64,000 nt of DNA, taken from positions 11,343 to 75,342 of the forward strand of contig JAHFJJ010000003.1 in assembly GCA_023245895.1 (NCBI GenBank). Direction: 5' to 3'. A program made the translations under genes and the position numbers. Positions 1 to 64,000 of this stretch are shown piece by piece (within the stretch, counting starts at the first letter, position 1; every line of letters starts with the position of its first letter). The notes beneath the pieces are model-generated. The model worked only from the letters and a program-made list of their open reading frames with translations. It was not told the DNA's origin and did not search any database. Source of the stretch: Candidatus Doudnabacteria bacterium. Its GTDB lineage: Bacteria > Patescibacteriota > Doudnabacteria > UBA920.

Positions 1-1408
1 TTTTTACCGCGGGCACGTTTAAACTGCCGGCCATGGCTTTGCGCATGGAAATCGGCCCATAACTTTCACCGCTGTAGTTTTGGGGGATGTAGCTTTTGCC
101 GGCGTAGGTGCCAAAATTAGTTACTACATCTACCAGTAAAGAGGCGGGAGAATAGCCAAAATCTTTTTTAAATGCTGTGCCGTAAACATAAGGCTTAAAA
201 CTGGAGCCGGGCTGGCGTTGGGACAGCGCCACGTTTACGTTGGGTTCAAACAAACATGTCTTGCCGGGTTTACAGCCTTCTGGTTCGGATTTCCCAAAGT
301 AATCTTTACTGCCGACCATGGCAAGAATTTGCCCGGTCTTTGGGTCAATGGCAACTAAGGCAGCGTTGTTTATGTTGTATTTTTTGCTTTCTTTTTCTAT
401 GTCGTCCTTAACCACTTTTTCGGCTATGTCCTGGAGTTTTGGGTCCAATGTGGTATAAACTTTCAGTCCGCCTTCTTCCAAAGTTTTCTCGCCGTACTTG
501 TTGGCTAAGTAATCTTGCACCCATAAAACGAAATGCGGCGCTTTAATGCCGTTGCTTAATTCCGCGAATTCTACTTTGGTTTCTTTTGCCTGTTTTTCCT
601 GTTCTTCATTAATGTAGCCCTGTTGCCTCATGACAGAAAGGATGGTGTTTTTCCTGTTATCCAGCGCTTCCCTGTTTGGGCCAAAGGGGTTGTAGTAAGT
701 CGGGGCCTGGGGCATTCCGGCAAGGTAGGCGCTTTCGGCCAGGCTTAAATTTTTAGCCGATTTATTGAAGTAACTAAGCGAAGCGGCTTCTATCCCGTAG
801 GCGTTCCGGCCGTATGGGATTTCGTTTAAATAGAGTTTTAGAATTTCATCTTTGGAAAAACGCGAGTCAATGAGCACCGCTAAAATAAGTTCGCGGATTT
901 TTCTGTCCCAGGATTTGTCATCGGTTAAAATGGCTTTTTTTACAAATTGCTGGGTAATGGTACTGCCACCCTGGCTTTTACTGCCCGTCAAAATATCCAC
1001 CATAATGGCCCTGGCAATGCCGGTTAAGGAAATTCCGCCGTGTTTAAAAAAGTCTTTGTCTTCAACCGCCACCGTGGCGTTTTTTAAATCAGGCGAGATT
1101 TGGTCCAGGTTAACCTGCGTGCGCTTGTATTCGCCGTGGATTTCGTAAAGCAGGCTGTTGTCCCGCGCGAAGATTTTGGTAGATTCCGGAACATTTCTAT
1201 CCAGCAGTTTGTTGGGATCCGGCAGGTCTTTGGCGTAGTATAAAAACAACACGGCCGTAAATAAAACGCCGAGGGCAAAAATTCTGAACAGCCAGGTAAA
1301 AGTTTTTTTAAGGTTAAATTTGCCGAACTTAAAGCGGAATTTTTTTCCGGATTTGGGTTTACGGTTTTCCGAGTTAATTTTTGGGGTTTTGTAGCTGTAT
1401 ACGCGCAT
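1..1408 (-). CDS. Class A penicillin-binding protein (GT51 transglycosylase + start of transpeptidase), partial, C-terminus beyond window edge
   Basis: Reverse-strand translation gives MRVYSYKTPKINSENRKP... with an N-terminal TM anchor, the EDKDFFKHGGIS glycosyltransferase motif and ...GSLNVPAVK at the window edge. ATG at 1406-1408 (rc). No stop inside window, so absent from ORF track. Confidence 0.75.
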   Translation of the reverse strand, partial: MRVYSYKTPKINSENRKPKSGKKFRFKFGKFNLKKTFTWLFRIFALGVLFTAVLFLYYAKDLPDPNKLLDRNVPESTKIFARDNSLLYEIHGEYKRTQVNLDQISPDLKNATVAVEDKDFFKHGGISLTGIARAIMVDILTGSKSQGGSTITQQFVKKAILTDDKSWDRKIRELILAVLIDSRFSKDEILKLYLNEIPYGRNAYGIEAASLSYFNKSAKNLSLAESAYLAGMPQAPTYYNPFGPNREALDNRKNTILSVMRQQGYINEEQEKQAKETKVEFAELSNGIKAPHFVLWVQDYLANKYGEKTLEEGGLKVYTTLDPKLQDIAEKVVKDDIEKESKKYNINNAALVAIDPKTGQILAMVGSKDYFGKSEPEGCKPGKTCLFEPNVNVALSQRQPGSSFKPYVYGTAFKKDFGYSPASLLVDVVTNFGTYAGKSYIPQNYSGESYGPISMRKAMAGSLNVPAVK

Positions 1409-1680
1409 ACCCAGTAGAATTTCTTTGCGATTAATTAGTTGTAAAATCTATAAAATAAACAGGACTTTGATTATGCCCTAAAGTTTGCTAATCAACAGGC
1501 GCAAACAAGTTCTGCTGGGCATATGGTAGATTATACCTTTTTTGATTAATGATTGACAAATAGGAAAAATAATGATAGTATAGTGTTATATGAAGATTTC
1601 TTCTTCACAAATCAACAGCTATTACTACGCAACCTCCTTGCAGAGATTGCGGTAATTTGAAATTGTAATTTATTTTCAAA

Positions 1681-1712
1681 CCGCCTCCCTGCAGGGAGGC
1701 GGTTTTTGTTTA
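1681..1712. terminator. Palindromic hairpin ccgcctccctgcagggaggcgg followed by T-run; rho-independent terminator-like
   Basis: Perfect 9-bp stem with 4-nt loop, then ttttt, seen directly. Confidence 0.5.
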
Positions 1713-1966
1713 CCTAAATTTATTAAATATAGAAAACAATCCGCCGAATCCGCCTTAGGCGGAGAAGGCGGATAGGATGAATATCATATGACTTTAAATT
1801 TTACTCAACTAAACCCTTATTATTACAACCCTTTTCATAAGGTCAGTTTCAAGGCGCCGAAGAGTTATTGGTTATAAATTATCAATTATTAGTTATTTCT
1901 TCAGCTCCTCCAACTGGCCTTATTATAGGGCCGGTTTTTTTGTTTTTGAAAAACGAAAGGAGGAAA

Positions 1967-2638
1967 ATGAAAATAAAAACTATCGGGATTTTGGGAGGTC
2001 TTGGGCCGGAAACCACCGCAGAGTTTTATCTTAATTTGGTCAGGATGGCAACCGCACAGACCAGGCCGCCGGCTTGTATTTGGAGCCTGCCGCTGAACCT
2101 TAAAAAGGAGAGTGAATATATAAGCACAGGCAAGCACCTTGCTTATTACTTCTCTTTGCTAAAGCAAGGAGCAGAGGCGCTTGAAAAAGCGGGGTGCGAA
2201 AGACTCGTTATCCCCTGCAACACGGTCCACGAGTTCCATTCACGCCTAGCCAAAGCAGTTAATGTGCCTGTCACCAACTTGATTGAAGTCGTTGGCGGAG
2301 AAATCAATCGCCGCGGCTGGAAAAAAGTTTTTCTGATGGCAACTAGCCGCACGCTAAAGACAAGGCTTTACCAAAAAATTCTTTTGGGGTCGGGCATTGA
2401 GACAGTCATTCCCGCCTCGCAAGACCAAAGCAAGTTGGACAGGCTGGTTCAGGGTTTGTTGGGAGAAAAGGCCTCAACAACACATCAGGAGTTTTTGGAG
2501 AAGATGGTAAGTCGGAGCAAATCACAACACATCGTCCTTGGTTGCACTGACTTGCAATTACTTTTTCCCGCATCGGCAAGTGTTGTTGACAGTATGCACA
2601 CACTAGCGGCTTACACAGCTCAGCAGATTAAAATTTAA
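1967..2638 (+). CDS. Aspartate/glutamate racemase family protein (Asp racemase-like)
   Basis: MKIKTIGILGGLGPETTAEFY N-terminus typical of Asp/Glu/hydantoin racemase family. RBS aaggagg 6 nt upstream of ATG 1967. The longer ORF from 1868 has no RBS. Confidence 0.65.
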   Translation: MKIKTIGILGGLGPETTAEFYLNLVRMATAQTRPPACIWSLPLNLKKESEYISTGKHLAYYFSLLKQGAEALEKAGCERLVIPCNTVHEFHSRLAKAVNVPVTNLIEVVGGEINRRGWKKVFLMATSRTLKTRLYQKILLGSGIETVIPASQDQSKLDRLVQGLLGEKASTTHQEFLEKMVSRSKSQHIVLGCTDLQLLFPASASVVDSMHTLAAYTAQQIKI

Positions 2639-2648
2639 AGGAGGCAGT

Positions 2649-3371
2649 ATGAAAGTTCTAGTTTTGGGTTTAGGCAAGTTCGGCATGTTTTTAGTTCAGC
2701 ATTTGGTTGCGGCCGGGCTTGAGGTTTACGGCTCTGACACCAACGCGGCTAAAAGGCAGGAACTGGAGGCTTGCGGGGGAGTTTGGCAACCGGAACAATT
2801 TTGTCCCGATGTGGTTATATTGGCCTTGTTTCCCAGCCAGATGACACCAGAGTTGCTTTTGGGACTTTGGCCGTCATCGCTGCTTGTGAATATAAGCAGT
2901 GTGCAGGCGCCGGGTATTGCCGCGCTACGGGAGGCGATTGGAATCGGCATCGAACGGATTTTTAGCCTCCATCCCCTGTTCGGCCCGGTGGCAGTCGCTA
3001 AGTCGGGCTGGGTAGGCAAGCAAATTGTCGTCACGCTTGAACCGTCTAATGACTGGCGAGCTGTTCAACTACTGGAGACTTTTGTAAGCAAGGGTGTGGT
3101 GATTGACAGGATGTCATCGACCGAGCATGACCACAAAATGCTCACCCATGCGCTGGCTTTCTTTCTGGCAGAGTTCATCCAAGCCGGAGCCGAAAGAGCG
3201 GATCCACGCTACCTTACAAGTTCCGCGCGGCATATGCTGGGTTTGCTGGACTATACGGCCGATTCCGCGGAGTTGCGGCATCTGATTCTTTCCAACCCAT
3301 CTCTCAAACAGCTTTTCCCAAAGCTACAAGGAGTCTGGGATGGGCTAGCGCAAGAGTTCGGTTTGCTATAG
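2649..3371 (+). CDS. Prephenate/arogenate dehydrogenase-like NAD(P)-binding protein (TyrA family)
   Basis: N-terminal GxGxxG Rossmann motif (VLGLGKFG). SLHPLFGP and STEHDHKMLTHALAFFLA resemble the HPMAG and HD...SHLPH motifs of prephenate dehydrogenases. RBS aaggagg upstream. Confidence 0.5.
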   Translation: MKVLVLGLGKFGMFLVQHLVAAGLEVYGSDTNAAKRQELEACGGVWQPEQFCPDVVILALFPSQMTPELLLGLWPSSLLVNISSVQAPGIAALREAIGIGIERIFSLHPLFGPVAVAKSGWVGKQIVVTLEPSNDWRAVQLLETFVSKGVVIDRMSSTEHDHKMLTHALAFFLAEFIQAGAERADPRYLTSSARHMLGLLDYTADSAELRHLILSNPSLKQLFPKLQGVWDGLAQEFGLL

Positions 3372-3449
3372 TGCTGGTTTGGGGCGGAAAGATATTCTCT
3401 TTCCGCCCGTATTTTAAATAACCGATAAAAATGTTATTATAATATCATT

Positions 3450-4619
3450 ATGAATCCAATTGAAGAATTACTAACCAGAGGCGTAGAGGAAGTAATAGAC
3501 AAGGCTCATTTAGAGTCTTTATTAAAGTCTAAAAAAAAGCTTAGGATAAAACTCGGCATAGACCCAACTTCCCCCAATATCCATATTGGCAGGGCGGTTG
3601 CTTTGTGGAAACTTCGGGCGTTCCAAGAGCTTGGGCACCAGGTAATTTTTATTGTAGGCGACTTTACAGGGTTAATTGGCGATACCGCGGACAAAGATAG
3701 TGAGCGGCCAATGTTAAGCGAAGTCGAAATAAAGACAAATTTAAGAACTTACTTCAAGCAGGCCTTTAAAATTTTAGATCCTAAAAAAACAGAAACCCAT
3801 TATAATTCCAAGTGGCTGAAAAAATTAGGTTTTTTAGAAATCGGTAAAATGGCCAACTTATTTGGGCTCCACGAATTTGAATCCAGGGAGAACATTGCCA
3901 AGCGTATGAAAGCAGGTAAGAGAGTTTCTTTGCGCGAATTGCTCTACCCCATAATGCAGGGCTACGATTCAGTTGCCATAAAGGCAGATGTGGAACTTGG
4001 CGGAACGGACCAGCGCTTTAATTTTTTGGCAGGCAGGACTATTCAGCCGGCTTATGGACAACAGGGCCAGGACATTATAACCTTACAGCTTATGGAAGGC
4101 ACGGACGGCCGTAAAATGTCTTCTTCCTGGGGTAATGTAATTAACATTACGGACGAGCCTAACGACATGTTCGGCAAGGTAATGTCTATTACAGATGAGC
4201 TAATAAAAAAATATTTTGTGCTGGCAACTAGGGTGGATATTACGGAAATTGATGAAATTATGAAATTGCCGAACCCGCGTGACCAAAAAATTATCTTAGC
4301 CGAAAAATTAACAGGTCTTTACCATGGCGACAAAAAAGCTGCCGGCGCAAAGGAAGCTTTTATTTCTCAATTCAGTAAGGGTGAACTGCCGGAAGACATT
4401 GAAATTAAATTTTTGCCTTCAGGCTTCATACCAACAGTTTCAGTGACGACATCCTTTTTGGTTGGTATTAGTAAATCAGAGGCTAAGAGGCTGATGGATC
4501 AAGGTGGTTTAAAGATAGATTCTAAAGTGGTTAAGGAAGATAAAATAATCGAAGATATAGAGAAAGAGCATTTGCTTCAGGCAGGAAAAAGAAGATTTTT
4601 TAAATTCAAAAGAAAATAG
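3450..4619 (+). CDS. tyrS: Tyrosine--tRNA ligase (class I aaRS with C-terminal S4 domain)
   Basis: HIGH-type motif (PNIHIGRA), GGTDQ motif, KMSSS (KMSKS variant), C-terminal S4-like RNA-binding region. Confidence 0.8.
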   Translation: MNPIEELLTRGVEEVIDKAHLESLLKSKKKLRIKLGIDPTSPNIHIGRAVALWKLRAFQELGHQVIFIVGDFTGLIGDTADKDSERPMLSEVEIKTNLRTYFKQAFKILDPKKTETHYNSKWLKKLGFLEIGKMANLFGLHEFESRENIAKRMKAGKRVSLRELLYPIMQGYDSVAIKADVELGGTDQRFNFLAGRTIQPAYGQQGQDIITLQLMEGTDGRKMSSSWGNVINITDEPNDMFGKVMSITDELIKKYFVLATRVDITEIDEIMKLPNPRDQKIILAEKLTGLYHGDKKAAGAKEAFISQFSKGELPEDIEIKFLPSGFIPTVSVTTSFLVGISKSEAKRLMDQGGLKIDSKVVKEDKIIEDIEKEHLLQAGKRRFFKFKRK

Positions 4620-4627
4620 CAAACATA

Positions 4628-4660
4628 AAACCCCCTCGCTTATGAGGGGGTTTTAATTCA
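4628..4660 (+). terminator. Rho-independent terminator after tyrS
   Basis: aaaaccccctcgcttatgagggggtttt hairpin with flanking A/T runs. Confidence 0.6.
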
Positions 4661-4902
4661 GCGTCTGATCAGCGTTATTATCCGCGAGTAATCGGCGGCT
4701 GTTACATTGCGGCATTCATACCTTCGCCGCCGTCTTTGCCATCTTCGTCGTCTGTAGCAGGGGCATCAGTTGCAGGGGCGTCGGCCGTTCCGCCGTCTGC
4801 GCCCATGCCGTCTTCGTCGTCAAAAAACATATATTTTATTTTTTAATGGTAAGCCTAAAAACTTATAAAAATTATATCAAGGGATATTTATAATGTCTAG
4901 CG

Positions 4903-4954
4903 TAGCGTGCCCATTTATGGGCGTCCTCATATCGCCGATAAATCGGCACGCTAC
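4903..4954. repeat. Family C ~52-bp structured palindromic repeat, copy 1 (outer stem gtagcgtgcc/ggcacgctac, inner hairpins gcccatttatgggc and gccgataaatcggc)
   Basis: Near-identical copies at 6151-6203 and, inverted, at 47428-47480. Confidence 0.8.
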
Positions 4955-5433
4955 ATCTTATATTTAGTAAAATAATGTCCGGCACACAGCGCAATGGCTA
5001 TTGCATCTGCCGCGTCGTCGGGTTTGGGAGGTGTTTTGAGCTTAAAAGTTTGCTGTACTACATATTGCACCTGTTTTTTTTCGGCCTTGCCATAGCCGCA
5101 AATAAAATTTTTAACTTGCAGGGGCGTGAATTCAAAAATAGGCAATTTATTTTTTTGGCAAACAAGCAGGGCTACTCCCCTGGCTTGGGACACAGTCATT
5201 ACGGTTTTTTGGTTGGTGGTTAAAAAAAGTTTTTCTACTCCCACAGCTTCGGGCTTGTATTTTTTTATCAGCTGATTAACATCTGCCGCTAAAATTTCCA
5301 AGCGTTCCGCGTCTGATAATTTTTTGTCAGTTGATATAACCCCAAAGTCAACCAGCTCCGGTTGGGTTTTTGTCTGCTTGATAATGCCGAATCCGGTTGT
5401 GGCGGTTCCGGGATCTATGCCGAGTATTATCAT
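4951..5433 (-). CDS. ruvC: Crossover junction endodeoxyribonuclease RuvC
   Basis: MIILGIDPGTATTGFGII... RNase H-fold RuvC N-terminus, ~160 aa. Confidence 0.85.
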   Translation of the reverse strand: MIILGIDPGTATTGFGIIKQTKTQPELVDFGVISTDKKLSDAERLEILAADVNQLIKKYKPEAVGVEKLFLTTNQKTVMTVSQARGVALLVCQKNKLPIFEFTPLQVKNFICGYGKAEKKQVQYVVQQTFKLKTPPKPDDAADAIAIALCAGHYFTKYKM

Positions 5434-6146
5434 AAGTTTGCCGATGTATGTACCGCTATTACATCTTCATCATTTTCCAATTCCGCGAATAAAGCGTCTA
5501 CTTTGGGTTTTTGTTCTTCTGTTAAGTCCGTTCCCTGTGAAGACTCTTTAATTACGTCTGCCTGGGCTATTTTGGCCCCAGCAGAGAGCAGGGCCTGTTT
5601 AATTTTATTTAAATCTTGCGGCTTGGTGTAGACTTCAAGCCCTTCTGCTGATTCACGCACGTCGTCAGCTCCGACATCAATCGCAGCCATTTCTATCGCG
5701 GGTAAATTACTATCGCGCTCAACTAAAATTTGCCCTTTAGTGTTAAATTGCCAGGCGACGCTCCCCTGCGCGCCTATGTTGCCGCCGTGCTCAGAAAATA
5801 TTTTGCGAATGTTATTAAATGTGCGGTTGCTGTTGTCGGTTATGGCTTCTATTAAAAAAGCTGTTGCAAAAGGTCCGTAGCCTTCGTATACGACTTCTTT
5901 AATGCCCGCGCCTTTTTCGCCCAGGGCAGACTTAATTGCCCGCTCAATGTTGTCATTGGGCATGCCTTGGTCTTTGGCGTAAACTATGGCGCTATTTAAC
6001 CTAAAGTTGGAAGAGGGGTCTCCGCTACCGCCTTCTTTTACGGCAATGGAAATTTTTTTGCTTAACTTGGAAAACAGCGCTCCCCGTTTTTGGTCAAGGA
6101 CGCCTTTGGTGCGTTTAATTTGTGACCATTTGCTGTGACCGCTCAT
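5430..6146 (-). CDS. yebC: YebC/PmpR family DNA-binding transcriptional regulator
   Basis: MSGHSKWSQIKRTKGVLDQKRGALFSKL... canonical YebC N-terminus. 4-bp overlap with ruvC start. Confidence 0.85.
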   Translation of the reverse strand: MSGHSKWSQIKRTKGVLDQKRGALFSKLSKKISIAVKEGGSGDPSSNFRLNSAIVYAKDQGMPNDNIERAIKSALGEKGAGIKEVVYEGYGPFATAFLIEAITDNSNRTFNNIRKIFSEHGGNIGAQGSVAWQFNTKGQILVERDSNLPAIEMAAIDVGADDVRESAEGLEVYTKPQDLNKIKQALLSAGAKIAQADVIKESSQGTDLTEEQKPKVDALFAELENDEDVIAVHTSANL

Positions 6147-6150
6147 AAGT

Positions 6151-6203
6151 GTAGCGTGCCCATTTATGGGCGTCCTTGTACCGCCGATAAATCGGCACGC
6201 TAC
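6151..6203. repeat. Family C structured palindromic repeat, copy 2
   Basis: gtagcgtgcccatttatgggcgtccttgtaccgccgataaatcggcacgctac, between yebC start and rsmI stop. Confidence 0.8.
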
Positions 6204-6211
6204 AAGAAGAC

Positions 6212-6877
6212 TTACTTAAATGATACTAATACCGTCATTTCCCCCTTTATTGCTTGGCGGGTTTTTAGGTCCGCAATAACCTGGTCGGGCGCGCCGCGCA
6301 GAAATTCTTCGTGCATTTTGGTCAGCTCGCGTGCAATTACCACCTGGCTGTTTGGGAAGGCGTTGGAAATGTAGCTTAAGGTTTTCATAATCCGCTCCGG
6401 TGATTCATAAAAAATTGCAGTTGCTTCGGCATTGGCTGCGTCCTGCAAAGCTTGCACAGTTTTAACCGCGGTCTTTTGCAAGAAACCCAGGAATAAAAAT
6501 TTATCCGTAGGAAGTCCCGATGCAGAAAGCGCTGCAATGGCCGCGCTGGCTCCGGGGATTGGAATAACCGAAACATTTTCTTTTATGCATTCTCGCACAA
6601 GCCTAAAGCCAGGGTCTGAAACTCCCGGAGTACCGGCGTCGGTAATTAAACATCCGTCTTCTTTAGCCAAACGGCGGGTCAGGTCTTTAACTATCTGCTG
6701 TTCATTATGTTCGGCAAACTGCACCATTTCTTTTGGCCACGCGCCAACATGCTCCAACAGCCTTTTTGAGTAAAGCGGATTTTCGGCCATGACAAAAACG
6801 GCGGATTTTAAAGTTTCAATCGCGCGAAGGCTTATGTCGCCTAAATTACCAATGGGAGTTGCTACTACGTAAAGCAT
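6212..6877 (-). CDS. rsmI: 16S rRNA (cytidine1402-2'-O)-methyltransferase RsmI
   Basis: MLYVVATPIGNLGDISLRAIETLK... tetrapyrrole-methylase fold, RsmI N-terminus. Confidence 0.8.
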   Translation of the reverse strand: MLYVVATPIGNLGDISLRAIETLKSAVFVMAENPLYSKRLLEHVGAWPKEMVQFAEHNEQQIVKDLTRRLAKEDGCLITDAGTPGVSDPGFRLVRECIKENVSVIPIPGASAAIAALSASGLPTDKFLFLGFLQKTAVKTVQALQDAANAEATAIFYESPERIMKTLSYISNAFPNSQVVIARELTKMHEEFLRGAPDQVIADLKTRQAIKGEMTVLVSFK

Positions 6878-7644
6878 TAATCCAATCCTTTAAGCCAGCT
6901 AATAAAAGTATCTTTCATAAATTTTTGGTGTTCCGGCTCTTTGCTGCCGTGCTCGGCTCCTGCCATTATTGCCAATTGTTTTTCACCGCCCAGTTTGTCC
7001 AAGAGCATTTTTTGGTGCTCCAAAGGGCAGACAGTATCTCTATCCCCCACTATAATTAATACAGGCATGGTTAGGTCGTGGGCCTTAGTCAGTAAGTCGT
7101 ATCTCAGCCGGTCTTCCATATGGGACCATGGCAGTAATTTTTTCTCTCCGGTTTCCGAATTAAATTCTTTTTCCTGTGCGCCTTGTTCTTTCCAAGTTTT
7201 TAAGCTTTCCGGACTTTTTGTTGCGGCGCTTAATTTTCCCGATACTACAGGAGCCAGCAAAAATAAAGCCTTAACTTTTTGTGGGTAGTCTTCAGCGTAA
7301 ACCCCGGCCGTAATGCCGCCCAGGCTTGAGCCAGCCAGAATAAACGGTTCCTTAAACCAGTTTTGGCCGCGTGCCCAGTTTATGACTTCTTTTAAGTCTT
7401 GGTAAAATTCGGTTATGGTTGCGTCTTCTGGTTTGCCGTCGCTTTTTCCGCGATGGTTCCTTGCGTCAAACCTTACAGCGGTATAGCCTTGTTCAAGGCA
7501 AGCTTCGGCAATATTTTTTCCGGTCGGCCTGTCCATATGCGTCCACAGCCCGTGCAGAATGAATACAGGGCCTTTGATATTGCTTTCGCCTTCGACTTTT
7601 ACGGCAATTTTTTGGCCTAATTTATTTTGGATAAAAGTTTCCAT
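6877..7644 (-). CDS. Alpha/beta hydrolase fold protein
   Basis: GSSLGG nucleophile elbow (GxSxG), HG oxyanion motif, ~255 aa. Confidence 0.6.
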   Translation of the reverse strand: METFIQNKLGQKIAVKVEGESNIKGPVFILHGLWTHMDRPTGKNIAEACLEQGYTAVRFDARNHRGKSDGKPEDATITEFYQDLKEVINWARGQNWFKEPFILAGSSLGGITAGVYAEDYPQKVKALFLLAPVVSGKLSAATKSPESLKTWKEQGAQEKEFNSETGEKKLLPWSHMEDRLRYDLLTKAHDLTMPVLIIVGDRDTVCPLEHQKMLLDKLGGEKQLAIMAGAEHGSKEPEHQKFMKDTFISWLKGLD

Positions 7645-7647
7645 ATT

Positions 7648-7926
7648 CTACCAGCCCTTGTCCGGGGCTTCCAAATTAAAAGCGGCTTCTATAAAGTCGT
7701 ATTCGGCTTTGAGTTTGTCGCGTTCTTCTTCCAATTCCTCTTTTTCGCGGCCTTCGGCTTCGTACCACTGGTCGTGGCTGTTTTGCAGTTCATCGTCTAT
7801 CTCCTGAAGCCTGGCATAAGCTTCGGTCTCGTTTTGGGGCCCCTGCTCGCTCCACTCCTCGTACTTCATCCCTAAGGTTTTTTGGTACTTGTCTTCAAAC
7901 AGGCTTTTTATATCATCTGCATCCAT
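7648..7926 (-). CDS. Hypothetical small acidic protein
   Basis: ORF tightly packed behind the hydrolase gene. No recognisable domain. Confidence 0.35.
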   Translation of the reverse strand: MDADDIKSLFEDKYQKTLGMKYEEWSEQGPQNETEAYARLQEIDDELQNSHDQWYEAEGREKEELEEERDKLKAEYDFIEAAFNLEAPDKGW

Positions 7927-8239
7927 ATATTAAATTTAATATTTACCTTGATATTCTACATCAAAAAGGCAAAAAGAAAAACCCCTTAGATTACCTGACC
8001 GTCGGGTCGAATGGTAAAAGGGGTCTTCCGGAAAAGTCAAAAGAAGTTTTTGTAACTATAAGAATAACCTTATAGCCGATTGCCCAGTAAATTAGGGCAA
8101 AAATGACGTTGCCTCGCGGCAATGTTGTTTAAAACTATTGATTTGTTTTTTATTTTGGTTTCTTCTAATGAAGAACTAACTTTTCTATATTCATTATAGC
8201 ACACCTAAATTTTTTTTGCAACCCCCACACCAAACAGAC

Positions 8240-8929
8240 CTACTTTTCGTTTAAAATTGATTTTGCTAAATACATAAAAGGAATATCAATAATTCCAATG
8301 AGCCATTTGATTGTGGTTTGCCCGACGATGAGCCCAAAAATCGGAATTGCTCCGCCATAAAAAGCTATGGTAATAAATATCGCGCTGTCTAGAATCATTG
8401 AGGGAAGAGATGAGAAAACATTGCGCATCCACAAATGTTTGCCTTGGGTTTTATTTTTAAACCAGGCAAAAATATACGCATCCGCGTTTTCGCTAATTAA
8501 GAAAGCTATAAGGCTGGCAACTACAATCCTGGGCACCGAGCCAAGCACAGCTTCAAAAGCCGCCTGGTTTAAAAAGAACGGCGCGGGAGCGGTGTGAATG
8601 GCTAAATAAGAAAACACCACCAAAACAATTTGCGAGCAAAAGGCAATAAAAATCATCCTTTGGGTTTCAGCGCGGCCAAACCTTTCGTTTACAATATCTG
8701 TCAGCAAAAAAGTAACCGCAAAAATAAGCACCGCGGCCGGCGCGAAAATTTGGGTAAAGCCTAAATCAAACCGGATAATTTTGGAAGCTATAATATTGGC
8801 AAACAATATTAAAACAACATACAGCGCCACCAAAGCTTCGGAGCGCCCATAGCGTTTGGCATAAAAAGCGGCGGCTGAAGTTAAAAGCGAAACCATAACT
8901 GCCCAAAAAACAAACAATGAGAGTGTCAT
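8240..8929 (-). CDS. Queuosine precursor transporter (YhhQ/VUT family) - putative
   Basis: ~229-aa polytopic membrane protein. Pattern resembles the YhhQ/DUF165 family. Confidence 0.45.
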   Translation of the reverse strand: MTLSLFVFWAVMVSLLTSAAAFYAKRYGRSEALVALYVVLILFANIIASKIIRFDLGFTQIFAPAAVLIFAVTFLLTDIVNERFGRAETQRMIFIAFCSQIVLVVFSYLAIHTAPAPFFLNQAAFEAVLGSVPRIVVASLIAFLISENADAYIFAWFKNKTQGKHLWMRNVFSSLPSMILDSAIFITIAFYGGAIPIFGLIVGQTTIKWLIGIIDIPFMYLAKSILNEK

Positions 8930-8988
8930 TTAAGTAAATAGTTAAGATTAATAAAATTATTCTATCAAATTGACAAATTTAAATCAAT

Positions 8989-9027
8989 AAAGTAACATGT
9001 TAATACTTAGTATTAACATGTTACTTT
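8989..9027. promoter_or_regulatory. 39-bp near-perfect palindrome (aaagtaacatgttaatacttagtattaacatgttacttt) abutting the antitoxin start codon; putative autoregulatory operator
   Basis: Palindrome broken only at the central dinucleotide. TTGACA at 8970-8975 upstream. Confidence 0.6.
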
Positions 9028-9300
9028 ATGAGAAACACATCTTTAGTCACCATATCTTTGCCTCCGGCAATGGTTAAGGAGTCTGAACGCTTGGCTAAAA
9101 CCAGGCAAATGACCCGCTCGGAGTTTATGCGCGCGGCTATTCGCAGGTTTATAGAAGAGCTAGACAAAACCCAAGCCAAAAGAATCGCTTGGGAAGAAAG
9201 AGATACTCTTAAAGCTATCCAGTCTTTTGAAAAGGCTAAAAAGGCAGGGAAGCTTAAAATTTTACGCCCCGGGGATTTAGCTAAGTGGGCCAAAGAGTAG
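9028..9300 (+). CDS. Ribbon-helix-helix (CopG-like) antitoxin
   Basis: VTISLPPAMVKESERLAKTRQMTRSEFMRAAIRRFIEE is an RHH fold signature. Stop overlaps start of next gene. Confidence 0.65.
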   Translation: MRNTSLVTISLPPAMVKESERLAKTRQMTRSEFMRAAIRRFIEELDKTQAKRIAWEERDTLKAIQSFEKAKKAGKLKILRPGDLAKWAKE

Positions 9301-9301
9301 T

Positions 9302-9568
9302 ATGAAAGTCAATGCAATAATTTACGCCCCATATTTTAAGCGGGCTTATAAAAAGTTGCCTCCGGAGCTCAAGGCTATATTTATAGAAAGGGAAAAATTA
9401 TTCCGCCAGGACTGTTTTTATCCTTTGCTTAAAACTCACAAGCTTGGGGGAAAATGGAAAGGTTATTGGGCTTTTTGGCTTGATTACCACCACAGGGTAA
9501 TGTTCCAATTTGCGGATGACGGCCAAGTTTATTTTTTTAATGTTGGCGACCATTCAATATATCAGTAA
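9302..9568 (+). CDS. RelE/ParE-family type II toxin (mRNA interferase)
   Basis: 88 aa, ...LGGKWKGYWAFWLDYHHRVMFQFADDGQVYFFNVGDHSIY C-terminal RelE/ParE signature. Located 1 nt after the antitoxin stop. Confidence 0.6.
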   Translation: MKVNAIIYAPYFKRAYKKLPPELKAIFIEREKLFRQDCFYPLLKTHKLGGKWKGYWAFWLDYHHRVMFQFADDGQVYFFNVGDHSIYQ

Positions 9569-9574
9569 ACTTAA

Positions 9575-9650
9575 GGGCGTGTAGCTCAGTTGGTAGAGCG
9601 GTCGTCTTATACACGACTGGTCGGGGGTCCGAGTCCCTCCACGCCCACCA
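9575..9650 (+). tRNA. tRNA-Ile (anticodon UAU), encoded CCA; atypical T-loop (C at position 55)
   Basis: Manual cloverleaf: acceptor gggcgtg/cacgccc, D-arm gctcagttggtagagc, anticodon stem gtcgt/acgac, loop cTTATac, T-arm ggggg-tccgagt-ccctc, CCA. Confidence 0.7.
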
Positions 9651-9696
9651 CTTCTTCGTCCGCCTGAGGCGGACTACGAAGTGCAAGCATCCAAAA

Positions 9697-9730
9697 ATAA
9701 ATCCCCTAAAGGGGATTTATTTTTTTAACA
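9697..9730 (+). terminator. Rho-independent terminator after tRNA-Ile
   Basis: aaatcccctaaaggggattt hairpin + ttttttt. Confidence 0.6.
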
Positions 9731-9866
9731 GTAAATTTATTTCTTGAACGAGTATTTCCAGATAGCTCTCCATGTCATCAAGGTTTTTGACCGACACTAT
9801 TTTACTTACCGCCCCGCTGGTCATTAAGTCTAGCGGATGCTCCTCATCTGTCAGTGCAAGTATAGA

Positions 9867-12347
9867 TTATATTATAGTAGCGCTGGCGACCTTATCTCCT
9901 TCATCCAACCTCATCACCCTTACGCCCTGAGTGGCTCTGCCTAATGTAGACACATTATTTAGCGGTGTGCGGATGGTTTGGCCCATTTTGGAGATTATTA
10001 CAAGGTCGTGTTCTTCGGCGTTGTTTAGGATGTACATGGCTACAATTTTGCCGGTCTTGGGGGTAACTTTTAGGGTTTTGATGCCGGAGCCGCCGCGGTT
10101 TTGGATTTTGTAGTATTGGCCTTCCGTTTTTTTGCCCAGGCCGTTTTCGGTTACCACCAAAACTTCCAGGGATTTTACATCAACTTCTTTTCTTATAATG
10201 TCCATGGAAATAATGTGGTCGTCTTTTTTAATGCGCATGCCGGTAACGCCGCTGGCGTTGCGGCCCATTGGGCGCACGTCTTTTTCGTTAAAGCGAATAG
10301 CCTGGCCGTTTTCCGTGGAAAGCATTATTTGGTCTTCTCCGGAAGAAGTTTCTACCCATTTCAATTCATCATCCCCTTTGAGGTTAATGGCAATCATACC
10401 GCTCTTGCGCACTTTGGCAAATTCTTCCCGCGCGACTTTTTTAATAAGGCCATTTTTGGTGGACATGACCAGGAATTTTCCGCCGGAGGCGGATCCGCCT
10501 CTGGCGGAGGCCATGGTTAAAATTGCTTGCGCGGTTTCATTGTTCTGGAGCTGTAGGAAGTTTACCAAGGCCTGGCCTTTGGCTGTCCTTGAGCCTTCGG
10601 GCAGTTCGTAAACTTTAGTCTGGAAGACGCGGCCTTTGTTGGTAAAGAAAAGAATGTCGTCGTGAGTGTGTGAAGATATAAGTTTGTCCACTACGTCTTC
10701 TTCTTTTAACGATTGGCCAATTATTCCTTTGCCGCCGCGGGCCTGGGCTTTGTAGGTATCGGGCGCCAGGCGTTTTACATAGCCGCTCTTGGTTACTGTA
10801 ATTATTACATTGCTTTCAGGGATTAAGTCTTCGGCGCTAAAGGAACCTATGGCGTTCTTGATTACCACAGTCCTGCGCTCGTCGCCGAATCTTTCTTTAA
10901 GGTCCAGCACCTCTTTTTTAATAATAGATAAAATCTTTTTAGCGGACTGCAAAATGCCTTCTAATTCTTCTATCAATGCTTTTTTTTCTTTCAGTTCATC
11001 GTCAATTTTTTTGCGTTCAAGGCCGGCCAAAGTCTGCAGGCGCATTTCCAAAATGGCGTCTGTCTGGATGTCGGTCAGCTTGAACTTCTTCATTAAGTTG
11101 ACCTTGGCTTCTTCCTTGGTCGGTGATTTGCGGATAATACTGATGACTTCATCAATATGGTCCAAGGCTTTCTTTAAGCCTTCCAAAATATGCGCGCGTT
11201 CTTTGGCTTTTTTAAGCTCAAAGGCTGTCCTTCTTTTTACCACAACCTGGCGGTGCTCCAGGAATTTTTCCAAAACCGTTTTTAGGTTTAAAACATGGGG
11301 CTCAATGCCCCCTACCAAGGCCAGCATGTTCAAATGGAAAGTTTCCTGCATTTGGGTGTAGGAAAAAAGCTGGTTTAAAATTTTGTTGGCCAGGCCGTCT
11401 TTTTTTATATCTACGACAATCCGCACGCCGTCTTTATCGCTTTCATCGCGCACGTCCTTAATGCCTTCTATTTTTTTCTCGCTGACCAGCAGGGCGATTT
11501 TTTCCAGCAGGGTGGCTTTGTTAACGCGGTAAGGAATTTCGTGGACTAAAATTTGGAAGGCCCCGCTCTTGGTCTCCACAATTTCAGTTTTTGCGCGCAT
11601 AACAATCCCGCCCTTGCCGGTAGCATAGGCGTTCTTTATGGCCGCGACATCGTAAATAATTCCGCCGGTGGGAAAGTCCGGTCCTTTAACAAATTCCATT
11701 AGGTCTTCGGTGGTGGCTTCGGGGTCATCAACCAGTTTTACAATCGCGTCGCAAATTTCCGTAAGGTTGTGCGGCGGAATATCTGTTGCCATGCCCACGG
11801 CAATGCCAAGTGTGCCGTTTAAAAGCAAATTAGGCACTTTGCCCGGAAAGACAATAGGTTCTTTGCGCGTGGCATCGTAGTTGTCGCGCCAGTCTACGGT
11901 TTCTTTGTCTAAATCTGTCAAAAGTTCTTCGGCTAAGGCGGACATCCTTGCTTCGGTGTACCTCATGGCCGCGGCGCCGTCGCCGTCCATAGAACCAAAG
12001 TTTCCCTGGCCGTCTATTAACGGGTAGCGCATGGCGAATTCCTGGGCCATGTGCACCATGGCGTCGTAAACCGAAGCGTCGCCATGCGGGTGGTATTTAC
12101 CCAAGACATCACCGACTACAGCCGCGGATTTGCGGAATTTAACGCTATGGCGCAGCCCCAGTTCGTGCATAACGTAAAGGATGCGGCGGTGCACGGGCTT
12201 AAGGCCGTCGCGTACATCGGGAAGGGCGCGGGAAACAATTACGCTCATGGCGTAATCCAAATACGACTCCTGCATTTCTGTTTGGATGTCGCGCTGTTTT
12301 ATTTCTCCTATGTCGGTTGATAGTTCTGCTTTGGAATCTTTGGGCAT
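9867..12347 (-). CDS. gyrA: DNA gyrase subunit A
   Basis: 826 aa. [27 protein letters not shown]-terminal signature, C-terminal beta-pinwheel repeats. Confidence 0.9.
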
Positions 12348-12448
12348 AGTGTGATTGACAAGATTAAGTAAGATTTAAATGATTGACATGATTGTCTGCA
12401 GTAATTCTTGTCATTCTTGCTCAATCTTTTAATTCTTTTAAATCAAAT

Positions 12449-12697
12449 TTATTTCCTGAAGTTATCTTTTACATCCTTTATCCCCTGTCCAATTGTTTGG
12501 AAAAAGGTAGCGTCTTTGTCTACTCTTTTATAGTACCTGGAGCTAATTACCCAGACAATAGTAAGTAAGATTGCTGCTATAATTACTGCTGTCCAAATAA
12601 GCTTGAGCTTTTCGGCTTGGGGTTTGTGTCTTATTTGCTCAATCCATTTCATATTATGTAGGGTTCCCAAATATACAAATTTTAGACAAATATACAA
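12449..12697 (-). CDS. Hypothetical small membrane protein
   Basis: Single TM helix. Real start may be the internal MKWIEQ. Confidence 0.3.
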   Translation of the reverse strand: MYICLKFVYLGTLHNMKWIEQIRHKPQAEKLKLIWTAVIIAAILLTIVWVISSRYYKRVDKDATFFQTIGQGIKDVKDNFRK

Positions 12698-12751
12698 ATC
12701 ATAAGAATTTCAGGGTTTGTATATTTGTGTTGATTTGTGTATTTGCGATTA

Positions 12752-13378
12752 CTACCTTAAGGGTTCCAGTATCACCAACTTTGTGCCCTCTTCCTGAAGT
12801 TCTTTCTTTTTTATTGTCAGCTTGTCCATTTCTTCCTTTTTGCCGCCCATTTCTTTTACAAATTTTTCCAAAGAGTCTAAATCTAAAATCAAATCTTTAT
12901 TCTTGTAGTGCGATGGGATAACAATCTTTGGTTCAACTTCATTTACGACTTTTGCGGCGGCCGAAGCGGAAAGCACAGTGTTGCCGCCGACGGGCAAGAT
13001 TAAAATATCTATTTCTCCCAAAGATTCAAGTTCGTCTTCTGTTAAGTTAAATTCTTTTATATGCGTTAAGTTTAAAATGCGAATGTCTTCGCTTTCTATT
13101 AAGAAAATTGTTACGTATTTATTTTCCTGTTTTAATGGAATGCCTGTTACGGTTACGCCTTTAATGTCGTATTCGCCCGGGTCAGTAATGTCAAAATGCT
13201 CGCCACTAATGCCGCTAATGGCCGAGTAAAGTTTGCTGTTTTTGTCAGCCAAAACTAAAACATCCGCCGCCCCGCGGGGCGGGGTCAGGCCGGAGTCCTT
13301 GTGGAAAGGATCGGTAATAATTGTGGCTTCTTTAGTGGTTATTTTAAACGAAGAAAGTCCGAAATATTGGATTTGCAT
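12752..13378 (-). CDS. MBL-fold metallo-hydrolase (UPF0173-like)
   Basis: ~208 aa, metal-binding HxHxDH-like spacing consistent with the beta-lactamase fold. Confidence 0.5.
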   Translation of the reverse strand: MQIQYFGLSSFKITTKEATIITDPFHKDSGLTPPRGAADVLVLADKNSKLYSAISGISGEHFDITDPGEYDIKGVTVTGIPLKQENKYVTIFLIESEDIRILNLTHIKEFNLTEDELESLGEIDILILPVGGNTVLSASAAAKVVNEVEPKIVIPSHYKNKDLILDLDSLEKFVKEMGGKKEEMDKLTIKKKELQEEGTKLVILEPLR

Positions 13379-13571
13379 TTTAGGTTCTAGGCGCTAGGTT
13401 TTAGGTTCAAGAAAGCCCAGGAAACCAGCGGTATTATTAAAGGTTTAAGCTTAAATCTTCTATTGAATTATAGCTGATTTTGGGTAAAAAGAAAAGGGGT
13501 TTTAAGACTTGAAAATTTACTAATTATTTGATATAATTTTTTGTTGCTAAGGCAACAATTTAGGAGGACCA

Positions 13572-14033
13572 ATGCAACAGGCAGTTCTATGGAAAAACCC
13601 AATTTCTCCACCTGCGACGCGTGACGAAGTTGAGCAGATAGAGAAAGAATTGGGGTTTAAGTTTCCCCAAGATTTTCTTATCTGCGCCATGAAAAACCAT
13701 GGCGCTAACACGAGTCAATTCAGGGTGGTATGTCTCGATGTCCCGCGGTCTCTAGACTTTCTTCTTTCGCTGAGGATAGGTACCGAAATATTTACGCCGC
13801 TTCAGGCTATCGAGAAAAGCATCTCTCTGCTTCCTGGTCTCGTGCCTTTCGCAACCGCATCTGACGAAGGCTGGTGGTGTTTCGATTACCGAAAAGCACC
13901 AGACAACCCATCGATCGCATTTTGGGACCGGGCTTTGTCTCACAATCCTTTGAAGGCGGTGATTCCCGTCGCTCGTTCTTTTACGGAAATGTGCGAATTG
14001 ATGCATTGCTACGAAGGCGAAGCTTTGAACTGA
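13572..14033 (+). CDS. SMI1/KNR4 (SUKH-1) family protein, putative orphan immunity protein
   Basis: ATRDEVEQIEKELGFKFPQDFLICAMKNHGA matches the SUKH/SMI1-KNR4 N-terminal signature. Strong RBS taggagg. GC-rich compared with neighbours. Confidence 0.5.
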   Translation: MQQAVLWKNPISPPATRDEVEQIEKELGFKFPQDFLICAMKNHGANTSQFRVVCLDVPRSLDFLLSLRIGTEIFTPLQAIEKSISLLPGLVPFATASDEGWWCFDYRKAPDNPSIAFWDRALSHNPLKAVIPVARSFTEMCELMHCYEGEALN

Positions 14034-14042
14034 CTTGCAAGC

Positions 14043-14082
14043 TATGGGGTGTACTGGTTACCAGTACACCCCTTGCTTTTTT
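14043..14082 (+). terminator. Rho-independent terminator after SUKH gene
   Basis: ggggtgtactggttaccagtacacccc + ttgctttttt. Confidence 0.6.
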
Positions 14083-14398
14083 ATATAAAACTGCTATAAT
14101 ATTTGGGCTTATTTGAATAAGTGCTAAAGCCCGCCGGAGGCGGGTCCGCCTCTGGCGGAAAATAATAATTATTAATCCCAAATAAGCCTTTGAAACAGCA
14201 CTTTTTAACAATTAACCAATGCAATACGTATCTTAAATTTGTTCAACGATTTTAAGTCGTTGATTTTTTATTTTCACCCTCCCCTAACCCCTCCCATCAA
14301 GGGAGGGGAAGACTGCAGACTGCAGTAGTTCCTTCCCCTTGATGGGGAAGGCTAGGAAGGGGCGAATGATCGTAGTTGGTTAGAGAAAGAAAATTAAT

Positions 14399-15634
14399 AT
14401 GACAGAAGAAGTAAAACAAGCAGTTATTCCCGCCGGAGCGGCCAGCGCTACGACAATGACAGATTTGGTCAATAGCGGCGTGGAAATCCGCGTGCTTAAA
14501 CCAGGCGACATGGTAGAAGGCGCGCTTATTAGCGTAGGCAAGAACGAAGTTTACGTTGACTTGGAAGGCTATGGCGTGGGCGTTGTTCGCGGCCGCGAGT
14601 TGTATGACGACGAAGCAACTTTGTCCGCTTTAAAACCCGGCGACAAAATTTTTGTTTCCGTGGTTGAAGGCGAAAACAAAGAAGGTATTGTCGAATTGTC
14701 CTTAAGACAAGCCGGGCAGGAAAGAGTTTGGCAGACCTTAAAGGAAAAGTTGGACAGCAAGGAAATTGTCCGCACCAAAATTTTGGAAGCCAACAAAGGC
14801 GGCCTTATGGTAGAGATAAACAACGTAATGGGTTTCTTGCCCGTATCCCAGTTGTCTTTGGAGCACTATCCCCGCGTGGAAGACGGCGACAAGAACCGCA
14901 TTTTGGGCGTTTTGCAGTCTTATGTTGGCCAGTCGTTCGATGTGCAAATTATTACAGCCGACTCCACCGAGGAAAAACTGATTGTTTCCGAAAAAGCCGT
15001 TTTTGAAAAAGAAATGGAAAACAAGCTCGGCTCGCTTAAAATTGGCCAGGTTGTGGAAGGTACAATTACCGGTGTGGTAGACTTTGGCGCCTTTGTTAAA
15101 TTCGGTGAAATGGAAGGCTTGGTCCACATTAGCGAACTTGCCTGGCAGAGGATTGAAAACCCCAAGGACATTGTGAAAGTCGGCCAGAAAGTTACGGCCA
15201 AAGTTATTTCCATAGACAAAGGCCGCGTATCTTTATCCATTAAACAATTACAGGAAGACCCATGGCTGGAAGCGGTTAAGAAATACCAAATTGGCCAGGT
15301 GGTTAAGGGCAAGGTAGGGAAAATTATGCCTTTTGGCGTATTTGTGGAATTGGACAAAGACATCCAGGGCCTGGCCCACATAATGGAGCTTTCGCACGAA
15401 GCGGTTAAGAACGCGGAAGACTTTGTTAAACCGGGCGAGGAAAAAGAATTTAAGATTATTTCCATTGAACCGGCCGAGCACCGTTTAGGCCTTTCTTTGA
15501 AAGCTTTAACCGAAGCGCCTAAGAAGGCGAAAGAAGAAAAAGCTTCTGTCTCCGTTGAAGTTTCTGCGGATAAGGAAGAAGTCAAAGAATCCGCCGACGC
15601 TAAACCCATGGCGGACAAGGAAGCGGCAACATAA
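14399..15634 (+). CDS. rpsA: 30S ribosomal protein S1
   Basis: 411 aa with four S1 (OB-fold) repeats, acidic/lysine-rich C-terminal tail. Confidence 0.8.
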   Translation: MTEEVKQAVIPAGAASATTMTDLVNSGVEIRVLKPGDMVEGALISVGKNEVYVDLEGYGVGVVRGRELYDDEATLSALKPGDKIFVSVVEGENKEGIVELSLRQAGQERVWQTLKEKLDSKEIVRTKILEANKGGLMVEINNVMGFLPVSQLSLEHYPRVEDGDKNRILGVLQSYVGQSFDVQIITADSTEEKLIVSEKAVFEKEMENKLGSLKIGQVVEGTITGVVDFGAFVKFGEMEGLVHISELAWQRIENPKDIVKVGQKVTAKVISIDKGRVSLSIKQLQEDPWLEAVKKYQIGQVVKGKVGKIMPFGVFVELDKDIQGLAHIMELSHEAVKNAEDFVKPGEEKEFKIISIEPAEHRLGLSLKALTEAPKKAKEEKASVSVEVSADKEEVKESADAKPMADKEAAT

Positions 15635-15647
15635 AGTAAAATTTAAA

Positions 15648-15680
15648 AACCCTCCCCTTAGTCGGGAGGGTTTTTTTGTA
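15648..15680 (+). terminator. Rho-independent terminator after rpsA
   Basis: aaaaccctccccttagtcgggagggttttttt. Confidence 0.6.
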
Positions 15681-15721
15681 TGGTACGATGACTGCCATCG
15701 TATACATTGTACAAAGGGATT

Positions 15722-15958
15722 TTAAATTGAAGTAGGGGCGGCAACAGGATTGCAGTTGCGGCAGAGTTTTTTGTGGACTGCAATTTCGTAAATCGCGGAC
15801 AGGCCGACAAGCACGTAGATTACCATGGTAACAGGGTTGGAAACAGGGCCGAAGATTTTTTCAACAAGGTTGAAATTAAACGCGGTAAGTCCCCAGTTAA
15901 GCCCGCCAACAATCAATAGGATAAAAGCAATGGTGTGTAAAACTTTCATTCTTTTCAC
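15722..15958 (-). CDS. DUF378 family membrane protein
   Basis: 78 aa, two TM helices, GGLNWGL motif characteristic of DUF378. Confidence 0.55.
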   Translation of the reverse strand: MKRMKVLHTIAFILLIVGGLNWGLTAFNFNLVEKIFGPVSNPVTMVIYVLVGLSAIYEIAVHKKLCRNCNPVAAPTSI

Positions 15959-16079
15959 CCCCTTTCAAGGGTAGTTGATTGGTTAATTTAGACGTCCTAA
16001 TTATAACAACCGCCTTAGTTTTTAACTAATTGGTTATCAACAATTAAAAATCCTCCGTATGAGCGGAGGATTTTTATAT

Positions 16080-17342
16080 TTATGATATGACCCGGCTTGG
16101 GATTTTTGGCAGTGGGATATCAACTGTAAATTCTTTGTTTAGCTCGCCTTCTTTTGGAGATTGGCGGTGGGTGTTAATATGGACCACGCGGGCTTCCGGG
16201 AAGCCATTAAAGTCAGTAGCCGATGCTAAAGTGTATGCGCCAATATTTTCAGCGTATAGCAAATCGTCAATTTGTAAATCTTCCGGCAGTTCGTCGGCCA
16301 AAGAAATTGTGTCAAAAGCGTCGCAGGTCGGCCCAAAGGTGGCACAGACTTTTAGCTCGCCTTCCTTAAAGGCGTGGAGCGGATAATGCTGGTGGTCATA
16401 AACTTGTCCGGAAAAAGTATGGTAAACGCCGTCATCTAAGTAGTAGCAGGTCTTGCCGTCGCGCACAGATTTGCCAATAATTTTCGTAACCAAAGTGCAG
16501 GCCGTGGCAACAATAAACCTTCCGGGCTCGGCTATTGGGTCGACGTCGCCGTTAAACAATCTTTTAATTTCTGAATTGATTTTTTTTGCGGCTTGGGCAA
16601 AAGGTTTTACGTCGGAAGTGTACCTTACGGGGAAACCGCCGCCAATGTCTAAAATTCTCATTTTTTTACCGTCTTTGTCAACAAACCCTATGTCCAATCC
16701 CCGCTGTTTGGCTTCTTTAAAAATTGAAGAAGCCAAGGATAGCGCCCCAACATAATTTTCAAAATTGTAACATTGGCTGCCTACGTGGAAACTGATGCCT
16801 TCTACGCTCAAGCCTAAATTTACAGCTTCGGCAATTAAGTCCACGGCTTCGCCGGGGTGTGCCCCGAATTTGGATGATAACTCAACCATAGAACCGGTAT
16901 TGGGTATGCGCACGCGCAAGACTAAACGCACGTCCGGAGCATGTTCTTTAATTTTTTTGAGTTCCTCAATGTTGTCAAAAGTCACTAAAATTTTGTAAGG
17001 GTTTAGCTTTTTTAAAACCTTGGCCGGCTTAATTGTGTTGGCGTAAATTACTTTGTCCCAAATAAAGTCCTGGCGTTCTTTTTCCGGCCAGTCTTTGATA
17101 TTTTCATACACAAGCTTAAATTCCCAAATTGAAGCCACGTCGAAACTTGAGCCCATGTCGAACATGGTCTTAATTATTTCCGGGTTGGAGTTGGCTTTGA
17201 CCGCGAAATACGCCTGCACGTCCGGCAGTTTGTCGCGGAATTCTTTATAATTTTCGCGGATGATGTCGTGGTCCACTACAAACAGCGGCGTACCGTGTTT
17301 GGCCGCCAATTCCTGCACCAGTTTTTTTCTTTCTTCAGTCAT
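16080..17342 (-). CDS. PLP-dependent group IV decarboxylase, ornithine decarboxylase-like
   Basis: YFAVKAN (PLP-lysine motif), SFDVAS, GGG region. Fits the eukaryotic-type ODC/Lys-Orn decarboxylase family. Last gene of the hss operon. Confidence 0.7.
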   Translation of the reverse strand: MTEERKKLVQELAAKHGTPLFVVDHDIIRENYKEFRDKLPDVQAYFAVKANSNPEIIKTMFDMGSSFDVASIWEFKLVYENIKDWPEKERQDFIWDKVIYANTIKPAKVLKKLNPYKILVTFDNIEELKKIKEHAPDVRLVLRVRIPNTGSMVELSSKFGAHPGEAVDLIAEAVNLGLSVEGISFHVGSQCYNFENYVGALSLASSIFKEAKQRGLDIGFVDKDGKKMRILDIGGGFPVRYTSDVKPFAQAAKKINSEIKRLFNGDVDPIAEPGRFIVATACTLVTKIIGKSVRDGKTCYYLDDGVYHTFSGQVYDHQHYPLHAFKEGELKVCATFGPTCDAFDTISLADELPEDLQIDDLLYAENIGAYTLASATDFNGFPEARVVHINTHRQSPKEGELNKEFTVDIPLPKIPSRVIS

Positions 17343-17348
17343 GGTTTT

Positions 17349-18218
17349 TTAGCTTAACTTAATTCCGGCAAAAATTAATGTAGCTGCCGAGGCTATTCTT
17401 AAAATATAAACTTTCCAAGTATGGTGTTCAAACAGTTTGGGGAAAAAGAGCGACGAGGCCATGGCAATAATTACGGACAAAGGAATGGCAATTATGGCCT
17501 GGGAAATGCCAATGTTGAGGGTAAAGGCTTTGGCGGAAAGCAAGTTGGCAGTAGCGCCGGCTAAGGCGAATAAAAATATTATGCCAATGTGGCTCTTGTC
17601 CAGGGTTTTAATGTCTTTGCTAAACAGCGGCCAGGTAAATAGCATTATTCCTGCGGCAATAACGTTGTACCAAAGGTTTAAAGTCCAAAAGTTATTATCT
17701 ACAGCGGCTTTGTTTAGGAACAGGGCCATTAAGGATATGGCCAGCATTTCAACTAAGGCTAAAATTACGCCTTTGCTAAAAAAGGATTTAATGGAAAAGT
17801 TTTCATCGAATGTTACAAAAATTCCCGCCACTACCATTGCACCTATTAAGTACATTTGGTTTCCTGTAAGAACCTCCCCTAAGAACATTGCCCCTAAAAT
17901 TACGGAAAAAATAGTCTTAAAATTTTCCAGCGGGATAAATACCGAAACATCCAGTTGGTAAGCCACCAAGTTAAACAGGGTCATGCCCAGGGCAAAAAAT
18001 AGCGCTGCTAATAATATGTTGCCCCAAGCCGACGGCCAGCCCGCGCCCATGTAAAGAGAAACAGAAGAATTCAGGAGGATGGTAAAAAATAAGCACGTAA
18101 TGTTAAGGAGCCACGGGTTATTAACTTTATGTTTGCTTAGGTACTTGAGCAATAGGCTTTCAATGGCAAAGGTGATACTGGCGCCCCAGGCGAAAAACTG
18201 AAAGGGAATGTGTTCCAT
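17349..18218 (-). CDS. DMT/EamA-like polytopic membrane transporter (putative)
   Basis: 289 aa, ~10 predicted TM helices. Sits between hss and the ODC-like gene. Confidence 0.4.
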   Translation of the reverse strand: MEHIPFQFFAWGASITFAIESLLLKYLSKHKVNNPWLLNITCLFFTILLNSSVSLYMGAGWPSAWGNILLAALFFALGMTLFNLVAYQLDVSVFIPLENFKTIFSVILGAMFLGEVLTGNQMYLIGAMVVAGIFVTFDENFSIKSFFSKGVILALVEMLAISLMALFLNKAAVDNNFWTLNLWYNVIAAGIMLFTWPLFSKDIKTLDKSHIGIIFLFALAGATANLLSAKAFTLNIGISQAIIAIPLSVIIAMASSLFFPKLFEHHTWKVYILRIASAATLIFAGIKLS

Positions 18219-18232
18219 TATTTAATAATTTT

Positions 18233-18571
18233 TTAGGCTAGTGACAATAGAACTATCGCAATAATAGCAGTAAGGATGCCGGCTCCGCTAAACCAGTTTA
18301 GTTTTTCGCTGAAGATAAGGACTCCTATAGATACGGTGGCAAGCAAACTGAGTACTGACCAGATTGTGCCGACAATGGAGAGTTGGTTTTTTTGCAGTAT
18401 TGCGGGGAGCCAAGCCAAGGTGCCTAGTATATACGCCGTAAGGATCAAGGCGACAAAACTTGGCGTGGGGTGTAAGGCAAATTTTTTTGAGAAAAACTCA
18501 CCGCACGCAAAGAACAAAGCGGACAGGACTAACCAAATAAAGTAATTAATGGATAGTAAGTACTTCATCAA
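18233..18571 (-). CDS. Small 4-TM membrane protein (SMR/DMT-like)
   Basis: 112 aa, four hydrophobic helices. Confidence 0.35.
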   Translation of the reverse strand: MMKYLLSINYFIWLVLSALFFACGEFFSKKFALHPTPSFVALILTAYILGTLAWLPAILQKNQLSIVGTIWSVLSLLATVSIGVLIFSEKLNWFSGAGILTAIIAIVLLSLA

Positions 18572-18577
18572 TTATGC

Positions 18578-20026
18578 CTACGGTATGAACTTAAAATTGT
18601 CGTACTGCCAAATGTCAGAGGTGGGCTGGTTGGCGGGGTTTTCTTTAAAGTAGGCTTTGCGGTTTTTTACGGGAGTCCAGTCGGAGGGTTTGGAAACAAA
18701 GTCGCCAAGATAGGGTTTGGATAAATCAAGCACAAAATCGTGCGGCAAATCGTCGGGCAATTTTAACCCTTCATTCGGGTGGTCAAACATCCAAAGCACG
18801 GCCGACAAAACCCCAAGAGCCACTTGTAAGGTTGTAGCGTTTTGTCCCGGAGCCAGCCTTCTGGCTTCTTCTATGGTAAGGATGCTGCCGGTCCACCAGG
18901 AGTTGTAAGGGTGGCCCATTAACAGGGCGCCTAATTTGTCCGCGCCGGAAGTAATTTCGTCCTGCATAATCCTGATTTTCGGCTGGAGTTCGTAGTTGCG
19001 GCCGCGGAGTTCATACAAAGAAGCCAGGGTTTCGTGGCAGGTCATGTAAGCGTAGTGTACGGTGGGGCGATAAACGGCCTTGTCCCCTTCCCAAACAGTC
19101 AGGCGGTCGGAAAGCCCAAAAGCTTCGCCGTGGCGGATGACCATGCCGACAATTTCTTCATCCGGCACCCAAGACCTGACCAAAGTGTTAATGCCCATTT
19201 GCGCCAAAAAGATTTGGTTCTTAGGACCAATGGGCGGGACGTGAGCAAGCTCGGGCAGTTTTCCTTCATGGGTGCCCCAGCCCATTTCCGCAGGGGCCGT
19301 GCCTTCTTCACGCAAGCCTTCTATGCTCCAGGTGCCTACGAATTCATCCACTTCTTTGGGTTTGTTGGTGACTTGGGTGTCGCGTTCGCTGCAGTGAATA
19401 GTTTTAACGCCTAATTTTTGCGCAAGTTTGTTAAATTGAAGGTCTTTTAGGTATTGTTGGATAAGTTCTTTATCTGCTCCGGCGGCTTTTCCATCGCTAA
19501 TCATTTGATTGGCAATGTCTACCAAGCCTTGTTTAACAAAGTGGGAAATAAGCCCGGGGTTTGCCCCATGGTCAACGACTACGCTGGTAGCATTCTTCCA
19601 ATCTTTGGTCATTTCCCTAAGTTTCATTTGCCTAAAGTAGAGGGATTTTTCGTAGGGACTGTCTTTAAACAGGCCGCCTACGGAATCCCAAACTTCAACC
19701 GAGGTGTTAACATAAAAGACTTCATTGTCGTGGCACCAGCTAATTATTTCGCAAGCATCAATATTCCAGGCCAAGTCTATTAAAAGCCCGCCTTTGCCTA
19801 CATGTTTGCCCAAAATAGTGCGCAGGTTCTCCTGGGTGACCCTGTCCTGTACGAATTTTAAGCCTTTGTCCGTAAAGGGTTTTAAACTTTGGGCTTTGTC
19901 TTCAAAGTCCATTATGGTGACATTTTCGTAAGGCACGTCAATTTTATCAAAAAGGATGGGCAAAGTGCACTGGGACACTGAGCCGTAACCTAGAATCAAA
20001 ATCTTTCCGCTGAAAGGTTTTTTCAT
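18578..20026 (-). CDS. hss: Homospermidine synthase
   Basis: Matches to recalled bacterial HSS sequence across the full length: GYGSVSQCTLP (GFGSIGRGTLP), HCSERDTQV (HIAERDTQR), TWSIEGL...PAEMGWGTHE, YRPTVHYAY, APGQNATTLQVA. 482 aa. Confidence 0.8.
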   Translation of the reverse strand: MKKPFSGKILILGYGSVSQCTLPILFDKIDVPYENVTIMDFEDKAQSLKPFTDKGLKFVQDRVTQENLRTILGKHVGKGGLLIDLAWNIDACEIISWCHDNEVFYVNTSVEVWDSVGGLFKDSPYEKSLYFRQMKLREMTKDWKNATSVVVDHGANPGLISHFVKQGLVDIANQMISDGKAAGADKELIQQYLKDLQFNKLAQKLGVKTIHCSERDTQVTNKPKEVDEFVGTWSIEGLREEGTAPAEMGWGTHEGKLPELAHVPPIGPKNQIFLAQMGINTLVRSWVPDEEIVGMVIRHGEAFGLSDRLTVWEGDKAVYRPTVHYAYMTCHETLASLYELRGRNYELQPKIRIMQDEITSGADKLGALLMGHPYNSWWTGSILTIEEARRLAPGQNATTLQVALGVLSAVLWMFDHPNEGLKLPDDLPHDFVLDLSKPYLGDFVSKPSDWTPVKNRKAYFKENPANQPTSDIWQYDNFKFIP

Positions 20027-20470
20027 ATATGTGAGTTAGTTGATTATTGTCAGCTACCCGCCTTCTCCGCCTGAGGCGGATTCGGCGGGTTGTTCTCTAT
20101 TATAAATAAATTAAAGTGAACAAAAAAACAAATCCTTAAAGAATTTGTTAACGTTGAACTAAGCCATTGAGTTGACTTTGTAAGTTTTGGTTGTAGGGCT
20201 GTGAGTTTGCTATTCTTTCCAACTCCTTAAAAAATTAATAATACACATAATTTACAGTAAAGTTTTTAATTTGTCAACCCGGTAGAATCACATTGCAATT
20301 TATTGTAGAGAGTTTTTAAAATATTGGCAAGTTTTAACTTATATTTTGTAGTTTTGTTTGAAATGTAGCTCTACCGGGTCAAATATTTATTCTGCAGAAG
20401 TTGTAATTTTGTCTTTTGGCCGGGGTAGATGCCATGGCTTTGGGTATTTTGCCGTCTGGCGGAGCAGTAG

Positions 20471-20854
20471 TTATGACTTTAAAACTATTAACATGGCGAA
20501 TTTTTCTTTATGGAAGGTGTCAAAGCCCGCGCTTTGGAAAAGGGCTTTTGAGCCGGTAACAGTACAAACTTCGGCGATTTTTAGTTTTTTTGCCCTAGCT
20601 ACACAGGCGTCAATCAGTTTTTTGCCTATGCCTTGGCCCCTGTGGCCGGGATGTACCGCCAGACTGCGGACTTCGCACATCCTTTTTGAGTAAACTTGCA
20701 GGGCGCAGCAGCCAACAACCTCTCCATTTTTTTCCGCAACCACAAAAGACCTGTAGCTGGGCAGGTATTTTTGCATAAGCTTGTCCGGGAACATTTTAAT
20801 AAGCCCTAAGATTGCCGGCCGGTCTTGTTTTTTAGCGTTGCGAATTTTGTTCAT
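20471..20854 (-). CDS. GNAT family N-acetyltransferase
   Basis: VVGCCAL...HPGHRGQGIGKKLIDACV acetyl-CoA binding motif A. Confidence 0.7.
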   Translation of the reverse strand: MNKIRNAKKQDRPAILGLIKMFPDKLMQKYLPSYRSFVVAEKNGEVVGCCALQVYSKRMCEVRSLAVHPGHRGQGIGKKLIDACVARAKKLKIAEVCTVTGSKALFQSAGFDTFHKEKFAMLIVLKS

Positions 20855-20897
20855 TTTTTAGCTTTAATATTTAATCTGGCCAGGTTTTGGCGGAAAC

Positions 20898-22214
20898 TTA
20901 ATCCAGCCCGCGCATGGTCTTGCAGGTTTTGGTATATAGGTCGCGGAAAATATTGTTTGGGTCGGTTTGGGATTTTACTGTATTGTAATTCTGCTTGTTC
21001 CAAATTTTCCAGAATTCTTCCTCTGAATAAAAATTATTGGAAATCAGGGTCTTTATGCCCCCCAGGCGCATCAGCTCCTCTTCCATAAGCCTGTAGTAGT
21101 TAGTGCCTTTTTTTCTCGGCATGCCGTAAATGGCTATATCTATAAACAGTTCATCGCCGGGATTTTTATCAAATAATTCTTTAGATATCCATTCGTAGCG
21201 CCGGACAATTTTATAGGGCACCCACCACAGCGGGAAGAAACTCATTTCTTTTTGGTACCATTCGAAAAAGGCGGTGATTTTGGAAAAAGGGATAAACAAA
21301 TCAATGGTAACGGGTATCCTTTCCGGATTGATGAACCTGCGCAACTTAACCACCAAATTAAGCACATTGGTTGTCCCCATTATTTTGCCAAAAAATAACC
21401 TGCCCAAAAAAGATTTGGGAAAAACGTTGGTTACTCCCTGCTCGTAGCGGAAAAAATAGTCGGAGGTTTTTATATAATCTTCTTTGCGTTCTTTTGTACT
21501 AATGTAAAAAATCCTAAGCCAGTCGTATTTGTGGCTGTACGGAGCAGTATCTGCAAAATTCCCGATGCACAGCACCCATTCTTTGGGCGAATGGATAATG
21601 CCGTCCATAAAGTCCACATCGCGCGCTTTATAATGCCGCCACGTCGCCTCTTTGTAATCTTCCAAGCTGGTATATTTTTCGTAAGTCATTTTTACGAACG
21701 GCTTGGCCGGCACCAGCTTGAAGGTAAGTTTGGAAATAATGCCTAAGGTCCCAAAGGTGCCGTGCAGCATTTGGAAAATTAAGCTATTTTGGTTATCCGG
21801 CGCGCAAATAATGACATCGCCGACTGCGGTAATGACTTCGTATTCCAGGCAGGAATCGTGGAAGCCGCCGAATTTGTAGGACATTGACTCGAGCGTACCG
21901 CCGGCAACGCCGCCGCCAATAGTAATGGTCTTGAGCTCCGGCACGGTAAAAGGCGCTAAGCCGTGTTTGAGTGTGGCCTTTATTAGGTCTATAAAAGTAA
22001 CACCGGGTTCGGCAACGCAAATCCTTTTTTCAGGGTCAACTGAAATGATGTCGTTTAAGTCGCTTATATCTATCTTCTCGTCCAAATAGCGCCCGTCCTT
22101 GGGTTTTGGCACTTGGTGGGAAACGACTTTCTTTTTAAAAGATACCGGTTTTGTGCTTGTTCGATTTTTAAGTTCCGCGCAAATTCTATCTACTTTTTGT
22201 TCGTGGGATTGCAT
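20898..22214 (-). CDS. FAD-binding (PCMH-type) oxidoreductase
   Basis: FAD-binding domain motifs (PGVTFIDL, TIGGGVAGG), ~438 aa. Confidence 0.55.
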   Translation of the reverse strand: MQSHEQKVDRICAELKNRTSTKPVSFKKKVVSHQVPKPKDGRYLDEKIDISDLNDIISVDPEKRICVAEPGVTFIDLIKATLKHGLAPFTVPELKTITIGGGVAGGTLESMSYKFGGFHDSCLEYEVITAVGDVIICAPDNQNSLIFQMLHGTFGTLGIISKLTFKLVPAKPFVKMTYEKYTSLEDYKEATWRHYKARDVDFMDGIIHSPKEWVLCIGNFADTAPYSHKYDWLRIFYISTKERKEDYIKTSDYFFRYEQGVTNVFPKSFLGRLFFGKIMGTTNVLNLVVKLRRFINPERIPVTIDLFIPFSKITAFFEWYQKEMSFFPLWWVPYKIVRRYEWISKELFDKNPGDELFIDIAIYGMPRKKGTNYYRLMEEELMRLGGIKTLISNNFYSEEEFWKIWNKQNYNTVKSQTDPNNIFRDLYTKTCKTMRGLD

Positions 22215-22231
22215 TATTAAATTTTCTATTC

Positions 22232-22318
22232 TGGTGCCCGAGGAGGGAGTCGAACCCTCAATCCCTTACGGGCGACTGATCTTAAGTCAGTAGCGTATGC
22301 CAGTTCCGCCACTCGGGC
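22232..22318 (-). tRNA. tRNA-Leu (anticodon UAA), long variable arm, encoded CCA
   Basis: Manual fold of the reverse complement: acceptor gcccgag/ctcgggc, anticodon loop cTTAAga, 15-nt variable arm, T-arm gaggg-ttcgact-ccctc. Confidence 0.8.
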
Positions 22319-22389
22319 TAATTGAAATTATTCTTTTTAGTTTGCCCTTCGGCTTCGCTCAGGGCATAAAACTTGCTTCGCAAGTTCTA

Positions 22390-22464
22390 TGGAGGCGCAG
22401 ATGGGAATTGAACCCATGCATAGTCGTTTTGCAGACGACCGCGTTACCACTTCGCCACTGCGCC
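22390..22464 (-). tRNA. tRNA-Cys (anticodon GCA), encoded CCA
   Basis: Acceptor ggcgcag/ctgcgcc, anticodon stem gtcgt/acgac, loop ctGCAaa, T-arm atggg-ttcaatt-cccat. Confidence 0.8.
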
Positions 22465-22526
22465 TTATAGATCTTTAACTAATACATTTTAATCAAAAAC
22501 CTTGAATAATTCAATAGCCAAACTAA

Positions 22527-22560
22527 AACCCCCTCCCGGGAAACGGGAGAGGGTTTTTAA
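22527..22560 (-). terminator. Bidirectional hairpin terminator
   Basis: aaaaccccctcccgggaaacgggagagggttttt. Confidence 0.55.
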
Positions 22561-22563
22561 AAT

Positions 22564-23244
22564 TTAATTTATATTTTCAGGGAAGGTGGCCAGAGCGGTT
22601 ATGGTCTGGGCCAGTTCCTGCCTGTCAATTTCAGCCTGGCTGGTAATGGCTATTAGGTCGTTGTATTTCTTAGTGGCGCCGTTTATCCAGTTAGCGCTGC
22701 CCGGCTGTACGTACACGCCGTTCATTTTTTTGAAGGTGGTGTACTTTTCTTTGTAGATGGGTTTTTCAAGCAATTCAGTCAGGTCAATAAACCAGTCCAG
22801 CTTGGTTTGGTACTTTCTCCAGGTAGGTGTGCCCGGGGCTCCGCCCATCCCGCTGCAGTTGTTGTTGAAACAGTATTTGCCCATGTGGCTTTCAACGTAG
22901 CTAATGGCCAACGCTCTCTGCCACTGCGGCAGTTTGACCATTTCAGCCGCGTATTCTCCCAAAGGAGAATCGTTGTCTTTGAGGTATTGCTTTAAAGCAA
23001 TTACCAGAGGGTCATTTTGGGCGACAGTTTCAATTGTTAATAAATTTTGTTTTGGAGACTGGCTCAGAAGACCAGAGTCAGTTATTTTGATTTCAAAAAT
23101 TTGGTTCTGTTTTCCTACAGTCTGTAGTTCGGCGGCAAAGGCTAATCTGGGAAAAATTACCGGGATTAGCATGACCAGGGCGATTATACCGATTTTAGAT
23201 GAGCTCTGGTCAATGGCAGACTTAAGGCTAAAAAGAGCTTTCAT
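22564..23244 (-). CDS. Hypothetical secreted protein (signal peptide)
   Basis: N-terminal hydrophobic signal with AFA-AE cleavage-like site. No recognisable catalytic motif. Confidence 0.4.
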   Translation of the reverse strand: MKALFSLKSAIDQSSSKIGIIALVMLIPVIFPRLAFAAELQTVGKQNQIFEIKITDSGLLSQSPKQNLLTIETVAQNDPLVIALKQYLKDNDSPLGEYAAEMVKLPQWQRALAISYVESHMGKYCFNNNCSGMGGAPGTPTWRKYQTKLDWFIDLTELLEKPIYKEKYTTFKKMNGVYVQPGSANWINGATKKYNDLIAITSQAEIDRQELAQTITALATFPENIN

Positions 23245-23297
23245 TTATGTAAATCAAACTCCTTTCTACGGGCCAATCGTCCTCACTTCATTCGTCT

Positions 23298-23314
23298 GTC
23301 CGCCTAAGGCGGAC
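23298..23314. repeat. REP-like CCGCC-TNAG-GCGG hairpin (gtccgcctaaggcggac)
   Basis: Member of a recurring small palindrome family. Other copies at 1741-1775, 9658-9674, 14130-14159, 20057-20089, 33513-33550, 53536-53548. Confidence 0.7.
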
Positions 23315-23564
23315 GGGACTCATTACGTTTCGGACGTTGTCCCTTTCCCCAAATTTTCCAAAAGTAATGCTTGTAAGAAAATTTGGGGGCCCCATTTTTT
23401 AGGGGCTTTAAATGTTAAGGTAAATAAAAAAGTGCCGATAAGCACTTTCTTAACTATCATTATACTCCTTTTTGACCTCTTTTTCAAGGGCTTTTTGCCC
23501 TTTTATGGCTTATTTATAAGGTAAAACATTATTTTAGCCTAAGCCTAGGCCGTTTTGGGCAATT

Positions 23565-23595
23565 AAAAACCCCTTATTTATAAGGGGTTTTTAAT
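23565..23595 (-). terminator. Rho-independent terminator downstream of the 23634 gene
   Basis: aaaaaccccttatttataaggggttttt. Confidence 0.55.
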
Positions 23596-23633
23596 TCAAT
23601 TTCATTTACCAACCAGTTTAATCCTTTGACAGA

Positions 23634-25004
23634 CTAGTTGGTTAGGGGTGCAGGCTGTGGGGCTGTTGAGGCCGGGTCCATACCTGATTCCGTCATAATA
23701 TGCGGCCCGGAAGAGTAGCCTCCGGTGTTTCTGCCCAGACAAAAGGCCAGGTCGTATTGGTCTGTATTTAAAAGGCTGTAAGTGTAGGTATTTTCGGCCG
23801 TCGTGCAGGTGCCGTCAGCGGGCTCGGGCGCTGTGGGAAGCTGTTCTATATATTTGGGGGTAAGGCCGGATAAGTTTTCCGGATAAGCATTGTTGTCGTT
23901 GAAATAAAGTTCAAGCACGGAGCTAACTTGCCTGACATCTGCCAACCTTTGGGCATCGCGCGATGTTGACCGCGCGGAGTTAAGCGCCAGCAAGACCACG
24001 GACGCGATTAGTCCGCCAATAACAATTATGCCGCCAATTCCGCCCCAAATTGCCCAGCCCGTAATAGCCCCAATATACTTTCCGCCATCAGCGGCGGGTG
24101 CGGAATTTTTAACCTGCTTATAGAGCGTGTAAGAGTATGACAGCTGGAAGTAAGCGTAGAAGAATTGCCAGATGAATAAAACAATCCTTAAAAATATATT
24201 CACTCCCCAATTGCGGTTAAAAGCAAGCACGGCCTGCAGGACCATTGCCGGCACTATGTAAATTAAGTTTAGCAAAACTATCCTGCCGAAAACTTTCCAC
24301 CAGCGGCCGGCTACATAGGCTTTGCTTTGGGCAAGGGCGGCGCGGCCTTTTTTGCCTTCCGCAACCATTATCATTGGCGCAAAACAGTACCAGACCATAA
24401 AAATTATGCCCGGGATTATCAACAGCACAAACCCGCCTAGTGCTACAAGTTGAGTCAAAAGCCCAACCACAAGGAAACTGCCTATTAGCGGCCGCGCGCG
24501 TTTTAAGTTTTCTTTTATCCCGGTATTTTCATCGGCGTCCCTTAAGGCGGTAAAATAAGCAGTGGCTACCCAGAATATAGCGTAAAAAATAGCCACAACC
24601 CCAAGTACTGCAAAAATCAACAGCAGTATATTGGAAGCAATAGAACTGAATTTATGGACAATAAACCAGACAGTACCGGCAACAATAGAAAATGCCACCA
24701 GGCCTAAAATAGGCAAGAGGCCGGAGACAACCATAACTAAGATTCTTTTCTTCATCAATTCAAAGCTGTCTGAAAAAAGTCTGCCAATTTTGGGAAGCTC
24801 GGTACTCACCGGGCCGCTTACTGGCATAGGCACTCCTGATGCCGCGTGGGCAAAGCCTTCTTCCACGTCGGCCTGATGCCAGCCCTGGGCCAGCAAAGTG
24901 GAAGTTATCTGCTCTTTGCTGTGGCCCATCTGCTGTTGGTGCTTTATATAATCTATTAACTGTTGCGAGACCATAAATTTTTGTTTCCTTGGGCTTTTAC
25001 CCAA
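23634..25004 (-). CDS. Polytopic membrane protein with C-terminal type IV pilin/pseudopilin-like segment
   Basis: Several TM helices, then GGLIASVVLLALNSARSTSRDAQRLADVRQV. This resembles the mature N-terminal helix of type IV pilins but is internal and lacks the G|FTLIE processing site. Confidence 0.4.
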   Translation of the reverse strand: MGKSPRKQKFMVSQQLIDYIKHQQQMGHSKEQITSTLLAQGWHQADVEEGFAHAASGVPMPVSGPVSTELPKIGRLFSDSFELMKKRILVMVVSGLLPILGLVAFSIVAGTVWFIVHKFSSIASNILLLIFAVLGVVAIFYAIFWVATAYFTALRDADENTGIKENLKRARPLIGSFLVVGLLTQLVALGGFVLLIIPGIIFMVWYCFAPMIMVAEGKKGRAALAQSKAYVAGRWWKVFGRIVLLNLIYIVPAMVLQAVLAFNRNWGVNIFLRIVLFIWQFFYAYFQLSYSYTLYKQVKNSAPAADGGKYIGAITGWAIWGGIGGIIVIGGLIASVVLLALNSARSTSRDAQRLADVRQVSSVLELYFNDNNAYPENLSGLTPKYIEQLPTAPEPADGTCTTAENTYTYSLLNTDQYDLAFCLGRNTGGYSSGPHIMTESGMDPASTAPQPAPLTN

Positions 25005-25191
25005 TTTAGATAATCGTACTCTTATAGTTTAGCGGGATTTTTTAAAAAAGCAAACCCTAGCCTTATTTCAAACAAAAAACACCTGCGATTAAGAGATGTT
25101 TTTTGTGGAGCGGCTAACCCCAGTAGAAGCCCTCGGATGCACTCGTGCTTTACGGGGCGCAGGGGGAAAAGTTCCCTTACCTTAATCAAGC

Positions 25192-25222
25192 AAAAAGCCT
25201 CCACTTCATGTGGAGGCTTTTT
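25192..25222 (-). terminator. Rho-independent terminator after tRNA-Gly
   Basis: aaaaagcctccacttcatgtggaggcttttt perfect hairpin. Confidence 0.6.
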
Positions 25223-25225
25223 GCT

Positions 25226-25299
25226 TGGAGCGGCTAAGGGGAATTGAACCCCTGTCCATACCTTGGCAAGGTATTGTACTACCGTTGTACGATAGCCGC
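25226..25299 (-). tRNA. tRNA-Gly (anticodon GCC), encoded CCA
   Basis: Acceptor gcggcta/tagccgc, anticodon loop ttGCCaa, T-arm agggg-ttcaatt-cccct. Confidence 0.8.
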
Positions 25300-25429
25300 G
25301 CGTCGCAACTTGCTCCGGGCTTTCGGAATCAGCTAAGGCTAATTCCTCAGACCCTCCGCAGTTTCTCCTTTTCCCAAAAATCCCTTTGAGATTGCGTGGT
25401 TGGATTTTTGGGAACCCTGTAAGAAATTT

Positions 25430-25505
25430 TGGTGCCGGACCCCAGAGTCGAACTGGGCACGCCTGCCTCTTCAGGGCAGCGCTCTAACCGCTGAGCTAGC
25501 CCGGC
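25430..25505 (-). tRNA. tRNA-Phe (anticodon GAA), encoded CCA
   Basis: Acceptor gccgggc/gtccggc (one G-U), D-arm gctcagcggttagagc, anticodon stem ctgcc/ggcag, loop ctGAAga, T-arm cccag-ttcgact-ctggg. Confidence 0.8.
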
Positions 25506-26215
25506 ACAACTTTTGTTAATCTGAAGCTTCTTAGCTCAGGAAGACGAAGTTTTATTCTAGAACCAAAATCAATAGCGTTTTTGATTTTATCATGTTTTCT
25601 TTTTAAATACAATACTTCGTCTTTATAATACATAGCCTTAAAAAGGCTTACGCTATCCCCTTTTACATACTGCAATCCATATACTCCTGCGCCTCCGTGA
25701 TTTCTCAAAAGTCCTTTCACACCATAGAGTGTGGTTAGTCTTTTTTGCAACCATGCCAGAAAGTCTTTACTCGCAGAATAAAAGAAAATCTTGTAGCCAA
25801 AGCTGTTTGGCCAGCGTTTGTCCCAAAAAATATGGAAAGAGCCGTTTCCGTCAAATAAACCCCTTAAAAAGTCGGCAAAGTATTCATTTGGAACTAATAC
25901 TTGCTTAATAGTTTTGGACTTGGCGGATGTTAATCCTAAGGAGTTTAAAAATTTGTAGAAGTTTTTGTCCCCAAAGTCAATACGGAAATATTTTTTCTCT
26001 GTTTCCCCGCCCCTGGCGTACCTTCCGATTTTGTTGTTTAAAGAAAGAGCTTGTTTAAAGTTATTGACCATCTCTTCTTCTTTGGAACAAAAATTTATAT
26101 GTCTGCCGTCAGAATGTAAACTGCCATCGGAAGCAATTAAGCCAATTGCATAAGCAAGATTACATGACCATCCAGTTTTTACTTTATGTTTTAACTGGCC
26201 TCCGCGAGTTTGCAT
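25496..26215 (-). CDS. LAGLIDADG family homing endonuclease (two-motif, single-chain)
   Basis: Motif 1 LAYAIGLIASDGSL and motif 2 FLRGLFDGNGSF ~100 aa apart, 239 aa. Lies between tRNA-Val and tRNA-Phe. The last 10 nt overlap the 5' end of tRNA-Phe. Confidence 0.8.
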   Translation of the reverse strand: MQTRGGQLKHKVKTGWSCNLAYAIGLIASDGSLHSDGRHINFCSKEEEMVNNFKQALSLNNKIGRYARGGETEKKYFRIDFGDKNFYKFLNSLGLTSAKSKTIKQVLVPNEYFADFLRGLFDGNGSFHIFWDKRWPNSFGYKIFFYSASKDFLAWLQKRLTTLYGVKGLLRNHGGAGVYGLQYVKGDSVSLFKAMYYKDEVLYLKRKHDKIKNAIDFGSRIKLRLPELRSFRLTKVVPG

Positions 26216-26234
26216 AAATTTTTATTTTACACCG

Positions 26235-26309
26235 TGGTGGGCAATGTAGGGATTGAACCTACGGCCTACCCGGTGTAAACGGGTCGCTCTACCACTGAGC
26301 TAATTGCCC
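26235..26309 (-). tRNA. tRNA-Val (anticodon UAC), encoded CCA
   Basis: Acceptor gggcaat/attgccc, D-arm gctcagtggtagagc, anticodon loop ttTACac, T-arm gtagg-ttcaatc-cctac. Confidence 0.8.
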
Positions 26310-26453
26310 ATCATCAAATAACTTGCCAAGATAATATATCAAAATAATGCCTTTTTGGCAAGCCCGGTAATACAACTTTTAATATTTTTTAGCTGTATTA
26401 AAAATAAAAAATTTCGAACCTTTTCTGTAAGTAAAATTTAGTAATCAAAAAAA

Positions 26454-26768
26454 TTAAAAGTTGATATACCGGGCAAGAGTTTCGGAGAGCGTAAGAAACG
26501 CATTTATATCATCTTCCGGAGAAGACTTGCATCTTGCCTCGGCACCGCAATTTTGACATTGGTGGAGTATGTGGTAAATTCCTTTTTCCAAATCCAAACC
26601 CACGGGTTCCATTAAGCCGCCGCACGCCTCGGCGCGGTCGCCGGGATAGACATCCACATGTTTGCTCCACAGGCACTTGGGACAATGGTTGGTATAGCCG
26701 TTGCCTTTAACTTTTTTGCCGCAGTGGCCGCAGGTGAAATCTTCAATTGTCCTTATAAATTTTTTCAT
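26454..26768 (-). CDS. RNHCP domain-containing zinc-ribbon protein
   Basis: CGHCGKK...YTNHCPKC...CQNCG; RNHCP signature and cysteine pairs. Confidence 0.6.
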   Translation of the reverse strand: MKKFIRTIEDFTCGHCGKKVKGNGYTNHCPKCLWSKHVDVYPGDRAEACGGLMEPVGLDLEKGIYHILHQCQNCGAEARCKSSPEDDINAFLTLSETLARYINF

Positions 26769-26771
26769 AAC

Positions 26772-26832
26772 TTTACGAATACTAACGGGTACGAACGTAC
26801 GAATTCGTAAGTTCGTAAAGATTCGTACTTCG
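26772..26832. repeat. Cluster of TTCGTA/TACGAA short inverted and direct repeats
   Basis: acgggtacgaacgtacgaattcgtaagttcgtaaagattcgtacttcgtaaaat, read directly. Confidence 0.5.
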
Positions 26833-26930
26833 TAAAATCTATATTAGCACAATCTCTAGAATTTTGTTATTATAGAGGCAGAATTGGTTGGGCGGATTGG
26901 ATTCTCAAATCTTGTCAATTTTGCTCAATC

Positions 26931-27839
26931 ATGGTCAATCTTGTCAATAATTCTATGCCCCAAGCCATCCATTTGGTTTCCCCTAACTTTGCCGATATTT
27001 TTGAACCGAATGTTGAAATTGGCAAGTTCCCCGACGGCGACAGTCATGTTAGGATTCCGCTAATTAACGAATGCAAAGGCCAGGAAGTTATTGTTTTCCA
27101 TAGGCTTTACCCCAAGCAGAACACCTCCCTGGTGAGTCTGCTTTTAATTTTGGATTCTTTAAGGGACATTGGCGCGCAAAAAATTACCGTGGTCGCGCCT
27201 TACCTCCCCTACTCCAGGCAGGACAAGAAAAAGTTAAACGGCGAAGTCGCCAGTGCTTTCGTGGTTTGTAATTTGCTGGCGAGGGCCGGCTGCGACAAGC
27301 TGGTAGTTTTTGACTGTCATTTTTTAAAAAAAGAAGGACCGGCCAAGTTTGGCGAACTGCAAATAGAAAATATTTCCATGGGCAGGGAACTGGCCGCCTA
27401 TGCCATGAAGGAAAGTTTTGGCGGAGAGGCTTGTGAAGTAATTTCCCCGGACATGGGCGCCAACTATTTGGTTACGGACCACGGCGGCAAGTCTTACAGC
27501 AAAGTCCGCAAAGAATACGAAGGCGGCAAAATCCATTACCGCGACGTGGGGGAAATGAGCGGCGACTTTGACGTTTCGGGCAAGAACGTTTTAATTTTAG
27601 ACGACATGATAAGCACGGGCGGTACCATGATCCGCGCGCTGGAAAAGCTAACTGAAGCCGGCGCCAAAAAAATTTGCTGCGCGGCCACCCACGGCTTGTT
27701 TTTATACAATTGCATAGACAAAATTAGGAAGCTTACCGACTGCGTCTATTCCACGGACACAATACAAAACCCCCACAGCGCTGTTTCCATTGCGGAAAAG
27801 CTGGTTGCAATTACCGAGCAGAACCTTAAGTTATTTTAA
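26931..27839 (+). CDS. prs: Ribose-phosphate pyrophosphokinase (PRPP synthetase family)
   Basis: PRPP synthetase N-domain (FPDGDSHVRIP) and PRPP-binding loop (LILDDMISTGGT). Start may instead be the ATG at 26955. Confidence 0.7.
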   Translation: MVNLVNNSMPQAIHLVSPNFADIFEPNVEIGKFPDGDSHVRIPLINECKGQEVIVFHRLYPKQNTSLVSLLLILDSLRDIGAQKITVVAPYLPYSRQDKKKLNGEVASAFVVCNLLARAGCDKLVVFDCHFLKKEGPAKFGELQIENISMGRELAAYAMKESFGGEACEVISPDMGANYLVTDHGGKSYSKVRKEYEGGKIHYRDVGEMSGDFDVSGKNVLILDDMISTGGTMIRALEKLTEAGAKKICCAATHGLFLYNCIDKIRKLTDCVYSTDTIQNPHSAVSIAEKLVAITEQNLKLF

Positions 27840-27840
27840 T

Positions 27841-28488
27841 ATGGCGGATTATCAAAGGGAAGTCGCGAAAAGTTTGCTGAAAATCGGCGCGGTTGGGTTT
27901 AAGCCCAAAGAGCCGGTTACTTTTAAATCCGGTATTGTTTCCCCAGTCTATGTAGATAACAGAAGATTTCCTTTTCATCCGGAAGAATGGCGGATAGTAA
28001 TTGAGGGGTTTAAGGCATTAATTGAGCGCGATAATATCTCGGCTGATATTATAGCGGGCGTGGAAGCGGCAGGTATACCCCACAGCGCGGCTTTGGGGTT
28101 TTTTATGCAAAAACCCTCGGTCTTTGTACGCAAAGAAGTTAAAGGTTACGGACTAAACAAAAGGGTTGAAGGCGGAGATATTTCAGGCAAAAAAGTTTTA
28201 TTAATAGAAGACTTGGTTTCCACAGGCTCCAGCAGCTTATCTGTGGTTGAAGCAATGAGAAATGAAGGCGGAGTCGTTGAAGATTTGATAATAATAGTAA
28301 CCTACGGCTTTAAGGAATCGGCGGAAGCTTTTGAAAAAGCTAAAATAAACTTGCATACCCTTACATCTTTCCCGATAATTTTAGACGAAGCATTGGCCAT
28401 GAATAAATTAACAGGTGATGAAAAAGCATCGGTGGAAGATTGGCTACAGGAGCCTCACGGTTGGGCGGCCAGGAATAATTTTAAATAA
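27841..28488 (+). CDS. pyrE: Orotate phosphoribosyltransferase
   Basis: PRTase type I motif VLLIEDLVSTGSS. N-terminal MADYQREVAKSLLKIGAV typical of OPRTase. The ORF-track start at 27790 overlaps prs, so the ATG at 27841 is preferred. Confidence 0.7.
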   Translation: MADYQREVAKSLLKIGAVGFKPKEPVTFKSGIVSPVYVDNRRFPFHPEEWRIVIEGFKALIERDNISADIIAGVEAAGIPHSAALGFFMQKPSVFVRKEVKGYGLNKRVEGGDISGKKVLLIEDLVSTGSSSLSVVEAMRNEGGVVEDLIIIVTYGFKESAEAFEKAKINLHTLTSFPIILDEALAMNKLTGDEKASVEDWLQEPHGWAARNNFK

Positions 28489-28520
28489 AATGTACCTCAC
28501 TATTTCACGGCCGTGAAATA

Positions 28521-29396
28521 GTGAGGTTGTTGAATGGTATGATAATCGATAAATACAATCAGCGAGTTCAAAATTCTCATTCCCTGCTATGCGTGGGGCT
28601 GGATGCGGATTTTGAAAAAATCCCGTCATCTTTTAAAGAAAAGGAATTCCCGCAGTTTGAGTTTAACAAATGGATTATTGACCAGACGGCGGAATTTGCC
28701 GCGGCCTTTAAGCCCAACTCGGCTTTTTATGAAGGGCAGGGCGACCAAGGCATTAAAGAGCTGAAGATGACAATGGAGCACCTTCAGCAAAAACACCCTG
28801 ACATTTTTACCATTTTAGACGCCAAGCGCGCGGACATTGGCAACACCAACAACGGCTATGTGGCTTCAATCTTTGACTGGCTGGGTTTTGACGCAGTTAC
28901 CCTGCATCCTTATTTGGGCAAAGAGGCTTTAAAGCCGTTTTTGGACAGGAAAGATAAAATATCCATCATCTTATGTAGGACTTCTAATCCTGGAGCGGGA
29001 GAATTTCAAGACTTAAGCATTTTACCCCCTCTCCCCCTGGCCTTCGGCTCTGAAGCTCAGGCTCGAAGAGGAGAGGGCCGGGGTGAGGGTCAAAAGCTTT
29101 CGCTAGTAGTTGCTGAAAAAGTTTCCAAGGAATGGAACACAAATAATAATTGCATGTTAGTAGTCGGCGCGACTTATCCGGAAGAAATGCAGGCCATAAG
29201 GGTCATTGCCGGCGATATGACTTTTTTGGTGCCCGGTATTGGCGCGCAGGGCGGCGATGTTGAAGCCGCGGTAAGGGCCGGCATTAACTCGCAAAAAATG
29301 GGGATGATAATTAACTCGTCACGTGGGATTATTTTTGCGGAAAATCCCGCGGAAGAAGCCAAGAAGTTAAGGGATGAAATTAATAAATACAGGTAG
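28521..29396 (+). CDS. pyrF: Orotidine-5'-phosphate decarboxylase (type 2), carrying an in-frame 66-bp repeat insertion
   Basis: LLCVGLDAD...DAKRADIGNT motifs of type-2 OMP decarboxylase. Residues PLPLAFGSEAQARRGEGRGEGQ are encoded by the family A repeat at 29025-29090. Confidence 0.7.
   Translation: MRLLNGMIIDKYNQRVQNSHSLLCVGLDADFEKIPSSFKEKEFPQFEFNKWIIDQTAEFAAAFKPNSAFYEGQGDQGIKELKMTMEHLQQKHPDIFTILDAKRADIGNTNNGYVASIFDWLGFDAVTLHPYLGKEALKPFLDRKDKISIILCRTSNPGAGEFQDLSILPPLPLAFGSEAQARRGEGRGEGQKLSLVVAEKVSKEWNTNNNCMLVVGATYPEEMQAIRVIAGDMTFLVPGIGAQGGDVEAAVRAGINSQKMGMIINSSRGIIFAENPAEEAKKLRDEINKYR
29025..29090. repeat. Family A GC-rich palindromic repeat (ccccctctccc ... ggagagggccggggtgagggt) inside pyrF, in frame
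   Basis: Same termini as the copy at 33284-33318 (inside rbfA) and a related copy at 33494-33590. 66 bp = 22 codons. Confidence 0.75.
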
Positions 29397-29520
29397 TAAT
29401 CGCGAATATACAAATTTACAGTAATATACGAAGCTAAAAGTCGTAATCTATGCTAAATTTTTTAACGCGTTACTGGTCACGGTTTTGTATATTAATTTAA
29501 GATTCGTATATTCGCGATTA
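29395..29520. repeat. Inverted repeat pair (gtaatcgcgaatatacaaat ... attcgtatattcgcgattac) bracketing the pyrF-pyrD intergenic spacer
   Basis: ~19-bp arms with one mismatch, ~85 bp apart. Confidence 0.5.
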
Positions 29521-29522
29521 CT

Positions 29523-30587
29523 ATGTATAAACTAATCCGCCCACTATTATTCGGCATTTCAAAAGACCCTGAAACAGTGCATAATTTGGCACTGTCTTTT
29601 TTAAGGCTGGGAGGAGTTTTTCCTATACCATCAGCCATTAAGTTTTTTACAAAAGTTGATGATGAAATTTTGAAACAAAAAGTATTTGGTTTGGAGTTTA
29701 AAAATCCTGTTGGCCTGGCCGCCGGGTTTGAAAAAGACGGTAAGGGTTTGCCGGGTTTGGAAGCTTTGGGTTTTGGGTTTGTAGAATTAGGAGGCTATAC
29801 TAAATTGCCTCAGCCGGGCAACCCCCGCCAAAGGATTTTTCGTTTGGCCAAAGATTTTGGTTTAATAAACAGGATGGGTTTCCCGAATTTTGGGGCTGAT
29901 GAGGCGGCTAAGAATCTATCTAAAGTAAAAAACCTAAGTATGCCTTTAGGCATAAATTTGGCTAAATCTAAAATTACCCCGAATGAACACGCCGTAGAGG
30001 ATTATTTATACTCTTTTTCCAAACTGTATGATTATGCGGACTATTTTGTTATTAACGTCAGTTCCCCAAACACTCCGGGCTTGCGGAAGCTGCAGAGTAA
30101 AGAATTTTTAACCGGAATTATTTCCGCGGTAGTTGGTTATAGGGACAGGCAAACTGTAAAGAAGCCCATTCTCATTAAAACCGTGATTGATTTTTCTTTT
30201 GCCGAGGTTGATGAGCTTTTGGGAGTTTGCGAAAACTATAACATTGCCGGAATTGTTTGTACCAATACCAGTACGAGCCGTGAAGGCTTAAAGACACAAA
30301 TTAACGAAATGGGAGGGCTGTCCGGAATGCCGGTCAAGCAAAAGGCAACAGAACTAATTAGATACATCCATAAGGCCAACCCGAAACTTGTTATTATTGG
30401 TTTGGGCGGGATTTTTACGGTAGAAGATGCTTACGAGAAAATAAAAGCCGGAGCGTCGCTAGTCCAAATTTTTACGGGTTTTATTTACGAAGGGCCGTTT
30501 GTGGTGAAAAAAATTAACCAGGGCTTGGCCAGGCTTTTAAAAAGGGACGGGTTTAAAAATATTAGCGAGGCTGTTGGCAAAGAATAG
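29523..30587 (+). CDS. pyrD: Dihydroorotate dehydrogenase (quinone), class 2
   Basis: N-terminal membrane-association helix, NPVGLAAGFDK motif, GGI..GFI region; 354 aa. Confidence 0.75.
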   Translation: MYKLIRPLLFGISKDPETVHNLALSFLRLGGVFPIPSAIKFFTKVDDEILKQKVFGLEFKNPVGLAAGFEKDGKGLPGLEALGFGFVELGGYTKLPQPGNPRQRIFRLAKDFGLINRMGFPNFGADEAAKNLSKVKNLSMPLGINLAKSKITPNEHAVEDYLYSFSKLYDYADYFVINVSSPNTPGLRKLQSKEFLTGIISAVVGYRDRQTVKKPILIKTVIDFSFAEVDELLGVCENYNIAGIVCTNTSTSREGLKTQINEMGGLSGMPVKQKATELIRYIHKANPKLVIIGLGGIFTVEDAYEKIKAGASLVQIFTGFIYEGPFVVKKINQGLARLLKRDGFKNISEAVGKE

Positions 30588-30593
30588 TCCTAA

Positions 30594-30630
30594 CAAGGGG
30601 AATCCTTGCGTAGCGCAAGGATTCCCCTTG
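30594..30630. repeat. Family D 37-bp perfect hairpin (caaggggaatccttgcg-tagc-gcaaggattccccttg), copy 1; also acts as the pyrD terminator
   Basis: Identical stem at 52725-52761. Confidence 0.75.
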
Positions 30631-30680
30631 TTTTTGGTACTAAGCTGTTATATAATTGATAGGCAAATTTAATATGTTAA

Positions 30681-30766
30681 GCCCGGGTGGCGAAATGGCA
30701 GACGCACTACCTTGAGGTGGTAGCGACCGCAAGGTCATGGGAGTTCGACTCTCCCCTCGGGCACCA
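30681..30766 (+). tRNA. tRNA-Leu (anticodon GAG), long variable arm, encoded CCA
   Basis: Acceptor gcccggg/ctcgggc, anticodon stem ctacc/ggtag, loop ttGAGgt, 15-nt variable arm, T-arm gggag-ttcgact-ctccc. Confidence 0.8.
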
Positions 30767-30980
30767 TGAACCAGTCGCTCACTGCGTTCACTCCGGTTCA
30801 TGGCACAGCCACGAACCGGGCAACCACGCTGTGAGTGATAATGGGCGACTGGTTCATGCAGTGTACCTGAGGCCCGCAAAGCGGGACGAATGGTTCACTG
30901 CTGTACGTGGCGCAGCCATGTGCGCGATAGAGTGATGAGTGCCCTGTACCTGAAGCCCGAAGGGGTGAATGGTTCAGGGC
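30767..30980 (+). repeat. tRNA-3'-adjacent structured element, copy 1 (long nested inverted repeats beginning tgaacca immediately after CCA)
   Basis: Shares ttcactccg(g)ttca..tcatggcac, gtgaatggttca and ccctgtacc motifs with the element 3' of tRNA-Ala(CGC) at 56811-56918 and with the partial copy at 63974-64000. Confidence 0.6.
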
Positions 30981-31004
30981 AGACAGACAATAAATTTTAT
31001 TTTT

Positions 31005-31298
31005 ATGCCAGACAACGAAAAATTTGAATCAACTGAATTTGAGCGGTTTTTGGAAAAGTATGAAGTCCACAGGATCCGAGAAACTTTTAAGGAAAGGGTT
31101 TTAACCATCGTAATCGCTTCTTTGGGCTTGATAGCGGCTTTGGCGTGGGATGACGCTTTAAAACACCTGTTTGAAAAATTATTCGGCGGGGAAGCGTCTT
31201 TGGCAGAAGAAGTTTTGTACGCTTTAATAATAACCATTGTCGCGGCCGCGGTGTCTGTATATTTAGCCAAGCTTTATAATAAAAGAGAAGAAAAATAG
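31005..31298 (+). CDS. Hypothetical small membrane protein (two TM helices)
   Basis: ORF track starts at 30969 inside the repeat element. The ATG at 31005 (MPDNEKF...) is more plausible. Confidence 0.4.
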   Translation: MPDNEKFESTEFERFLEKYEVHRIRETFKERVLTIVIASLGLIAALAWDDALKHLFEKLFGGEASLAEEVLYALIITIVAAAVSVYLAKLYNKREEK

Positions 31299-31300
31299 CC

Positions 31301-31867
31301 ATGTTAAACATTCCCGTAATTTTAGGAAGTGTGCGTGAGGGCAGGAACAGCGAAAAACCCGCTAAGTTTTTGATTGAAAAAATTACCGCATTAGGACACC
31401 AAACTCAACTGGTGGATTTTAAGGAAATGCCTTTGCCGTTTTTTGACTCCGCGTTAACCCCGGTTGCAATGAAGGGTGTGTATCCTTATCCCAATGTCCA
31501 AAAGTGGAGCGGGATTGCCCAGGCGGCGGACGCTTTTGTTTTGGTTTTTCCGGAATACAACCACGGCTATAACGCGGTAATAAAAAACGCGCTGGACTGG
31601 TTGTTTAATGAGTTTTCCAAAAAACCTTTTTTACTGTGCGGCGTTTCCGACGGCTCCTTTGGCGGGGCAAGGGCAATTGAGCAAATGCGGCCCATCGTCG
31701 AAAATTTTAGGGCCGTCGCAATTCGTGAAGCCATAACTTTTTCCAAGGCGGACAAGTTGTTTGACGCTGAAGGAAAGTTACTTGATGAAAGCTATAATAA
31801 AAGAATTGACAGTTCTCTGGAAAATTTGGTTTGGTGGGCCGAAGCTCTTAAAAAAGCCAGGGAGTAG
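31301..31867 (+). CDS. NAD(P)H-dependent FMN reductase (flavodoxin-like fold)
   Basis: MLNIPVILGSVREGRNSEK...YNHGY motif typical of NADPH-dependent FMN reductases. Confidence 0.65.
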   Translation: MLNIPVILGSVREGRNSEKPAKFLIEKITALGHQTQLVDFKEMPLPFFDSALTPVAMKGVYPYPNVQKWSGIAQAADAFVLVFPEYNHGYNAVIKNALDWLFNEFSKKPFLLCGVSDGSFGGARAIEQMRPIVENFRAVAIREAITFSKADKLFDAEGKLLDESYNKRIDSSLENLVWWAEALKKARE

Positions 31868-31904
31868 CTTCTTCTACTAAATACTAAAATTTACTAAAAA
31901 TACT

Positions 31905-31932
31905 AAAAAACCCACAGAGGTGGGTTTTTTAG
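31905..31932 (+). terminator. Rho-independent terminator
   Basis: aaaaacccacagaggtgggttttttag. Confidence 0.6.
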
Positions 31933-31957
31933 TATTAATTTCGTATTTAGCAGAAGA

Positions 31958-31982
31958 GATCCCTCGGCTGCACTCGGGATGG
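31958..31982. repeat. Family B repeat fragment (gatccctcggctgcactcgggatgg)
   Basis: Same sequence as the right terminus of the 32965-33060 element. Confidence 0.5.
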
Positions 31983-32006
31983 TTTGTCTATATTAATTTA
32001 ATAAGG

Positions 32007-32957
32007 TCAAACCACTTTCCACTTCCCCGCCTCATCCTTCACCAGCTTGCCCGCAACAGAAAAGCCCGATGCCAGCTTATGTCCGCCGCCGCCAAAGGCG
32101 TGGGCGATTTTGGAAACATCTATATTTTTAAACGGGTCGCTCCTAAGGCTGCCTTTTATAATTGGCCCGTCCTGCCTTAAGAACATGGCAAACTTGGCTT
32201 CGGGCATGGTGTTTAGGGTTTCGGTAAAGCCTTCAAAGGCGGCCCCGGGCAGGTTTTTAAATTCCGCCAAGTCTTTTTCCGTCATGACGGAATAAATTAT
32301 TTTATTTTTTTTGTCGTAATAGGAGTTTTCCATGGCCTTGCCCCAGGCTTTAAGCACTTGGGGTGATTTGCTGTTATAAGTATTTTTGATAATTTTACTT
32401 ATATGCGCGCCTTTGCGCATTAGCTCGGCCGCCGCGTCCATGGTGGAACTTTGGGTGTTGGAATGCATAAAACTGCCGGTGTCGGTAATAATGCCGGTCA
32501 GCAAACAGGTCGCGACTTCTTTGGTAATCACCCAATTATTAAAAAGGAAAAATTCGTAAATTAATTCCGCGACCGAAGATTTTTTATGGTCAACTACATT
32601 GACATGGCCAAATTGGCTGTTGTCCGGATGGTGGTCTATGTTTACTATTGGCACGTCCAGCGACATAACTTTTTCACTGCCGCAGCGCACTTTTGAAGAA
32701 CAGCCAAAAGTTATTAATAAGTCAAAATTATGATGGTCTATGTCATCCTGGATTTTTTCGCTCCCCGGCAAAAAGCTTAAGGCCGGAGGCACGCCTTTTT
32801 TTATGGCGTAAGTTACAACCTTGCCCATTTTTTCCAACTGGTGCCCCATAGCCAAAAGCGCGCCGCCGTCGTCCCCGTCCATGCGTTCGTGCATGGTTAG
32901 CAGGATGCGGTGGGAGTCGTTTATGAGTTCTGTGGCTTTTTGGAATTCTTTTTGCAT
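32007..32957 (-). CDS. nrnA: DHH-DHHA1 phosphoesterase, NrnA-like bifunctional oligoribonuclease/pAp phosphatase
   Basis: DHH motif (DHH at IVNIDHHPDN), GGGH motif near the C-terminus (AFGGGGHKLASG), 316 aa. Confidence 0.7.
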   Translation of the reverse strand: MQKEFQKATELINDSHRILLTMHERMDGDDGGALLAMGHQLEKMGKVVTYAIKKGVPPALSFLPGSEKIQDDIDHHNFDLLITFGCSSKVRCGSEKVMSLDVPIVNIDHHPDNSQFGHVNVVDHKKSSVAELIYEFFLFNNWVITKEVATCLLTGIITDTGSFMHSNTQSSTMDAAAELMRKGAHISKIIKNTYNSKSPQVLKAWGKAMENSYYDKKNKIIYSVMTEKDLAEFKNLPGAAFEGFTETLNTMPEAKFAMFLRQDGPIIKGSLRSDPFKNIDVSKIAHAFGGGGHKLASGFSVAGKLVKDEAGKWKVV

Positions 32958-32964
32958 AAAAAGT

Positions 32965-33060
32965 GTGTCATTCCGAGCGAGTGCATCCGAGAGAGGAATC
33001 TCTTACATCCGATAATCCACCAGTGTTAAGGGATCCCTCGGCTGCACTCGGGATGACACA
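32965..33060. repeat. Family B MITE-like element with terminal inverted repeats gtgtcattccgagcgagtgcatccgag ... ctcggctgcactcgggatgacac, filling the rbfA-nrnA intergenic region
   Basis: Related copies at 60007-60112, 60632-60706 (inside a CDS) and 61575-61645. Confidence 0.75.
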
Positions 33061-33067
33061 TAGAAGG

Positions 33068-33502
33068 TTACTCTTCTTCATGTATTTCCCTAATCAGCTC
33101 ATCTATATGCTGTACATACCTTGGCGAGACGTCTAAATGGAAAGAAATGCGCGGAATTATTTTGGTGTGGAAGTGTTTGTTAACTTCGCCTTGGATGTCG
33201 TAAATATTTTTGGCCAAAAAGTCCATAATTTTTTTGTCCAAAGATGGGTTAGCCAGAGGTTTTTTATCAACCGAGGATTTAACCCCCTCTCCCTCTGGGA
33301 GAGGGCCGGGGTGAGGGTTTACAGCATGGAAAATAGAAATCCAAATTTTCGCCCACTTCATGTCTTTGGACGTTTCCACTTTAGTAATAGTTACCAGCGC
33401 GTCAAAGTCCTCTAAAAATTCCAGTAAAACCGGCCCCAGTTCATGCTGGATAAGCGAGTTAACTTTGGCTATGCGGTTGGTGTCTTTTTTAACTTGTTTC
33501 AT
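33068..33502 (-). CDS. rbfA: Ribosome-binding factor A, carrying an in-frame repeat-derived insertion
   Basis: KQVKKDTNRIAKVNSLIQHELGPVLL matches the RbfA N-terminal KH-like region. Residues PHPGPLPEGEGV are encoded by the family A repeat at 33284-33318. The preferred start is the ATG at 33500-33502. The longer ORF to 33541 reads into the repeat. Confidence 0.6.
   Translation of the reverse strand: MKQVKKDTNRIAKVNSLIQHELGPVLLEFLEDFDALVTITKVETSKDMKWAKIWISIFHAVNPHPGPLPEGEGVKSSVDKKPLANPSLDKKIMDFLAKNIYDIQGEVNKHFHTKIIPRISFHLDVSPRYVQHIDELIREIHEEE
33284..33318. repeat. Family A GC-rich palindromic repeat inside rbfA
   Basis: ccccctctccctctgggagagggccggggtgagggt. Confidence 0.7.
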
Positions 33503-33590
33503 TTGGTTTCCCTCTCCCTCCTTGTCCGCCATAGTCCGCATGAGGCGGACGACGGCGGATGGGAGAGGGATTAAGGGTGAGGGTTAAGAG
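33494..33590. repeat. Composite palindromic element (family A-like arms ccctctccctcc / gggagaggg around nested gtccgcc...ggcggac hairpins), immediately upstream of rbfA and at the left edge of the GC-rich island
   Basis: Read directly. Arms complementary. Confidence 0.6.
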
Positions 33591-33725
33591 GTTAGATAAT
33601 CTAATTATAACAATTAAGTATAATAAATTTTTTAAATTTTAACAAGACTGTACATATAAAAAATAAAGAAGGAGCCTGAAAATTCCAGGCTCCCTTCTGT
33701 GGTTCTTGAGAATTATTTGTCCGGA

Positions 33726-35132
33726 CTACAGCTTGGCCAGACGGTCGAGCAGGGGCTTGGCGTCCTTTCCAAAAACCTCTCTTATCCGAGCCTCGAATTG
33801 AGGCCTGAATGTGCTGCCGCTGGTGCGGGCGAGGTTTGACCGGAGGCTTGCGGCAAGATGCTTATTGTAGGCGCCGAAATCATCTTTGAGCATCTTGTCC
33901 CACACATTTTTAGGGAATTTGCCCCCGTTCTCTTTCTTAGTTTCTAAAGCCTTGATTTTCCATTCGATCTGTTCACGTTTGGAAAGGGCGTCCCAACTTT
34001 GTTTGGGTTTAGAGTTCCGTCCGCCTCGTCGGGGGGCTCGCGTTGGCTCGTGTGGTGTTGTAGGGGCCTGCGGGGAGGCAGGTGCCTCCACCACCATAAT
34101 TTTACCCCGCCGCATCAATATATCGGCGATTTCTTGGAGCGTTGTCCCGTCGCCGGTTGAGTTTTGTGCAGCCGCGAGCAGGGCTTCGAATTCCTCCAGC
34201 GCTTCTCCTCCAACCGCTGTAGCAATAGTCTGGAGCTTGTCGAACTTTAACGTGGTCATGGTCTGGCGTACCTCAGGAATTGGATGTGTGAAGACCGAGA
34301 TTACTTCGTCTTCCTTCACCCACCACAGGTTGCTGTTTACCCACTGCTCCAGCAGTGAGCGGATGTTTGCTTGCGTGAATTCTCGACCGTCGCATGCGAA
34401 GTGGAAAAGGTAAGTTCGCATCCGGGCAGGCCGTCTGGCGTTCATGAAGCGCGATACATAAACGTATCGCTCAATTCTGTCGGGAAACAAAATGTTACCG
34501 CCTTGCTGGATCATTGCTTGCAGCAATAGGACAAACAAACCAAATTCCCTTTTGGCTCCCTTGATGGGATCGAAGTGCTGCTTAAAAAATGTTGGCAAGT
34601 GGTCGGTTTTCGCTTTGGGCAGGGATTTTTGCTGGGCAATGAGCTTCTGGAAAAAAACTTCAGCCTCATCTGCGTTCAGCATTTCTTCCAAGGCCAGCTT
34701 AATTTTTCCGTGTTGCTTAATGGACTTGTTTTCCCGCGCGTCGTGTACGGTTATAGCAAGACAGCGTGCGCTGTTTTTGGCCGAAATCAGTTGCAAGGTG
34801 TTTTGGATTTCCGTAATCCTTGTTTCCGCCGTGCCGCAAAAATCCAAGTGGAAAGCATCTACGTAGGCATCTTTGCCGTGGACCTGTCTTAACCTGGACG
34901 GGAATTGCTCAAGGTTGGGGCAAAACCGGTATTGAAACCTACGGATTAAGTCATTGCCAAGGTCGTTGTCCCATTCAATAAGAAAACCCTGCTTTTCCGG
35001 AACGTTGTGCCTAAGCCAAATTTCGGCTTCAAAGCCTTTGCCGCCCAAGGTGGCCAGCTTAGCCTCAACGAGAGGCTTGAAACCGGCAATCATCTGCAAG
35101 AACATTTCAATAATTCTCTCTTTTGGTTGCAT
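33726..35132 (-). CDS. Island protein 1: large hypothetical protein (468 aa) with Pro/Arg/Lys-rich low-complexity C-terminal segment
   Basis: Long ORF with GC-rich codon usage unlike the flanking genes. No domain recognised by eye. Confidence 0.5.
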   Translation of the reverse strand: MQPKERIIEMFLQMIAGFKPLVEAKLATLGGKGFEAEIWLRHNVPEKQGFLIEWDNDLGNDLIRRFQYRFCPNLEQFPSRLRQVHGKDAYVDAFHLDFCGTAETRITEIQNTLQLISAKNSARCLAITVHDARENKSIKQHGKIKLALEEMLNADEAEVFFQKLIAQQKSLPKAKTDHLPTFFKQHFDPIKGAKREFGLFVLLLQAMIQQGGNILFPDRIERYVYVSRFMNARRPARMRTYLFHFACDGREFTQANIRSLLEQWVNSNLWWVKEDEVISVFTHPIPEVRQTMTTLKFDKLQTIATAVGGEALEEFEALLAAAQNSTGDGTTLQEIADILMRRGKIMVVEAPASPQAPTTPHEPTRAPRRGGRNSKPKQSWDALSKREQIEWKIKALETKKENGGKFPKNVWDKMLKDDFGAYNKHLAASLRSNLARTSGSTFRPQFEARIREVFGKDAKPLLDRLAKL

Positions 35133-35469
35133 GAACCCCCCTGAAAATTGTTAAAAATGCTAAACCATACTGACCAATAAGATTAATAAAAACAGCCCGA
35201 AATGTCAAGGCAAAAGTCTTTGACATAATTGCCTGTTTATGATACATTTTAAAGTCCCTTTTCTAGGGTAACGTACATAAAGGGTCTGTTGCCAAATGTC
35301 ATTTTTGCCCAAAACGAGCTTCTTTGGTAAAATTTCCTAAAAAATTTATCTGCTTACCTTCCAGGTAAACATCAAAATTTGTTTAGAAAATTTTCCTCAA
35401 ACAATCTCATTTTGTTTCAAAAAGCCCATTCGGCAACAGACCCTTAAAAATCTTTTGGAGGATAGATAA

Positions 35470-37029
35470 ATGACTGATAAAAAGTCCGAACTTAAACCGG
35501 TTGCGGTTGTCAGCGCCATGCGCACGGACAGGGATGTGGCTTTGACGCTTGAAAAAGTCATTGCCACCTTGAGCTCCCTGCAGAGTGAATTTGCCTCGGG
35601 AGGTATTGCCCAGGAGTTTTTGGCCTTAACCTTGTTGGTCCTCCAGTGCGTACGCTCCGGAAGAACAGACAAGCAGGCGGAAGACGCGGCAGACAGTCTT
35701 GGTCTATTTTTAATTGACCTAGCGGCTTGCCTTACCACCACCCCCTTTGAGAATCCACATGTCGAAGGAGTTACAGCCTTAGGCAAAGAACTTCTCCAAC
35801 TCCGGACAGACCTTAAAGAGTTGGCCGTTTCAAAAGCCCAAGTCGCAAACGAATTGCAAAGCAGGAACGCGGCGTTTGATTCTCTTTCACAACTTGCCGG
35901 CCAGCAGACTGGGAAGATTCACGAGTTAGAAGCAAGGCTGGCCAGCGCCACGGAAACTAACTTTGACCGGTTAAACCGGTTGGAGCCCACGCTTGCGGGA
36001 ATAGCCAGGGGCCTTGGAGAGAAGCTGGAGTCTGCCAAACACCGCGAAAGCTTGTTGCGGCAGCTCTCTCAAGTTCACGAGGAGCAGGCCGTCCAAGTTA
36101 GCAGGGATGTTGAACGGGTTGCCGAATTGGTTGTTTCCATTCAACAGGTGGTTGCCAATGTTAAGGCTCAAGTTAATCCAGTTGAGGTCGTCCAATATGC
36201 ACCTCAAGAGCCACCCGCGGCGGAGTCAGATCTTGATGTTGCCAAAGAAATTGGTCGTAGACAGGAATGGCTGCTTCAAGTTGGCGAGAGGATTGAGGAA
36301 ACTTCGTCGGCTTGTTCCGATATTGGCCATGAGTTGAGCCGTGTAAGCAGCGAGCTGGGGTTGGCCAAAGGCCCTGCCCGCGCTCCACTAGTCATTCAGC
36401 AAACCAAGCTCACTCAACAAAAAGGCCAACTCGAGGCTTTGCAACAGAAGCTGTTGGACTCAGAAAAAGGGGTCCAAGAGCAAATCAGAAAACTGCGTGC
36501 TTATAAGGCCGCGCAGGAACTGGTTGCTTCAGGCTTGGACCAGCAGGCAATGCTTGCCGGTTTACCGGAAATTCCTGATACGACGGAAGCAGAACCCGAA
36601 CAGCAGCAAGAGGCTGGTCATGATGCCGATTTGAATAAAATCCAGGCGCTTGCCGGCCTGGCGGCTGCTCACGGAGTGTCCACCAAGGCACTCTTTATGA
36701 TTACCTTGTACGAATGCCTGCCGCAAAGGCCAACCGGCGGCGTTCTAAGAAAGAGCAGTTTACGGATTGCCAGGGTAGCAAGGGATTGCGGACTGCTTTC
36801 GGAGTTTGGGTTTGGAAGAGAGATCCGCCAGATTGTCTACTTAAAGCAAGATGAGGCCTTTCCCAAGGCCTTTATGCACTATGGCGGGACCCCCGGCGGT
36901 ATAGCAATTTACAGCCGGACGGCCAATCCGCTTAGCTGGAAAGTCACGGATGTGTTTTCTGGTGAGGAGGTAAGTAGATTTCTGGCGCAGTATGTCCAGA
37001 ATGAACAAAAGGCGGAGGAGCGTTCTTAA
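35470..37029 (+). CDS. Island protein 2: hypothetical coiled-coil-rich protein (519 aa)
   Basis: Long heptad-like Q/E/L-rich central region and globular C-terminus. Divergent from island protein 1. Confidence 0.5.
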   Translation: MTDKKSELKPVAVVSAMRTDRDVALTLEKVIATLSSLQSEFASGGIAQEFLALTLLVLQCVRSGRTDKQAEDAADSLGLFLIDLAACLTTTPFENPHVEGVTALGKELLQLRTDLKELAVSKAQVANELQSRNAAFDSLSQLAGQQTGKIHELEARLASATETNFDRLNRLEPTLAGIARGLGEKLESAKHRESLLRQLSQVHEEQAVQVSRDVERVAELVVSIQQVVANVKAQVNPVEVVQYAPQEPPAAESDLDVAKEIGRRQEWLLQVGERIEETSSACSDIGHELSRVSSELGLAKGPARAPLVIQQTKLTQQKGQLEALQQKLLDSEKGVQEQIRKLRAYKAAQELVASGLDQQAMLAGLPEIPDTTEAEPEQQQEAGHDADLNKIQALAGLAAAHGVSTKALFMITLYECLPQRPTGGVLRKSSLRIARVARDCGLLSEFGFGREIRQIVYLKQDEAFPKAFMHYGGTPGGIAIYSRTANPLSWKVTDVFSGEEVSRFLAQYVQNEQKAEERS

Positions 37030-37043
37030 AAGCATAAAAAAAA

Positions 37044-37076
37044 TGGCGTGGAATTCAGATGAATTCCACGCCTCTT
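37044..37076. terminator. Bidirectional hairpin terminator between convergent island genes
   Basis: ggcgtggaattcagatgaattccacgcc flanked by A-run and T-run. Confidence 0.6.
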
Positions 37077-37083
37077 TTGTTGC

Positions 37084-38589
37084 CTATTTTTTCTTTTGCT
37101 TGAGAAGCAACTCCCGTTGTAGGGTCGCCCGAAACTCCCTGGCTCCTTCGGCATCTGAGGGGGATTGGCCAATTGCTACTGCCTCCAGGATGCACGTAGT
37201 CAGGTGTTCCCGCTGGACAGGCTTGCTTTTTGGCCAGAGCTCGTATCCATCTATATTAAGGTGGATGATTTCCCGGTTGCCAATGGCCAGACTGGCCAGT
37301 ACCGTGGGTCCTAACGGCCGTTTAATAAGGAGGTAGGTTGCCTCCCCGATTTTTACCGGAATGGACCGGGGTTTGGGATCTTTTTTTTCTGTCTTTACCC
37401 CGCCGCCGCCTCCACTTCCGCCGCCTCCACCCGGCTTTTTTTTGCCCGGTAAATCAATGGTTGGTCCGTCGCCGTGAAGGGTGGGGATTCCCCAAGTGTT
37501 GCCGAACATTTCCACCAGTTCCATAACTTGCGAGCCGAGTGAGTTCCTTTCAAAGACATCCTGACCTTCAAAGAGGGCTTGAGCCGGCGGCGAGATGTGC
37601 GTCCCGAGGTAAGCGTAGTCCTTTCGCCACGCTGCGCTCTTGAGAAATTTGTCACTCAAAGAGTCGCGGGCTGAGTTTTGGTGGGTTAGAACCGAACGGA
37701 CGAATATATCTCCGGTCAGTCCATGGCTGAAGAGGGGGTAAGGCAGCGCAGACCCAAGGTGAGGGCAATACGCAACCCGCAGACCAGTCTCGGCGTCGGC
37801 AATCCAGAGACCGCCGTCACCGTCTTCGGTTCTTTCTATGCAGGCTTGGATAGCCAGGTCGCTTCCCGGAAGGATCCTGTCGGCCAAAGGCGGAGGATCA
37901 AGCTGTTCTCCCCCAATTAAGAGTCTGAACATTTTGTCTTTGATCCTGGGGATCCGCCACTTCAAAGCTTCGCGGATTTCAACGTAGCTTGTGAATACCG
38001 GATCCGGGACGACAATGGCTGTAAATGAGCCTTTGATGCCTTTTTGAGGCCCCAGTTCCACTCCGGCCTCGTCCACCTCCCGAACTTCCGGTGGTGTACC
38101 CAGTTCAATGTCCGGAATGGATATCATTCTGACCTGGCCTTTTACGGTCGTCCGGGTTAGTATGTAAAATCCGGACCTGCCATCGTCGTTGGTTTCTCTC
38201 AAGGCAAAAGTAGCCAGCCTGCCAATCCGTTTTTGGGCCGCGCCGTGGTGCAGGGCAGACCGTCCTGACCTTCTTTCTTCCCTGGGCGTGCCCAAGAATA
38301 GGTAGCGGTCCACTCTTGGGTCAGTAAGGCCCACGCCATGGTCTAAAATCACAAGGGCCCGTCCACTGGCAGACAGGGGGTGATTTTTGACCAGGAAAAT
38401 TTCCACGAAAGCTTTTTCCGGTTCCCAATTTTCCTCGTTCATGCAGGCGCAAGCTCCGTTCCTTACAACTTCCCACAAACAGGCGCCTTTGTCCTTATAG
38501 AGCTCTCCTGCCAGGGTTTCGGTAAACAAGGTAGGGTCTATTTTCCACCCTTGGGCCCATGCGGTAGATTTTGCAGCAGCTGATTTCAT
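37084..38589 (-). CDS. Island protein 3: putative GHKL/Bergerat-fold (HATPase_c-like) ATPase with Gly-rich linker and uncharacterised C-terminal domain
   Basis: N-box-like EVVRNGACA, G1-box-like VILDHGVGLTD, a weaker G2 region, and a linker KKKPGGGGGSGGGGG. ATG overlaps the stop of the upstream gene (ATGA). Confidence 0.45.
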   Translation of the reverse strand: MKSAAAKSTAWAQGWKIDPTLFTETLAGELYKDKGACLWEVVRNGACACMNEENWEPEKAFVEIFLVKNHPLSASGRALVILDHGVGLTDPRVDRYLFLGTPREERRSGRSALHHGAAQKRIGRLATFALRETNDDGRSGFYILTRTTVKGQVRMISIPDIELGTPPEVREVDEAGVELGPQKGIKGSFTAIVVPDPVFTSYVEIREALKWRIPRIKDKMFRLLIGGEQLDPPPLADRILPGSDLAIQACIERTEDGDGGLWIADAETGLRVAYCPHLGSALPYPLFSHGLTGDIFVRSVLTHQNSARDSLSDKFLKSAAWRKDYAYLGTHISPPAQALFEGQDVFERNSLGSQVMELVEMFGNTWGIPTLHGDGPTIDLPGKKKPGGGGGSGGGGGVKTEKKDPKPRSIPVKIGEATYLLIKRPLGPTVLASLAIGNREIIHLNIDGYELWPKSKPVQREHLTTCILEAVAIGQSPSDAEGAREFRATLQRELLLKQKKK

Positions 38590-39443
38590 TTTTTCCTCTT
38601 TGAAGAACCGCTTGTCGCGGATATGCCGGCCAGTAGCCGCATATCCCTAGCAGACAGCGGTTGTCCGGTTTGCAGTTGTTGTAAAGTTTCAGCGTCTATC
38701 CCGCAACATCGAAACAGGCGCTGTACATTGGTGATAATGCGTGTCTTGTGGGCGTCGTTTAAACTGCCCGGCTTGAGCGCGAGTTCGATAAAATTTATGG
38801 CCGCGGTAAGCATAGTAAGCAGGTTATTGACCAGTTGGTCAGGCCTGCAGTCCACACTTACGACTTGGTCGCCAGGCGCTGGCTTGCCTCTGGCTTTGAG
38901 TTTTGCGCCTTTCTTCTTTCTTTTGTGCCAGTCCTCTTCCTGCTCAAGCAGGAAGGGAAGCTCATCCCATTTGCCGGCCTGTTCCGCAACGACCACATTA
39001 AATATTCCGGCTGCGGCTTCCACGTTCACGGTACCGCCTTTTTGAATGCAGTGTCTTAATACTTTTCGGCTTTGGATGCCGGCTTTCCTGCAGGTCTTAG
39101 CCAAGCCGTGTTTTTTAACTACTTGCGCGGCGGCTTTTGCAAGGTCGGCCATGGAACCAATTTCCGGGTGTTGGCTTTGGAAAGTTCTTGTAACGGCGGC
39201 AAACACCAATCCGGGTATGCTCATCTTGGTTACGGTTTCCAACCGGTTGATGTTTATACCTAACGGTACTTCCGGCGGATTGGAAGCCAGTATTCCCTCA
39301 ATAAGGGAATCGGGAATTTTGCCCGCCCTGAGTTTTTTCCAGTCAGGGTCATTCTCTTCTATCCATGCAGAAAGCGCCGAGGCCAGTAATGCCCTAAAGA
39401 CGATTACTACTGTCGGTAATTCTGTTGTTGCTTCTCGTTTCAT
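38586..39443 (-). CDS. Island protein 4: hypothetical protein (285 aa), translationally coupled to the GHKL-like ATPase gene
   Basis: 4-bp ATGA overlap with the downstream gene. Lys-rich central linker. Confidence 0.5.
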   Translation of the reverse strand: MKREATTELPTVVIVFRALLASALSAWIEENDPDWKKLRAGKIPDSLIEGILASNPPEVPLGININRLETVTKMSIPGLVFAAVTRTFQSQHPEIGSMADLAKAAAQVVKKHGLAKTCRKAGIQSRKVLRHCIQKGGTVNVEAAAGIFNVVVAEQAGKWDELPFLLEQEEDWHKRKKKGAKLKARGKPAPGDQVVSVDCRPDQLVNNLLTMLTAAINFIELALKPGSLNDAHKTRIITNVQRLFRCCGIDAETLQQLQTGQPLSARDMRLLAGISATSGSSKRKK

Positions 39444-39561
39444 TAAACCTCCTTAATTCACGAAAAATCGTATTCAAAAGTGCGCCGTAAATTTTTTACG
39501 GGACTAATTACAGTAACCTAATTTGCCAACTTAGTCAAGATAAAGAGCTTTTTGGTTTGGC

Positions 39562-39590
39562 TTGACAAAAAGCTAAAAAATAGCTATAAT
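39562..39590 (+). promoter_or_regulatory. Consensus sigma-70-type promoter (TTGACA-17 nt-TATAAT) oriented toward island protein 5
   Basis: Perfect -35 and -10 hexamers with a 17-nt spacer, seen directly. Confidence 0.6.
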
Positions 39591-39728
39591 TTTTGGTTAA
39601 AATAGAGTTTCTTCTTTTGGGTTAACCTTTATGAAGCCAAAAGGAGAAGCGCTGTTTTTTGAAGGTTTGAAAGATAGCGTGAGCACACCAATCCGGAAAC
39701 GGACTACATTTGACAGGAGGACACTAAC

Positions 39729-41294
39729 TTGACTACCACAGCTACAGCACCAGCTCGAAAGCCGATTGTTTTTAAGAAGTCGCTTGTGTTCAGGGAAATT
39801 GCCTTGCACCCTTGGGTGCACTTTGACGAGGCCGCCGGGGTATATTTAATCCGCAACTACGGTTCGGCTTTGTTTAGGGGTATAGCCCAGGCCGGCTTTG
39901 TTTTTTGGAAAACCGGCGACACGCCGGACGGCCGTCCGGGCGACGCCTGGCTATACGATGGCGTGGTTCCCGTAGGAACCGGCCACGGGATATTTGACGA
40001 ACATACCGAGGACGGGCGGAAGAAAGATGCTTGCGCGGCCACGCTTGTGGCTGAGTACCTCGAAATTTCTTCCATGCCTGAACTGGCAGAGCTCCTGGCT
40101 TACACGCTGGGCGCGGATAGCAAGGCTAGAGCCAACCCGTTTTCCCTGCCCACCGTCCTCAAAGACATGAATTTGTTTTTGGAGGAAGATCCCGTTTCAA
40201 TCTTATCGTGGGTCATGGAAGCGGTTACGGCTCACGTTAACCGCCGCCGGTTTGAACTCGGGCGCCAAACTTCCGCCAGGCCGTCGCTGGAAAACCCGCT
40301 TACGTTTGACTTGGTGCTGGCAGATTTTTTGTGCCAGTATCACGTCCAGTACGGGGCTCAGGCGAATTCCGTGCTGGCTCCGGCCATTCGCGAGTTTTTC
40401 GCGCTGGCTCCGGCCGGAACAAATCCGGTGGAGTGGCTTAAGACCAACTATCCCGCGTTGCAAGAGTACAAAGCCAAACAAGCTTGTGTACTCATGGCCC
40501 AGGCTTTTGGCCTTTTGGACCATCCTCACTTCCGCTACATAATACAGTACGTGGTCAATCCTTCCCTCTGCCAAAAGGGCAAACTTCCTTTTGCCGCCTC
40601 ATTTGAGTTGCCTACCTTAATTGTTGACATATTCAGCGACAACGGCGGGCAGTTGGAGCAGGCCTTGGACTGGGCTTCAGTAGCAATTGCCGCTAAGCTC
40701 TACTCTTCCAAGAGGTTTGTAGAAGCCAAGGCCGAGTACGCAGCCGGGGCAAAGTTAGAAGTACTAAAAACGTCACAAGGGGAAGTCAGCCTGGTCAGCC
40801 TGGTCAGCGACAACCCAAAGGCAATGGCGGTGTCCCATTCCGCCGCCGCCGCCAGGGCCCAACGCAACGCTGATATTTTTGTCCTGCGAAAGCCTTCCGG
40901 GCATGTTGGGGTGTTTGCGGATCCCCTGCTCGACATCCGTGATGTAGTAAAGCTGCTGCGGATGCTGGAAATACAGAAGCGTGGTCTTGAAATGCCACCT
41001 TGGGACAAGCTGGTGAAAGGGGGCGACGGGCCTGATGGAGCGTTCTTTTACTTTCCGGACGCGAACCATTTGTACAACAGTTCGCTGTCCACTCCTGACG
41101 TTCCCAGGACGCTCCTGTCTTTGGACCGGGTCCTCCACACCATTCGGTTCGCCTTGGACCAAAAAGCCTTCCCGCCCGATTTTTCCGCGGGTTGCTTGAA
41201 AGGAGTGTGTGGCTCAACAGACAACGATCCCTGCCCGATTTTCGCGGCAGGCCTGGAGCGTTGCCACCAAATCCGCGCGCGGTCCAAAAAGTAG
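39729..41294 (+). CDS. Island protein 5: hypothetical protein (521 aa), TTG start with strong RBS
   Basis: aggagga 8 nt upstream of TTG at 39729. No in-frame ATG nearby. GC-rich. Confidence 0.5.
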   Translation: MTTTATAPARKPIVFKKSLVFREIALHPWVHFDEAAGVYLIRNYGSALFRGIAQAGFVFWKTGDTPDGRPGDAWLYDGVVPVGTGHGIFDEHTEDGRKKDACAATLVAEYLEISSMPELAELLAYTLGADSKARANPFSLPTVLKDMNLFLEEDPVSILSWVMEAVTAHVNRRRFELGRQTSARPSLENPLTFDLVLADFLCQYHVQYGAQANSVLAPAIREFFALAPAGTNPVEWLKTNYPALQEYKAKQACVLMAQAFGLLDHPHFRYIIQYVVNPSLCQKGKLPFAASFELPTLIVDIFSDNGGQLEQALDWASVAIAAKLYSSKRFVEAKAEYAAGAKLEVLKTSQGEVSLVSLVSDNPKAMAVSHSAAAARAQRNADIFVLRKPSGHVGVFADPLLDIRDVVKLLRMLEIQKRGLEMPPWDKLVKGGDGPDGAFFYFPDANHLYNSSLSTPDVPRTLLSLDRVLHTIRFALDQKAFPPDFSAGCLKGVCGSTDNDPCPIFAAGLERCHQIRARSKK

Positions 41295-41316
41295 GACAAG
41301 TTTCGTTTACCACTTA

Positions 41317-41366
41317 GGCAGTAGGTTTTGCGTCGGCAACGCAAAACCTACTGCCTCTTTTTTTTG
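41317..41366 (+). terminator. Rho-independent terminator closing the island (17-bp stem + T9)
   Basis: ggcagtaggttttgcgtcggcaacgcaaaacctactgcc + tcttttttttt. Confidence 0.7.
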
Positions 41367-41397
41367 TAAAATAAAAAACCTCCCAGTTAGGGAGGTT

Positions 41398-43326
41398 TTA
41401 AGTGTTCAAAGTTTTTTGTTTTATTTTCTCCTCAAAGCTTTCCAGCACGTCTCCCGCTAAAACTTTTACGTTGGTTTTAAGTTTTATACCGAATTCTTCG
41501 CCTTTGCCCGCGGTTCTTGCGGCGACTTTGCTTTGCTGGAGTTCGGTTATTTCCGCGCGGCCCATTTCCACGCCTTCCCTTAGCACCATAATGTGGCTGA
41601 CTTTTTTAAGTTCGCCTTCTTCCACTTTGCCGCCGACTATCATTAAACCTTTTTCCGTGCGGAAAATTGCCAGGACTTTGGCTTTGCCAAAGGTGTGCTT
41701 TTCCAATTCCGGCGTGAACATTTTAATTACGGCAGAAGTTAAATCTTCAATCAGTTCATAAATAACTTCGTAAGAATCTATTACCACTTTTTTTTGTTTG
41801 GCCAGGTTAATGGCTTTGGAATTTATTTTGGTATGGAAGCCAATTATAGTAGCGCGGGAACTTGCGGCCAAAAGAACATCGCTCTCGTTAATTTCGCCTA
41901 CGCCTTCGTTAAGGATGGAAATTTTAACTTCATCGTTCTTTAATTTGGCAACGGATTGCTTAATGGCTTCCAAAGAGCCGGCCACGTCGGTTTTTATTAT
42001 CAGGTTCAGTGTTTTATTCTTTAAGTCGCCCACAATGGCCTGCTTGCCGGCAATTTTGTGGCTCTGGTTTTTGCGCTGGACGGTAATGGCAATTTGTTTG
42101 GCGGAGTCTAAATCTGCCGTGGTCTGCAGAATGTCGCCGGCTTGCGGGACTTCGCTAAAACCGGAAATTTGCGCCGGGGTGGAAGGCACGGCCTCTTTTA
42201 ATTTTTTACCCGTTTCATCCTCTAAGCTCCTAATTCTGCCAAAAGCCGCGCCGGCCGCAATAATATCGCCGACTTTAAGCGTGCCGTTTTGTACAATTAC
42301 GGTTGCGGTTGCCCCTTTACCCTGGGAAATTTTACTTTCAATAATGGTGCCAATGGTTTTGCCAGCCGGATTGGCGCGGAAGTTTTCTACTTCAGCCGTG
42401 AGTAGAATCATTTCCAGCAAATTGTCTATGCCCATGTTTTGTTTGGCGGAAATTTCTACGGCAATGGTTTTGCCGCCCCACTCCTCGGTTAACACGCCCT
42501 GTCCGGCCAGTTCCTGTTTGACTTTTATTACGTTGGCCTCGGGTTTGTCTATCTTATTTATAGCCACAATCATGGGCGTGTTGGTAAACTTGGCGCGATT
42601 TATAACTTCCAAAGTCTGCGGTCTTATCCCGTCATCGGCCGCAACAACAAGGATAATAAGGTCGGTTACGTTGGCGCCGCGGGCCCGCATTTCACTAAAG
42701 GCTTCGTGGCCCGGAGTGTCCAAAAAGGTAATTAACTTTCCATTTTTTTTAATCTGATAAGCACCAATGTGCTGGGTAATGCCGCCGCTTTCACCTTCGG
42801 CGACTTTGGCTTTCCTAATGGTATCGAGCAAAGTGGTTTTTCCGTGGTCAACGTGCCCCATAATGGCAACAATGGGCGGACGATATTTTAAATTTTCTTC
42901 TTTTTCGGCTTTTAAAACTTCCTGCAAAAAACCAATGCCGTATTCCGCCACTGCTGTATCAACTTCAGTCTCAACTTCAAAACCTAACTCTTGCGCCACA
43001 ATAGAAGCAGTATCAAAGTCCACCTCTTCGTTAATGCTGGCCATTACGCCGTTGTTAATTAAAACGGTTATGACTTTGGTTACGGGCAGTTTTAACAAAA
43101 CGGCAAAGTCCCTAACCTTAATGAAAGAAGGCAGTTTAACTTTTTTTATCTCCTTCGGCCCCGTTGCCTGCTTGACCGGCTGGCCGTAGGCTTCCAAAAG
43201 TTTCCGTGCCACGTAGTTGTCTACCTTGTTGGCCTTAGGCGAAATAAAATAACCCTTCTCCTTGGCTTTCAGGCGAAGGTCTTGGATGGACATATTTAAT
43301 TGTGACGACAAACTAGATAGATTCAT
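41398..43326 (-). CDS. infB: Translation initiation factor IF-2
   Basis: G-domain motifs (GHVDHGKTTLLD, DTPGH, NKID). 642 aa. Confidence 0.9.
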   Translation of the reverse strand: MNLSSLSSQLNMSIQDLRLKAKEKGYFISPKANKVDNYVARKLLEAYGQPVKQATGPKEIKKVKLPSFIKVRDFAVLLKLPVTKVITVLINNGVMASINEEVDFDTASIVAQELGFEVETEVDTAVAEYGIGFLQEVLKAEKEENLKYRPPIVAIMGHVDHGKTTLLDTIRKAKVAEGESGGITQHIGAYQIKKNGKLITFLDTPGHEAFSEMRARGANVTDLIILVVAADDGIRPQTLEVINRAKFTNTPMIVAINKIDKPEANVIKVKQELAGQGVLTEEWGGKTIAVEISAKQNMGIDNLLEMILLTAEVENFRANPAGKTIGTIIESKISQGKGATATVIVQNGTLKVGDIIAAGAAFGRIRSLEDETGKKLKEAVPSTPAQISGFSEVPQAGDILQTTADLDSAKQIAITVQRKNQSHKIAGKQAIVGDLKNKTLNLIIKTDVAGSLEAIKQSVAKLKNDEVKISILNEGVGEINESDVLLAASSRATIIGFHTKINSKAINLAKQKKVVIDSYEVIYELIEDLTSAVIKMFTPELEKHTFGKAKVLAIFRTEKGLMIVGGKVEEGELKKVSHIMVLREGVEMGRAEITELQQSKVAARTAGKGEEFGIKLKTNVKVLAGDVLESFEEKIKQKTLNT

Positions 43327-43464
43327 ATTAACCGCTGATTAGTCGCCGATAGGAATGCTGACTACACGCTGAGTGCAGCGTGCCGATCCCGTACCGTGTA
43401 CGGGACAAGTTTACCGGCGTCTAAGTATTTAACTTACTTACATTATCAGAAAATAGTAATAAAA

Positions 43465-44238
43465 TCAAGGCGTTTTTGTTTGGGAAACATGCTTTTCGTC
43501 AGGACAAAAGTCCCAGATAAATTTAAACCAAGTCCTGTAACAATCGGCCAATTCCTTATTAACTATCACTGCCAGGGTTACGTCTTCAGTTAAGCTCTTT
43601 AAGTGCAGGCCTGAAAAAGTTACTATATGGTCGCCAAAGATATCAATAGCGCCCGTAGTTGAGTATTGGGGCGGCAAAAATTTATAAGGCTTGCCTAAAG
43701 CAGGAAGAAGTTCCGCGGCTTGAGCTATTACTTCGTGGTCAAAAATATGATGGTACCTTATGCCTTTTTCCTTTGCCTGCTTTAAAAATTTTGCAATAAA
43801 AGTTGCAAGGTCTTTATCAAACCAGCCGCCCTTGGCGCCAATGAAGTAAACGTCTTTGCCGGTTTTTAAAATATCCCGCAGGTAATTTTTAAAGCCTTCT
43901 TTGCCTTTGTAAACATACACCGCCTCATGTGACGCCGTTTTTTTAAACTGTGTTTTTAGTGAGGGCAAGATTTTTTCCAGCTTGGATTGTTTCTCCCCAA
44001 TTAAGTCTTCCAGCTTATCCGGCGGCACCGCGGCGTATTTAGCTTCTTTGCTTTCCGCAATTTGGTAAATTAAACCTTTGTGCAGGATTCGGGGTATTGC
44101 ATCGTAAATATTGCGTTTATGGGCTTTGGTCTTTTCAGAAATTTGCGGGACTGAGAGTTCGCCATTGCCAAGCAAGGCCTCGTATATTTTGGCTTCGTTT
44201 AACGATAATCCTAGCTCCTGGAGAATTTCTATATGCAT
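43465..44238 (-). CDS. TrmB family transcriptional regulator
   Basis: N-terminal winged-HTH (LGLSLNEAKIYEALLGNGELSVPQISEKT) typical of TrmB, plus C-terminal sensor-like domain. Confidence 0.6.
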   Translation of the reverse strand: MHIEILQELGLSLNEAKIYEALLGNGELSVPQISEKTKAHKRNIYDAIPRILHKGLIYQIAESKEAKYAAVPPDKLEDLIGEKQSKLEKILPSLKTQFKKTASHEAVYVYKGKEGFKNYLRDILKTGKDVYFIGAKGGWFDKDLATFIAKFLKQAKEKGIRYHHIFDHEVIAQAAELLPALGKPYKFLPPQYSTTGAIDIFGDHIVTFSGLHLKSLTEDVTLAVIVNKELADCYRTWFKFIWDFCPDEKHVSQTKTP

Positions 44239-44337
44239 ATAAAGTGGTGGTGTTTACCCCTCATTCAGAATTATATATCATAAGCTGTTTTAGGTAAAGA
44301 CTGCCAATTTAGACCTAAATAACCAAAGGAGGCATAA

Positions 44338-44637
44338 ATGTTCAGTTTTGGTTCTTCAATCCCTAAGCCCGGAGGCGCGGTAGCCTTTGTGGTACTCACG
44401 CTGTCCAAAGTTAATATTTACACTACTGGTGTAAAGGATGAATGTTCATGGGAGTATAAAGAGCAAGGATGGCGGTTAGTTGAGTGTTTGGTGGTTTCCA
44501 GGCTAACCCTGGAAGATGGCCGTGTGCGATTAACACTTCAGGACGAAATTTACCAGCATTTGACACTGAAGGAAAACGAAGCAATCGCCGAAGTATCTTC
44601 GTCCCACGGTTGGCATGGGGTTGTCCGTATCCAATAG
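44338..44637 (+). CDS. Hypothetical protein
   Basis: RBS aaggagg upstream. No domain recognised. Confidence 0.35.
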   Translation: MFSFGSSIPKPGGAVAFVVLTLSKVNIYTTGVKDECSWEYKEQGWRLVECLVVSRLTLEDGRVRLTLQDEIYQHLTLKENEAIAEVSSSHGWHGVVRIQ

Positions 44638-44767
44638 GGAGCCAAAGAAAAAGTTCTTAGTAAGTTAAAAACCGGTAAGTCGTTCAAGTTAAGGAGGCGC
44701 TTGAACAGTTACCGGTTTTATTTTTTAGCTGGTAACTATTCGCGCGAATAGTTCCTAGAGAGATTTA

Positions 44768-45610
44768 CTAAAATGTCCTATTCTTCCCCACTATCATCCT
44801 TAATCTTTGGGGGATAATTTCTACTGTGGCCGGGAATTTGGCTACGACGCGGCCGAGCATGGTTAGGGGCAGGCCCAGCGGCTCTAGGAATTCAATTTTT
44901 TTGCATTTTATAACCGTGGTGTTGGGGACTTTTTCCAGCACGCCGTCGGCAATGGCTTTTTTGTGGGCCAGCACCTGCATTTTTCCCATGCGTTCTAAAA
45001 TTAGCAAATCCAAGCTGCCGTCCGTGGGGTTGGCGATTTTTTCGCTTTGGTTGGACTTGGCGCGGATGTTGGCCACCAGCCCGCCCAGCCCGTTTATGTT
45101 TACGCTGTAGGAGTCGTCTATCCTAATAGAGAAAGCTTTGGCTTCGGAAGAGAGCAGTTTTAAGCTTTGCCACAGGCCCGCCTCTTTAAGCCTGTGGGAC
45201 ATAACGCCGAATTCCAGGAAGCTGATAAAGTAGTTGTCGGCAATTTTTGCCAGGTCTATTTTTTCCACTCGCCTGCCTGCCACGGTTTTTACGCCGGCAA
45301 AAACATTTTCAATGCCTAAAATTTTTGCCAGGACGGAATTTTCGTCAAAAGGAATGAAGCCCAAAGTAAAATCCCGGCCCTTTAAAGCCGCGAGCATTTG
45401 GTTAAAGGTGTCGTCGTTGCCGCAGGCCACTAAAGTTTTGGCGCCGCGCTGGCTGGCCATGTCAACCAGTTCCTGCACGCCCCTTAAGGGGGTGACGCGC
45501 GAAATTTCGCCGGCCACTTTAAATTCGGCCAGCAGGCCCGAAAGTTCGGTCTGCAGCTTTTCAAACTTATCCACGGCCAGGGAGTTTTGGTCTACGATAT
45601 AATAGTGCAA
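44768..45610 (-). CDS. Diacylglycerol/lipid kinase catalytic domain protein (YegS/BmrU-like)
   Basis: N-terminal DAGK_cat-like region with a divergent GGDGT motif (ACGNDDT). Confidence 0.45.
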   Translation of the reverse strand: MHYYIVDQNSLAVDKFEKLQTELSGLLAEFKVAGEISRVTPLRGVQELVDMASQRGAKTLVACGNDDTFNQMLAALKGRDFTLGFIPFDENSVLAKILGIENVFAGVKTVAGRRVEKIDLAKIADNYFISFLEFGVMSHRLKEAGLWQSLKLLSSEAKAFSIRIDDSYSVNINGLGGLVANIRAKSNQSEKIANPTDGSLDLLILERMGKMQVLAHKKAIADGVLEKVPNTTVIKCKKIEFLEPLGLPLTMLGRVVAKFPATVEIIPQRLRMIVGKNRTF

Positions 45611-45716
45611 TTGGGGTAATTGACAACTAATAATTAATAACCCATAACCGATGCAAATATAACTGATGTGGTTGTTTTGTTATCAGTTATAAATTATCAA
45701 TTATGAGTTAGTCTTT

Positions 45717-46136
45717 CTATTCCGGTTCTACTTCCGTCGCGGCTTTCTTGCCATTGCCGTTGCTTGCGCCCATTACGCATTTGCCGGAAAATTGGGCGCC
45801 GTCTTCCACCCTTAAGACGCTGCAGGTAATGTCGCCCAAAATTTTTGCCGTGCCCTGGAGTACCAAATGGCCGGAAATTTTTAAATTGCCCTGGACTTCA
45901 CCGCCGACCATGGCGTTGCCGGCCATTACGTCGGCCATTATTTTGGCGCCGGGAATGACAAACACGCTCTGGCTGGTTTTAACCTTACCGGTTACCTGGC
46001 CTTCAATTTTTATGTTACCTTCGCTGTTTAAATCCCCCTGGATTTTAACGCTGGGCCCGACTACAGTTTCGGCCTGGGCGTTTAAGTCGTTGTCTAAAAG
46101 TTTGTCCATACCTAGTATATCAACTTTCAATTCCAA
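45717..46136 (-). CDS. Bactofilin (polymer-forming cytoskeletal protein)
   Basis: Repetitive beta-helical G-rich repeats (GxxxIxGxVxG) characteristic of the bactofilin/DUF583 family. Confidence 0.65.
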   Translation of the reverse strand: MELKVDILGMDKLLDNDLNAQAETVVGPSVKIQGDLNSEGNIKIEGQVTGKVKTSQSVFVIPGAKIMADVMAGNAMVGGEVQGNLKISGHLVLQGTAKILGDITCSVLRVEDGAQFSGKCVMGASNGNGKKAATEVEPE

Positions 46137-46466
46137 ACGCCTTTTGGCGAATGGGATTTGTTAATGGTAGTTATCAAATAAGTTTTATATTTTATTCCGG
46201 CTGTTGAGGCGTTTGGCAACCCAGCCCTTTTTATAGCGGCGTAATTTTTAAATAAATAATTTATGGAATTTTACCGAATATAGTTTTGATAAAAACTGGG
46301 GCTGGGTATTGAAAGTTGTATTACTAGGCATAAATGTTAGGTTGTCTGATAGTATTAGCTATCTTAGTTGGTAAAATTGTAAAATTTTTAATAAATGCCT
46401 GTTCTATAAGAACCAAGATCACAAGCACCAAGAACCAAAGAAATTCCAAGTTTAAAATTTAAATAT

Positions 46467-47012
46467 TCAAATCTTGGATCTTTTTTGGTTCTTGATTCTT
46501 GGTTCTTGACTCTTTTCATTAGTCATGTCCTGCAGCGTGTCCAAGAATCTGTCGTGCGCGATTTCCACGGCCTTTACTTCTTCTTCCGTAAGCTGGTTTT
46601 CAGATTTTCCGCCGTCAATCTTTTTTGTGTAAATCCGGTTTTGCTGGCGCCCATGCATACTGGTTAATATCAGCCCGTTGTTATGTTGGTCAAGCAGGGC
46701 CAGGGTAAAACTAAAATTTCCGCCGCCGTCATCAAATGGGTTAAAGCGCACCAGTCCGACTTTTTGCACGGCAAAACCAAATTGGTGCCTTAAATCGGAC
46801 AGTTCTTTTTCCAAAATTTCCTGCTGGCCGCGTCCGCTTTTCAGTTCTTGCTCCAGGCGCATTATTACGCTTTCCAAATCCAGCGCTCGGGAGCCGGCAA
46901 AAAATACGCTTCTTAATTTGTTCAATGAGCTTATTTGCCAGAGGCAATACCCCCCTGCCAAAAGGGCTAAAAGACTTAAAATTAGGCTGGCTGTGTTAAA
47001 TTGGGAGTTCAT
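46467..47012 (-). CDS. Hypothetical membrane-anchored protein (DUF4446-like)
   Basis: N-terminal TM helix then coiled-coil. Assignment by general resemblance only. Confidence 0.35.
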   Translation of the reverse strand: MNSQFNTASLILSLLALLAGGYCLWQISSLNKLRSVFFAGSRALDLESVIMRLEQELKSGRGQQEILEKELSDLRHQFGFAVQKVGLVRFNPFDDGGGNFSFTLALLDQHNNGLILTSMHGRQQNRIYTKKIDGGKSENQLTEEEVKAVEIAHDRFLDTLQDMTNEKSQEPRIKNQKRSKI

Positions 47013-47195
47013 GGCTAGACCATTGTAGCATTAGTTAGAGGTTGCTTTCAAATCATAAAAAATGCTATAGTTTTAGTATAAAGTTGTTGGTTGTGGCGGC
47101 CAGTATGGTTGTAAGGCAAAAGTAATAAGTAACTTACAACTACTTACCAATAACTACCCCGGCCGCCAAAACTAATAACCATAACTATTAATTTT

Positions 47196-47405
47196 ATGTC
47201 CAAAAAGCACAAAAAACCAATTTATATAACCGGCCATCCGGGTGCCACTCTTTCCCACGAAACGGAATATAGAGTAATAAAAATGGATTTGGTTAAGGTG
47301 GTGATTTTAAATGCCTTTTATTTGGCGACCATTTTAACCCTCTATTATTACAACAAACAGTCGCACTTCTTGGATAACTGGTTTGCTAAGGTACTGCATT
47401 TTTAG
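47196..47405 (+). CDS. Hypothetical small membrane protein
   Basis: 69 aa, one TM helix. Confidence 0.3.
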   Translation: MSKKHKKPIYITGHPGATLSHETEYRVIKMDLVKVVILNAFYLATILTLYYYNKQSHFLDNWFAKVLHF

Positions 47406-47427
47406 GCCGATGATCTAACTTGAACCT

Positions 47428-47480
47428 GTAGCGTGCCGATTTATCGGTGACTTAAGGACGCCCATAAATGGGCACGCTAC
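47428..47480. repeat. Family C structured palindromic repeat, copy 3 (inverted orientation)
   Basis: gtagcgtgccgatttatcggtgacttaaggacgcccataaatgggcacgctac. Confidence 0.8.
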
Positions 47481-47559
47481 GCAGATGCCCTTCCCATAAG
47501 GAAGGGTTTTGTCATATATGGTATAAAATTCTCTAAATTGTTGACCAAAAGCTGTTTAT

Positions 47560-49113
47560 TTGTTAAAATTAATAAACAATATACCATGTATGATTAAATC
47601 AACTGTTAAAGACCAGGAAAGAATAGGCCAGTTTATTAGCGAACTTAGGGAATTAAAAGGCTTTACCCAAAGTGATTTTGCCAAAGCACTAAAAACCAGC
47701 CAGTCGGCCGTAGCCAGGATGGAACAGGGGCGGCAAAATTTAACCACGGAAATGCTGGCTAAAATAAGCGGCGTGTTAAATCATGAGATAATTACTCTGG
47801 CTGACAAATCGGTCAACTTTAAAATACAAGGCGGACATAAGCTGTCCGGGAAAGTAATTATCAACTCCTCCAAAAACGCGGCGGTTGCCCTGCTCTGTGC
47901 CTCTCTTTTGAATAAAGGCAAAACAGTATTTAAGAATGTGCCTAAAATAGAGGAAGTCCATCGCGTAATAGAAGTGTTAGCCAGCATAGGCGTAAGCATT
48001 AAATGGCACGGTAGTGATGTAGAAATTGTCCCGGGTAAAATCAGCCTTAATAAAATAGACAAAGACGCGGCCGTAAAGACCCGTAGTGTGCTTATGCTTT
48101 TGGGCCCGCTTTCCCATCTTCTTAAAAATTTTAACCTTCCTTTGGCTGGCGGCTGTAAATTGGGCGAAAGGACAGTAAGGCCGCATTTGTTCGCTTTGGA
48201 AAAATTGGGGGTAAGGATAAAAACCAGCCACGACCACTATCAAGTAACCTCTACGAAGCTTCAGCCGGCGGAAGTTGTCCTTTACGAAATGGGCGATACA
48301 GTTACCGAAAATGCTTTAATGGCTGCGGCTAAGATATCCGGGGTTACAACTATCAAACTGGCATCAGCTAACTATATGGTTCAGGACATGTGCCATTTTT
48401 TGGTTTCCTTGGGAGTTAAGATAGAAGGCATTGGCACATCTACCTTAAAAGTCCACGGCAAGCCTAATATTAACCAGCGCGCGGTTTTTTATTTAAGTGA
48501 AGACCCCATTGAGGCCATGCTGTTTTTGTCTTTGGCCGCTACGACTAATTCTTCCATTACCATAGAAAGATGCCCTATAGATTTCCTTGAGCTGGAATTG
48601 TTAAAGCTTGAAAAGATGGGTTTTAAATACCAAATTACCAAACGCTATAAAAGCCATAATGGCGTTACAAATTTGGTAGACATTAAGACTCTGCCTTCCA
48701 AACTTACGGCTTTAGAAGAAAAAATCCATCCGCTCACATCATCTGCCGGCATAAATATAGACAACCTCCCCTTCTTTGTCCCCATTGCCACCCAGGCTAA
48801 GGGCACAACTTTAATCCACGATTGGGTTTACGAAAACCGCGCCATCTACTATCTTGAACTAAATAAACTTCGCGCCAATGTTATTCTGGCCGACGCCCAC
48901 AGGGTCTATGTAGAAGGCGTAAGCGAACTTCGCGGCGCCGAAGTCATTTGCCCTCCCGCCCTTAGGCCCGCCGCTATTATTTTAATAGCAATGCTGGCGG
49001 CTAAAGGCACATCTGTCTTGCGCAATGTTTACTCTATTAATAGAGGTTACGAAAATTTGGTCCAACGTTTAAAAAGTTTGGGCGCTAAAATAGAAATGAT
49101 ACACAGCATATAA
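47560..49113 (+). CDS. murA: UDP-N-acetylglucosamine 1-carboxyvinyltransferase with N-terminal XRE-type HTH domain
   Basis: Residues ~10-65 form an HTH (GFTQSDFAKALKTSQSAVARMEQG). The remainder has the MurA/EPSP-synthase fold. Confidence 0.75.
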   Translation: MLKLINNIPCMIKSTVKDQERIGQFISELRELKGFTQSDFAKALKTSQSAVARMEQGRQNLTTEMLAKISGVLNHEIITLADKSVNFKIQGGHKLSGKVIINSSKNAAVALLCASLLNKGKTVFKNVPKIEEVHRVIEVLASIGVSIKWHGSDVEIVPGKISLNKIDKDAAVKTRSVLMLLGPLSHLLKNFNLPLAGGCKLGERTVRPHLFALEKLGVRIKTSHDHYQVTSTKLQPAEVVLYEMGDTVTENALMAAAKISGVTTIKLASANYMVQDMCHFLVSLGVKIEGIGTSTLKVHGKPNINQRAVFYLSEDPIEAMLFLSLAATTNSSITIERCPIDFLELELLKLEKMGFKYQITKRYKSHNGVTNLVDIKTLPSKLTALEEKIHPLTSSAGINIDNLPFFVPIATQAKGTTLIHDWVYENRAIYYLELNKLRANVILADAHRVYVEGVSELRGAEVICPPALRPAAIILIAMLAAKGTSVLRNVYSINRGYENLVQRLKSLGAKIEMIHSI

Positions 49114-49144
49114 TTTTTTGACTTTAACATTTTTTTGAGCTAAT

Positions 49145-49405
49145 ATGAAAGTAGATATGGACTATGGACTCACCAACCATGCCCGACAAAGGATAAAAGA
49201 ACGTAATATTTCAATTAAGCTGGTAGAGGAAGCTGTCTCCAACCCAACCAAAATTTCAGTAGACTCAAAAGGGGTTTTAATACTTAAGAAAGCAGTTTTA
49301 ATTAAAGGTAAACGCAGGCTATTGCTTATAGCCGGACAAGTTCGGGAAAACAAATTTAAAATTTTTACGATTATTGATACGTCTAAAGTAAAAAAGTACT
49401 TATGA
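49145..49405 (+). CDS. DUF4258 domain protein (toxin-like component of DUF4258/DUF2283 pair)
   Basis: LTNHARQRIKERNIS N-terminal motif typical of DUF4258. Confidence 0.5.
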   Translation: MKVDMDYGLTNHARQRIKERNISIKLVEEAVSNPTKISVDSKGVLILKKAVLIKGKRRLLLIAGQVRENKFKIFTIIDTSKVKKYL

Positions 49406-49632
49406 AGAAACAACAGGCAAAAATTATATATGACAAGGAGAGTCAGGTGTTGTCTTGGCAGCTTCAGGCCGGCAAGAGCGTAGACAGCGACATTGACGAC
49501 AATGTGGTTATTGACTATGGCAAAAACGGCAAAATTATGAGAATCAATTTTTACAATTTTAGCTTGGAAAATTTTAAAAAACATAAAGCTAATTTTAAAC
49601 AGTTGCACAATTTAGCTTTGCAGGTGAGATAA
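49402..49632 (+). CDS. DUF2283 domain protein (antitoxin-like partner)
   Basis: 76 aa. 4-bp overlap with the upstream DUF4258 gene. Pattern VVIDYGKNGKIMRIN typical of DUF2283. Confidence 0.5.
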   Translation: MKKQQAKIIYDKESQVLSWQLQAGKSVDSDIDDNVVIDYGKNGKIMRINFYNFSLENFKKHKANFKQLHNLALQVR

Positions 49633-49640
49633 ATAAACCG

Positions 49641-49710
49641 CGGCTACGAAAAATGTGGTGCAAAGGCTGAAAAGTTTAGGCGCGAAGATAGAGATGATAC
49701 ATAGCATATA
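49641..49710 (+). pseudogene. Duplicated remnant of the murA 3' end (encodes ...VVQRLKSLGAKIEMIHSI*)
   Basis: ~80% nucleotide identity to 49046-49113, the real murA terminus. Lies immediately after the DUF4258/DUF2283 pair. Confidence 0.7.
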
Positions 49711-49784
49711 AATAAAAAAAGAAAGGCACTCCGTGTGGGGTGCCTTTTTGAATTTGGCCTGTATTTAGCGTTGTTGTTGGCGAA

Positions 49785-50156
49785 TTACGTAGATTTATGA
49801 GGAGGGGCAAGCCTTAGCCCTCTCCTGAAAACCCACTGGCGCGCTGCTTCTTCGCTCGGAAGGCCGAGAATGGTCGCGAGATCCTTGCCTGAAATGCCGT
49901 TGCCGATAATTTTGACTACAGTTTTCAGCGCGAGACCGTCCAGTATTTCATTTAAGCCTGTGGCCTGGATTTTCTCACCGTCACGGAACAGGCTGGCAAT
50001 AAGCGTGGCTATGGCCTCGAGCCTTTCTTCCGCAGAAGAAGCTTCCATTGCCTTTTGAAGCTTTGTAACAGTCAGCAGTTCCTGGTACCGACTGTCTGCT
50101 AGCCGTAAAGCGGCTCGGAGCTCGTTCAGTATGTCGTCTACAGTCCTGGTTGCCAT
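49785..50156 (-). CDS. Hypothetical protein (possible HTH near C-terminus)
   Basis: GC-rich 123-aa ORF. No clear domain. Confidence 0.35.
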   Translation of the reverse strand: MATRTVDDILNELRAALRLADSRYQELLTVTKLQKAMEASSAEERLEAIATLIASLFRDGEKIQATGLNEILDGLALKTVVKIIGNGISGKDLATILGLPSEEAARQWVFRRGLRLAPPHKST

Positions 50157-50358
50157 TGTGTCCTCCTAGTACTAATGGTGTTTTGGTTTTTTTAAGGCGC
50201 TCTTTTAGGTAAATATTTTAACAACCGGCCTAAATGAAGCCTTTAAATGTATCATGAAAATCGTTCCGTGTCAAAGGACAGCAGAAAGGTTTTTCTAATA
50301 AGCAATCCTGGATTTTTAGTCCGGGGTGTTTCCTGTTTGCATGGCCGGACGCCTTAGG

Positions 50359-50760
50359 TCAGATTTTTTTGATTATGATTCGAAATTCTTTTTCCTCCGT
50401 TTGAAAATTTTCTTCCGTCACGAAAAAGATGTTAGTTTTTTCGTCGTTTTCTTTAAATGAGAGAATGCCAAACGGGGAATAAAATCTTTCATGGGCCAAG
50501 ATGACCAGAATTTTAAAATGTCCGTGGTCGCCGCCCGCCTGGTAGTGGAAAGATCCAGTCGTCAGGTTGATGCTAAAGCTGACCCAAAAGCAATTTTCAT
50601 TTCCGGCATTTTTACTCTCGATTTCCATCAAATCTAGGAAAGGCAGTATAGTGTATTCGCAAGTATTGAAAGGAACGTCGGGCAGCACCTTAACCGCCTC
50701 CATTGCCACCATAATGGCGTACAAGACCTCTGCGCTGAAACTGGCTCCCTGAGTTTGCAT
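50359..50760 (-). CDS. Hypothetical protein
   Basis: 133 aa. No recognisable domain. Confidence 0.35.
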   Translation of the reverse strand: MQTQGASFSAEVLYAIMVAMEAVKVLPDVPFNTCEYTILPFLDLMEIESKNAGNENCFWVSFSINLTTGSFHYQAGGDHGHFKILVILAHERFYSPFGILSFKENDEKTNIFFVTEENFQTEEKEFRIIIKKI

Positions 50761-50949
50761 TTGTCCTCCTGTGGTATAGTGGTTTGGGTTTTTGTTTTAA
50801 CTTGATATATTAACATAAATATTTACTATTGTCAATAATTAACGTCAATTTTATAGTATTAATTTGCTTTAAATAAAGCCAAATTTATATATTTTAATAT
50901 TTTGTCGAAAGTTATTGACACAATCTGAATAATCATATATAATAGGAAT

Positions 50950-51738
50950 ATGATTAAAATAGATTCGCCAATTTATAGGAGCCTGGTAGGTTTAGGCCTT
51001 TCCGAAAAAGAGGCTGGGGTTTATTTGGCTTTGTTGGAACTTGGAAAGCGTACCGTGTCGCCTATTGCAAGGTCTTCAAATATAAACCGCACAACGGTTT
51101 ATGATATTCTTTCTTCCTTGACTGCCAAAGGTTTGGTGAGCGTTTCGGGCAAGGAGCCTTTGCAGGAGTACGTGGCTGAATCGCCGGACAAGATTTTAGA
51201 TTTGGTAAAGTTAGAAATAGAAAAAAAACAGAAAGATTTAAAACAAGCCGAAGGGGTTATTCCTGAGCTTAAGTCCATGCATAATGTTGCCGACAGGCCC
51301 AAAGTAAGATTTTATGAAGGCACGGCAGGAGTGGAGGAAGTTTACGAGGACACGCTTACTTCGCATGAAACCATAAGGGCTTACGCGAATGTAAATGAAA
51401 TGCACGCGGCCCTGCCCGATTACTTCCCAAAGTATTATAAACGCAGGACTAACAAAGGCATACACATTCGCGCAATTATCCCTTCCAATGAAGCGGGTAA
51501 GGAGCGGGCTGATAAAGATAAAGAAGAAGCGCGCGAATCCGCTTTGGTGCCGGAAAATAAAGTCTACTTTTCTCCGGAAATAAATATTTACGACAACAAA
51601 GTTATGATAGCTTCCTGGAAAGAAAAATTGGGTATTATTATAGAAAGCAAGGAAATTGCCGAAGCCATGAAAACCATTTACGAACTTGCCTGGAAAGAAT
51701 CTAAACGTTTGGAAAAAGAAAATAATTTGGTGCTATAA
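50950..51738 (+). CDS. TrmB family transcriptional regulator (paralog of 43465-44238)
   Basis: N-terminal wHTH (LGLSEKEAGVYLALLELGKRTVSPIARSS) similar to the other TrmB-like gene. Confidence 0.6.
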   Translation: MIKIDSPIYRSLVGLGLSEKEAGVYLALLELGKRTVSPIARSSNINRTTVYDILSSLTAKGLVSVSGKEPLQEYVAESPDKILDLVKLEIEKKQKDLKQAEGVIPELKSMHNVADRPKVRFYEGTAGVEEVYEDTLTSHETIRAYANVNEMHAALPDYFPKYYKRRTNKGIHIRAIIPSNEAGKERADKDKEEARESALVPENKVYFSPEINIYDNKVMIASWKEKLGIIIESKEIAEAMKTIYELAWKESKRLEKENNLVL

Positions 51739-51939
51739 TTAAAGCATGCCCGGTAATACAGCATTCAATAAGCTCTGCCTGCGGTAGCTACTCGTATTGA
51801 GCGAAAAGGTATTGTCGTTTTAAAGCAAGTTTTTCTATAAAGTTAAGCAGAGCTTGTCAAACGGGTTTAAAGAGTTCCTCATCTTTTAGTAACTAAAATT
51901 TTATTATAATTAAATTCTTTTCAAACATTTAAAAAACGT

Positions 51940-52719
51940 TTGGAATTGAATGTTGATATACCGGGCATGAAACCCACACATCCATCTCATCACGTCCGCC
52001 ATATGGGCATTGGCACCGGAGTCTACAAGAGCCTGGGTCATTTGGTTTTGACTTTGGTAATTGTGGTTTTGCCATTTTTGTTTTTCCTGTTGTTTTCCAA
52101 AGCGGCTAAGCTGGCCACGGGAGAGTTGTTTGCCGATGTTTTTATTTCCGTGGGACGTTTGTTTTTTGCTTACGCCATTGCGGCGGGTTTAGGCTGGCTG
52201 TTGGCCGTAAGTTTTTACCATGGCAGGCGCGCCTCGGTTGCTTTGCCGGTGTTTGATGTCTTGCAGAGTTTTCCCACTTTTGCCCTTTTGCCTCTGGTTA
52301 CTTTGCTTTGGGGCAAGAGCGAGCTGACCATTGTTTTCTTTTTGGTTATTACCATTATTTGGCCAATATTTTTTACAGTCGTGTCACAGCTCAAGCTTTT
52401 AAAGTCCGAATGGCAGGAAGTAGTTACGGTATACGGGCTTTCAGGAAAGGATTATTTAAAATATTATTTGTGGCCTGCATCGCTCCCCGGGCTTATTACC
52501 GGTTCCATTATTGGTTTGGGTGAAGGCTGGGAAGCGTTGGTGGCTACGGAAATTATTGTTAACCACCCTGTTGGCTTGGGCAGTTTTTTTCAAAATAATT
52601 CTTTACACCCCGTTCTGACCGCGGTGGGCATTTTTGGCCTTCTGCTTTTAATTTTTTGCGTTAACAAGCTAATTTGGTTGCCGCTTTTGGAATGGAGCCA
52701 TAAGAGGAGCGAGGAGTAG
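51940..52719 (+). CDS. ABC transporter permease (NitT/TauT-type binding-protein-dependent family)
   Basis: Six TM helices and an EAA-like loop. Followed by the ATPase gene. Confidence 0.6.
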   Translation: MELNVDIPGMKPTHPSHHVRHMGIGTGVYKSLGHLVLTLVIVVLPFLFFLLFSKAAKLATGELFADVFISVGRLFFAYAIAAGLGWLLAVSFYHGRRASVALPVFDVLQSFPTFALLPLVTLLWGKSELTIVFFLVITIIWPIFFTVVSQLKLLKSEWQEVVTVYGLSGKDYLKYYLWPASLPGLITGSIIGLGEGWEALVATEIIVNHPVGLGSFFQNNSLHPVLTAVGIFGLLLLIFCVNKLIWLPLLEWSHKRSEE

Positions 52720-52724
52720 CCATA

Positions 52725-52761
52725 CAAGGGGAATCCTTGCGCAGCGCAAGGATTCCCCTTG
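52725..52761. repeat. Family D 37-bp perfect hairpin, copy 2, between permease and ATPase genes
   Basis: caaggggaatccttgcgcagcgcaaggattccccttg. Confidence 0.75.
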
Positions 52762-52773
52762 TAGATAAAGTAT

Positions 52774-53514
52774 ATGGACACCGCAATCAGTGTAAAAAAC
52801 CTATATAAATCTTTCCAAAATTTTGCCGGTAAAAAGCAGGAAGTTTTGGCGGATATTAATTTGGAAATCCCGCAGGGCGAATTTTTTGTCTTGCTGGGTC
52901 CTTCCGGTTGCGGCAAGTCCACCTTGCTTAGGATTATGACCGGCCTGGATAAAGATTTCCGTGGCGAACTTTCTTACTCTAAGGGCTTTAAAGCAGAAGA
53001 CATAAGTTTTGTTTTCCAACAATTCGCGCTGTTGCCCTGGCTGACGGTGGAACAAAATGTAGGCTTAGGGTTGGTGGCCAGGAAGTTTCCTGAAAATGAA
53101 ATCCGTAAAATTGTAACTGACCAGCTAAAGGCTTTCAGTCTGGAAAAATACAGCAACCACTATCCTAAAGAACTATCGGGCGGGCAAAAACAGCGCGTGG
53201 GTTTGGCTCGCGCTTTTGCCACATCGCCTAAGCTTTTATTTATGGATGAGCCTTTTTCCGCCCTGGACAGTTTTATTGCCAAAGAACTCCGCGAAGAGCT
53301 TTTGCGCGTCTGGCAGGAAAGCAGACCTACGGTAATTATGGTAACCCACAACATTAACGAAGCCATTGAGCTCGGCGACCGCATTGCGGTTATGTCTTCC
53401 CGCCCCGGCAAAATAGAAAAAATTGTCCACAACTCCCTCGCCCGCCCCCGTCCAATGCGCGGCACACAGGTTTTTGAAATGGAAGATGAGTTATATAAAT
53501 TGGTTAAGCCATAG
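52774..53514 (+). CDS. ABC transporter ATP-binding protein (NitT/TauT family)
   Basis: Walker A GPSGCGKST, signature LSGGQKQRV, Walker B LLFMDEP. Confidence 0.8.
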   Translation: MDTAISVKNLYKSFQNFAGKKQEVLADINLEIPQGEFFVLLGPSGCGKSTLLRIMTGLDKDFRGELSYSKGFKAEDISFVFQQFALLPWLTVEQNVGLGLVARKFPENEIRKIVTDQLKAFSLEKYSNHYPKELSGGQKQRVGLARAFATSPKLLFMDEPFSALDSFIAKELREELLRVWQESRPTVIMVTHNINEAIELGDRIAVMSSRPGKIEKIVHNSLARPRPMRGTQVFEMEDELYKLVKP

Positions 53515-53631
53515 TAAATAACCCGGTAACTATTCCCGCCAGAGGCGGACAGGCGCGCGAATGGTTACTGGGTTAAAATAAAACCCTCCCCCCGCCAACT
53601 GGCAGAGGAGGGTTTTAGTTCTCTAGGTGAT

Positions 53632-54978
53632 TTAAGGCAGTACAAGTACGGAGCGTCGTCGGAAGAAGAATGTAGTAATTGCTCCGAGAATCAGGACAAG
53701 CGCAATCCAGTATAAGGGAACATAAAAATTAATTAGCTCCCAAATATTAATCCAATTAAGCGTTATAGTCCCGTGGACAGTGGCGACTGTATCAAGCAGG
53801 TCGCCGTTTTGCTGGTTAGCGGCTTGTAAATTATTTTGCGCGTTTTGGATGTAGGAATCCGCGGAAGCCATTTGTTTGGCGAAATTATCATTTTCCTGGG
53901 CCAAATTGTTTTGCAAGCTTTGAATTGCGTTTTGTAGGACTTGTTTTTGGGCTTGAATGTCCAGGTATTGTTGGAGGTTGTCAGCTCTTTGGTTTTGGAG
54001 CGCCGTAAGCTGGGCAGAGTATGAGTTTATTTGCGAACGGATTGAGCCGGCAACCAGGTTGTGGTTTTTTGTCAGCCTTGCCTTTTCGGCGTTGAGTTGG
54101 CTAAGCTCGTCACCGGCTGTTTTTTGGTCGGCTTCAATGTTCTTTTTTTGCGGCAGAAGATTTTCTGTTTGTATGCTTTCTTTATAAAAGCGTTCTCCCG
54201 CCAAATTTTTAATTTGCTGGCTAAAGGCGCTGAACTTATCCGCCGGCACAACAAAGCTTATGTAGCCAAGTTTGTTTGAACTGCTGCTTAAGTCAACCCT
54301 GCCGCCAAAGCCGCGAATGGCTGTTTGTATGCTGTTGGATAAATCTTGCACTTTGCGGGTAAGTACACTCGCAGAGTAGCTGGTTTTTAAAAACTCGCGG
54401 TTATCCGTGCTGGGCACTTCGGACTGGGGCGGGTAAGGTATTTGGGGGCTCCTAAATCGGTCCGCGACTTCGGGGTTGTAGGGAGGCACTGGAATTGGTT
54501 TGGCCTGTATGGAAGGCTTGTTCGGTATTTTTAATTCTGACTGAGAGGGAGTAGGCGGCATGACGCCTGAAATCAAGGGCGTTCCCGGGGTGTTAGGTAT
54601 TTGCGAGGTATTGGGCTCGTATGGCTGAGGCTGGATCATGTTGGCGAGCGGGTTTGGTGAAGCATCAACAGCCGTTCCCTGCTTGGCAACAGGAACAGTA
54701 TTTTCTTGTGAGCCGTCGCTTTGGGAAGTAGACGGAGCTGCCTTATAAGTCCCAAAGTTTGGCTTGCCCGGCGCCATGAAAAAAATAAAAGCAGCCGTGC
54801 CGGCCAGCAATAATGAAAGCCAAGGAGTTCGCAAACTTTTTTTCTTATGCGTTCCCAAGCTTTGATTTATGGAGAAGTTGGCCAAAATTTTATTTTTTAG
54901 TTCAAGATTGCTTTGCGGAATTTGATGCTGGGATTTCCCCCACTCGACAAGCAAGTCTTGGATTGTGTAAGTTTTCAT
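53632..54978 (-). CDS. Putative anti-sigma factor / DUF4349-type membrane protein
   Basis: Immediately downstream of an ECF sigma gene. N-terminal cytoplasmic segment, TM helix, Pro/Gln-rich linker, C-terminal coiled region, terminal TM helix. Confidence 0.45.
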   Translation of the reverse strand: MKTYTIQDLLVEWGKSQHQIPQSNLELKNKILANFSINQSLGTHKKKSLRTPWLSLLLAGTAAFIFFMAPGKPNFGTYKAAPSTSQSDGSQENTVPVAKQGTAVDASPNPLANMIQPQPYEPNTSQIPNTPGTPLISGVMPPTPSQSELKIPNKPSIQAKPIPVPPYNPEVADRFRSPQIPYPPQSEVPSTDNREFLKTSYSASVLTRKVQDLSNSIQTAIRGFGGRVDLSSSSNKLGYISFVVPADKFSAFSQQIKNLAGERFYKESIQTENLLPQKKNIEADQKTAGDELSQLNAEKARLTKNHNLVAGSIRSQINSYSAQLTALQNQRADNLQQYLDIQAQKQVLQNAIQSLQNNLAQENDNFAKQMASADSYIQNAQNNLQAANQQNGDLLDTVATVHGTITLNWINIWELINFYVPLYWIALVLILGAITTFFFRRRSVLVLP

Positions 54979-54982
54979 AGAT

Positions 54983-55504
54983 TTAAGGTTTTAAGGCAGC
55001 TTGGGCGCGCGCTAAAGCCCTGTGCAGGCGGACGCGGACGGCTACAAAATTAATATTTAAAATTTTGGCAATCTGGTTGTGCGGCAAATCGGCAATGTAG
55101 CGCAGTCTTAACAGTTCGCGGTCTTCGTTGGAAAGTTTTTCAAGCGCCTGCTCAACCAATATGGTATTTTCGGTTTCGTTAGTATTTTTTGCCGGCGCGT
55201 CGTGCAGGCTCGGGTCAAAAGGCACTTCGCGCTCGCCTTTGCGCCAGTGTTGCCGGCATTCATTTCTGGCTATGGCAAAAAGCCAGGCGCTTACCGGTAT
55301 GCCGCGCGGTTTATAGCCGGGTAAAGCTTCAATAGCTTTAACCCAGGTTGCCTGAAGCAAGTCTTCGGCCAGCGCTTTATCGCGCGTAGTATTAATAAGA
55401 TAGCCAAAAAGCTTTGGCGTAATATTATCCCATAACAGGCCCAAAGCTTCCCGGTCGCCGCTTTGCGCCTTTTTTACAAGTATTCGTTCTTGTTCTGGAT
55501 TCAT
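54983..55504 (-). CDS. RNA polymerase ECF-type sigma-70 family factor
   Basis: Region 2 and region 4 motifs (DLLQATWVKA, LRYIADLPHNQIAKILNI). Confidence 0.75.
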   Translation of the reverse strand: MNPEQERILVKKAQSGDREALGLLWDNITPKLFGYLINTTRDKALAEDLLQATWVKAIEALPGYKPRGIPVSAWLFAIARNECRQHWRKGEREVPFDPSLHDAPAKNTNETENTILVEQALEKLSNEDRELLRLRYIADLPHNQIAKILNINFVAVRVRLHRALARAQAALKP

Positions 55505-55595
55505 ATATGAATTTTGTAATATCGATTATTACATAAGGATAATACACCAACAGCCCGAAATGTTACAGAGTTTAAAAAAAGCCCGGTTGGGCTTT

Positions 55596-56288
55596 TTAGG
55601 TTTTTTGATAGGCTAAAATTAAGTATTTGGGGACTTTCTTTTTTAGCCTACTTCCATATTGCTTTAAAAATTTGGGATTATAGTCTAAGTGGCTTTCAAG
55701 CCTTTTTTTAAAGCCTAAATTCTTAAATATTTTGTCGTAAGCTTTGGCGTCTCTAATGTAAATCGGCACTTGTTGTCCGCTCCCGCCGGCGCGGAAGTTC
55801 TTTTTTATATTTCTTACCTTTAGAATTTTAGGGTCATGGACGGCAAAAATTATCTGGCCGTTTTTTTCCATGCTTTGTGAGAGAGTTTTAAAGCAATTTT
55901 TTACATTTGGCACAAACTGGAAAACCATAATTCCGCAAATCAAGTCGAACTTTCCTTTTAAGCGGATGTCTGATAAAACTTTTTTTTCGTCGCCAACAAA
56001 AAATTGGACCTTTTTGCCTAAATGATGTTTGGCAACTTTTATCATTTTGGCCGAAACATCTACTCCCGCCGCCTCAAAGCCCATTTTAATAAGTTGCCCG
56101 CAAAACATTCCGGTGCCGCAACCGTATTCCAGGGCACGGGCGCCTTTTGTATTTTTAATGTGCTTTTTTATGTATTGTAAAAACACCGGCCAAACCGTGA
56201 GCACGTTGTCCATGGCTCCGGCATAGGCTTTCTTTTTGTAAGTATTAAATTTAGCGCTTACTTCGTCCCAGGCTTTTGCTGAGTCCAT
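55596..56288 (-). CDS. Class I SAM-dependent methyltransferase
   Basis: Motif I LEYGCGTGMF, motif post-I VDVS. Confidence 0.7.
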   Translation of the reverse strand: MDSAKAWDEVSAKFNTYKKKAYAGAMDNVLTVWPVFLQYIKKHIKNTKGARALEYGCGTGMFCGQLIKMGFEAAGVDVSAKMIKVAKHHLGKKVQFFVGDEKKVLSDIRLKGKFDLICGIMVFQFVPNVKNCFKTLSQSMEKNGQIIFAVHDPKILKVRNIKKNFRAGGSGQQVPIYIRDAKAYDKIFKNLGFKKRLESHLDYNPKFLKQYGSRLKKKVPKYLILAYQKT

Positions 56289-56526
56289 TGCTTTTAATCA
56301 GGCTAAGTTTTTGTAATCTTGATAATTTTTTTACCGCCGCTTCCCGGCTCAATGTTTTGCCCCAAGACCTAAACGGTTCAGAGTAAACTATTTTTCCGCC
56401 GCCCCTGCTCCTAACGTAGGCGGATCCTTTTCCCGAATTATGGACCAATTCCCGCGCTTTTAAATCTTTCGCGCTGCCGCAATAAAGTGTGCCGTCTTTG
56501 CATTTGAGGATATAGAAATAAAACAT
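56251..56526 (-). CDS. GIY-YIG nuclease family protein (YhbQ-like, stand-alone)
   Basis: FYFYILKCKDGTLYCGSAKDLKARELVHNSG is a GIY-YIG signature. Confidence 0.6.
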   Translation of the reverse strand: MFYFYILKCKDGTLYCGSAKDLKARELVHNSGKGSAYVRSRGGGKIVYSEPFRSWGKTLSREAAVKKLSRLQKLSLIKSNGLSKSLGRSKR

Positions 56527-56528
56527 GA

Positions 56529-56795
56529 TTAATATTTCAGAAATTCTTTAAGCATTTGTTTTAAAGTCACCTTACCTTTTGTTGTTTTGAAATACGCTTC
56601 TCTGCGTAAGGCGTCTTCCTTTGATCCAAAAGCCTCGTAGAATATCAGCTCGAGAGGCCTGCGATTTTTGGTTGATATATTTTTACCCTTATTATGGTCT
56701 ATAAATCGTTGTTTCAAATTATCAGAGTAGCCAATATAGAATAGCTTATCTTTAAGACTTCTGAGTATGTAAACGTAATGAAATTTTATAGTCAT
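56529..56795 (-). CDS. GIY-YIG nuclease family protein (second tandem copy)
   Basis: HYVYILRSLKDKLFYIGYSDNLKQRFIDHNKG. The ORF track extends to 56855 into the tRNA-adjacent element, so the MTIKF start at ~56795 is preferred. Confidence 0.55.
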   Translation of the reverse strand: MTIKFHYVYILRSLKDKLFYIGYSDNLKQRFIDHNKGKNISTKNRRPLELIFYEAFGSKEDALRREAYFKTTKGKVTLKQMLKEFLKY

Positions 56796-56810
56796 TTGAT
56801 TCTTTGTGTC

Positions 56811-56918
56811 CAGCCCTGTACCAGTCGTCTGACTCCGGTACGGGGCATGAACCATTCACCCCACTTTCCATTAGCACGCTGGTGGCGTGCCATGAACCTG
56901 AACGGAGTGAATGGTTCA
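56811..56918 (-). repeat. tRNA-3'-adjacent structured element, copy 2 (3' of tRNA-Ala CGC)
   Basis: On the tRNA strand it begins tgaaccattcac immediately after CCA. Outer stem tgaaccattcac/gtgaatggttca. Shares motifs with 30767-30980. Confidence 0.6.
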
Positions 56919-56992
56919 TGGTGGACCTGGGGGGAATCGAACCCCCGCCTCGGCAATGCGAATGCCGCGTAATACCACTTTACTACAGGCCC
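56919..56992 (-). tRNA. tRNA-Ala (anticodon CGC), G3:U70 identity pair, encoded CCA
   Basis: Acceptor gggcctg/caggtcc with G3-U70, anticodon loop ttCGCat, T-arm ggggg-ttcgatt-ccccc. Confidence 0.8.
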
Positions 56993-57045
56993 AAACTTTA
57001 TAAATTTTACATTAAATAAGAATAAAGATAAAGGATAAAAACTTT

Positions 57046-57075
57046 ACTAGCATAGTGCGCGGCCGCGCACTATGC
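57046..57075. promoter_or_regulatory. 30-bp perfect palindrome tagcatagtgcgcggccgcgcactatgcta at the 3' end of the PaaX-like gene
   Basis: Perfect dyad containing gcggccgc. A related imperfect palindrome at 57616-57650 lies upstream of the same gene. Confidence 0.55.
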
Positions 57076-57606
57076 TAGTTGAAATTTTCGTTTTAAATCG
57101 GTATCGTCATCTAACTCATCTATTCTTGCTAAGTGTATAAACTCAATTAAACCGGTTTCTTTTAAGTACTCAACAGCCGCCCGGTTTAACGGATAGGGGC
57201 TGATAAAAACACTGGCCTGCCACTTAATAAAGTTATTTTCTTTTAGGAGCCTTCTGAGCTTGTCTCGTTTATCTTTGGCTTCTTCGGGGATATCAAATGC
57301 CGCCAACCTCCATTTATTGTCCCACTTACCTTTTTCCTTTCTCGACAAGTGCGCTTTTAAAAACAAGGTTTCCATCTCGCCTTTTTTAGTGAGTTCAATA
57401 AAATGCCTCCCGTGCTTACTAATTTTTTTTATTAACCCCCGGGCCTTCAGGTTGTGTAAGGTATCATAAATTTTTTTGCTCTTGTAATTTTTTAACTGCT
57501 CGCGCCTCCAAGAGTCAGAATACTCCAAAGGCCAGGTGAAAAACCCCGTAGCGTCGCCTATGGCACTTAGCAATACAGATGAAAATGTCCCGTACTTTTT
57601 TGACAT
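57070..57606 (-). CDS. PaaX-like transcriptional regulator (wHTH + Cas2-like fold domain) - putative
   Basis: WRLAAFDIPEEAKDKRDKLRRLLKENNFIKWQASVFI resembles the Cas2-like middle domain of PaaX-family proteins. Confidence 0.4.
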   Translation of the reverse strand: MSKKYGTFSSVLLSAIGDATGFFTWPLEYSDSWRREQLKNYKSKKIYDTLHNLKARGLIKKISKHGRHFIELTKKGEMETLFLKAHLSRKEKGKWDNKWRLAAFDIPEEAKDKRDKLRRLLKENNFIKWQASVFISPYPLNRAAVEYLKETGLIEFIHLARIDELDDDTDLKRKFQLA

Positions 57607-57797
57607 AAAATTTAATACTAGTATAACACGCGGCCGCGTATAATACTAGTAAGGTGGAGACTTTGTAAAAGGTTGTTTAACCGATATTTTATATTTTGGA
57701 TAACGGTGTTTGTTTTTATATATAAATTAAAGCACGCAAATTCCGGATGGAACTTGCGTGCTAGTATGTTCAGGCTGTTGCCTGAACGGGATTAAAA

Positions 57798-58355
57798 CTA
57801 CAAGCCAGGATCTTTTTCTTTGGGCGAGTCTGCCCCTCGGATTATAATTTTTATCCTGGGGAGGTCTGTCTGTTCAGTCTCCAGCGCTGACCCTGAGAGT
57901 AATACCATTAAGCCGGAGTCGATTCCGATTAGGCCCGTGGAGTTTTTTGGGACCACCAGAGCCCCGACAGGACAGGAGTTAGGAGCTGGGACGGACAGTA
58001 CGCTCACCAAAGATTTTGAGTTGTCGTAAGCCTGCCCTACCCACCTTACCTGAGTGCTTGCCCGAAGCGAACAGGTGTCCCGAGGACCCATGCCCGGCCC
58101 CAGCGGTTCAAGGTTTTGGATTTCGGCTTGCGCGGTGGTCAAAACTAAAAATTTTACTCCGCGGCCTACTACCCTTCCGCCCTCTCCTTTAACCCCGAAG
58201 TACGCGCTCCAGTCATCAGGGCCGACTGTCGAGCAGAAGATTTTTTCTCCCGGCAACTGAAACCAGAGGCATTTTCCGGGAAAATAAGGGCTTAGCGCCC
58301 ACATCCCGACTAAAAAGAACGACACACTTAGTACCAAAGTTTTTTTTCCTGACAT
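57798..58355 (-). CDS. Hypothetical secreted/membrane-anchored protein (GC-rich)
   Basis: Hydrophobic N-terminus (MSGKKTLVLSVSFFLVGMWA). Composition unlike neighbouring low-GC genes. Confidence 0.35.
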   Translation of the reverse strand: MSGKKTLVLSVSFFLVGMWALSPYFPGKCLWFQLPGEKIFCSTVGPDDWSAYFGVKGEGGRVVGRGVKFLVLTTAQAEIQNLEPLGPGMGPRDTCSLRASTQVRWVGQAYDNSKSLVSVLSVPAPNSCPVGALVVPKNSTGLIGIDSGLMVLLSGSALETEQTDLPRIKIIIRGADSPKEKDPGL

Positions 58356-58571
58356 TGAGTTTTCCTCCACTATAAGTTTTTGGGCCGAGCAACCCACTAT
58401 CTCTGTCTAAACTCTCTCGATACTAAATACAAAAATATAAAATTATATTTAGGCATGAAGTGTTTAGCTAAATATTATGGCATTTTATTAATTAATTGTC
58501 AATAGTAGCTGTATAAAAAAGCGCGCGAGCCCCGGGTGGAACTCGCGCTTTGGTTTATTCAACCAATAATC

Positions 58572-59333
58572 CTATTGCGCGAACGAAAAGTTCACCGTGA
58601 TTGTGGTGATAACTTCAATTGGCTGGCCGTTCAGCATTTGGGGCTTGTAACGCCATTGTTTGACGGCTGAGATGGCCGCATCGTTCAGCAAGGGATGTCC
58701 GTGCAGAACTTTGAGGTTCTCAATCATCCCCTCTTTGTTGATTGTCGCTTGCAACATCACGTAATCCTGTACGCGTGCTGCTTTTGCCAAAGCCGGGTAG
58801 ACAGGTTTGACCTGGTCAATCAAGTTAGCCTGCGCGACATCTCCGCCAATTCTTTGGACTTGTGCCGGAGGGGGTGGAGGGGGTGGGGCAACCGGCGGAG
58901 GGGGCGGAGGCGGAGGTGCTGCTTGTTTGGTTGGTCCAAACAAGTCGCCTAAGAGTATTCCGGGGCCTCCCGGAGTTCCGTTCGGTACTCCCCCAACTAT
59001 ACCGGGTCCCGTAGGTGAGTCACCGATTGTGGGGAGGTCGTTTGCTACGATTATCTTTGGAATTTCTGTGGGCGTTGTGAGCCCGCCCGGATTGGTTGGT
59101 GTTGGTTTAGGTCTGGCGCTTCCGGGGACCGGTACGGTTTTAATTACCGCCGGGCCCGGAGGAGGAAGGGGCAGTTTCAGTTCGCTCGCCTGGAGAACTT
59201 GAGTTGTCATGTCGTCGTAAAATACGAGCGGCAGAACAATCAGCCCCAGGGCAAGGGCGAGATGGACCAATGCCGACAGGCCTGTTGATTTCCAGTCCCG
59301 CGGTTTATTGCCTAACAAACTATCTTCGAACAT
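58572..59333 (-). CDS. TonB-family protein (N-terminal TM anchor, Pro-rich spacer, TonB C-terminal domain)
   Basis: PPPPPPPVAPPPPPPP spacer. C-terminal ...YPALAKAARVQDYVMLQATINKEGMIENLKVLHGHPLLNDAAISAVKQWRYKP matches the TonB_C fold. Confidence 0.65.
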   Translation of the reverse strand: MFEDSLLGNKPRDWKSTGLSALVHLALALGLIVLPLVFYDDMTTQVLQASELKLPLPPPGPAVIKTVPVPGSARPKPTPTNPGGLTTPTEIPKIIVANDLPTIGDSPTGPGIVGGVPNGTPGGPGILLGDLFGPTKQAAPPPPPPPPVAPPPPPPPAQVQRIGGDVAQANLIDQVKPVYPALAKAARVQDYVMLQATINKEGMIENLKVLHGHPLLNDAAISAVKQWRYKPQMLNGQPIEVITTITVNFSFAQ

Positions 59334-59529
59334 ACATGTAGCCTCCTATTGACTAGATGCAGGTTAGATTTGCATGGTACTTTGCCCTAAGTAGTAGGGT
59401 GACCATTGCTCTACTCCCACGACCTACCTTGTTAAGGGGCTACTTTAATTGTATACCCGGCCTATAATCAGTCAAACAAGTTATACACCATTACTGGACG
59501 GCAAGACCTATAAAGTTTATGATAATTTT

Positions 59530-60000
59530 ATGTTTAAGATTCGTATTATCGCTTTAGGAAAGTTTAAGGAGAAAGCGTATTTGGAATTGGAGCAGGAATA
59601 TTTAAAAAGGATGAAGCCCTATGCCAAAATTAAGATAGTAGAACTGTTGGAAGTCCCCTATTTTAAAGGCACTGATGTAGATAAAACTAAAGAAAAAGAA
59701 GCGGAAAAAATAATTAAACAATTGCCGGAAGACGGAATTGTAATTTTATTGGAAGAAAAAGGCACAGTAAGAAGTTCTCATCAGTTTGCGGAATTTTTGC
59801 AAAGGACAGGCGGCTTAGGCAAGGAATTAGTTTTTGTAATTGGCAGCGGCATTGGCCTGCATGCTTCTTTAAAAAGATATTCCAACTATTCTATTTCCCT
59901 CTCCCCTCTTACATTTCCGCACAACATGGCGCGCGTCATTCTTGAGGAGCAGTTGTATCGTGCGTGTACGATTTTAGCAGCTAAGGAGTATCACAAGTAA
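59530..60000 (+). CDS. rlmH: 23S rRNA (pseudouridine1915-N3)-methyltransferase RlmH
   Basis: SPOUT-class RlmH pattern (FKIRIIALGK...LVFVIGSGIGL). ATG at 59530 preferred over the ORF-track start at 59449. Confidence 0.7.
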   Translation: MFKIRIIALGKFKEKAYLELEQEYLKRMKPYAKIKIVELLEVPYFKGTDVDKTKEKEAEKIIKQLPEDGIVILLEEKGTVRSSHQFAEFLQRTGGLGKELVFVIGSGIGLHASLKRYSNYSISLSPLTFPHNMARVILEEQLYRACTILAAKEYHK

Positions 60001-60006
60001 AAAATA

Positions 60007-60112
60007 TGTCATTGCGAGGAGTCCCGCCCTTTTTGCATCAAAAGGACGGGACGACGAAGCAATCTCAAATTTATAGATTGCTTCGCTCGGATGCACTCGC
60101 TCGGAATGACAC
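60007..60112. repeat. Family B MITE-like element (TIRs tgtcattgcgag / ctcggaatgacaca with internal cgaagcaatct hairpin) in the rlmH / ligase-gene convergent spacer
   Basis: Read directly. Related to 32965-33060. Confidence 0.75.
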
Positions 60113-60117
60113 AAATA

Positions 60118-61476
60118 CTAATCCCCGCCTTGGGGATTTTTTGTTTCAGCGGCGATGATTCCTAAAATAACCCAAAGCAGCATTTGGGTTTGTTGGAGGG
60201 TGTAGAAGTAGTGGTCAAATTGCATTAGCACGAGGAAGGCGCAGAGGATGGTAGTAAATAGTAGGTAGTAGGTAGTAAGCTCAAAGCTAATCGGGGACTT
60301 TAATTTTTTTACCAGACCCCAAAGGTGAGAAAGGAAAATGGAGATTAAGATTAACGCGCCGGGGATGCCTAGTTCGGCGGCGGCAAGCAGGAAATAGTTG
60401 TGAATAGGCTGGATTTGCCATGGCCAAAGCCTTAAATAGCTAAATTGTTGCATGTGAAGCACGCTCTCCCCTATCCCAATGCCAAAGACTGGGTTTTCTT
60501 TTATCATTTGTAGCCCTAATTTCGCGTAAAAGATTCTTTCTAGAGAGGCACTATCACTTATTGTCGCGCGCGTTGAAAGGTAGGGGTGGAAAAGGATGAA
60601 TGAAGCCAAGATGGCCATCGCTGTCATTGCGAGTGCAACCGAAGCAATCTTTTTTTGGTGTGAGATTGCTTCGTCGGATGCACTCCTCGCAATGACAAGG
60701 GTATAGTAGAAAAACATGACTAGTCCTATCGCTAATGCTAAATAAGCCGCCCTTGAAAAGGTAACAGTTAGGCCAAGGGTGTTAATTAATATAGCCAGGT
60801 TGTATAAAAGTTTATTTTTAGAGTTTATTAAAAGGTAAATTGAAAAGAATACGCCAACTACCAAAAATGCAGATAGCAAGTTAGGGTGAGGAAAAGTTCC
60901 GTACCCTCTAATGTAAGCTGTTCCATCCGAAACAATCTTTGCTATACCCTGTAGATGTGGGGAAAGCACTTGCTCCCCTATCTTGCCCAAACCTAAGGAT
61001 TTTTGATTAAAAAACTGCCAAAGTGCCAAAATTGACTCAAAAGTCGCAAAAAAGACAAAACTCTTCAAAAATAAGCCTTTTATAGTTGTTTTACTAAATA
61101 AGTAATAAGCTGTTCCATATGAAACAGCTAGTTCTAGGTATTTTAAGAGGAACCAGTAGTTAAGTGAGCTGTTTGTTCTTAGTTTAAAAATTATCCCTAA
61201 AATAAGCCAAATTAAAAATATCGGTAATCCGAGATTTGCTATTTTTAGGTCTTCTTGGCTCAGTTTACTACTTTTTAGAGGTAAAATGAATAAAGTAGTC
61301 AAAATTAAGAAAATATCGCTTAAATATAAGGAAATAGAGGTAAAATCCGAATAAGCCCCAGTTTGGAAGGCTTCCTTGGTAGGGAAGACATAGCGGATAG
61401 GGAAAAAAAGGCTTGCCAAAAAGAGCAGGAAGAAGATTTGGGCAATGTTCAGCTTGTTTATCTTTTTTTCAAACAT
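60118..61476 (-). CDS. O-antigen ligase (Wzy_C) family membrane protein, with a 75-bp in-frame repeat insertion
   Basis: TFSRAAYLALAIGL and HNYFLLAAAELGIPG motifs of the O-antigen ligase family. ~12 TM helices. Residues AIAVIASATEAIFFWCEIASSDALLAMT are encoded by the family B element at 60632-60706. Confidence 0.6.
   Translation of the reverse strand: MFEKKINKLNIAQIFFLLFLASLFFPIRYVFPTKEAFQTGAYSDFTSISLYLSDIFLILTTLFILPLKSSKLSQEDLKIANLGLPIFLIWLILGIIFKLRTNSSLNYWFLLKYLELAVSYGTAYYLFSKTTIKGLFLKSFVFFATFESILALWQFFNQKSLGLGKIGEQVLSPHLQGIAKIVSDGTAYIRGYGTFPHPNLLSAFLVVGVFFSIYLLINSKNKLLYNLAILINTLGLTVTFSRAAYLALAIGLVMFFYYTLVIARSASDEAISHQKKIASVALAMTAMAILASFILFHPYLSTRATISDSASLERIFYAKLGLQMIKENPVFGIGIGESVLHMQQFSYLRLWPWQIQPIHNYFLLAAAELGIPGALILISIFLSHLWGLVKKLKSPISFELTTYYLLFTTILCAFLVLMQFDHYFYTLQQTQMLLWVILGIIAAETKNPQGGD
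60632..60706. repeat. Family B MITE-like element inserted in frame inside the O-antigen-ligase-like CDS
   Basis: tgtcattgcgagtgcaaccgaagcaatct-ttttttggtgtg-agattgcttcgtcggatgcactcctcgcaatgaca, 75 bp = 25 codons, no stop codons. Confidence 0.75.
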
Positions 61477-61574
61477 CGAGGTGCTTATTTGACAAAATGA
61501 TTAAATTATCATTTAAATAATGAAAAACTACTTAACAGCGTCTTTATTTAGACGCAAGTTCAAAAACCCTTAGT

Positions 61575-61645
61575 GTGTCATCCCGGCCGAGTGCATCCGA
61601 GAGTCGGGATCCAGTATATAAGCCAAGTTCTGGATCCCGGATATT
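61575..61645. repeat. Family B-related repeat (gtgtcatcccggccgagtgcatccgagagtcgggatccag + ggatccag...ctggatcc hairpin)
   Basis: Shares the gtgtcat...gagtgcatccgagag core with 32965-33060. Confidence 0.6.
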
Positions 61646-61757
61646 TTTACAGCCCTAAAAATTCCGGGATGGCATAGGTTTTTGGACTCACGTTATTAAG
61701 TCTAACATAAGCTTGGCTTTTGTGTTATAATTTTCAGAGTTTCTTAAGCAAATTTTT

Positions 61758-61832
61758 GCCTTCGTAGCTCAATGGATAGAGCAAATCCGTCCTAAGGATG
61801 AGATGGGGGTTCGATTCCCTCCGAGGGCACCA
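61758..61832 (+). tRNA. tRNA-Arg (anticodon CCU), encoded CCA
   Basis: Acceptor gccttcg/cgagggc (one G-U), D-arm gctcaatggatagagc, anticodon loop gtCCTaa (one A-G mismatch at the stem base), T-arm ggggg-ttcgatt-ccctc. Confidence 0.7.
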
Positions 61833-61887
61833 GAGAATTTAAAGATTTTGCTATAATTAAATCAAACCAAGCTCTTAAGTTATATCT

Positions 61888-62376
61888 ATGAAAATAAAAA
61901 TCTTTGTTACCGGTGGTACTTTTGACAAGGAATACAATGAAATTTCGGCTGAATTAGTCTTTAAAGAAACTCACGTGCCGGAAATTTTGAATTTAGGCAG
62001 ATGTAAACTTTCGGTTGATATTAGGACGCTAATGATGATAGACAGTTTGAATATGACAGATGCTGACAGGGGAATTATTTTGGATAATTGCAAAAAAGTT
62101 GTTGAAGACAGAATTTTAATTACACACGGGACAGACACTATGGTGGATACGGCTAAGGTTCTCGGGGGGGGCGTTAAGGGTAAAACCATAGTTTTGACAA
62201 GAGCTATGGTTCCTTATAAATTTGGAAGCTCTGACGGTTTGTTTAATATGGGCGCGGCTTTGGCCTTTGTCCAAACTTTGCCTACCGGCGTTTACATAGC
62301 AATGAACGGCAAATTTTTTACGGCAGATAATGTAAAGAAAAATAAAAAAATAGGGGAGTTTGAAGCCTTAAAATAA
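61888..62376 (+). CDS. Asparaginase N-terminal-domain-like protein (short, 162 aa)
   Basis: VTGGTF and ITHGTDTM motifs of the L-asparaginase / GatD N-domain. Lacks the C-terminal domain. Confidence 0.5.
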   Translation: MKIKIFVTGGTFDKEYNEISAELVFKETHVPEILNLGRCKLSVDIRTLMMIDSLNMTDADRGIILDNCKKVVEDRILITHGTDTMVDTAKVLGGGVKGKTIVLTRAMVPYKFGSSDGLFNMGAALAFVQTLPTGVYIAMNGKFFTADNVKKNKKIGEFEALK

Positions 62377-62380
62377 AAAT

Positions 62381-62728
62381 ATGATAGAACCTGAATTACA
62401 ACATTACCTTTCCGGCATAAACCAAAGCCTAACGGAAATAAAAAATAAAAAACAGCCGGGGATATGGCGGTCGTTTTTTAACGGCATGTTTGGGGCGTTT
62501 GGTTATTTGGTTGGCATAGCGCTGGTTATTATTATAGCCGGTTGGATTTTAAACAAAACCGGTTTGTTGCCGCAGTTCCAGCAGCAGGTCAAAGACTTCC
62601 AAAGCATTATCCAGGGAGCCAAACAGCTTATGGCTCCGCCGCAGAACAAGTCCCAGCAGGGGAGTGGGGTTAAGGGAAGTTATCAGGTGACTTTGCCGGA
62701 TGGGCAAGTAGTTAATATAAACCAGTAA
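62381..62728 (+). CDS. Hypothetical membrane protein
   Basis: One TM helix, Gln-rich C-terminus. Confidence 0.3.
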   Translation: MIEPELQHYLSGINQSLTEIKNKKQPGIWRSFFNGMFGAFGYLVGIALVIIIAGWILNKTGLLPQFQQQVKDFQSIIQGAKQLMAPPQNKSQQGSGVKGSYQVTLPDGQVVNINQ

Positions 62729-62779
62729 GCCCTTGATAACTTAGGTAAAAAAGAGTAAAATATCTAAGCAATTCAACAA

Positions 62780-62855
62780 GGGCCCTTAGCTCATTTGGTA
62801 GAGCGCTTCCATGGCATGGAAGAGGCGACCGGTTCAAATCCGGTAGGGTCCACCA
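62780..62855 (+). tRNA. tRNA-Ala (anticodon GGC), G3:U70, encoded CCA
   Basis: Acceptor gggccct/agggtcc with G3-U70, anticodon stem cttcc/ggaag, loop atGGCat, T-arm accgg-ttcaaat-ccggt. Confidence 0.8.
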
Positions 62856-62940
62856 TTCGACTTCGCTCGTGGCCTTCGGCCAATAATAGAATGTCGGGTG
62901 CCTTGAGAGAACGGAGTGAGTCGAAAGGCAAAAGAATAAT

Positions 62941-63333
62941 ATGGAAACCAACCCACCACCTTTACCGCCTAAAAAACATAATCTGTTTGCCCTGGTTGGT
63001 TTTATTGTGTGTCTTCCGCCCGTTATTGGGGTTTGCCTTATTCTGCTAATCCAAAATAAGGCAGAGCCTATGGCTCATGAGGTTTTTTTGGAAAGCTTTG
63101 TTTTTCGCCCGGCTGTTGTGTACGCGATAGTTGGTACAACTTTGTCGTCAATTGCCCTTTTCCAAATTCGTAAAACAAAGTCTAAAGGAAAAGCGTTTGC
63201 TATAGCGGCGATTGTAATAGGAATCATAACTAGTTTATTCTACTATGCCTTTACCAAATTTCAGCAAGACCGAATGAACGCATATGAACTGCGAGTACAG
63301 CAAGAAATTCAGATGAAAAAACCCAGTAATTAA
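62941..63333 (+). CDS. DUF4190-like small membrane protein (Pro-rich N-terminus, two TM helices)
   Basis: METNPPPLPP..., two hydrophobic helices. Confidence 0.35.
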   Translation: METNPPPLPPKKHNLFALVGFIVCLPPVIGVCLILLIQNKAEPMAHEVFLESFVFRPAVVYAIVGTTLSSIALFQIRKTKSKGKAFAIAAIVIGIITSLFYYAFTKFQQDRMNAYELRVQQEIQMKKPSN

Positions 63334-63395
63334 TAAATATTACAGAAAAAGCCTTCCTATCTTAGGAAGGCTTTTTCTGTGGTAAAATAGATTAT

Positions 63396-63926
63396 ATGAA
63401 ATGGCGAAATTTATTTAGCAACAGGGAAGTTGGCTTTCCGCAAGCAGAGGGGCCTACTTTAATATCCCGGGAGGAGCAGGAATCTTTTGGGAAGTTTGAG
63501 ACACAACGTTTAATGCTTTTAAAGGGTATAAATACCTTGGAAGCTTTAATCAAAAGCCAAAGCGGCAACGGCTCTGTGCCGGAGCAGGCTATAGATGAGC
63601 TTAGGGATTTTCGTGGGGCATTAGGAGATTTGTGGCATGAGTTTGATTCCAGCCCTTCGGTTAATGCCAAAAAAGCAGAAGAGTTTTTGACAGAATTAAT
63701 ATTAAGACGGGAAAAACCAACTTTTAATAATGACACTGAGCGAGGGTTAATAATCCTTGGCGTCACCTCGGATTTGGAAAAAATAGTGTCTAAATTGTTA
63801 TATGAGAAAACAGTTGACAGTCGTTTTGCTGAAGCGGAAGCAAGGGGGTTGGACTATTATAAATTATTTTTACGTGCTGACAAATCTAATGGAGCCGATA
63901 AGAAGAATAAGGCTAAGACAGCCTAA
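63396..63926 (+). CDS. Hypothetical protein
   Basis: 176-aa ORF followed by hairpin aaaagaccgtgcgtatggcacggtctttttt. Confidence 0.35.
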   Translation: MKWRNLFSNREVGFPQAEGPTLISREEQESFGKFETQRLMLLKGINTLEALIKSQSGNGSVPEQAIDELRDFRGALGDLWHEFDSSPSVNAKKAEEFLTELILRREKPTFNNDTERGLIILGVTSDLEKIVSKLLYEKTVDSRFAEAEARGLDYYKLFLRADKSNGADKKNKAKTA

Positions 63927-63973
63927 TTTTATTACAAAAAAGACCGTGCGTATGGCACGGTCTTTTTTGGTTG

Positions 63974-64000
63974 GAAGCTTTGGCCCTGTACCAGTCGTCT
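63974..64000. repeat. Partial third copy of the tRNA-adjacent element (ccctgtaccagtcgtct) truncated by the window edge
   Basis: Identical to 56815-56831. Same orientation as the tRNA-Ala(CGC) copy, which suggests a minus-strand tRNA just beyond the window. Confidence 0.5.

Follow-up and report, generated by a model that had tools for sequence, protein, structure and literature searches.

To our knowledge, tRNA-Ile2(UAU) of Mycoplasma mobile is the only tRNA of its kind whose working has been characterised experimentally. Besides a genomic UAU tRNA-Ile, TilS-independent decoding of the M. mobile type involves a genome lacking both tilS and tRNA-Ile(CAU), an isoleucyl-tRNA synthetase (IleRS) whose residue equivalent to E. 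coli W905 is Arg or Lys, and AUG rejection by the ribosome. In M. mobile itself, U34 is unmodified, IleRS is adapted via Arg865, and the ribosome blocks misreading of AUG (PMC3575796). The literature lists nine to nineteen bacterial species with a UAU tRNA-Ile (PMC3575796, PMC4013482), and bacterial UAU anticodons are still termed "rare cases" in recent work (10.64898/2026.02.03.703510). The cultivated Saccharibacterium Southlakia epibionticum is annotated with both TilS and TruB; its tilS adjoins ftsH, TilS is essential in two of three Tn-seq analyses, and one gene is labelled tRNA-Ile (PMC10633639 supplement). A literature search found no paper on UAU tRNA-Ile, tilS or lysidine in Patescibacteria.

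Position 55 of the T-loop is normally a uridine that stacks on the U54-A58 pair and contacts G18, and TruB requires the T-arm motif 53-GUUYRANYC-61 (PMC7912444). In Southlakia epibionticum, truB withstands transposon insertion and is dispensable by Tn-seq (PMC10633639 supplement). Searching the literature for U55C returned only papers on mutant substrates.

The tRNA-Ile(UAU) gene and its surroundings

The window, meaning the whole 64-kb stretch of DNA analysed here, contains ten tRNA genes according to ARAGORN, with nine matched by Infernal/Rfam. Among them is a tRNA-Ile with anticodon tat on the forward strand (Table 1), which matches RF00005 over the full model (9575-9647) at 69.4 bits (E 4.7e-13; gathering score 29 bits), the second highest of the nine window matches. 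Its acceptor stem, GGGCGTG/CACGCCC, is followed by A73 and an encoded CCA. The D arm, preceded by TA and followed by G26, reads GCTC-AGTTGGTA-GAGC, the anticodon arm GTCGT-CTTATAC-ACGAC, the variable loop TGGTC, and the T arm GGGGG-TCCGAGT-CCCTC. The bases engaged in tertiary interactions are kept (U8, A14, G18, G19, U33, G53-C61, U54, C56 and A58), U55 being the lone exception, and the T-loops of all nine other window tRNAs read G53-T54-T55-C56-R57-A58. The absence of U55 is one departure from the consensus, and the tRNA stays in the RF00005 family. A preliminary description of this DNA had recognised a tRNA-Ile with a UAU anticodon in this interval and a C at position 55 in the T-loop TCCGAGT; ARAGORN and Rfam agree on the gene, and the comparison with the nine other window tRNAs bears out the unusual base. 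The 3' CCA is encoded in all ten window tRNA genes, and is missing from many sampled Patescibacteria tRNA(UAU) genes.

Table 1. Features of the tRNA-Ile(UAU) locus, in window coordinates
Feature	Position	Strand	Basis and remarks
Match to a sigma-70-like promoter, TTGACA-17-TAACAT, ahead of the toxin-antitoxin genes	8970..8998	+	10/12 consensus positions; consensus match only
Ribbon-helix-helix (CopG/RelB-like) antitoxin gene	9028..9300	+	Pfam RHH_1 E 8e-9, above curated cut-off; weak RelB-like NCBIfam match
RelE/YafQ/YoeB-like toxin gene	9302..9568	+	Weak, sub-threshold YafQ, YoeB and RelE matches
tRNA-Ile(UAU) gene	9575..9650	+	76 nt, CCA encoded; ARAGORN, Rfam RF00005, cloverleaf pairing across 12 relatives
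Anticodon TAT (U34 A35 U36), loop C32-U33-UAU-A37-C38	9608..9610	+	Read off the sequence; ARAGORN
T-loop TCCGAGT, C55 in place of conserved U55	9628..9634	+	T54 9628, C55 9629, C56 9630
G+C-rich hairpin in the 3' trailer, CTTCGT-CCGCC-TGA-GGCGG-ACTACGAAG	9654..9681	+	Fold; directly after CCA, before the terminator
Intrinsic-terminator-like hairpin AAAUCCCC-UAAA-GGGGAUUU, then U run	9693..9726	+	Fold
gyrA, convergent conserved neighbour, synteny anchor	9867..12347	-	217 nt downstream of the tRNA 3' end

Two small genes lie directly upstream, and the stop codon of the toxin gene is 6 nt from the tRNA. The order and size of this pair (9028-9568) fit a type II toxin-antitoxin system, and the same arrangement precedes the tRNA in a sister species (L135). 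A promoter consensus scan found no convincing promoter belonging to the tRNA itself, and the match upstream of the pair is a possible source of a transcript running through the tRNA. In sister species the tRNA is preceded by a TATAAT box and followed by a hairpin and T run (terminator). In the window, the tRNA plus its trailer (161 nt) folds with a z of -6.7; the G+C-rich hairpin is single-copy in the window and missing from sister-species trailers, and the hairpin at 9693-9726 was missed by a simple terminator scan. Transcription of the tRNA would start either at the toxin-antitoxin operon upstream or at a weak promoter belonging to the tRNA, with the transcript predicted to end at the second hairpin and its U run.

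On the far side of the pair lies a queuosine-precursor transporter gene (YhhQ family, TIGR00697, 149.5 bits; 8240-8929, reverse strand), conserved throughout the clade as a neighbour of the gyrA/tRNA-Ile(UAU) locus. What separates this gene from the tRNA is variable: a toxin-antitoxin pair, one gene for a hypothetical protein of 223 aa, or genes for DAO and an F420 ligase.

Such variability would suit a tRNA that arrived on an inserted mobile element and does not belong to the host, just as C55 could in principle be an error of sequencing or assembly. The interval from gyrA to the transporter gene does differ among species, the window version holding the toxin-antitoxin pair, and in its interior the tRNA is similar to another allele class of Saccharibacteria (L038, 61/73 identical). 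Against this stands an independent ENA assembly from another sample (L121), which matches the window at 99.89% identity across 4518 nt, encodes a GyrA 99% identical to that of the window, and carries an identical tRNA-Ile(UAU) with identical flanks, C55 included. Because of this identical copy, and because two further species also have C55, sequencing error is excluded for practical purposes. Nor does any integrase or repeat flank the tRNA-Ile(UAU) in the window, and the position and orientation of the tRNA relative to gyrA match those of relatives, so that error or mobile origin is extremely improbable. Insertion of a mobile element within the tRNA gene was likewise rejected: the sister genes differ from it in the D-loop and to either side of the anticodon, not merely in the 3' part, and neither an integrase nor a direct repeat is present. 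The window allele was found solely in the window and L121 among the data searched; metagenome scans with the exact tRNA carrying N at position 55, and with the anticodon arm plus T arm, gave zero matches.

Several other features of the window were recorded. The tRNA-Cys gene (22390-22464) and the tRNA-Ile(UAU) gene (9598-9618) are identical in the anticodon stem and the bases beside it (GGTCGTCT...ACGACT and GCGGTCGTCT...ACGACT), which may reflect chance or gene conversion and is judged compatible with chance. A LAGLIDADG homing-endonuclease ORF (Pfam E 1.5e-10; 25496-26215, reverse strand) lies between tRNA-Val (26235-26309) and tRNA-Phe (25430-25505), overlapping the 5' end of the latter by 10 nt. 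Between infB (41398-43326) and rbfA (33068-33541), which are usually adjacent, lies a block of about 8 kb (33700-41300) with a G+C content of 0.48-0.53, as against 0.40-0.47 elsewhere, and five long ORFs without a significant Pfam match; it may be an acquired island. The usual place of truB is behind infB-rbfA. In the window, the genes next after rbfA are one of the DHH family and an oppositely oriented FMN reductase gene, and the Southlakia gene order is not comparable.

AUA decoding and the UAU anticodon

In 54 long ORFs of the window, AUA accounts for 325 of 15,975 codons (20.3 per 1000), or 28% of isoleucine codons, exceeding AUC. The gyrA gene alone holds 16 AUA codons, and at these positions 43 pooled homologues have Ile in 78% of cases, Val in 17%, Leu in 4% and Met in 0.3%, a profile that resembles AUU and AUC positions. 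From the codon frequency and the alignment with Ile, it follows that AUA means isoleucine and is needed everywhere.

One genome of each prokaryotic species was searched with a tRNA(UAU) pattern that accepted either T or C as base 55, which gave at least 120 matches. By record title, 70 of the 120 matches listed come from Patescibacteria/CPR, 28 of them from Saccharibacteria; the remainder of those listed are mainly from Planctomycetota, Chloroflexota and archaea. With 70 of 120 listed matches falling in this one phylum, UAU is ordinary there, and a UAU tRNA-Ile anticodon is normal for Patescibacteria. The gene also keeps its place. Two Saccharibacteria loci (L006 and L024), whose GyrA is 71-75% identical to that of the window, have the gene neighbourhood in common with it (a beta-lactamase-fold gene in both; RsmI, YebC and RuvC in L006), and the tRNA-Ile(UAU) adjoins gyrA in these two and in 7/7 other clade species whose locus reaches past gyrA. 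On this shared neighbourhood, the analysis assigned the window to Saccharibacteria.

The window tRNA needs no lysidine, since its anticodon is UAU and not CAU. No PP-loop motif (SGGxDS) occurs in the window, no TilS-like gene was found in the window plus 137 loci, and TilS is absent from about 50 window ORFs scanned, as are TruB and IleRS; ileS and the rRNA genes lie outside the window. Southlakia does have TilS, so Saccharibacteria are not uniform. The preliminary description had taken UAU to imply a different strategy for AUA and had proposed a look at AUA usage. The UAU anticodon does imply direct reading by this tRNA without lysidine, and AUA is indeed a common codon in the window. Its statement that a UAU anticodon is rare applies to bacteria generally, as recent literature also has it (10.64898/2026.02.03.703510), and fails for Patescibacteria, where the 70 of 120 listed matches are found.

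The structure and identity positions of the gene fit a working tRNA. When 12 Saccharibacteria tRNA-Ile(UAU) genes are aligned, stem cells form standard pairs in 252 of 252 instances and both partners have changed in 14 of the 21 pairs; these values were not attained in any of 500 shuffles and no slid register came close, a control that does not amount to a probability because the sequences are related. The identity set of E. coli IleRS consists of A73, C4-G69, U12-A23, C29-G41, A37, A38 and AU at anticodon positions 35-36. The window tRNA matches it at A73, C4-G69, U12-A23, C29-G41, A37, A35 and U36; position 38 is C, as opposed to A38 in E. coli tRNA-Ile, and C38 is found in many Patescibacteria tRNA(UAU) genes. 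Given the E. coli-type positions A73, C4-G69, U12-A23, C29-G41 and A37, the tRNA is presumably charged by IleRS.

The gene has nevertheless diverged more than its neighbours, with about 61/77 positions identical to the nearest orthologue, as against 67/75 for tRNA-Cys and 84/87 for tRNA-Leu. The differences lie in D-loop length, the anticodon stem and the T stem. This greater divergence makes it likely that the gene either evolved rapidly or was replaced by another allele.

Unusual divergence from the nearest orthologue would also fit a redundant or decaying copy: a lysidine-modified tRNA-Ile(CAU) from another part of the genome would then read AUA, and C55 would be the first visible lesion under relaxed selection. 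A precedent is offered by the cultivated Saccharibacterium described above, with its annotated TilS, essential in two of three Tn-seq analyses, and its one gene labelled tRNA-Ile; both systems also coexist in some bacteria (PMC3575796). Decay, however, should strike stems and invariant bases at random, whereas all stem pairs here are intact, with compensatory changes, and none of U8, A14, G18, G19, U33, A37, G53-C61, C56 and A58 has been lost. By Infernal score the gene ranks second among the window tRNAs, the locus is conserved in every relative whose locus reached far enough, AUA is used at 20 per 1000 codons, and the identical single change to C55 is seen in three lineages. Redundancy or decay is therefore very unlikely. 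The suggestion in the preliminary description of a decaying gene is not supported, in view of the covariance score, the compensatory pairing, the identity elements, the CCA, the terminator, the use of AUA and the presence of the gene in two assemblies. Read from its sequence and conservation, the tRNA-Ile(UAU) gene is almost certainly functional, and annotation pipelines should not call such C55 tRNA genes pseudogenes, a modest practical consequence.

Distribution and likely effects of C55

Among the 120 tRNA(UAU) matches listed, 118 have the canonical T-loop TTCGARU and two have C55, one from Magasanikbacteria (L025) and one at L102. A census of position 55 took in the first 137 loci, with 354 distinct predicted tRNAs. 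It counted 118 tRNA(UAU) with U55 and four with C55, the four including the deliberately added window and L132, and, among 230 non-UAU tRNAs, 220 with U55, four with C55 and six with G55. The rate of C55 is thus alike in tRNA(UAU) and other tRNAs (about 2%), and C55 is not generally tied to UAU. Bases other than U55 amount to about 4% of the 230 non-UAU tRNAs, and occur in further Patescibacteria and Planctomycetota loci (L119, L102, L047, L032 and L074), some of which have several such tRNAs (L119, L102 and L047). In the Parcubacteria locus L119 (1138-1462), tRNA-Gly and tRNA-Phe have G55 and tRNA-Val has C55, all within 400 nt; at L102 (6393-7386), C55 is present in both tRNA-Ile(UAU) and tRNA-Gly.

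Within the clade of the window, taken as GyrA homologues at 88-92% identity (about 80% nucleotide identity in gyrA), the syntenic gyrA-adjacent tRNA-Ile(UAU) carries C55 in three of the eight species, each time on another tRNA backbone. These are the window species with L121 (GyrA P0001 and P0002; T arm as given above), L132-134 (P0005; CTAGG-TCCGAGT-CCTAG) and L138 (P0014; GATGG-TCCGAAT-CCATC). U55 is found in L122-131 (P0003; loop TTCGAAT), in L135, L139 and L140 (P0006, P0008 and P0011; all TTCGAGT) and in L141 (P0013; TTCAAGT). In a neighbour-joining GyrA tree, U55 lineages separate the three C55 lineages, and the tRNAs of L132 and L140 differ solely at D-loop position 16 and at position 55. 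The simplest reading of these comparisons would be that U changed to C independently on at least three occasions, or that C55 alleles replaced the earlier ones. Against a background of 2/120, the binomial probability of at least two further C55 cases among the seven other species is about 0.006, a value to be read in the light of a small sample of non-independent species and of a clade ascertained from a C55 case.

C55 is also established in phage tRNAs. In IMG/VR, C55 tRNA(UAU) occurs on 99 contigs, as 32 distinct flank-inclusive sequences and 24 distinct ARAGORN-called tRNAs, dominated by two large conserved families. Their T arms are GCAGG-TCCGATT-CCTGC and GGTGG-TCCGATT-CCATC, on about 90 viral contigs among L142-L240, many of them from metagenome 3300045988; the T arm at L102 is identical to that of the first family. 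The other tRNAs on those contigs comprise 104 with U55, four with C55 and one with G55, and U55 tRNA(UAU) in IMG/VR, with at least 120 matches, is at least as numerous as C55. Since phage families and sister species alike carry it, C55 tRNAs have been retained over evolutionary time in several settings. The preliminary description had treated C55 as a one-off; instead it recurs in sister species and is fixed in phage tRNA families.

The T arm of the window tRNA, G-U-C-C-G-A-G-U-C, departs from the TruB motif and lacks the target uridine, and because TruB needs U55, C55 rules out pseudouridine 55. C55 cannot be isomerised, nor can it accept hydrogen bonds from G18 as U55 does, so the elbow contact would have to rearrange. 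G18, G19, C56, G57 and A58 are unchanged, and no covarying change appears at G18-G19 of the D-loop or elsewhere. As truB is dispensable in Southlakia, loss of pseudouridine 55 is probably cheap in Saccharibacteria. Avoidance of a restriction site through loss of the T-loop TCGA was considered and rejected, as four other window tRNAs retain TCGA.

Tolerance is one account of this recurrence; another is that U55C has been favoured again and again by selection acting on the AUA-reading tRNA in particular. It might serve the avoidance of TruB or another T-loop enzyme, escape from a T-loop-cutting nuclease, or tuning of elbow rigidity for AUA versus AUG. The three backbones on separate branches of the GyrA tree and the binomial value, with its non-independent species, point in this direction, as do the restriction of C55 to this tRNA (the nine other window tRNAs and both other tRNAs of L122 have U55), the phage tRNA(UAU) genes with C55 among neighbouring tRNAs of which 95% keep U55, and the absence of any other altered conserved position in the C55 genes. 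On the other side, C55 is equally frequent in the broad sample (2/120 for tRNA(UAU) and 4/230 for other tRNAs, plus six G55), the clade sample comprises few species and took a C55 case as its starting point, and neither an enzyme, nuclease or ribosomal partner nor a covarying change was found. Adaptive C55 in this general sense is unlikely. Its more far-reaching form is less likely still: that U55C is a selected, recurrent adaptation in Saccharibacteria and phages which, through the loss of pseudouridine 55 and a rewired G18-55 contact at the elbow, would alter how this tRNA, prone to near-cognate reading, is handled by the ribosome (AUA versus AUG), by a T-loop modification enzyme or by a T-loop-cutting toxin. 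If this were true, position 55 would be a tunable site and not an invariant one.

Comparison with known systems

Taken as a whole, the locus is best explained as a working AUA-decoding tRNA-Ile of a Patescibacteria bacterium in which C55 is tolerated, an explanation we hold with good, though not full, confidence. IleRS would presumably charge the tRNA, and U34 would pair with the A of AUA, as shown experimentally for the M. mobile tRNA-Ile(UAU). Misreading of AUG may be avoided by a property of the ribosome, a modification of U34 or competition with tRNA-Met; we know of no study of how Patescibacteria avoid reading AUG as Ile. C55 would be a tolerated T-loop substitution that alters the G18-55 contact and leaves the tRNA functional, and it probably arose or was acquired at least three times in a genus-level clade. 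Charging, decoding and the tolerance of C55 are in each case inferred from sequence.

These observations contrast with textbooks and recent papers, which hold bacterial tRNA-Ile(UAU) to be rare and U55, or pseudouridine 55, to be more universal than any other feature of tRNA. In the very large, uncultivated group of the Patescibacteria, the common gene for AUA is a UAU tRNA. Related species with U55 or C55 in the same essential-looking tRNA also constitute a natural repeated experiment on position 55, and pairs of the L132/L140 type provide material for testing what U55 or pseudouridine 55 contributes to folding, charging and decoding.

Among described systems, the M. mobile tRNA-Ile2(UAU) is similar in being an elongator tRNA with a genomic UAU anticodon and A37, and it reads AUA without lysidine (PMC3575796). 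The two differ in phylum and in the T-loop, where M. mobile has pseudouridine 55 by mass spectrometry (PMC3575796) and the window tRNA has C55. Of the features that mark TilS-independent decoding of the M. mobile type, the genomic UAU tRNA-Ile is present in the window. With the canonical bacterial tRNA-Ile2(CAU) and TilS, the window tRNA shares the task of reading AUA as Ile and the IleRS identity positions A73, C4-G69, U12-A23, C29-G41 and A37, but its anticodon is UAU. In Lactobacillus casei and L. plantarum, a tRNA-Ile(UAU) coexists with tilS (PMC3575796), which would be the model if the host carried both systems.

Also close are other Patescibacteria tRNA-Ile(UAU) genes (L006, L024, L122 and L140), which have the CUUAUAC loop and a 3' CCA and are gyrA-adjacent in Saccharibacteria. 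The acceptor stem is common to the window tRNA and five of the seven other clade species with a recovered tRNA, whereas the window D-loop is shorter, the anticodon and T stems are different, and five of the eight clade species have U55. The C55 families of phage tRNA(UAU) in IMG/VR, on dozens of contigs, likewise combine UAU with a TCCGAnT T-loop. Unlike the window tRNA, they have unrelated backbones and U38 (CUUAUAU loop) and lie in phage tRNA clusters, and none is close to it. What is known, then, is the reading of AUA by UAU, of the M. mobile type; what is new here is C55, a departure from an almost invariant base that recurs in one clade and is paralleled in phage tRNAs.

Follow-up and report, generated by a model that had tools for sequence, protein, structure and literature searches.

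A free-standing LAGLIDADG endonuclease gene among tRNA genes of a Patescibacteria genome, and the association of its family with tRNA 5' ends

The 64-kb window, i.e. the whole stretch of Candidatus Doudnabacteria DNA analysed here, contains a LAGLIDADG endonuclease gene that is free-standing, neither intron- nor intein-encoded. Its family is large, apparently has not been described before, and is found in the ultra-small Patescibacteria/CPR; the partner of the element is the tRNA gene downstream of it (tRNA-Phe, or tRNA-Leu in a sister clade) and not the tRNA-Val/Phe/Gly cluster in which the window copy resides. We consider it likely that the ORF is a selfish gene that was inserted as a bare ORF at the junction between the leader and position +1 of tRNA-Phe and is transcribed with the tRNA operon. 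Free-standing LAGLIDADG genes are uncommon in bacterial chromosomes. LAGLIDADG homing endonucleases make site-specific double-strand cuts in targets of ~20 bp, leaving 4-nt 3' overhangs.

Gene arrangement and the encoded protein

The tRNA-Val(TAC), tRNA-Phe(GAA), and tRNA-Gly(GCC) genes, identified with ARAGORN and Rfam, and the endonuclease ORF are all located on the minus strand. The features of the locus are, in the direction of transcription:

26333-26361, minus strand: promoter-like site TTGCCA, 17 nt, TG-extended TATATT, just 5' of tRNA-Val
26235-26309, minus strand: tRNA-Val(TAC), ARAGORN and Rfam (73.6 bits), 5' neighbour of the ORF in the window lineage only
26216-26234, minus strand: spacer of 19 nt between tRNA-Val and the ORF, CGGTGTAAAATAAAAATTT
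25496-26215, minus strand: LAGLIDADG endonuclease ORF, 239 aa, two-domain monomer type, free-standing
26117-26158, minus strand: first LAGLIDADG motif LAYAIGLIASDGSL, residues 20-33, with the catalytic Asp30 present
25835-25870, minus strand: second LAGLIDADG motif FLRGLFDGNGSF, residues 116-127, with Asn124 at the catalytic position
25430-25505, minus strand: tRNA-Phe(GAA), ARAGORN and Rfam, with the endonuclease gene docked on its 5' end
25226-25299, minus strand: tRNA-Gly(GCC), ARAGORN and Rfam, last gene of the operon
25192-25222, minus strand: GC-rich hairpin and T-run directly 3' of tRNA-Gly, read from the sequence, within inverted repeat I1
25106-25117, no strand assigned: second copy of the tRNA-Gly 3' end, TGGAGCGGCTAA, 12 nt (other copy at 25226-25237)

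The tRNA genes on either side of the ORF are complete. The ORF starts with an ATG of its own but has no stop codon before tRNA-Phe; its last 10 nt (25496-25505) are shared with this tRNA, and the stop codon TAG corresponds to U8-A9-G10 of tRNA-Phe (25496-25498). An earlier sequence-only reading had described a LAGLIDADG ORF between tRNA-Val and tRNA-Phe that overlaps the latter by 10 nt, which the tRNA predictions and ORF coordinates bear out; it had given 20 nt for the distance from tRNA-Val to the ORF start, which measures 19 nt. The tRNA-Phe gene is the only one within the 64-kb window, and the GC content of the ORF is 37%, compared with 44.6% for the window. The promoter-like site, recognised by its consensus match alone (10 of 12 positions plus the TG), is the likely promoter of the tRNA-Val/endonuclease/tRNA-Phe/tRNA-Gly unit, and a promoter scan yielded only weak, chance-level matches inside the ORF. 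The hairpin with its T-run likely represents the operon terminator; the automatic terminator scan did not call it.

The translation of the ORF contains both LAGLIDADG motifs as originally described, and Pfam LAGLIDADG_3 matches it in two stretches (E = 1.5e-10, 41.6 bits, cut-off 22.5), which provides the profile-HMM support that the sequence-only reading had made a condition of its motif assignment. No NCBIfam family matched the protein. The AlphaFold model (pLDDT 92.5, pTM 0.89) has two repeats of helix and beta-sheet elements, and the predicted fold corresponds to two pseudo-symmetric alpha-beta-beta-alpha-beta-beta-alpha domains packed via the motif helices. The best structural matches in the PDB are monomeric LAGLIDADG enzymes, with I-Tsp061I as the top Foldseek match (E = 4.9e-11), and further matches include intein endonuclease domains, I-DmoI, I-AniI, and WhiA.

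The family as a whole carries an acidic residue at the end of each motif and keeps the catalytic Asp pair in >90% of its members, whereas only one of the two motifs of the window copy ends this way. Asp30 is invariant in 50 homologues and Asp124 is found in at least 90% of them; an Asp occupies position 124 in at least 108 of the 120 best homologues, and an Asn is found in the window protein only, where the codon is AAC (25844-25846) and the second motif reads FDGNG. The substitution had been overlooked in the first reading of the sequence. An identical Asn124 protein is present in two other assemblies (three in all). Since one catalytic Asp is missing, the window copy may no longer cut DNA. 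It is probably crippled for cleavage and most likely represents a fixed copy in which cleavage has been lost or reduced (inactive or nicking) while the ORF is still intact.

Association of the family with single tRNA genes

The family comprises >1000 protein clusters, with 224 confirmed matches among 185,579 species genomes. We compared ~160 related loci, 80 from GTDB species genomes and 80 independent loci from metagenomes. In the GTDB set, a same-strand tRNA-Phe or tRNA-Leu gene abuts or overlaps the end of the ORF wherever the sequence continues past it, and the apparent exception (L012) turned out to be an intron-containing tRNA-Phe. The metagenome loci adjoin tRNA-Phe (n = 27) or tRNA-Leu (n = 46) or are cut off by a contig end (n = 4); among the remaining three apparent exceptions, two (L111 and L112) are again intron-containing tRNA-Phe genes and one (L136) has a truncated ORF that still adjoins tRNA-Leu(TAG). 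The tRNA-Phe partner is found in the clade close to the window protein and the tRNA-Leu partner in the distant sister clade; Phe-linked (24) and Leu-linked (49) proteins separate into pure clades in a neighbour-joining tree, which also groups the Leu(TAG) loci together. The neighbour 5' of the gene differs across the family and can be tRNA-Val, -Ala, -Pro, -Glu, -His, -Ile, or none. As all informative homologues abut tRNA-Phe or tRNA-Leu while the 5' neighbour varies, the partner is the 3' tRNA. Thus, the suggestion of a homing element at a tRNA locus stands insofar as the gene is tied to a tRNA and behaves like a mobile element, but the target is the 5' end of tRNA-Phe and not the Val/Phe/Gly cluster.

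In many family members, the gene is additionally preceded by an apparent partial copy of the 5' part of its partner tRNA; the window copy lacks such a fragment. These fragments suggest an insertion inside the tRNA (at ~22/23 in tRNA-Phe and ~37/38 in tRNA-Leu) with duplication of the 5' part, so that insertion would be more complicated than a simple +1 model. The identity of the fragments is 0.64 to the tRNA of their own locus, against 0.60 to those of other loci. Hybrid tRNAs, which would be expected if the 5' parts were imported, were not apparent from the acceptor stems of gene-adjacent tRNAs (0 of 136 with a mismatch), although this is a weak test. With regard to a possible immunity through D-loop changes, the D-loop of the gene-adjacent tRNA-Phe has the canonical sequence GGTAGAGC in 26 of 47 cases, a count to be read with the small number of gene-less control alleles and the misfiling of some loci by the automatic labelling in mind. 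At Leu(TAG) and Leu(CAG) loci the fragments seem to track the anticodon, but we do not take this as proof of a tRNA origin, since Leu(GAG) loci also contain TTAGGTATAAT, there as a -10-like region.

In a tentative reading, possible but doubtful in our view, the element enters the tRNA itself (at ~22/23 in tRNA-Phe, in the anticodon loop in tRNA-Leu), carries a replacement 5' part, and rebuilds a complete tRNA downstream. The displaced 5' fragment would be kept upstream because homing into unrelated genomes makes use of it as the left homology arm, and it might also serve as promoter or operator; the ORF would read into the rebuilt tRNA, and removal of its stop codon by RNase P would tie nuclease dosage to tRNA processing. 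If true, homing endonuclease genes would have, besides intron and intein, a third lifestyle in genes for essential structural RNAs.

Empty sites, introns, and alternative explanations

A comparison of presence and absence, as proposed with the original observation, shows that the endonuclease gene is present in L001, L002, and L090. The synteny of the window, an RNHCP gene followed by tRNA-Val, recurs in relatives without the gene, of which L087 has an empty site (tRNA-Val and tRNA-Phe separated by 36 nt) and L084, L085, and L088 have an intron-containing tRNA-Phe. The gene is not conserved in all relatives, and empty sites exist. The spacer CGGTGTAAAATAAAAATTT resembles the Val-Phe spacers of the gene-less L088 (CGATGTAAATAATATATAA) and L085 (GGTGTAATTTAAAAAATAAATACT), and 13 nt at the left junction (TAAAAATTTATGC) exactly match the empty site of L084 where its leader meets +1. 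By this comparison, the 19-nt spacer is the original Val-Phe spacer, retained 5' of the insertion. In L001, an 8-nt direct repeat (TATGCCTC) is found at both ends of the element, but terminal direct repeats do not hold as a general insertion signature, as only TGC is shared in the window and such repeats are missing from most loci. The L084 spacer between tRNA-Val and tRNA-Phe (130 nt) was likewise discarded as an endonuclease remnant, showing no similarity by blastn or in translation.

Horizontal spread was assessed by comparing endonuclease with RNHCP identities. The window and L001 share 73% identity in the endonuclease and 55% in the neighbouring RNHCP protein, and relatives that are nearer by RNHCP (71%–78%) lack the endonuclease gene. 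The empty sites, the patchy distribution, and the better conservation of the gene compared to its host neighbours indicate the behaviour of a mobile homing element; repeated loss may be an alternative source of this distribution. Between the window and L001, dN/dS is ~0.07, with saturated dS at the same locus. Such long persistence, combined with strong purifying selection, would be in keeping with a domesticated protein as well.

Such a protein would no longer act as a mobile nuclease and, in analogy to WhiA or LAGLIDADG maturases, could serve the tRNA operon of the host by binding DNA or RNA. The low dN/dS, the position that is unchanged in a relative with saturated synonymous sites, the ORF kept intact in three assemblies despite one missing catalytic Asp, and the presence of WhiA among the structural matches are all in line with this. 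We nevertheless regard domestication as unlikely, as the gene is absent from the closest syntenic relatives, occurs patchily and in only the 224 confirmed matches given above, and encodes a catalytic Asp pair whose retention in >90% of the family would be unexpected for a pure binding protein. In addition, the protein reaches 17.7 bits with the Pfam model LAGLIDADG_WhiA, whose cut-off is 23.2, and the C-terminal helix-turn-helix domain is absent. The constant adjacency of gene and tRNA, which even overlap, could also mean that the tRNA is cargo moving with the nuclease gene and supplied to the recipient, and phage T4 SegB indeed spreads neighbouring tRNA genes (PMC2330249). This is very improbable here, since the tRNA-Phe of the window almost matches that of the gene-less closest relative L084 and differs from that of L001 despite the 73% identity of their endonucleases, the window has one tRNA-Phe only, and the downstream synteny with tRNA-Gly is the host's own.

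Introns bear on two further explanations. A degenerated intron had been offered as an alternative origin of the ORF, together with a proposal to search for group I intron structure around it. The Rfam scan of positions 24000-28000 with E-values up to 1 recovered the three tRNAs and weak chance matches but no intron RNA; the group I intron family RF00028 had no match even at this threshold, whereas the introns of relatives were found at 60–78 bits. The latter reside in the tRNA-Phe anticodon loop (33/34), are 233–265 nt long, and contain no ORF. A degenerated intron thus lacks support: no intron RNA surrounds the ORF, and the introns of relatives are too short for an ORF of this size and are in some cases present together with the gene (L012, L111, and L112). 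The same ORF-less introns in close relatives, together with these co-occurrences, would be compatible with collaborative homing, in which the enzyme cuts the intron-less tRNA-Phe at 33/34 and mobilises the intron, or with escape of an intron ORF to the flank. F-CphI and the psbA intron of cyanophages, reportedly described by Zeng, Bonocora and Shub in 2009, are a precedent. Either version is improbable: most gene-adjacent tRNA-Phe genes, including that of the window, are intron-less, so that the enzyme would have an intact target right beside its own gene; the 90-odd tRNA-Leu genes of the sister clade showed no introns; and Rfam detected no intron remnant around the ORF.

The 3' end of tRNA-Gly is repeated downstream of the operon. 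The sequence-only reading had reported an 11-nt duplicate at ~25124 and had considered it a possible old insertion scar; the repeat is real (chance expectation 0.30 matches in the window with up to one mismatch), but it measures 12 nt and lies at 25106, beyond the operon terminator, and no link to the element was found. It is probably unrelated to the endonuclease gene and fits better with integration events at the 3' end of tRNA-Gly; in the relative L084, tRNA-Gly directly adjoins a serine recombinase gene. Relatives also contain a second ORF ("HEG2") 5' of tRNA-Gly, for which Pfam gave only a weak helix-turn-helix match. A comparison of HEG2 with the endonuclease family by hhalign gave a probability of 0.5%, and a PDB sequence search of HEG2 returned no match.

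Proposed mechanism and comparison with known systems

According to the favoured reading, a selfish gene inserted at the leader/+1 junction, the homing site of the family would be the 5' end of one particular tRNA gene, which is tRNA-Phe(GAA) for the window clade. The bare ORF, lacking a promoter, terminator, and stop codon of its own, lies between the old leader and tRNA-Phe, within ~2 nt of +1, and would be transcribed from the tRNA-Val promoter within a Val/ORF/Phe/Gly precursor. Translation would stop at the TAG of tRNA-Phe positions 8-10, and maturation of this tRNA would need an RNase P cut at +1. As this cut would take the stop codon off the mRNA, tRNA processing and full-length translation would compete. 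In cells with an empty allele, the enzyme would recognise and cut ~20 bp including the conserved 5' part of the tRNA, the gene would enter the cut allele by repair templated on the occupied one, and in the occupied allele the site would be split or altered by the insertion. Such homing would need DNA exchange between Patescibacteria cells. We infer the recognition site only from where the gene is inserted and from the way protein clades pair with tRNA types; if it were contained entirely in the tRNA, the allele that carries the gene could itself be cut, as a complete tRNA is still present beside the gene.

If this mechanism is true, tRNA 5' ends would join the known homing sites, and the element would be a very compact parasite of an essential gene, from which it borrows its promoter and stop-codon nucleotides. 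The predicted competition between translation and RNase P processing follows from the overlap and is testable, and studies of specificity change could draw on the family as a naturally occurring series of LAGLIDADG enzymes whose specificities are related but not the same (Phe; Leu-GAG, -UAG, -AAG, and -CAG). The annotation of Patescibacteria genomes would also be affected, because these ORFs overlap tRNA genes.

In the literature searched, we found no description of a clade-by-clade tie of a LAGLIDADG family to the 5' end of one tRNA. Insertions in CPR 16S rRNA genes contain LAGLIDADG_3 proteins (PMC11270868), which share the phylum, the enzyme superfamily, and conserved structural-RNA targets with the family described here; an association with tRNAs was not reported for them, and the word "tRNA" is absent from that paper. 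The archaeal rRNA-intron enzymes I-Tsp061I, the best structural match, and I-DmoI belong to the same superfamily. However, the CPR and archaeal genes lie inside the RNA gene, in an intron or intervening sequence that needs removal, whereas the tRNA-linked genes lie outside the mature tRNA and without intron RNA. Group I introns in Patescibacteria tRNAs, with tRNA-Phe 33/34 among those listed, mostly lack endonuclease genes, and none has a LAGLIDADG gene (PMC13011429). These introns share phylum and target genes with the present family, and the same kind of tRNA-Phe intron is found in the relatives analysed here, but they are RNA elements in the anticodon loop and not a protein gene outside the tRNA.

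In fungal mitochondria (cob, atp6), free-standing endonuclease genes are found beside a partial duplication of the end of the target gene (PMC6279837). As in the present family, a complete gene flanks the ORF on one side and a duplicated piece of that gene's end on the other; the ORF may extend into the gene, and splicing is not required. The fungal elements differ in that they target protein-coding mitochondrial genes and duplicate 3' ends, while here the target is a bacterial tRNA and 5' fragments are found in many members, though not in the window. The atp6 element of Allomyces, reportedly described by Paquin, Laforest and Lang in 1994, is of the same type.

Phage T4 SegB is a free-standing GIY-YIG enzyme encoded in a tRNA cluster, whose site includes the tRNA T-psi-C motif (PMC2330249). 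Like the gene described here, it is a free-standing nuclease gene among tRNA genes, and it spreads by cutting alleles that lack it (PMC2330249). The window gene differs in enzyme family (LAGLIDADG) and in residing on a cellular chromosome, and an overlap between ORF and tRNA has not been reported for SegB. Furthermore, SegB targets a generic T-psi-C motif of many tRNA genes, whereas each clade of the present family is associated with one tRNA species, at its 5' end.

Gene layout and protein identity

The free-standing ORF with two LAGLIDADG motifs that the sequence-only reading placed between tRNA-Val and tRNA-Phe was correctly described.

Genes at the locus in the window (tRNAs from ARAGORN and Rfam)
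25226-25299, minus strand, tRNA-Gly(GCC)
25430-25505, minus strand, tRNA-Phe(GAA)
25496-26215, minus strand, LAGLIDADG ORF of 239 aa, the sole long ORF between tRNA-Val and tRNA-Phe
26235-26309, minus strand, tRNA-Val(TAC)
26454-26768, minus strand, RNHCP gene, the neighbour used for the synteny search

The ORF's ATG lies 19 nt from the last base of tRNA-Val, and its final 10 nt are also the first 10 nt of tRNA-Phe (25496-25505), an overlap that the same reading had reported. Read from the sequence, the stop codon TAG coincides with U8-A9-G10 of the tRNA. The motif match has profile-HMM support, with Pfam LAGLIDADG_3 above its curated cut-off (E = 1.5e-10). The top PDB sequence match is the archaeal intron enzyme I-Tsp061I, and a confident AlphaFold model (50 homologues as input, pLDDT 92.5, pTM 0.89) has I-Tsp061I, intein endonuclease domains, WhiA, I-DmoI and I-AniI as its top structural matches.

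Group I introns do occur in this tRNA in relatives. At L088/L089, L085/L086 and L084, loci from other genomes without the endonuclease gene, the tRNA-Phe anticodon loop holds one after U33, and the four intron loci scanned with Rfam score 60-78 bits for RF00028. These introns are about 235-265 nt long and without an ORF, their host tRNAs are missed by ARAGORN, and they are found both with and without a 5' endonuclease gene. An earlier study already lists a Phe 33/34 group I intron in one genome of the Patescibacteria (PMC13011429). In the window, a permissive Rfam scan of 24000-28000 returned the three tRNAs and weak chance matches only; there is thus no intron RNA at this locus, and the suggestion that the ORF belongs to a degenerated intron does not hold.

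Intron-containing tRNA-Phe(GAA) genes at other loci
L084, 3717-4013
L085, 3449-3770
L088, 1175-1495
L012, 3171-3460
L111 and L112, just after the ORF

Linkage of the family to tRNA 5' ends

The window protein has 1167 database relatives at E <=0.001, and those with a named source all come from Patescibacteria/CPR lineages. Many homologues in the alignment end in AAVAQW, AAVAQR or VPG, which is the tRNA 5' end in translation. We surveyed the family in 80 loci taken from GTDB species genomes (224 confirmed matches in total) and in an independent second sample of 80 metagenome loci. Every GTDB locus with enough sequence has a same-strand tRNA gene directly at the ORF end, which is always tRNA-Phe(GAA) for relatives at about 50% identity or more to the window protein and always tRNA-Leu (mostly GAG, also TAG, CAG, AAG and CAA) for those at 39-49%. 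The lone apparent exception, L012, has a tRNA-Phe with a group I intron, missed by ARAGORN. The metagenome loci divide into 27 at tRNA-Phe, 46 at tRNA-Leu, 4 cut by contig ends (in L102 the start of tRNA-Phe is still visible) and 3 apparent exceptions, namely intron-containing tRNA-Phe at L111 and L112 and a truncated ORF adjoining tRNA-Leu(TAG) at L136. Built by neighbour joining from 73 ORFs, the protein tree separates Phe-linked from Leu-linked members as two pure clades, and the five Leu(TAG) loci group together inside the Leu clade. Acceptor-stem mismatches are absent (0/136) from the tRNAs adjoining endonuclease genes, which, judged by sequence, look functional.

The upstream neighbour varies (tRNA-Val on either strand, Ala, Pro, Glu, His, Ile, Lys, Cys or none). 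The linkage in both surveys therefore identifies the downstream tRNA as the constant partner and the tRNA-Val of the window as incidental. The earlier interpretation of a homing element at a tRNA locus stands in a sharper form, the partner being the 5' end of tRNA-Phe within a large tRNA-5'-end-specific family. Across the GTDB loci, ORF stops range from a few nt before the tRNA to 101 nt into it, and the U8-A9-G10 TAG of the window is the commonest at Phe loci. All three frames relative to the tRNA occur, so these ORFs have no stop of their own and are read on until the tRNA supplies one.

Two family members can lie a few kb apart on one contig (L026, L070 and L012; six loci by tblastn), one docked on tRNA-Leu(GAG) and the other on tRNA-Phe; at L012, the Leu-side member is inferred solely from what lies upstream of the tRNA. 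In relatives of the organism that carries the window, a different ORF of 230 aa ends 5 nt before tRNA-Gly(GCC) (L085:3810-4502, L086:2739-3431 and L088:1569-1877). Its N-terminus weakly matches a helix-turn-helix domain and it carries one LAGLIDADG-like string, LILGAGLYWGEGYK, with no Pfam LAGLIDADG match, no PDB sequence match and no detectable kinship with the window protein (hhalign 0.5%). It may represent another nuclease family, unrelated to the first, that also docks on the 5' end of a tRNA.

The tRNA-Gly of the window has its own surroundings, with tRNA-Gly 3'-end debris around the operon terminator (25099-25254).

Repeats beside tRNA-Gly in the window
25106-25117, exact 12-nt second copy of the tRNA-Gly 3' end, preceded by another hairpin and T-run
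25160-25204 versus 25210-25254, imperfect 45-nt inverted repeat, 76% complementary, mirroring the tRNA-Gly T-arm and acceptor end

The second copy had been suggested as a possible old insertion scar, and its link to the endonuclease gene does not hold. The tRNA-Gly 3' end at L084 shares nucleotides with a large serine recombinase gene (4131-5630, minus strand), and, given this overlap and the debris, tRNA-Gly may be an integration hot spot in the lineage. At L019 (2129-2215), the sequence upstream of the endonuclease gene contains an exact 16-nt copy of tRNA-Phe positions 52-67, then a terminator hairpin and then the 3' end of the same tRNA in inverted orientation, resembling the inverted tRNA-Gly fragment of the window. 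Such tRNA 3'-end fragments beside terminators may recur throughout these genomes.

Distribution, insertion boundaries and state of the gene

Relatives with the same synteny were located via the RNHCP gene, and the presence/absence comparison that had been proposed revealed an empty site at L087 (RNHCP 73% identical), where a 36-nt spacer separates tRNA-Val from an uninterrupted tRNA-Phe. The endonuclease gene is also absent from L088/L089 (RNHCP 78%), L085/L086 (73%) and L084 (71%; tRNA-Val region 100% identical to the window over 77 nt). It is present in window-like Val-ORF-Phe-Gly order at L001/L002/L090, with 73% identity for the endonuclease and only 55% for RNHCP. The gene is carried by two fairly distant genomes and missing from at least four closer ones, is better conserved than its host neighbour and has a GC content of 37% vs 44.6% for the window. 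This patchy pattern is the one expected of a homing element and could also reflect repeated loss. The window and L001 copies are saturated at synonymous sites and have a dN/dS of ~0.07, indicating purifying selection over most of their divergence. The sequence-only reading had counted purifying selection, together with conservation in all relatives and no empty sites, against a homing element; the selection is found, but the L087 site is empty.

The 19-nt stretch before the ATG, CGGTGTAAAATAAAAATTT, resembles the entire Val-Phe spacer of gene-less relatives (CGATGTAAATAATATATAA in L088, GGTGTAATTTAAAAAATAAATACT in L085). At the empty site of L084, the closest relative, TAAAAATTTAT is followed by GCCGGG, which begins at tRNA-Phe +1. 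The left junction in the window, TAAAAATTTATGC and then the ORF, is identical to it over 13 nt, so the start codon consists of the last two leader bases and the former tRNA G+1. The insertion thus starts about 2 nt into the old tRNA, with a complete tRNA after the ORF. L001 follows the same pattern, each end carrying the 8-nt repeat TATGCCTC in direct orientation (TAT from the leader and positions 1-5 of the tRNA). The inserted DNA in the window is essentially the bare ORF. The Val-Phe spacer of L084 (3586-3716) measures 131 nt vs the usual ~20, is edged by the inverted repeat CTTCTTCGC ... GCGAAGAAG with repeated CTACGAAG-like units inside, and looks like a small inserted repeat element unrelated to the endonuclease gene.

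In motif 2 (FDGNG), Asn124 (codon AAC, 25844-25846) occupies the catalytic-Asp position of I-CreI-type alignments, where 108/120 best matches and at least 90% of 50 aligned homologues have Asp; motif 1 retains Asp30. Two further assemblies contain an identical protein, so Asn124 is not a read error. The window copy is probably inactive or a nickase, in keeping with a homing gene late in its usual life cycle or one moving to a binding-only role. Premature stops occur at L027:2498-3019 (173 aa), L038:2489-2737 (82 aa) and L136 (stop at 1821), each still adjoining its tRNA; they look like copies in decay, which such a life cycle would lead one to expect.

Possible mechanism and comparison with known systems

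The anatomy, the strict tRNA linkage, the empty sites and the conservation pattern are directly observed. In a mechanism modelled on established LAGLIDADG homing, the enzyme would recognise ~20 bp including the conserved 5' part of the tRNA-Phe gene, gene-less alleles would be cut and the gene copied in upon repair, and the site would be altered in the occupied allele. At many loci the ORF is also closely preceded by a tRNA-like fragment that partially copies the 5' part of the same tRNA species. The Leu-clade fragment, AATTGGTAGACGCTAT-nnn-CTTGAGG, corresponds to the D-loop, D-stem, anticodon stem and anticodon loop, and its pattern occurs in 38/97 Leu-type and 0/50 Phe-type upstream windows (background 35 in 1.16 Mb). 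The Phe-clade fragment, CTC(A/G)GTGGTAG, corresponds to tRNA positions 11-22 (17 nt in L101), with its 3' end fixed at G22 and its 5' end variable, and is found in 14/50 Phe-type and 0/97 Leu-type windows (background 3 in 1.16 Mb). The patterns are clade-specific and strongly enriched; the window and L001 have the fragment in minimal form only (2-5 nt). On one reading, the element inserts within the tRNA gene and brings a replacement 5' part, the displaced fragment being retained as an upstream homology arm; homing into a tRNA gene via duplication of its 5' part may thus be a more novel alternative. Self-immunity is where this reading is weak, since a rebuilt tRNA would retain the entire site. 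Identity of the fragments is 0.64 to the tRNA of their own locus and 0.60 to those of other loci, the adjoining acceptor stems lack the mismatches that imported 5' parts might produce, and 26 of 47 adjacent tRNA-Phe genes have a canonical D-loop, results that do not discriminate for or against it.

A good promoter-like site lies just upstream of tRNA-Val (TTGCCA, 17 nt, TG-extended TATATT), promoter matches within the ORF of the window are weak and at chance level, and a hairpin and T-run directly follow tRNA-Gly. Judging from the anatomy, the ORF would be transcribed within the tRNA precursor, and tRNA-Phe and tRNA-Gly would now rely on transcription passing through it. The RNase P cut at Phe +1, required for a functional tRNA, would take off the stop codon, and the resulting non-stop mRNAs could hold nuclease levels low. 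Members without a preceding tRNA have a TG-extended -10 box 6-8 nt before the ATG, which suggests leaderless mRNAs from the tRNA's own promoter or an element-borne one. In more than 20 Leu-clade loci (e.g. L046, L062, L063, L074), the -35 consensus TTGACA is conserved 8-14 nt before tRNA-Leu +1, at the very end of the ORF, where it encodes Leu-Thr with invariant codons (the C-terminal region of the window protein contains RLTK). This TTGACA could act as a signal in the DNA and not reflect a protein constraint; its partner, at a 17-nt spacing, would be a -10-like TGAAAT/TGTAAT from tRNA positions 11-16. At L029, L031, L043 and L044, a perfect DnaA-box, TTATCCACA, stands ~45-60 nt before the ORF start, right in front of the tRNA-Leu-like fragment, and a cluster of (T)TATCCACA boxes lies just downstream of tRNA-Phe at L012:3497-3600.

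In CPR bacteria, LAGLIDADG genes are known within rRNA-gene insertions, LAGLIDADG_3 in 16S insertions only, in a study that makes no mention of endonuclease genes at tRNA 5' ends (PMC11270868). Full-text literature with partial journal coverage yielded no description of LAGLIDADG genes at tRNA 5' ends in CPR/Patescibacteria/Parcubacteria, and the arrangement was likewise not found in the literature on free-standing homing endonucleases at tRNA genes; an earlier description is possible. The duplication of a tRNA 5' part would have a parallel in fungal mitochondria, where partial duplicates of the cob and atp6 3' ends lie next to endonuclease ORFs (PMC6279837). By analogy, the closest functional precedent is T4 SegB, encoded by a free-standing nuclease gene amid tRNA genes and with a site that includes a tRNA motif (PMC2330249), although SegB belongs to another enzyme family, has a phage host and recognises a generic tRNA motif. 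Free-standing homing endonuclease genes are known as a class, and the present gene, docked on the tRNA-Phe 5' end as a member of a large family specific to such ends, is a variant of that class.

Follow-up and report, generated by a model that had tools for sequence, protein, structure and literature searches.

A three-arm BoxC/TM_ECO-type repeat residing in frame in pyrF and rbfA of a Patescibacterium

What is a GC-rich, hairpin-forming repeat doing inside the reading frames of two housekeeping genes of a small bacterial genome, and at which level, DNA, RNA or protein, is it kept there? The preliminary description of this DNA had proposed that a palindromic repeat, called family A, is inserted in frame in pyrF and in rbfA, and that a third, composite copy lies upstream of rbfA. 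In the window, by which we mean the whole 64-kb stretch of DNA that was analysed, an exact 21-mer, GGAGAGGGCCGGGGTGAGGGT, occurs twice, both times on the + strand, at 29070-29090 within pyrF and at 33298-33318 within rbfA. The same 21-mer has matches in none of 100 dinucleotide-preserving shuffles of the window. It belongs to a longer element, of which there are only three copies in the 64 kb. These copies, their host genes and two related variants are the following.

14276-14308, - strand: intergenic TM-like variant, CCCCTCCC-TTGAT-GGGAGGGG-TTA-GGGGAGGG, with a third arm that is the exact mirror of the second
14331-14363, + strand: TM-like variant, CCTTCCCC-TTGAT-GGGGAAGG-CTA-GGAAGGGG
28539-29396, + strand: pyrF, type 2 orotidine-5'-phosphate decarboxylase, 285 aa (Pfam PF00215, OMPdecase)
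29027-29090, + strand: pyrF copy of the repeat, in frame; CCCTCTCCC, 33-nt loop, AGGAGAGGG, CCG, GGGTGAGGG, T
29027-29035: pyrimidine arm of the pyrF copy, CCCTCTCCC
29036-29068: loop 1 of the pyrF copy, 33 nt, with a nested hairpin inside
29069-29077: purine arm 1 of the pyrF copy, AGGAGAGGG, 8/9
29078-29080: loop 2 of the pyrF copy, CCG
29081-29089: purine arm 2 of the pyrF copy, GGGTGAGGG
33068-33502, - strand: rbfA, ribosome-binding factor A, 144 aa (Pfam PF02033, RBFA)
33285-33318, + strand: rbfA copy, in frame; CCCTCTCCC-TCT-GGGAGAGGG-CCG-GGGTGAGGG-T, a canonical BoxC/TM type B motif
33510-33584, + strand: third, composite copy in the rbfA 5' leader; CCCTCTCCC, 42-nt loop, GGGAGAGGG, ATTAA, GGGTGAGGG, T

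The repeat is more than a palindrome. Its architecture comprises three arms, namely a pyrimidine arm (CCCTCTCCC), a complementary purine arm that follows a loop (GGGAGAGGG) and, after CCG, a second purine arm (GGGTGAGGG) that is the mirror image of the first purine arm. The term "palindromic" is thus right for the hairpin arms and incomplete for the element as a whole. The GC contents of the copies (0.69 in pyrF, 0.74 in rbfA and 0.64 in the leader) stand far above those of pyrF and rbfA without the repeat (0.45 and 0.39; whole window 0.45), and DNA hairpins are predicted for the motif copies by ViennaRNA, which models hairpins only, in keeping with the GC-rich, hairpin-forming repeat that had been proposed. 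The composite copy upstream of rbfA is likewise present, although the span originally assigned to it (33494-33590) was slightly wide; its 42-nt loop (33519-33560) holds a double nested hairpin. The two TM-like variants form an inverted pair upstream of an S1-like gene that starts at 14399. A further candidate at 22529-22560 was rejected as a family member, being a plain hairpin with a T run and without a third arm, i.e. an ordinary terminator. An Rfam scan of the whole window at gathering thresholds returned tRNAs only and no family matching the repeat, and permissive Rfam scans of the three copies gave nothing beyond generic miRNA-like hairpin noise.

The repeat family is real, but it is not private to this genome, as the label "family A" had implied. 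By its sequence, the repeat is the already described BoxC / PIT / TM_ECO type B / HPG2 motif of ~34-38 nt. TM_ECO has been defined as CCCTCNCCC N3-6 GGGNGAGGG N3 GGGNGAGGG, with 3610 copies across 262 proteobacterial genomes, and has been treated as one and the same with BoxC, a repeat described earlier, and with the PIT element of Maher (Holder et al., 2015, PMC4666352, where the preceding BoxC/PIT work by Bergler, Bachellier and Hoyne/Maher is cited). The rbfA copy (33285-33317) fits the published pattern exactly and differs from the K-12 TM_ECO no. 1 (PMC4666352, Table 1) in only 2 of 34 positions (32/34 identical). By blastn, it is found in 4584 of 5426 complete E. coli genomes, at a median of 7 places per genome; the best E. 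coli match is 34/35, with no annotated feature beneath it. The other two copies fall outside the pattern, the pyrF copy because of a loop 1 of 33 nt and one mismatch in arm 2, the third copy because of a loop 1 of 42 nt and a loop 2 of 5 nt. Both can be read as TM_ECO derivatives with nested insertions. HPG2 (Kaplan et al., 2016, PMC5100583) is the same 21-mer, for which a G-quadruplex-hairpin-duplex switch was proposed. The G-rich 21-mer GGGAGAGGGCCGGGGTGAGGG is identical in the rbfA copy, which has four G-tracts of at least three G (compare dGGGAGAGGGCCGGGGTGAGGG), and in the pyrF copy the first G-tract is only GG, owing to AGGAGAGGG.

Three folds are available to the motif as single-stranded DNA, namely a hairpin, an intrastrand purine-motif triplex and a G-quadruplex. 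CD and NMR, applied to the E. coli sequences, show that the TM_ECO single strand adopts the purine-motif intrastrand triplex, but only when isolated, since the triplex went undetected in duplex DNA and by in vivo DMS footprinting (PMC4666352). The same study reported that TM_ECO is always intergenic in E. coli K-12, that its presence or absence varies among E. coli strains, that its adjoining genes share no common function, that local sequence instability is associated with it, and that it lacks association with mobile genetic elements (transposon, phage or plasmid). The copies described here resemble those of E. coli in the three-arm sequence and spacing (rbfA copy), in the inverted pair at 14276-14363, which is similar to the inverted type A plus type B pairs of E. 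coli, and in the clustering of sequence changes around the motif. They differ in that two of the three copies in the window lie inside ORFs, in a 45%-GC Patescibacterium, and in that two of the three have loops of 33-42 nt that hold nested hairpins. Intergenic location is, however, a reported property of TM_ECO and stands outside the motif definition. The HPG2 copies of Kaplan et al. (PMC5100583) are also intergenic, between E. coli operons, with regulation proposed, and the mirror symmetry seen in third arms from CPR bacteria is not needed for a quadruplex.

The in-frame residence of the repeat in pyrF and rbfA is borne out by the Pfam matches of both hosts and by conserved protein that flanks the repeat on both sides in both reading frames. 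The encoded peptides are also as claimed in the preliminary description, PPLPLAFGSEAQARRGEGRGEGQ in PyrF and PHPGPLPEGEGV in RbfA. The motif is sense in pyrF and antisense in rbfA, where it is read on the opposite strand as NPHPGPLPEGEGV, and the resulting peptides differ. Inspection of the sequence finds a stop codon in just one of the six frames of the motif (TGA in GGG-TGA-GGG); the other five encode strings rich in Pro, Leu, Ser, Gly, Glu and Arg. The net length changes caused by the in-frame copies are multiples of three. PyrF of the window is 100% identical to a database protein (P0001), and RbfA is 100% identical to a database protein of 144 aa (P0121) over 99% of the query; both database proteins are encoded on one 83.5-kb NCBI contig. 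The nearest relatives of the two proteins, where named, are Patescibacteria (Paceibacterota, Doudnabacteria and Nomurabacteria).

Alignments with homologues place both inserts at sites of variable length. PDB homologues align with PyrF in two blocks (query 4-160 and 189-284 against chain 5-148 and 156-251), between which the window PyrF is ~22 residues longer, and weak PDB alignments of RbfA set query residues 60-102 opposite ~18 chain residues. Among the 120 closest PyrF orthologues, 61 are free of an insert and have a basal 7-8 residues between an invariant QDL and a nearly invariant WQ, 14 carry an insert of the PLPLGEG type, and 45 carry other inserts, with some orthologues having unrelated hairpin-encoded peptides at the very same site. 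For RbfA, 27 of 120 orthologues have no insert and retain a basal four-residue turn (FNGD), and the remaining ones carry 11-60 residues (15 of the NPHP...SPKGRGE type), so that the loop ranges from 4 to 60 residues. The orthologue alignments, which had been suggested as a check, thus show extra residues that are absent from the PDB homologues and from 61 PyrF and 27 RbfA orthologues, without conservation in unrelated taxa. In an AlphaFold model of the window PyrF (pLDDT 88.9, pTM 0.87), the insert forms a loop with a pLDDT of 50-60 between strand 141-147 and helix 187-199, and is predicted to be disordered. As judged from the alignments, each coding copy is an insertion that keeps the frame and lies in a loop of variable length. 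We found no evidence that the repeat serves the PyrF or RbfA proteins, and it presumably has no role at the protein level.

How old are these insertions? Contigs that encode close relatives of PyrF and RbfA (L201-L209) were compared at both sites. The pyrF motif is present at the same codons in five of them (L201, L202, L203, L206 and L207), with CCA or TCA as loop 2 and, in L203, a 41-nt insertion with a nested hairpin in this loop; L204 and L205 have the variant CCCTCCCC-tagat-GGGGAGGG-taa-GGGAGGGG at the pyrF site. The rbfA motif is found at the same place in L202, L208 and L209, with a hairpin nested in loop 2 in L202, hairpins nested in both loops in L208, and a second whole motif nested in loop 1 in L209. 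Because orthologous copies occupy the same codons in related CPR contigs, the insertions are old, and not recent jumps, and it was an ancestor of this Patescibacteria lineage whose permissive PyrF and RbfA loops received the copies. In one contig, the pyrF copy is found together with an insert-free RbfA (119 aa), which implies separate histories for the two sites. L208 had been considered as a lineage with an empty pyrF site and a filled rbfA site, but was rejected as such, since its pyrF is of a different subtype. In a neighbour-joining tree of PyrF, the motif-bearing sequences are loosely clustered and interleaved with empty-site sequences, a pattern that fits one gain with losses as well as several gains.

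The nested hairpins in these copies show that further small hairpins insert preferentially into the loops of the motif, which fits with the instability that E. coli genomes are reported to have near it. Within 0.93 Mb of CPR DNA collected around pyrF, both the 33-nt insert of the pyrF copy and the 36-nt core (33524-33559) of the leader loop are unique, and resemblance to a small family is confined to the innermost GTCCGC-loop-GCGGAC hairpin.

Residence within genes makes it possible to ask what is conserved. At the four-fold degenerate third positions of six pyrF orthologues, pairwise identity is 70/75 in the arms, as against 383/975 elsewhere in the gene. This test comprises five codon columns in six sequences, and its outcome would be mimicked if a hot spot had received the element several times independently. 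Identity of the arms at four-fold degenerate sites speaks for a constraint at the DNA level, and with opposite reading strands and different peptides in pyrF and rbfA, neither a peptide nor one RNA strand is the common denominator. What is conserved is the DNA sequence, and not a peptide or a single RNA strand.

A second line of evidence comes from the third arm. The 0.93 Mb of CPR DNA contain 46 pyrimidine/purine hairpins with asymmetric arms, and in 18 of these, a mirror-image third arm lies 2-6 nt downstream of the second (T being allowed for A); with random flanks, 0.29 would be expected, and the maximum in 200 trials was 3. About nine different arm sequences obey this mirror rule, two of them in the window (14276-14363). 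Templated copying has no way of generating a mirror repeat, and such a repeat is what an antiparallel purine-motif triplex needs (G*G:C, A*A:T and T*A:T under the purine-motif rule). The mirror rule is the best available argument, if an indirect one, that the three-arm fold, or whatever recognises it, matters. In vivo, the motif would fold as a triplex or a hairpin; a triplex should be weaker where loops are 33-42 nt long and in the pyrF copy, with its A in arm 2.

The motif is not confined to Patescibacteria and Proteobacteria. An exact 20-mer of it occurs in at least 120 loci of a species-representative genome collection, with hosts in the Proteobacteria, Verrucomicrobia, Planctomycetes, Acidobacteria, Chloroflexi, Bacteroidetes, Deinococcus and Nitrospirales among the matches listed; among the same matches, almost every 20-mer is preceded by CCCTCTCCC and a loop of 3-7 nt. 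Residence in coding sequence recurs as well. In a NAD-dependent DNA ligase gene (ligA) of Planctomycetota, an in-frame copy splits the adenylation domain, further in-frame copies occur in a CobN chelatase gene (cobN) and in the gene of an RHS-repeat protein, and copies in the genes of a xanthine dehydrogenase and an IcmF-like mutase fall into inter-domain linkers. At least 120 viral contigs of IMG/VR likewise contain the 20-mer and with it the motif in full; we treat these matches as a lead, since this collection includes prophages with host flanks. Occurrence in viral contigs differs from the 2015 statement (PMC4666352) of no association with phages.

Signatures of mobility were sought in 186 complete type B copies. 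None has a target-site duplication, direct repeats of 2-5 nt in the flanks being no commoner than after shuffling, and none shows complementarity of the flanks or a terminal repeat. The 5' flank of the 186 copies reads T-T-C-T/C, with C at position -2 in 96%, and may be a part of the element or a target sequence. A Pfam scan of nine ORFs of the window found no mobilising enzyme.

The copy in the rbfA leader deserves separate consideration. It ends 8 nt upstream of the rbfA ATG (33502, - strand), which puts its GGGAGAGGG arm on the mRNA strand at -16 to -8 from the ATG, where it is likely to act as the Shine-Dalgarno sequence. In the predicted RNA fold (-44.3 kcal/mol, z -6.5; as DNA -24.6 kcal/mol, z -5.8), this arm pairs with CCCUCUCCC across the nested hairpins, and the pyrF copy also has a stable predicted RNA fold (-40.8 kcal/mol). 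Sequestration of the ribosome binding site by the leader copy is possible on the basis of this fold. In relatives, the rbfA leaders have different hairpins or none.

Together, these data suggest the following model, which we consider probable: a structural BoxC/TM repeat that acts at the level of DNA is tolerated in permissive protein loops, and is held there by a constraint related to its fold or by homogenisation between copies. The three-arm element would have persisted in the PyrF and RbfA loops for three reasons, namely that five of its six frames are free of stop codons, that its length keeps the frame, and that a peptide rich in Pro, Leu, Gly and Glu can be accommodated as a disordered loop. 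The structure-related constraint, or else the homogenisation, would operate on transiently single-stranded DNA, and the loops of the motif take up further small hairpins. The repeat may also benefit its host.

Such a benefit is at the centre of another explanation, according to which the motif is kept because it provides the host with a site for pausing of replication or transcription, for recombination or for a nucleoid protein, by way of a triplex or G-quadruplex. Conservation of the arms at synonymous sites and across phyla would fit, as would the mirror covariation of the third arm, which is beyond any templated copying process, and the retention of the motif despite nested insertions, which are themselves hairpins and so keep the arms adjacent. 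However, PIT had no promoter or terminator activity and caused no polymerase block in vivo in those of Maher's studies that are summarised in PMC4666352, neighbouring genes have no common function (PMC4666352), and presence of the motif varies among close relatives as well as among E. coli strains, so that we regard a host benefit of this kind as unlikely to be the explanation. We think it quite unlikely that the motif is an active non-autonomous mobile element, similar to MITEs or REPs, that was recently copied among pyrF, rbfA and the rbfA leader of this genome. The two coding copies do share all 21 nt, including the unconstrained CCG of loop 2, where pyrF orthologues have CCA or TCA, the motif is dispersed over phyla and viral contigs, and its 5' flank resembles a target or end sequence. 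Yet the orthologous copies at the same codons predate this genome, shared copies have diverged flanks, the 186 copies lack target-site duplications and flank complementarity, the window has only three copies, and the E. coli motif has not been connected with any transposase (PMC4666352).

The strong RNA folds raise the question of whether mRNA hairpins pause ribosomes in pyrF and rbfA, with the leader copy sequestering the Shine-Dalgarno sequence of rbfA and so regulating its translation. The fold energies and the pairing of the GGGAGAGGG arm with CCCUCUCCC speak for such action, which is nevertheless improbable, as transcription runs through the motif in one orientation in pyrF and in the other in rbfA, the third arm has no role in a simple hairpin, relatives have other hairpins or none in their rbfA leaders, no Rfam family matches, and purine-motif triplexes do not form in RNA (literature as cited in PMC4666352). 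That the extra residues constitute a functional, lineage-specific protein loop under selection at the amino acid level is very improbable: although PLPLGEGxGEG-like peptides recur in 14 of 120 PyrF orthologues, the same DNA encodes different peptides in the two genes, the four-fold degenerate sites are frozen, which selection on a peptide would not require, half of the PyrF orthologues have no insert, others have unrelated hairpin-encoded peptides there, and predictions make the loop disordered. Faulty assembly or contaminating enterobacterial DNA might be suspected from the 97% identity to E. coli copies and from a GC content far from that of the host, but is practically negligible given that the copies are embedded in frame within CPR genes and that the same arrangement appears in independent assemblies (NCBI, ENA, JGI and Logan).

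The preferred reading, a structural DNA repeat tolerated in permissive loops, invites comparison with other short repeats. Rickettsia palindromic elements (RPE) are reportedly ~100-150 bp long and restricted to Rickettsia. They are similar in behaviour only, as palindromic repeats in frame in housekeeping genes of small genomes that are tolerated as an extra surface peptide; they are not known to be related in sequence to the motif of the window, which has the sequence of BoxC, ~34 nt and a third, mirror-image arm and is common to many phyla. REPs are extragenic by definition. With REP/BIME sequences, the motif has in common that these are short, GC-rich hairpin repeats, often in inverted pairs and without target-site duplication. 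The GTAG or CGTC tetranucleotide found at the foot of REP hairpins was not seen in the flanks of the 186 copies, and no RAYT has been reported with TM_ECO (PMC4666352). Bacterial MITEs, such as those of Coxiella (PMC5896051), and Correia elements are alike in being non-autonomous repeats that can sit in coding sequence. Among the 186 copies, we found none of the features that characterise MITEs. These are a size of 50-500 bp, IS-derived terminal inverted repeats and a duplicated target site.

Known since the 1990s, BoxC/PIT/TM_ECO is without an accepted function and was described as strictly intergenic. The element itself is not new; its coding context and its host phylum are. In the searchable literature, we found no relevant report of in-frame palindromes in CPR/Patescibacteria or of coding copies of BoxC, and in the papers searched, neither the motif in Patescibacteria, nor its in-frame residence in housekeeping genes, nor the recurrent nesting of hairpins in its loops was found. 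A further-reaching reading, which we offer as doubtful but worth stating, is that BoxC/TM is a ~38-nt element that occurs across phyla and is possibly carried by phages, that its fold is under purifying selection in vivo, and that it colonises ORFs, where its loops serve as landing pads for hairpins and so build the hypervariable loops of PyrF and RbfA. If this were true, BoxC/TM would be a bacteria-wide counterpart of the Rickettsia palindromic elements, and its third arm, by covarying as a mirror, would provide the first evidence from evolution that intrastrand triplexes in DNA are of consequence to living cells.

The in-frame copies amount to a natural experiment, because synonymous sites can separate a constraint on DNA from a constraint on a peptide, which intergenic copies cannot do. 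The first such measurement is small and points to a constraint on the DNA that includes the third arm, an arm for which base pairing offers no template. In host range, the motif now extends to Patescibacteria, many other phyla and viral contigs. For annotation, inserts of this kind, rich in Pro, Leu, Gly and Glu, are to be read as translated repeat DNA and not as protein features. Small hairpins have hot spots of insertion both in the loops of the motif and in the protein loops where it resides, and this may be a source of protein length variation in small genomes.

In different lineages, one and the same loop of PyrF (loci L121-L200), whose basal form is xVDGKPLWQ and whose codon site corresponds to 29016-29098 of the window, holds at least eight small inserts that encode hairpins and are unrelated to one another. 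Examples are:

gtgcaggcc-acc-ggcctgc
cttgtcgacct-cgc-aggtcgacaag
gttaaacac-tcg-gtgttgaac
the SDVGRPNSRRPTSE type

The RbfA loop behaves in the same way. Either hairpins insert preferentially at the PyrF site, making it a hot spot, or they displace one another there. In some of the PyrF-loop inserts, native codons form the left arm, and this sequence arrangement suggests a fold-back or template-switch origin for them. Shortly after the residues encoded by the BoxC/TM copy (a three-arm motif), the window PyrF reads KLSLVVAEK (29091-29110, residues about 185-190), whereas orthologues have K(T/P)LWQIVAEK. The protein is one residue shorter here, and the nearly invariant Trp and Gln have given way to other residues (TGG to TCG, CAA to CTA); all remaining invariant residues are retained.

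Other palindromes surround these genes. A perfect 34-nt palindrome (28494-28527) lies between pyrE and pyrF, and the pyrF-pyrD spacer is wholly enclosed by a 22-nt inverted repeat (29394-29523), the arms of which contain the pyrF stop and adjoin the pyrD start. The gap from the DHH/DHHA1 gene to the rbfA stop (32962-33060) is occupied by a dispersed palindromic family, GTGTCATTCCGAGCGAGTGCATCCGAGAG ... GGGATCCCTCGGCTGCACTCGGGATGACAC, with partial copies at 61572-61603 and 31954-31981. The 468-aa ORF adjoining the rbfA leader (33726-35132, minus strand) had no Pfam match at E <= 0.01.

BoxC/TM copies also lie in frame within genes of other phyla, the identities of which were confirmed by Pfam:

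L027 3173-6157, minus strand, LigA gene, copy in the adenylation domain, Planctomycetota
L108 2253-5741, plus strand, CobN gene
L068 1-4047, plus strand, RHS-repeat protein gene
L113 2801-6091, minus strand, fused xanthine dehydrogenase, copy in the inter-domain linker
L003 2926-6423, plus strand, IcmF-like mutase, copy in the inter-domain linker

For the last two, it is possible that BoxC/TM contributed to the fusion of adjacent genes. The exact 20-mer, together with the complete three-arm motif, is moreover present in at least 120 IMG/VR viral contigs (loci L210-L329, median GC 0.62), where the copies could sit in phage DNA proper or in the host flanks of prophages; some of these loci hold two to four motif copies in inverted pairs.

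Variants of the motif were found as well. An inverted pair of the triplex type, with arms CCCCTCCC/GGGAGGGG/GGGGAGGG and CCTTCCCC/GGGGAAGG/GGAAGGGG, is located in the intergenic region 5' of the S1-like ribosomal protein gene (14276-14363), with a predicted DNA fold of -26.8 kcal/mol (z -4.9). Another variant, CCCCCTCTT-aaaat-AAGAGGGGG-aca-GGGGGTGAT, is an in-frame part of the coding sequence for an alpha/beta hydrolase in a related CPR contig (L204 4043-4077), where it encodes the peptide PPLKIRGGQGVI.

The window contains further palindromic families:

4899-4955, 6148-6204 and 47425-47481, 57-nt element with arms GTAGCGTGCC...GGCACGCTAC
30593-30631 and 52724-52762, 39-nt near-perfect palindrome ACAAGGGGAATCCTTGCG.CGCAAGGATTCCCCTTGT, one copy directly 3' of the pyrD stop
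10480-10508, 29-nt GC-rich palindrome CCGCCGGAGGCGGATCCGCCTCTGGCGGA, inside gyrA (DNA gyrase subunit A; 9867-12347, minus strand)
14131-14159, second copy of CCGCCGGAGGCGGATCCGCCTCTGGCGGA, 97% identical, intergenic

The 29-nt palindrome is distinct from BoxC/TM, and its gyrA copy is in frame and encodes 11 residues. It thus seems that the genome as a whole tends to carry palindromic repeats in frame within its housekeeping genes.
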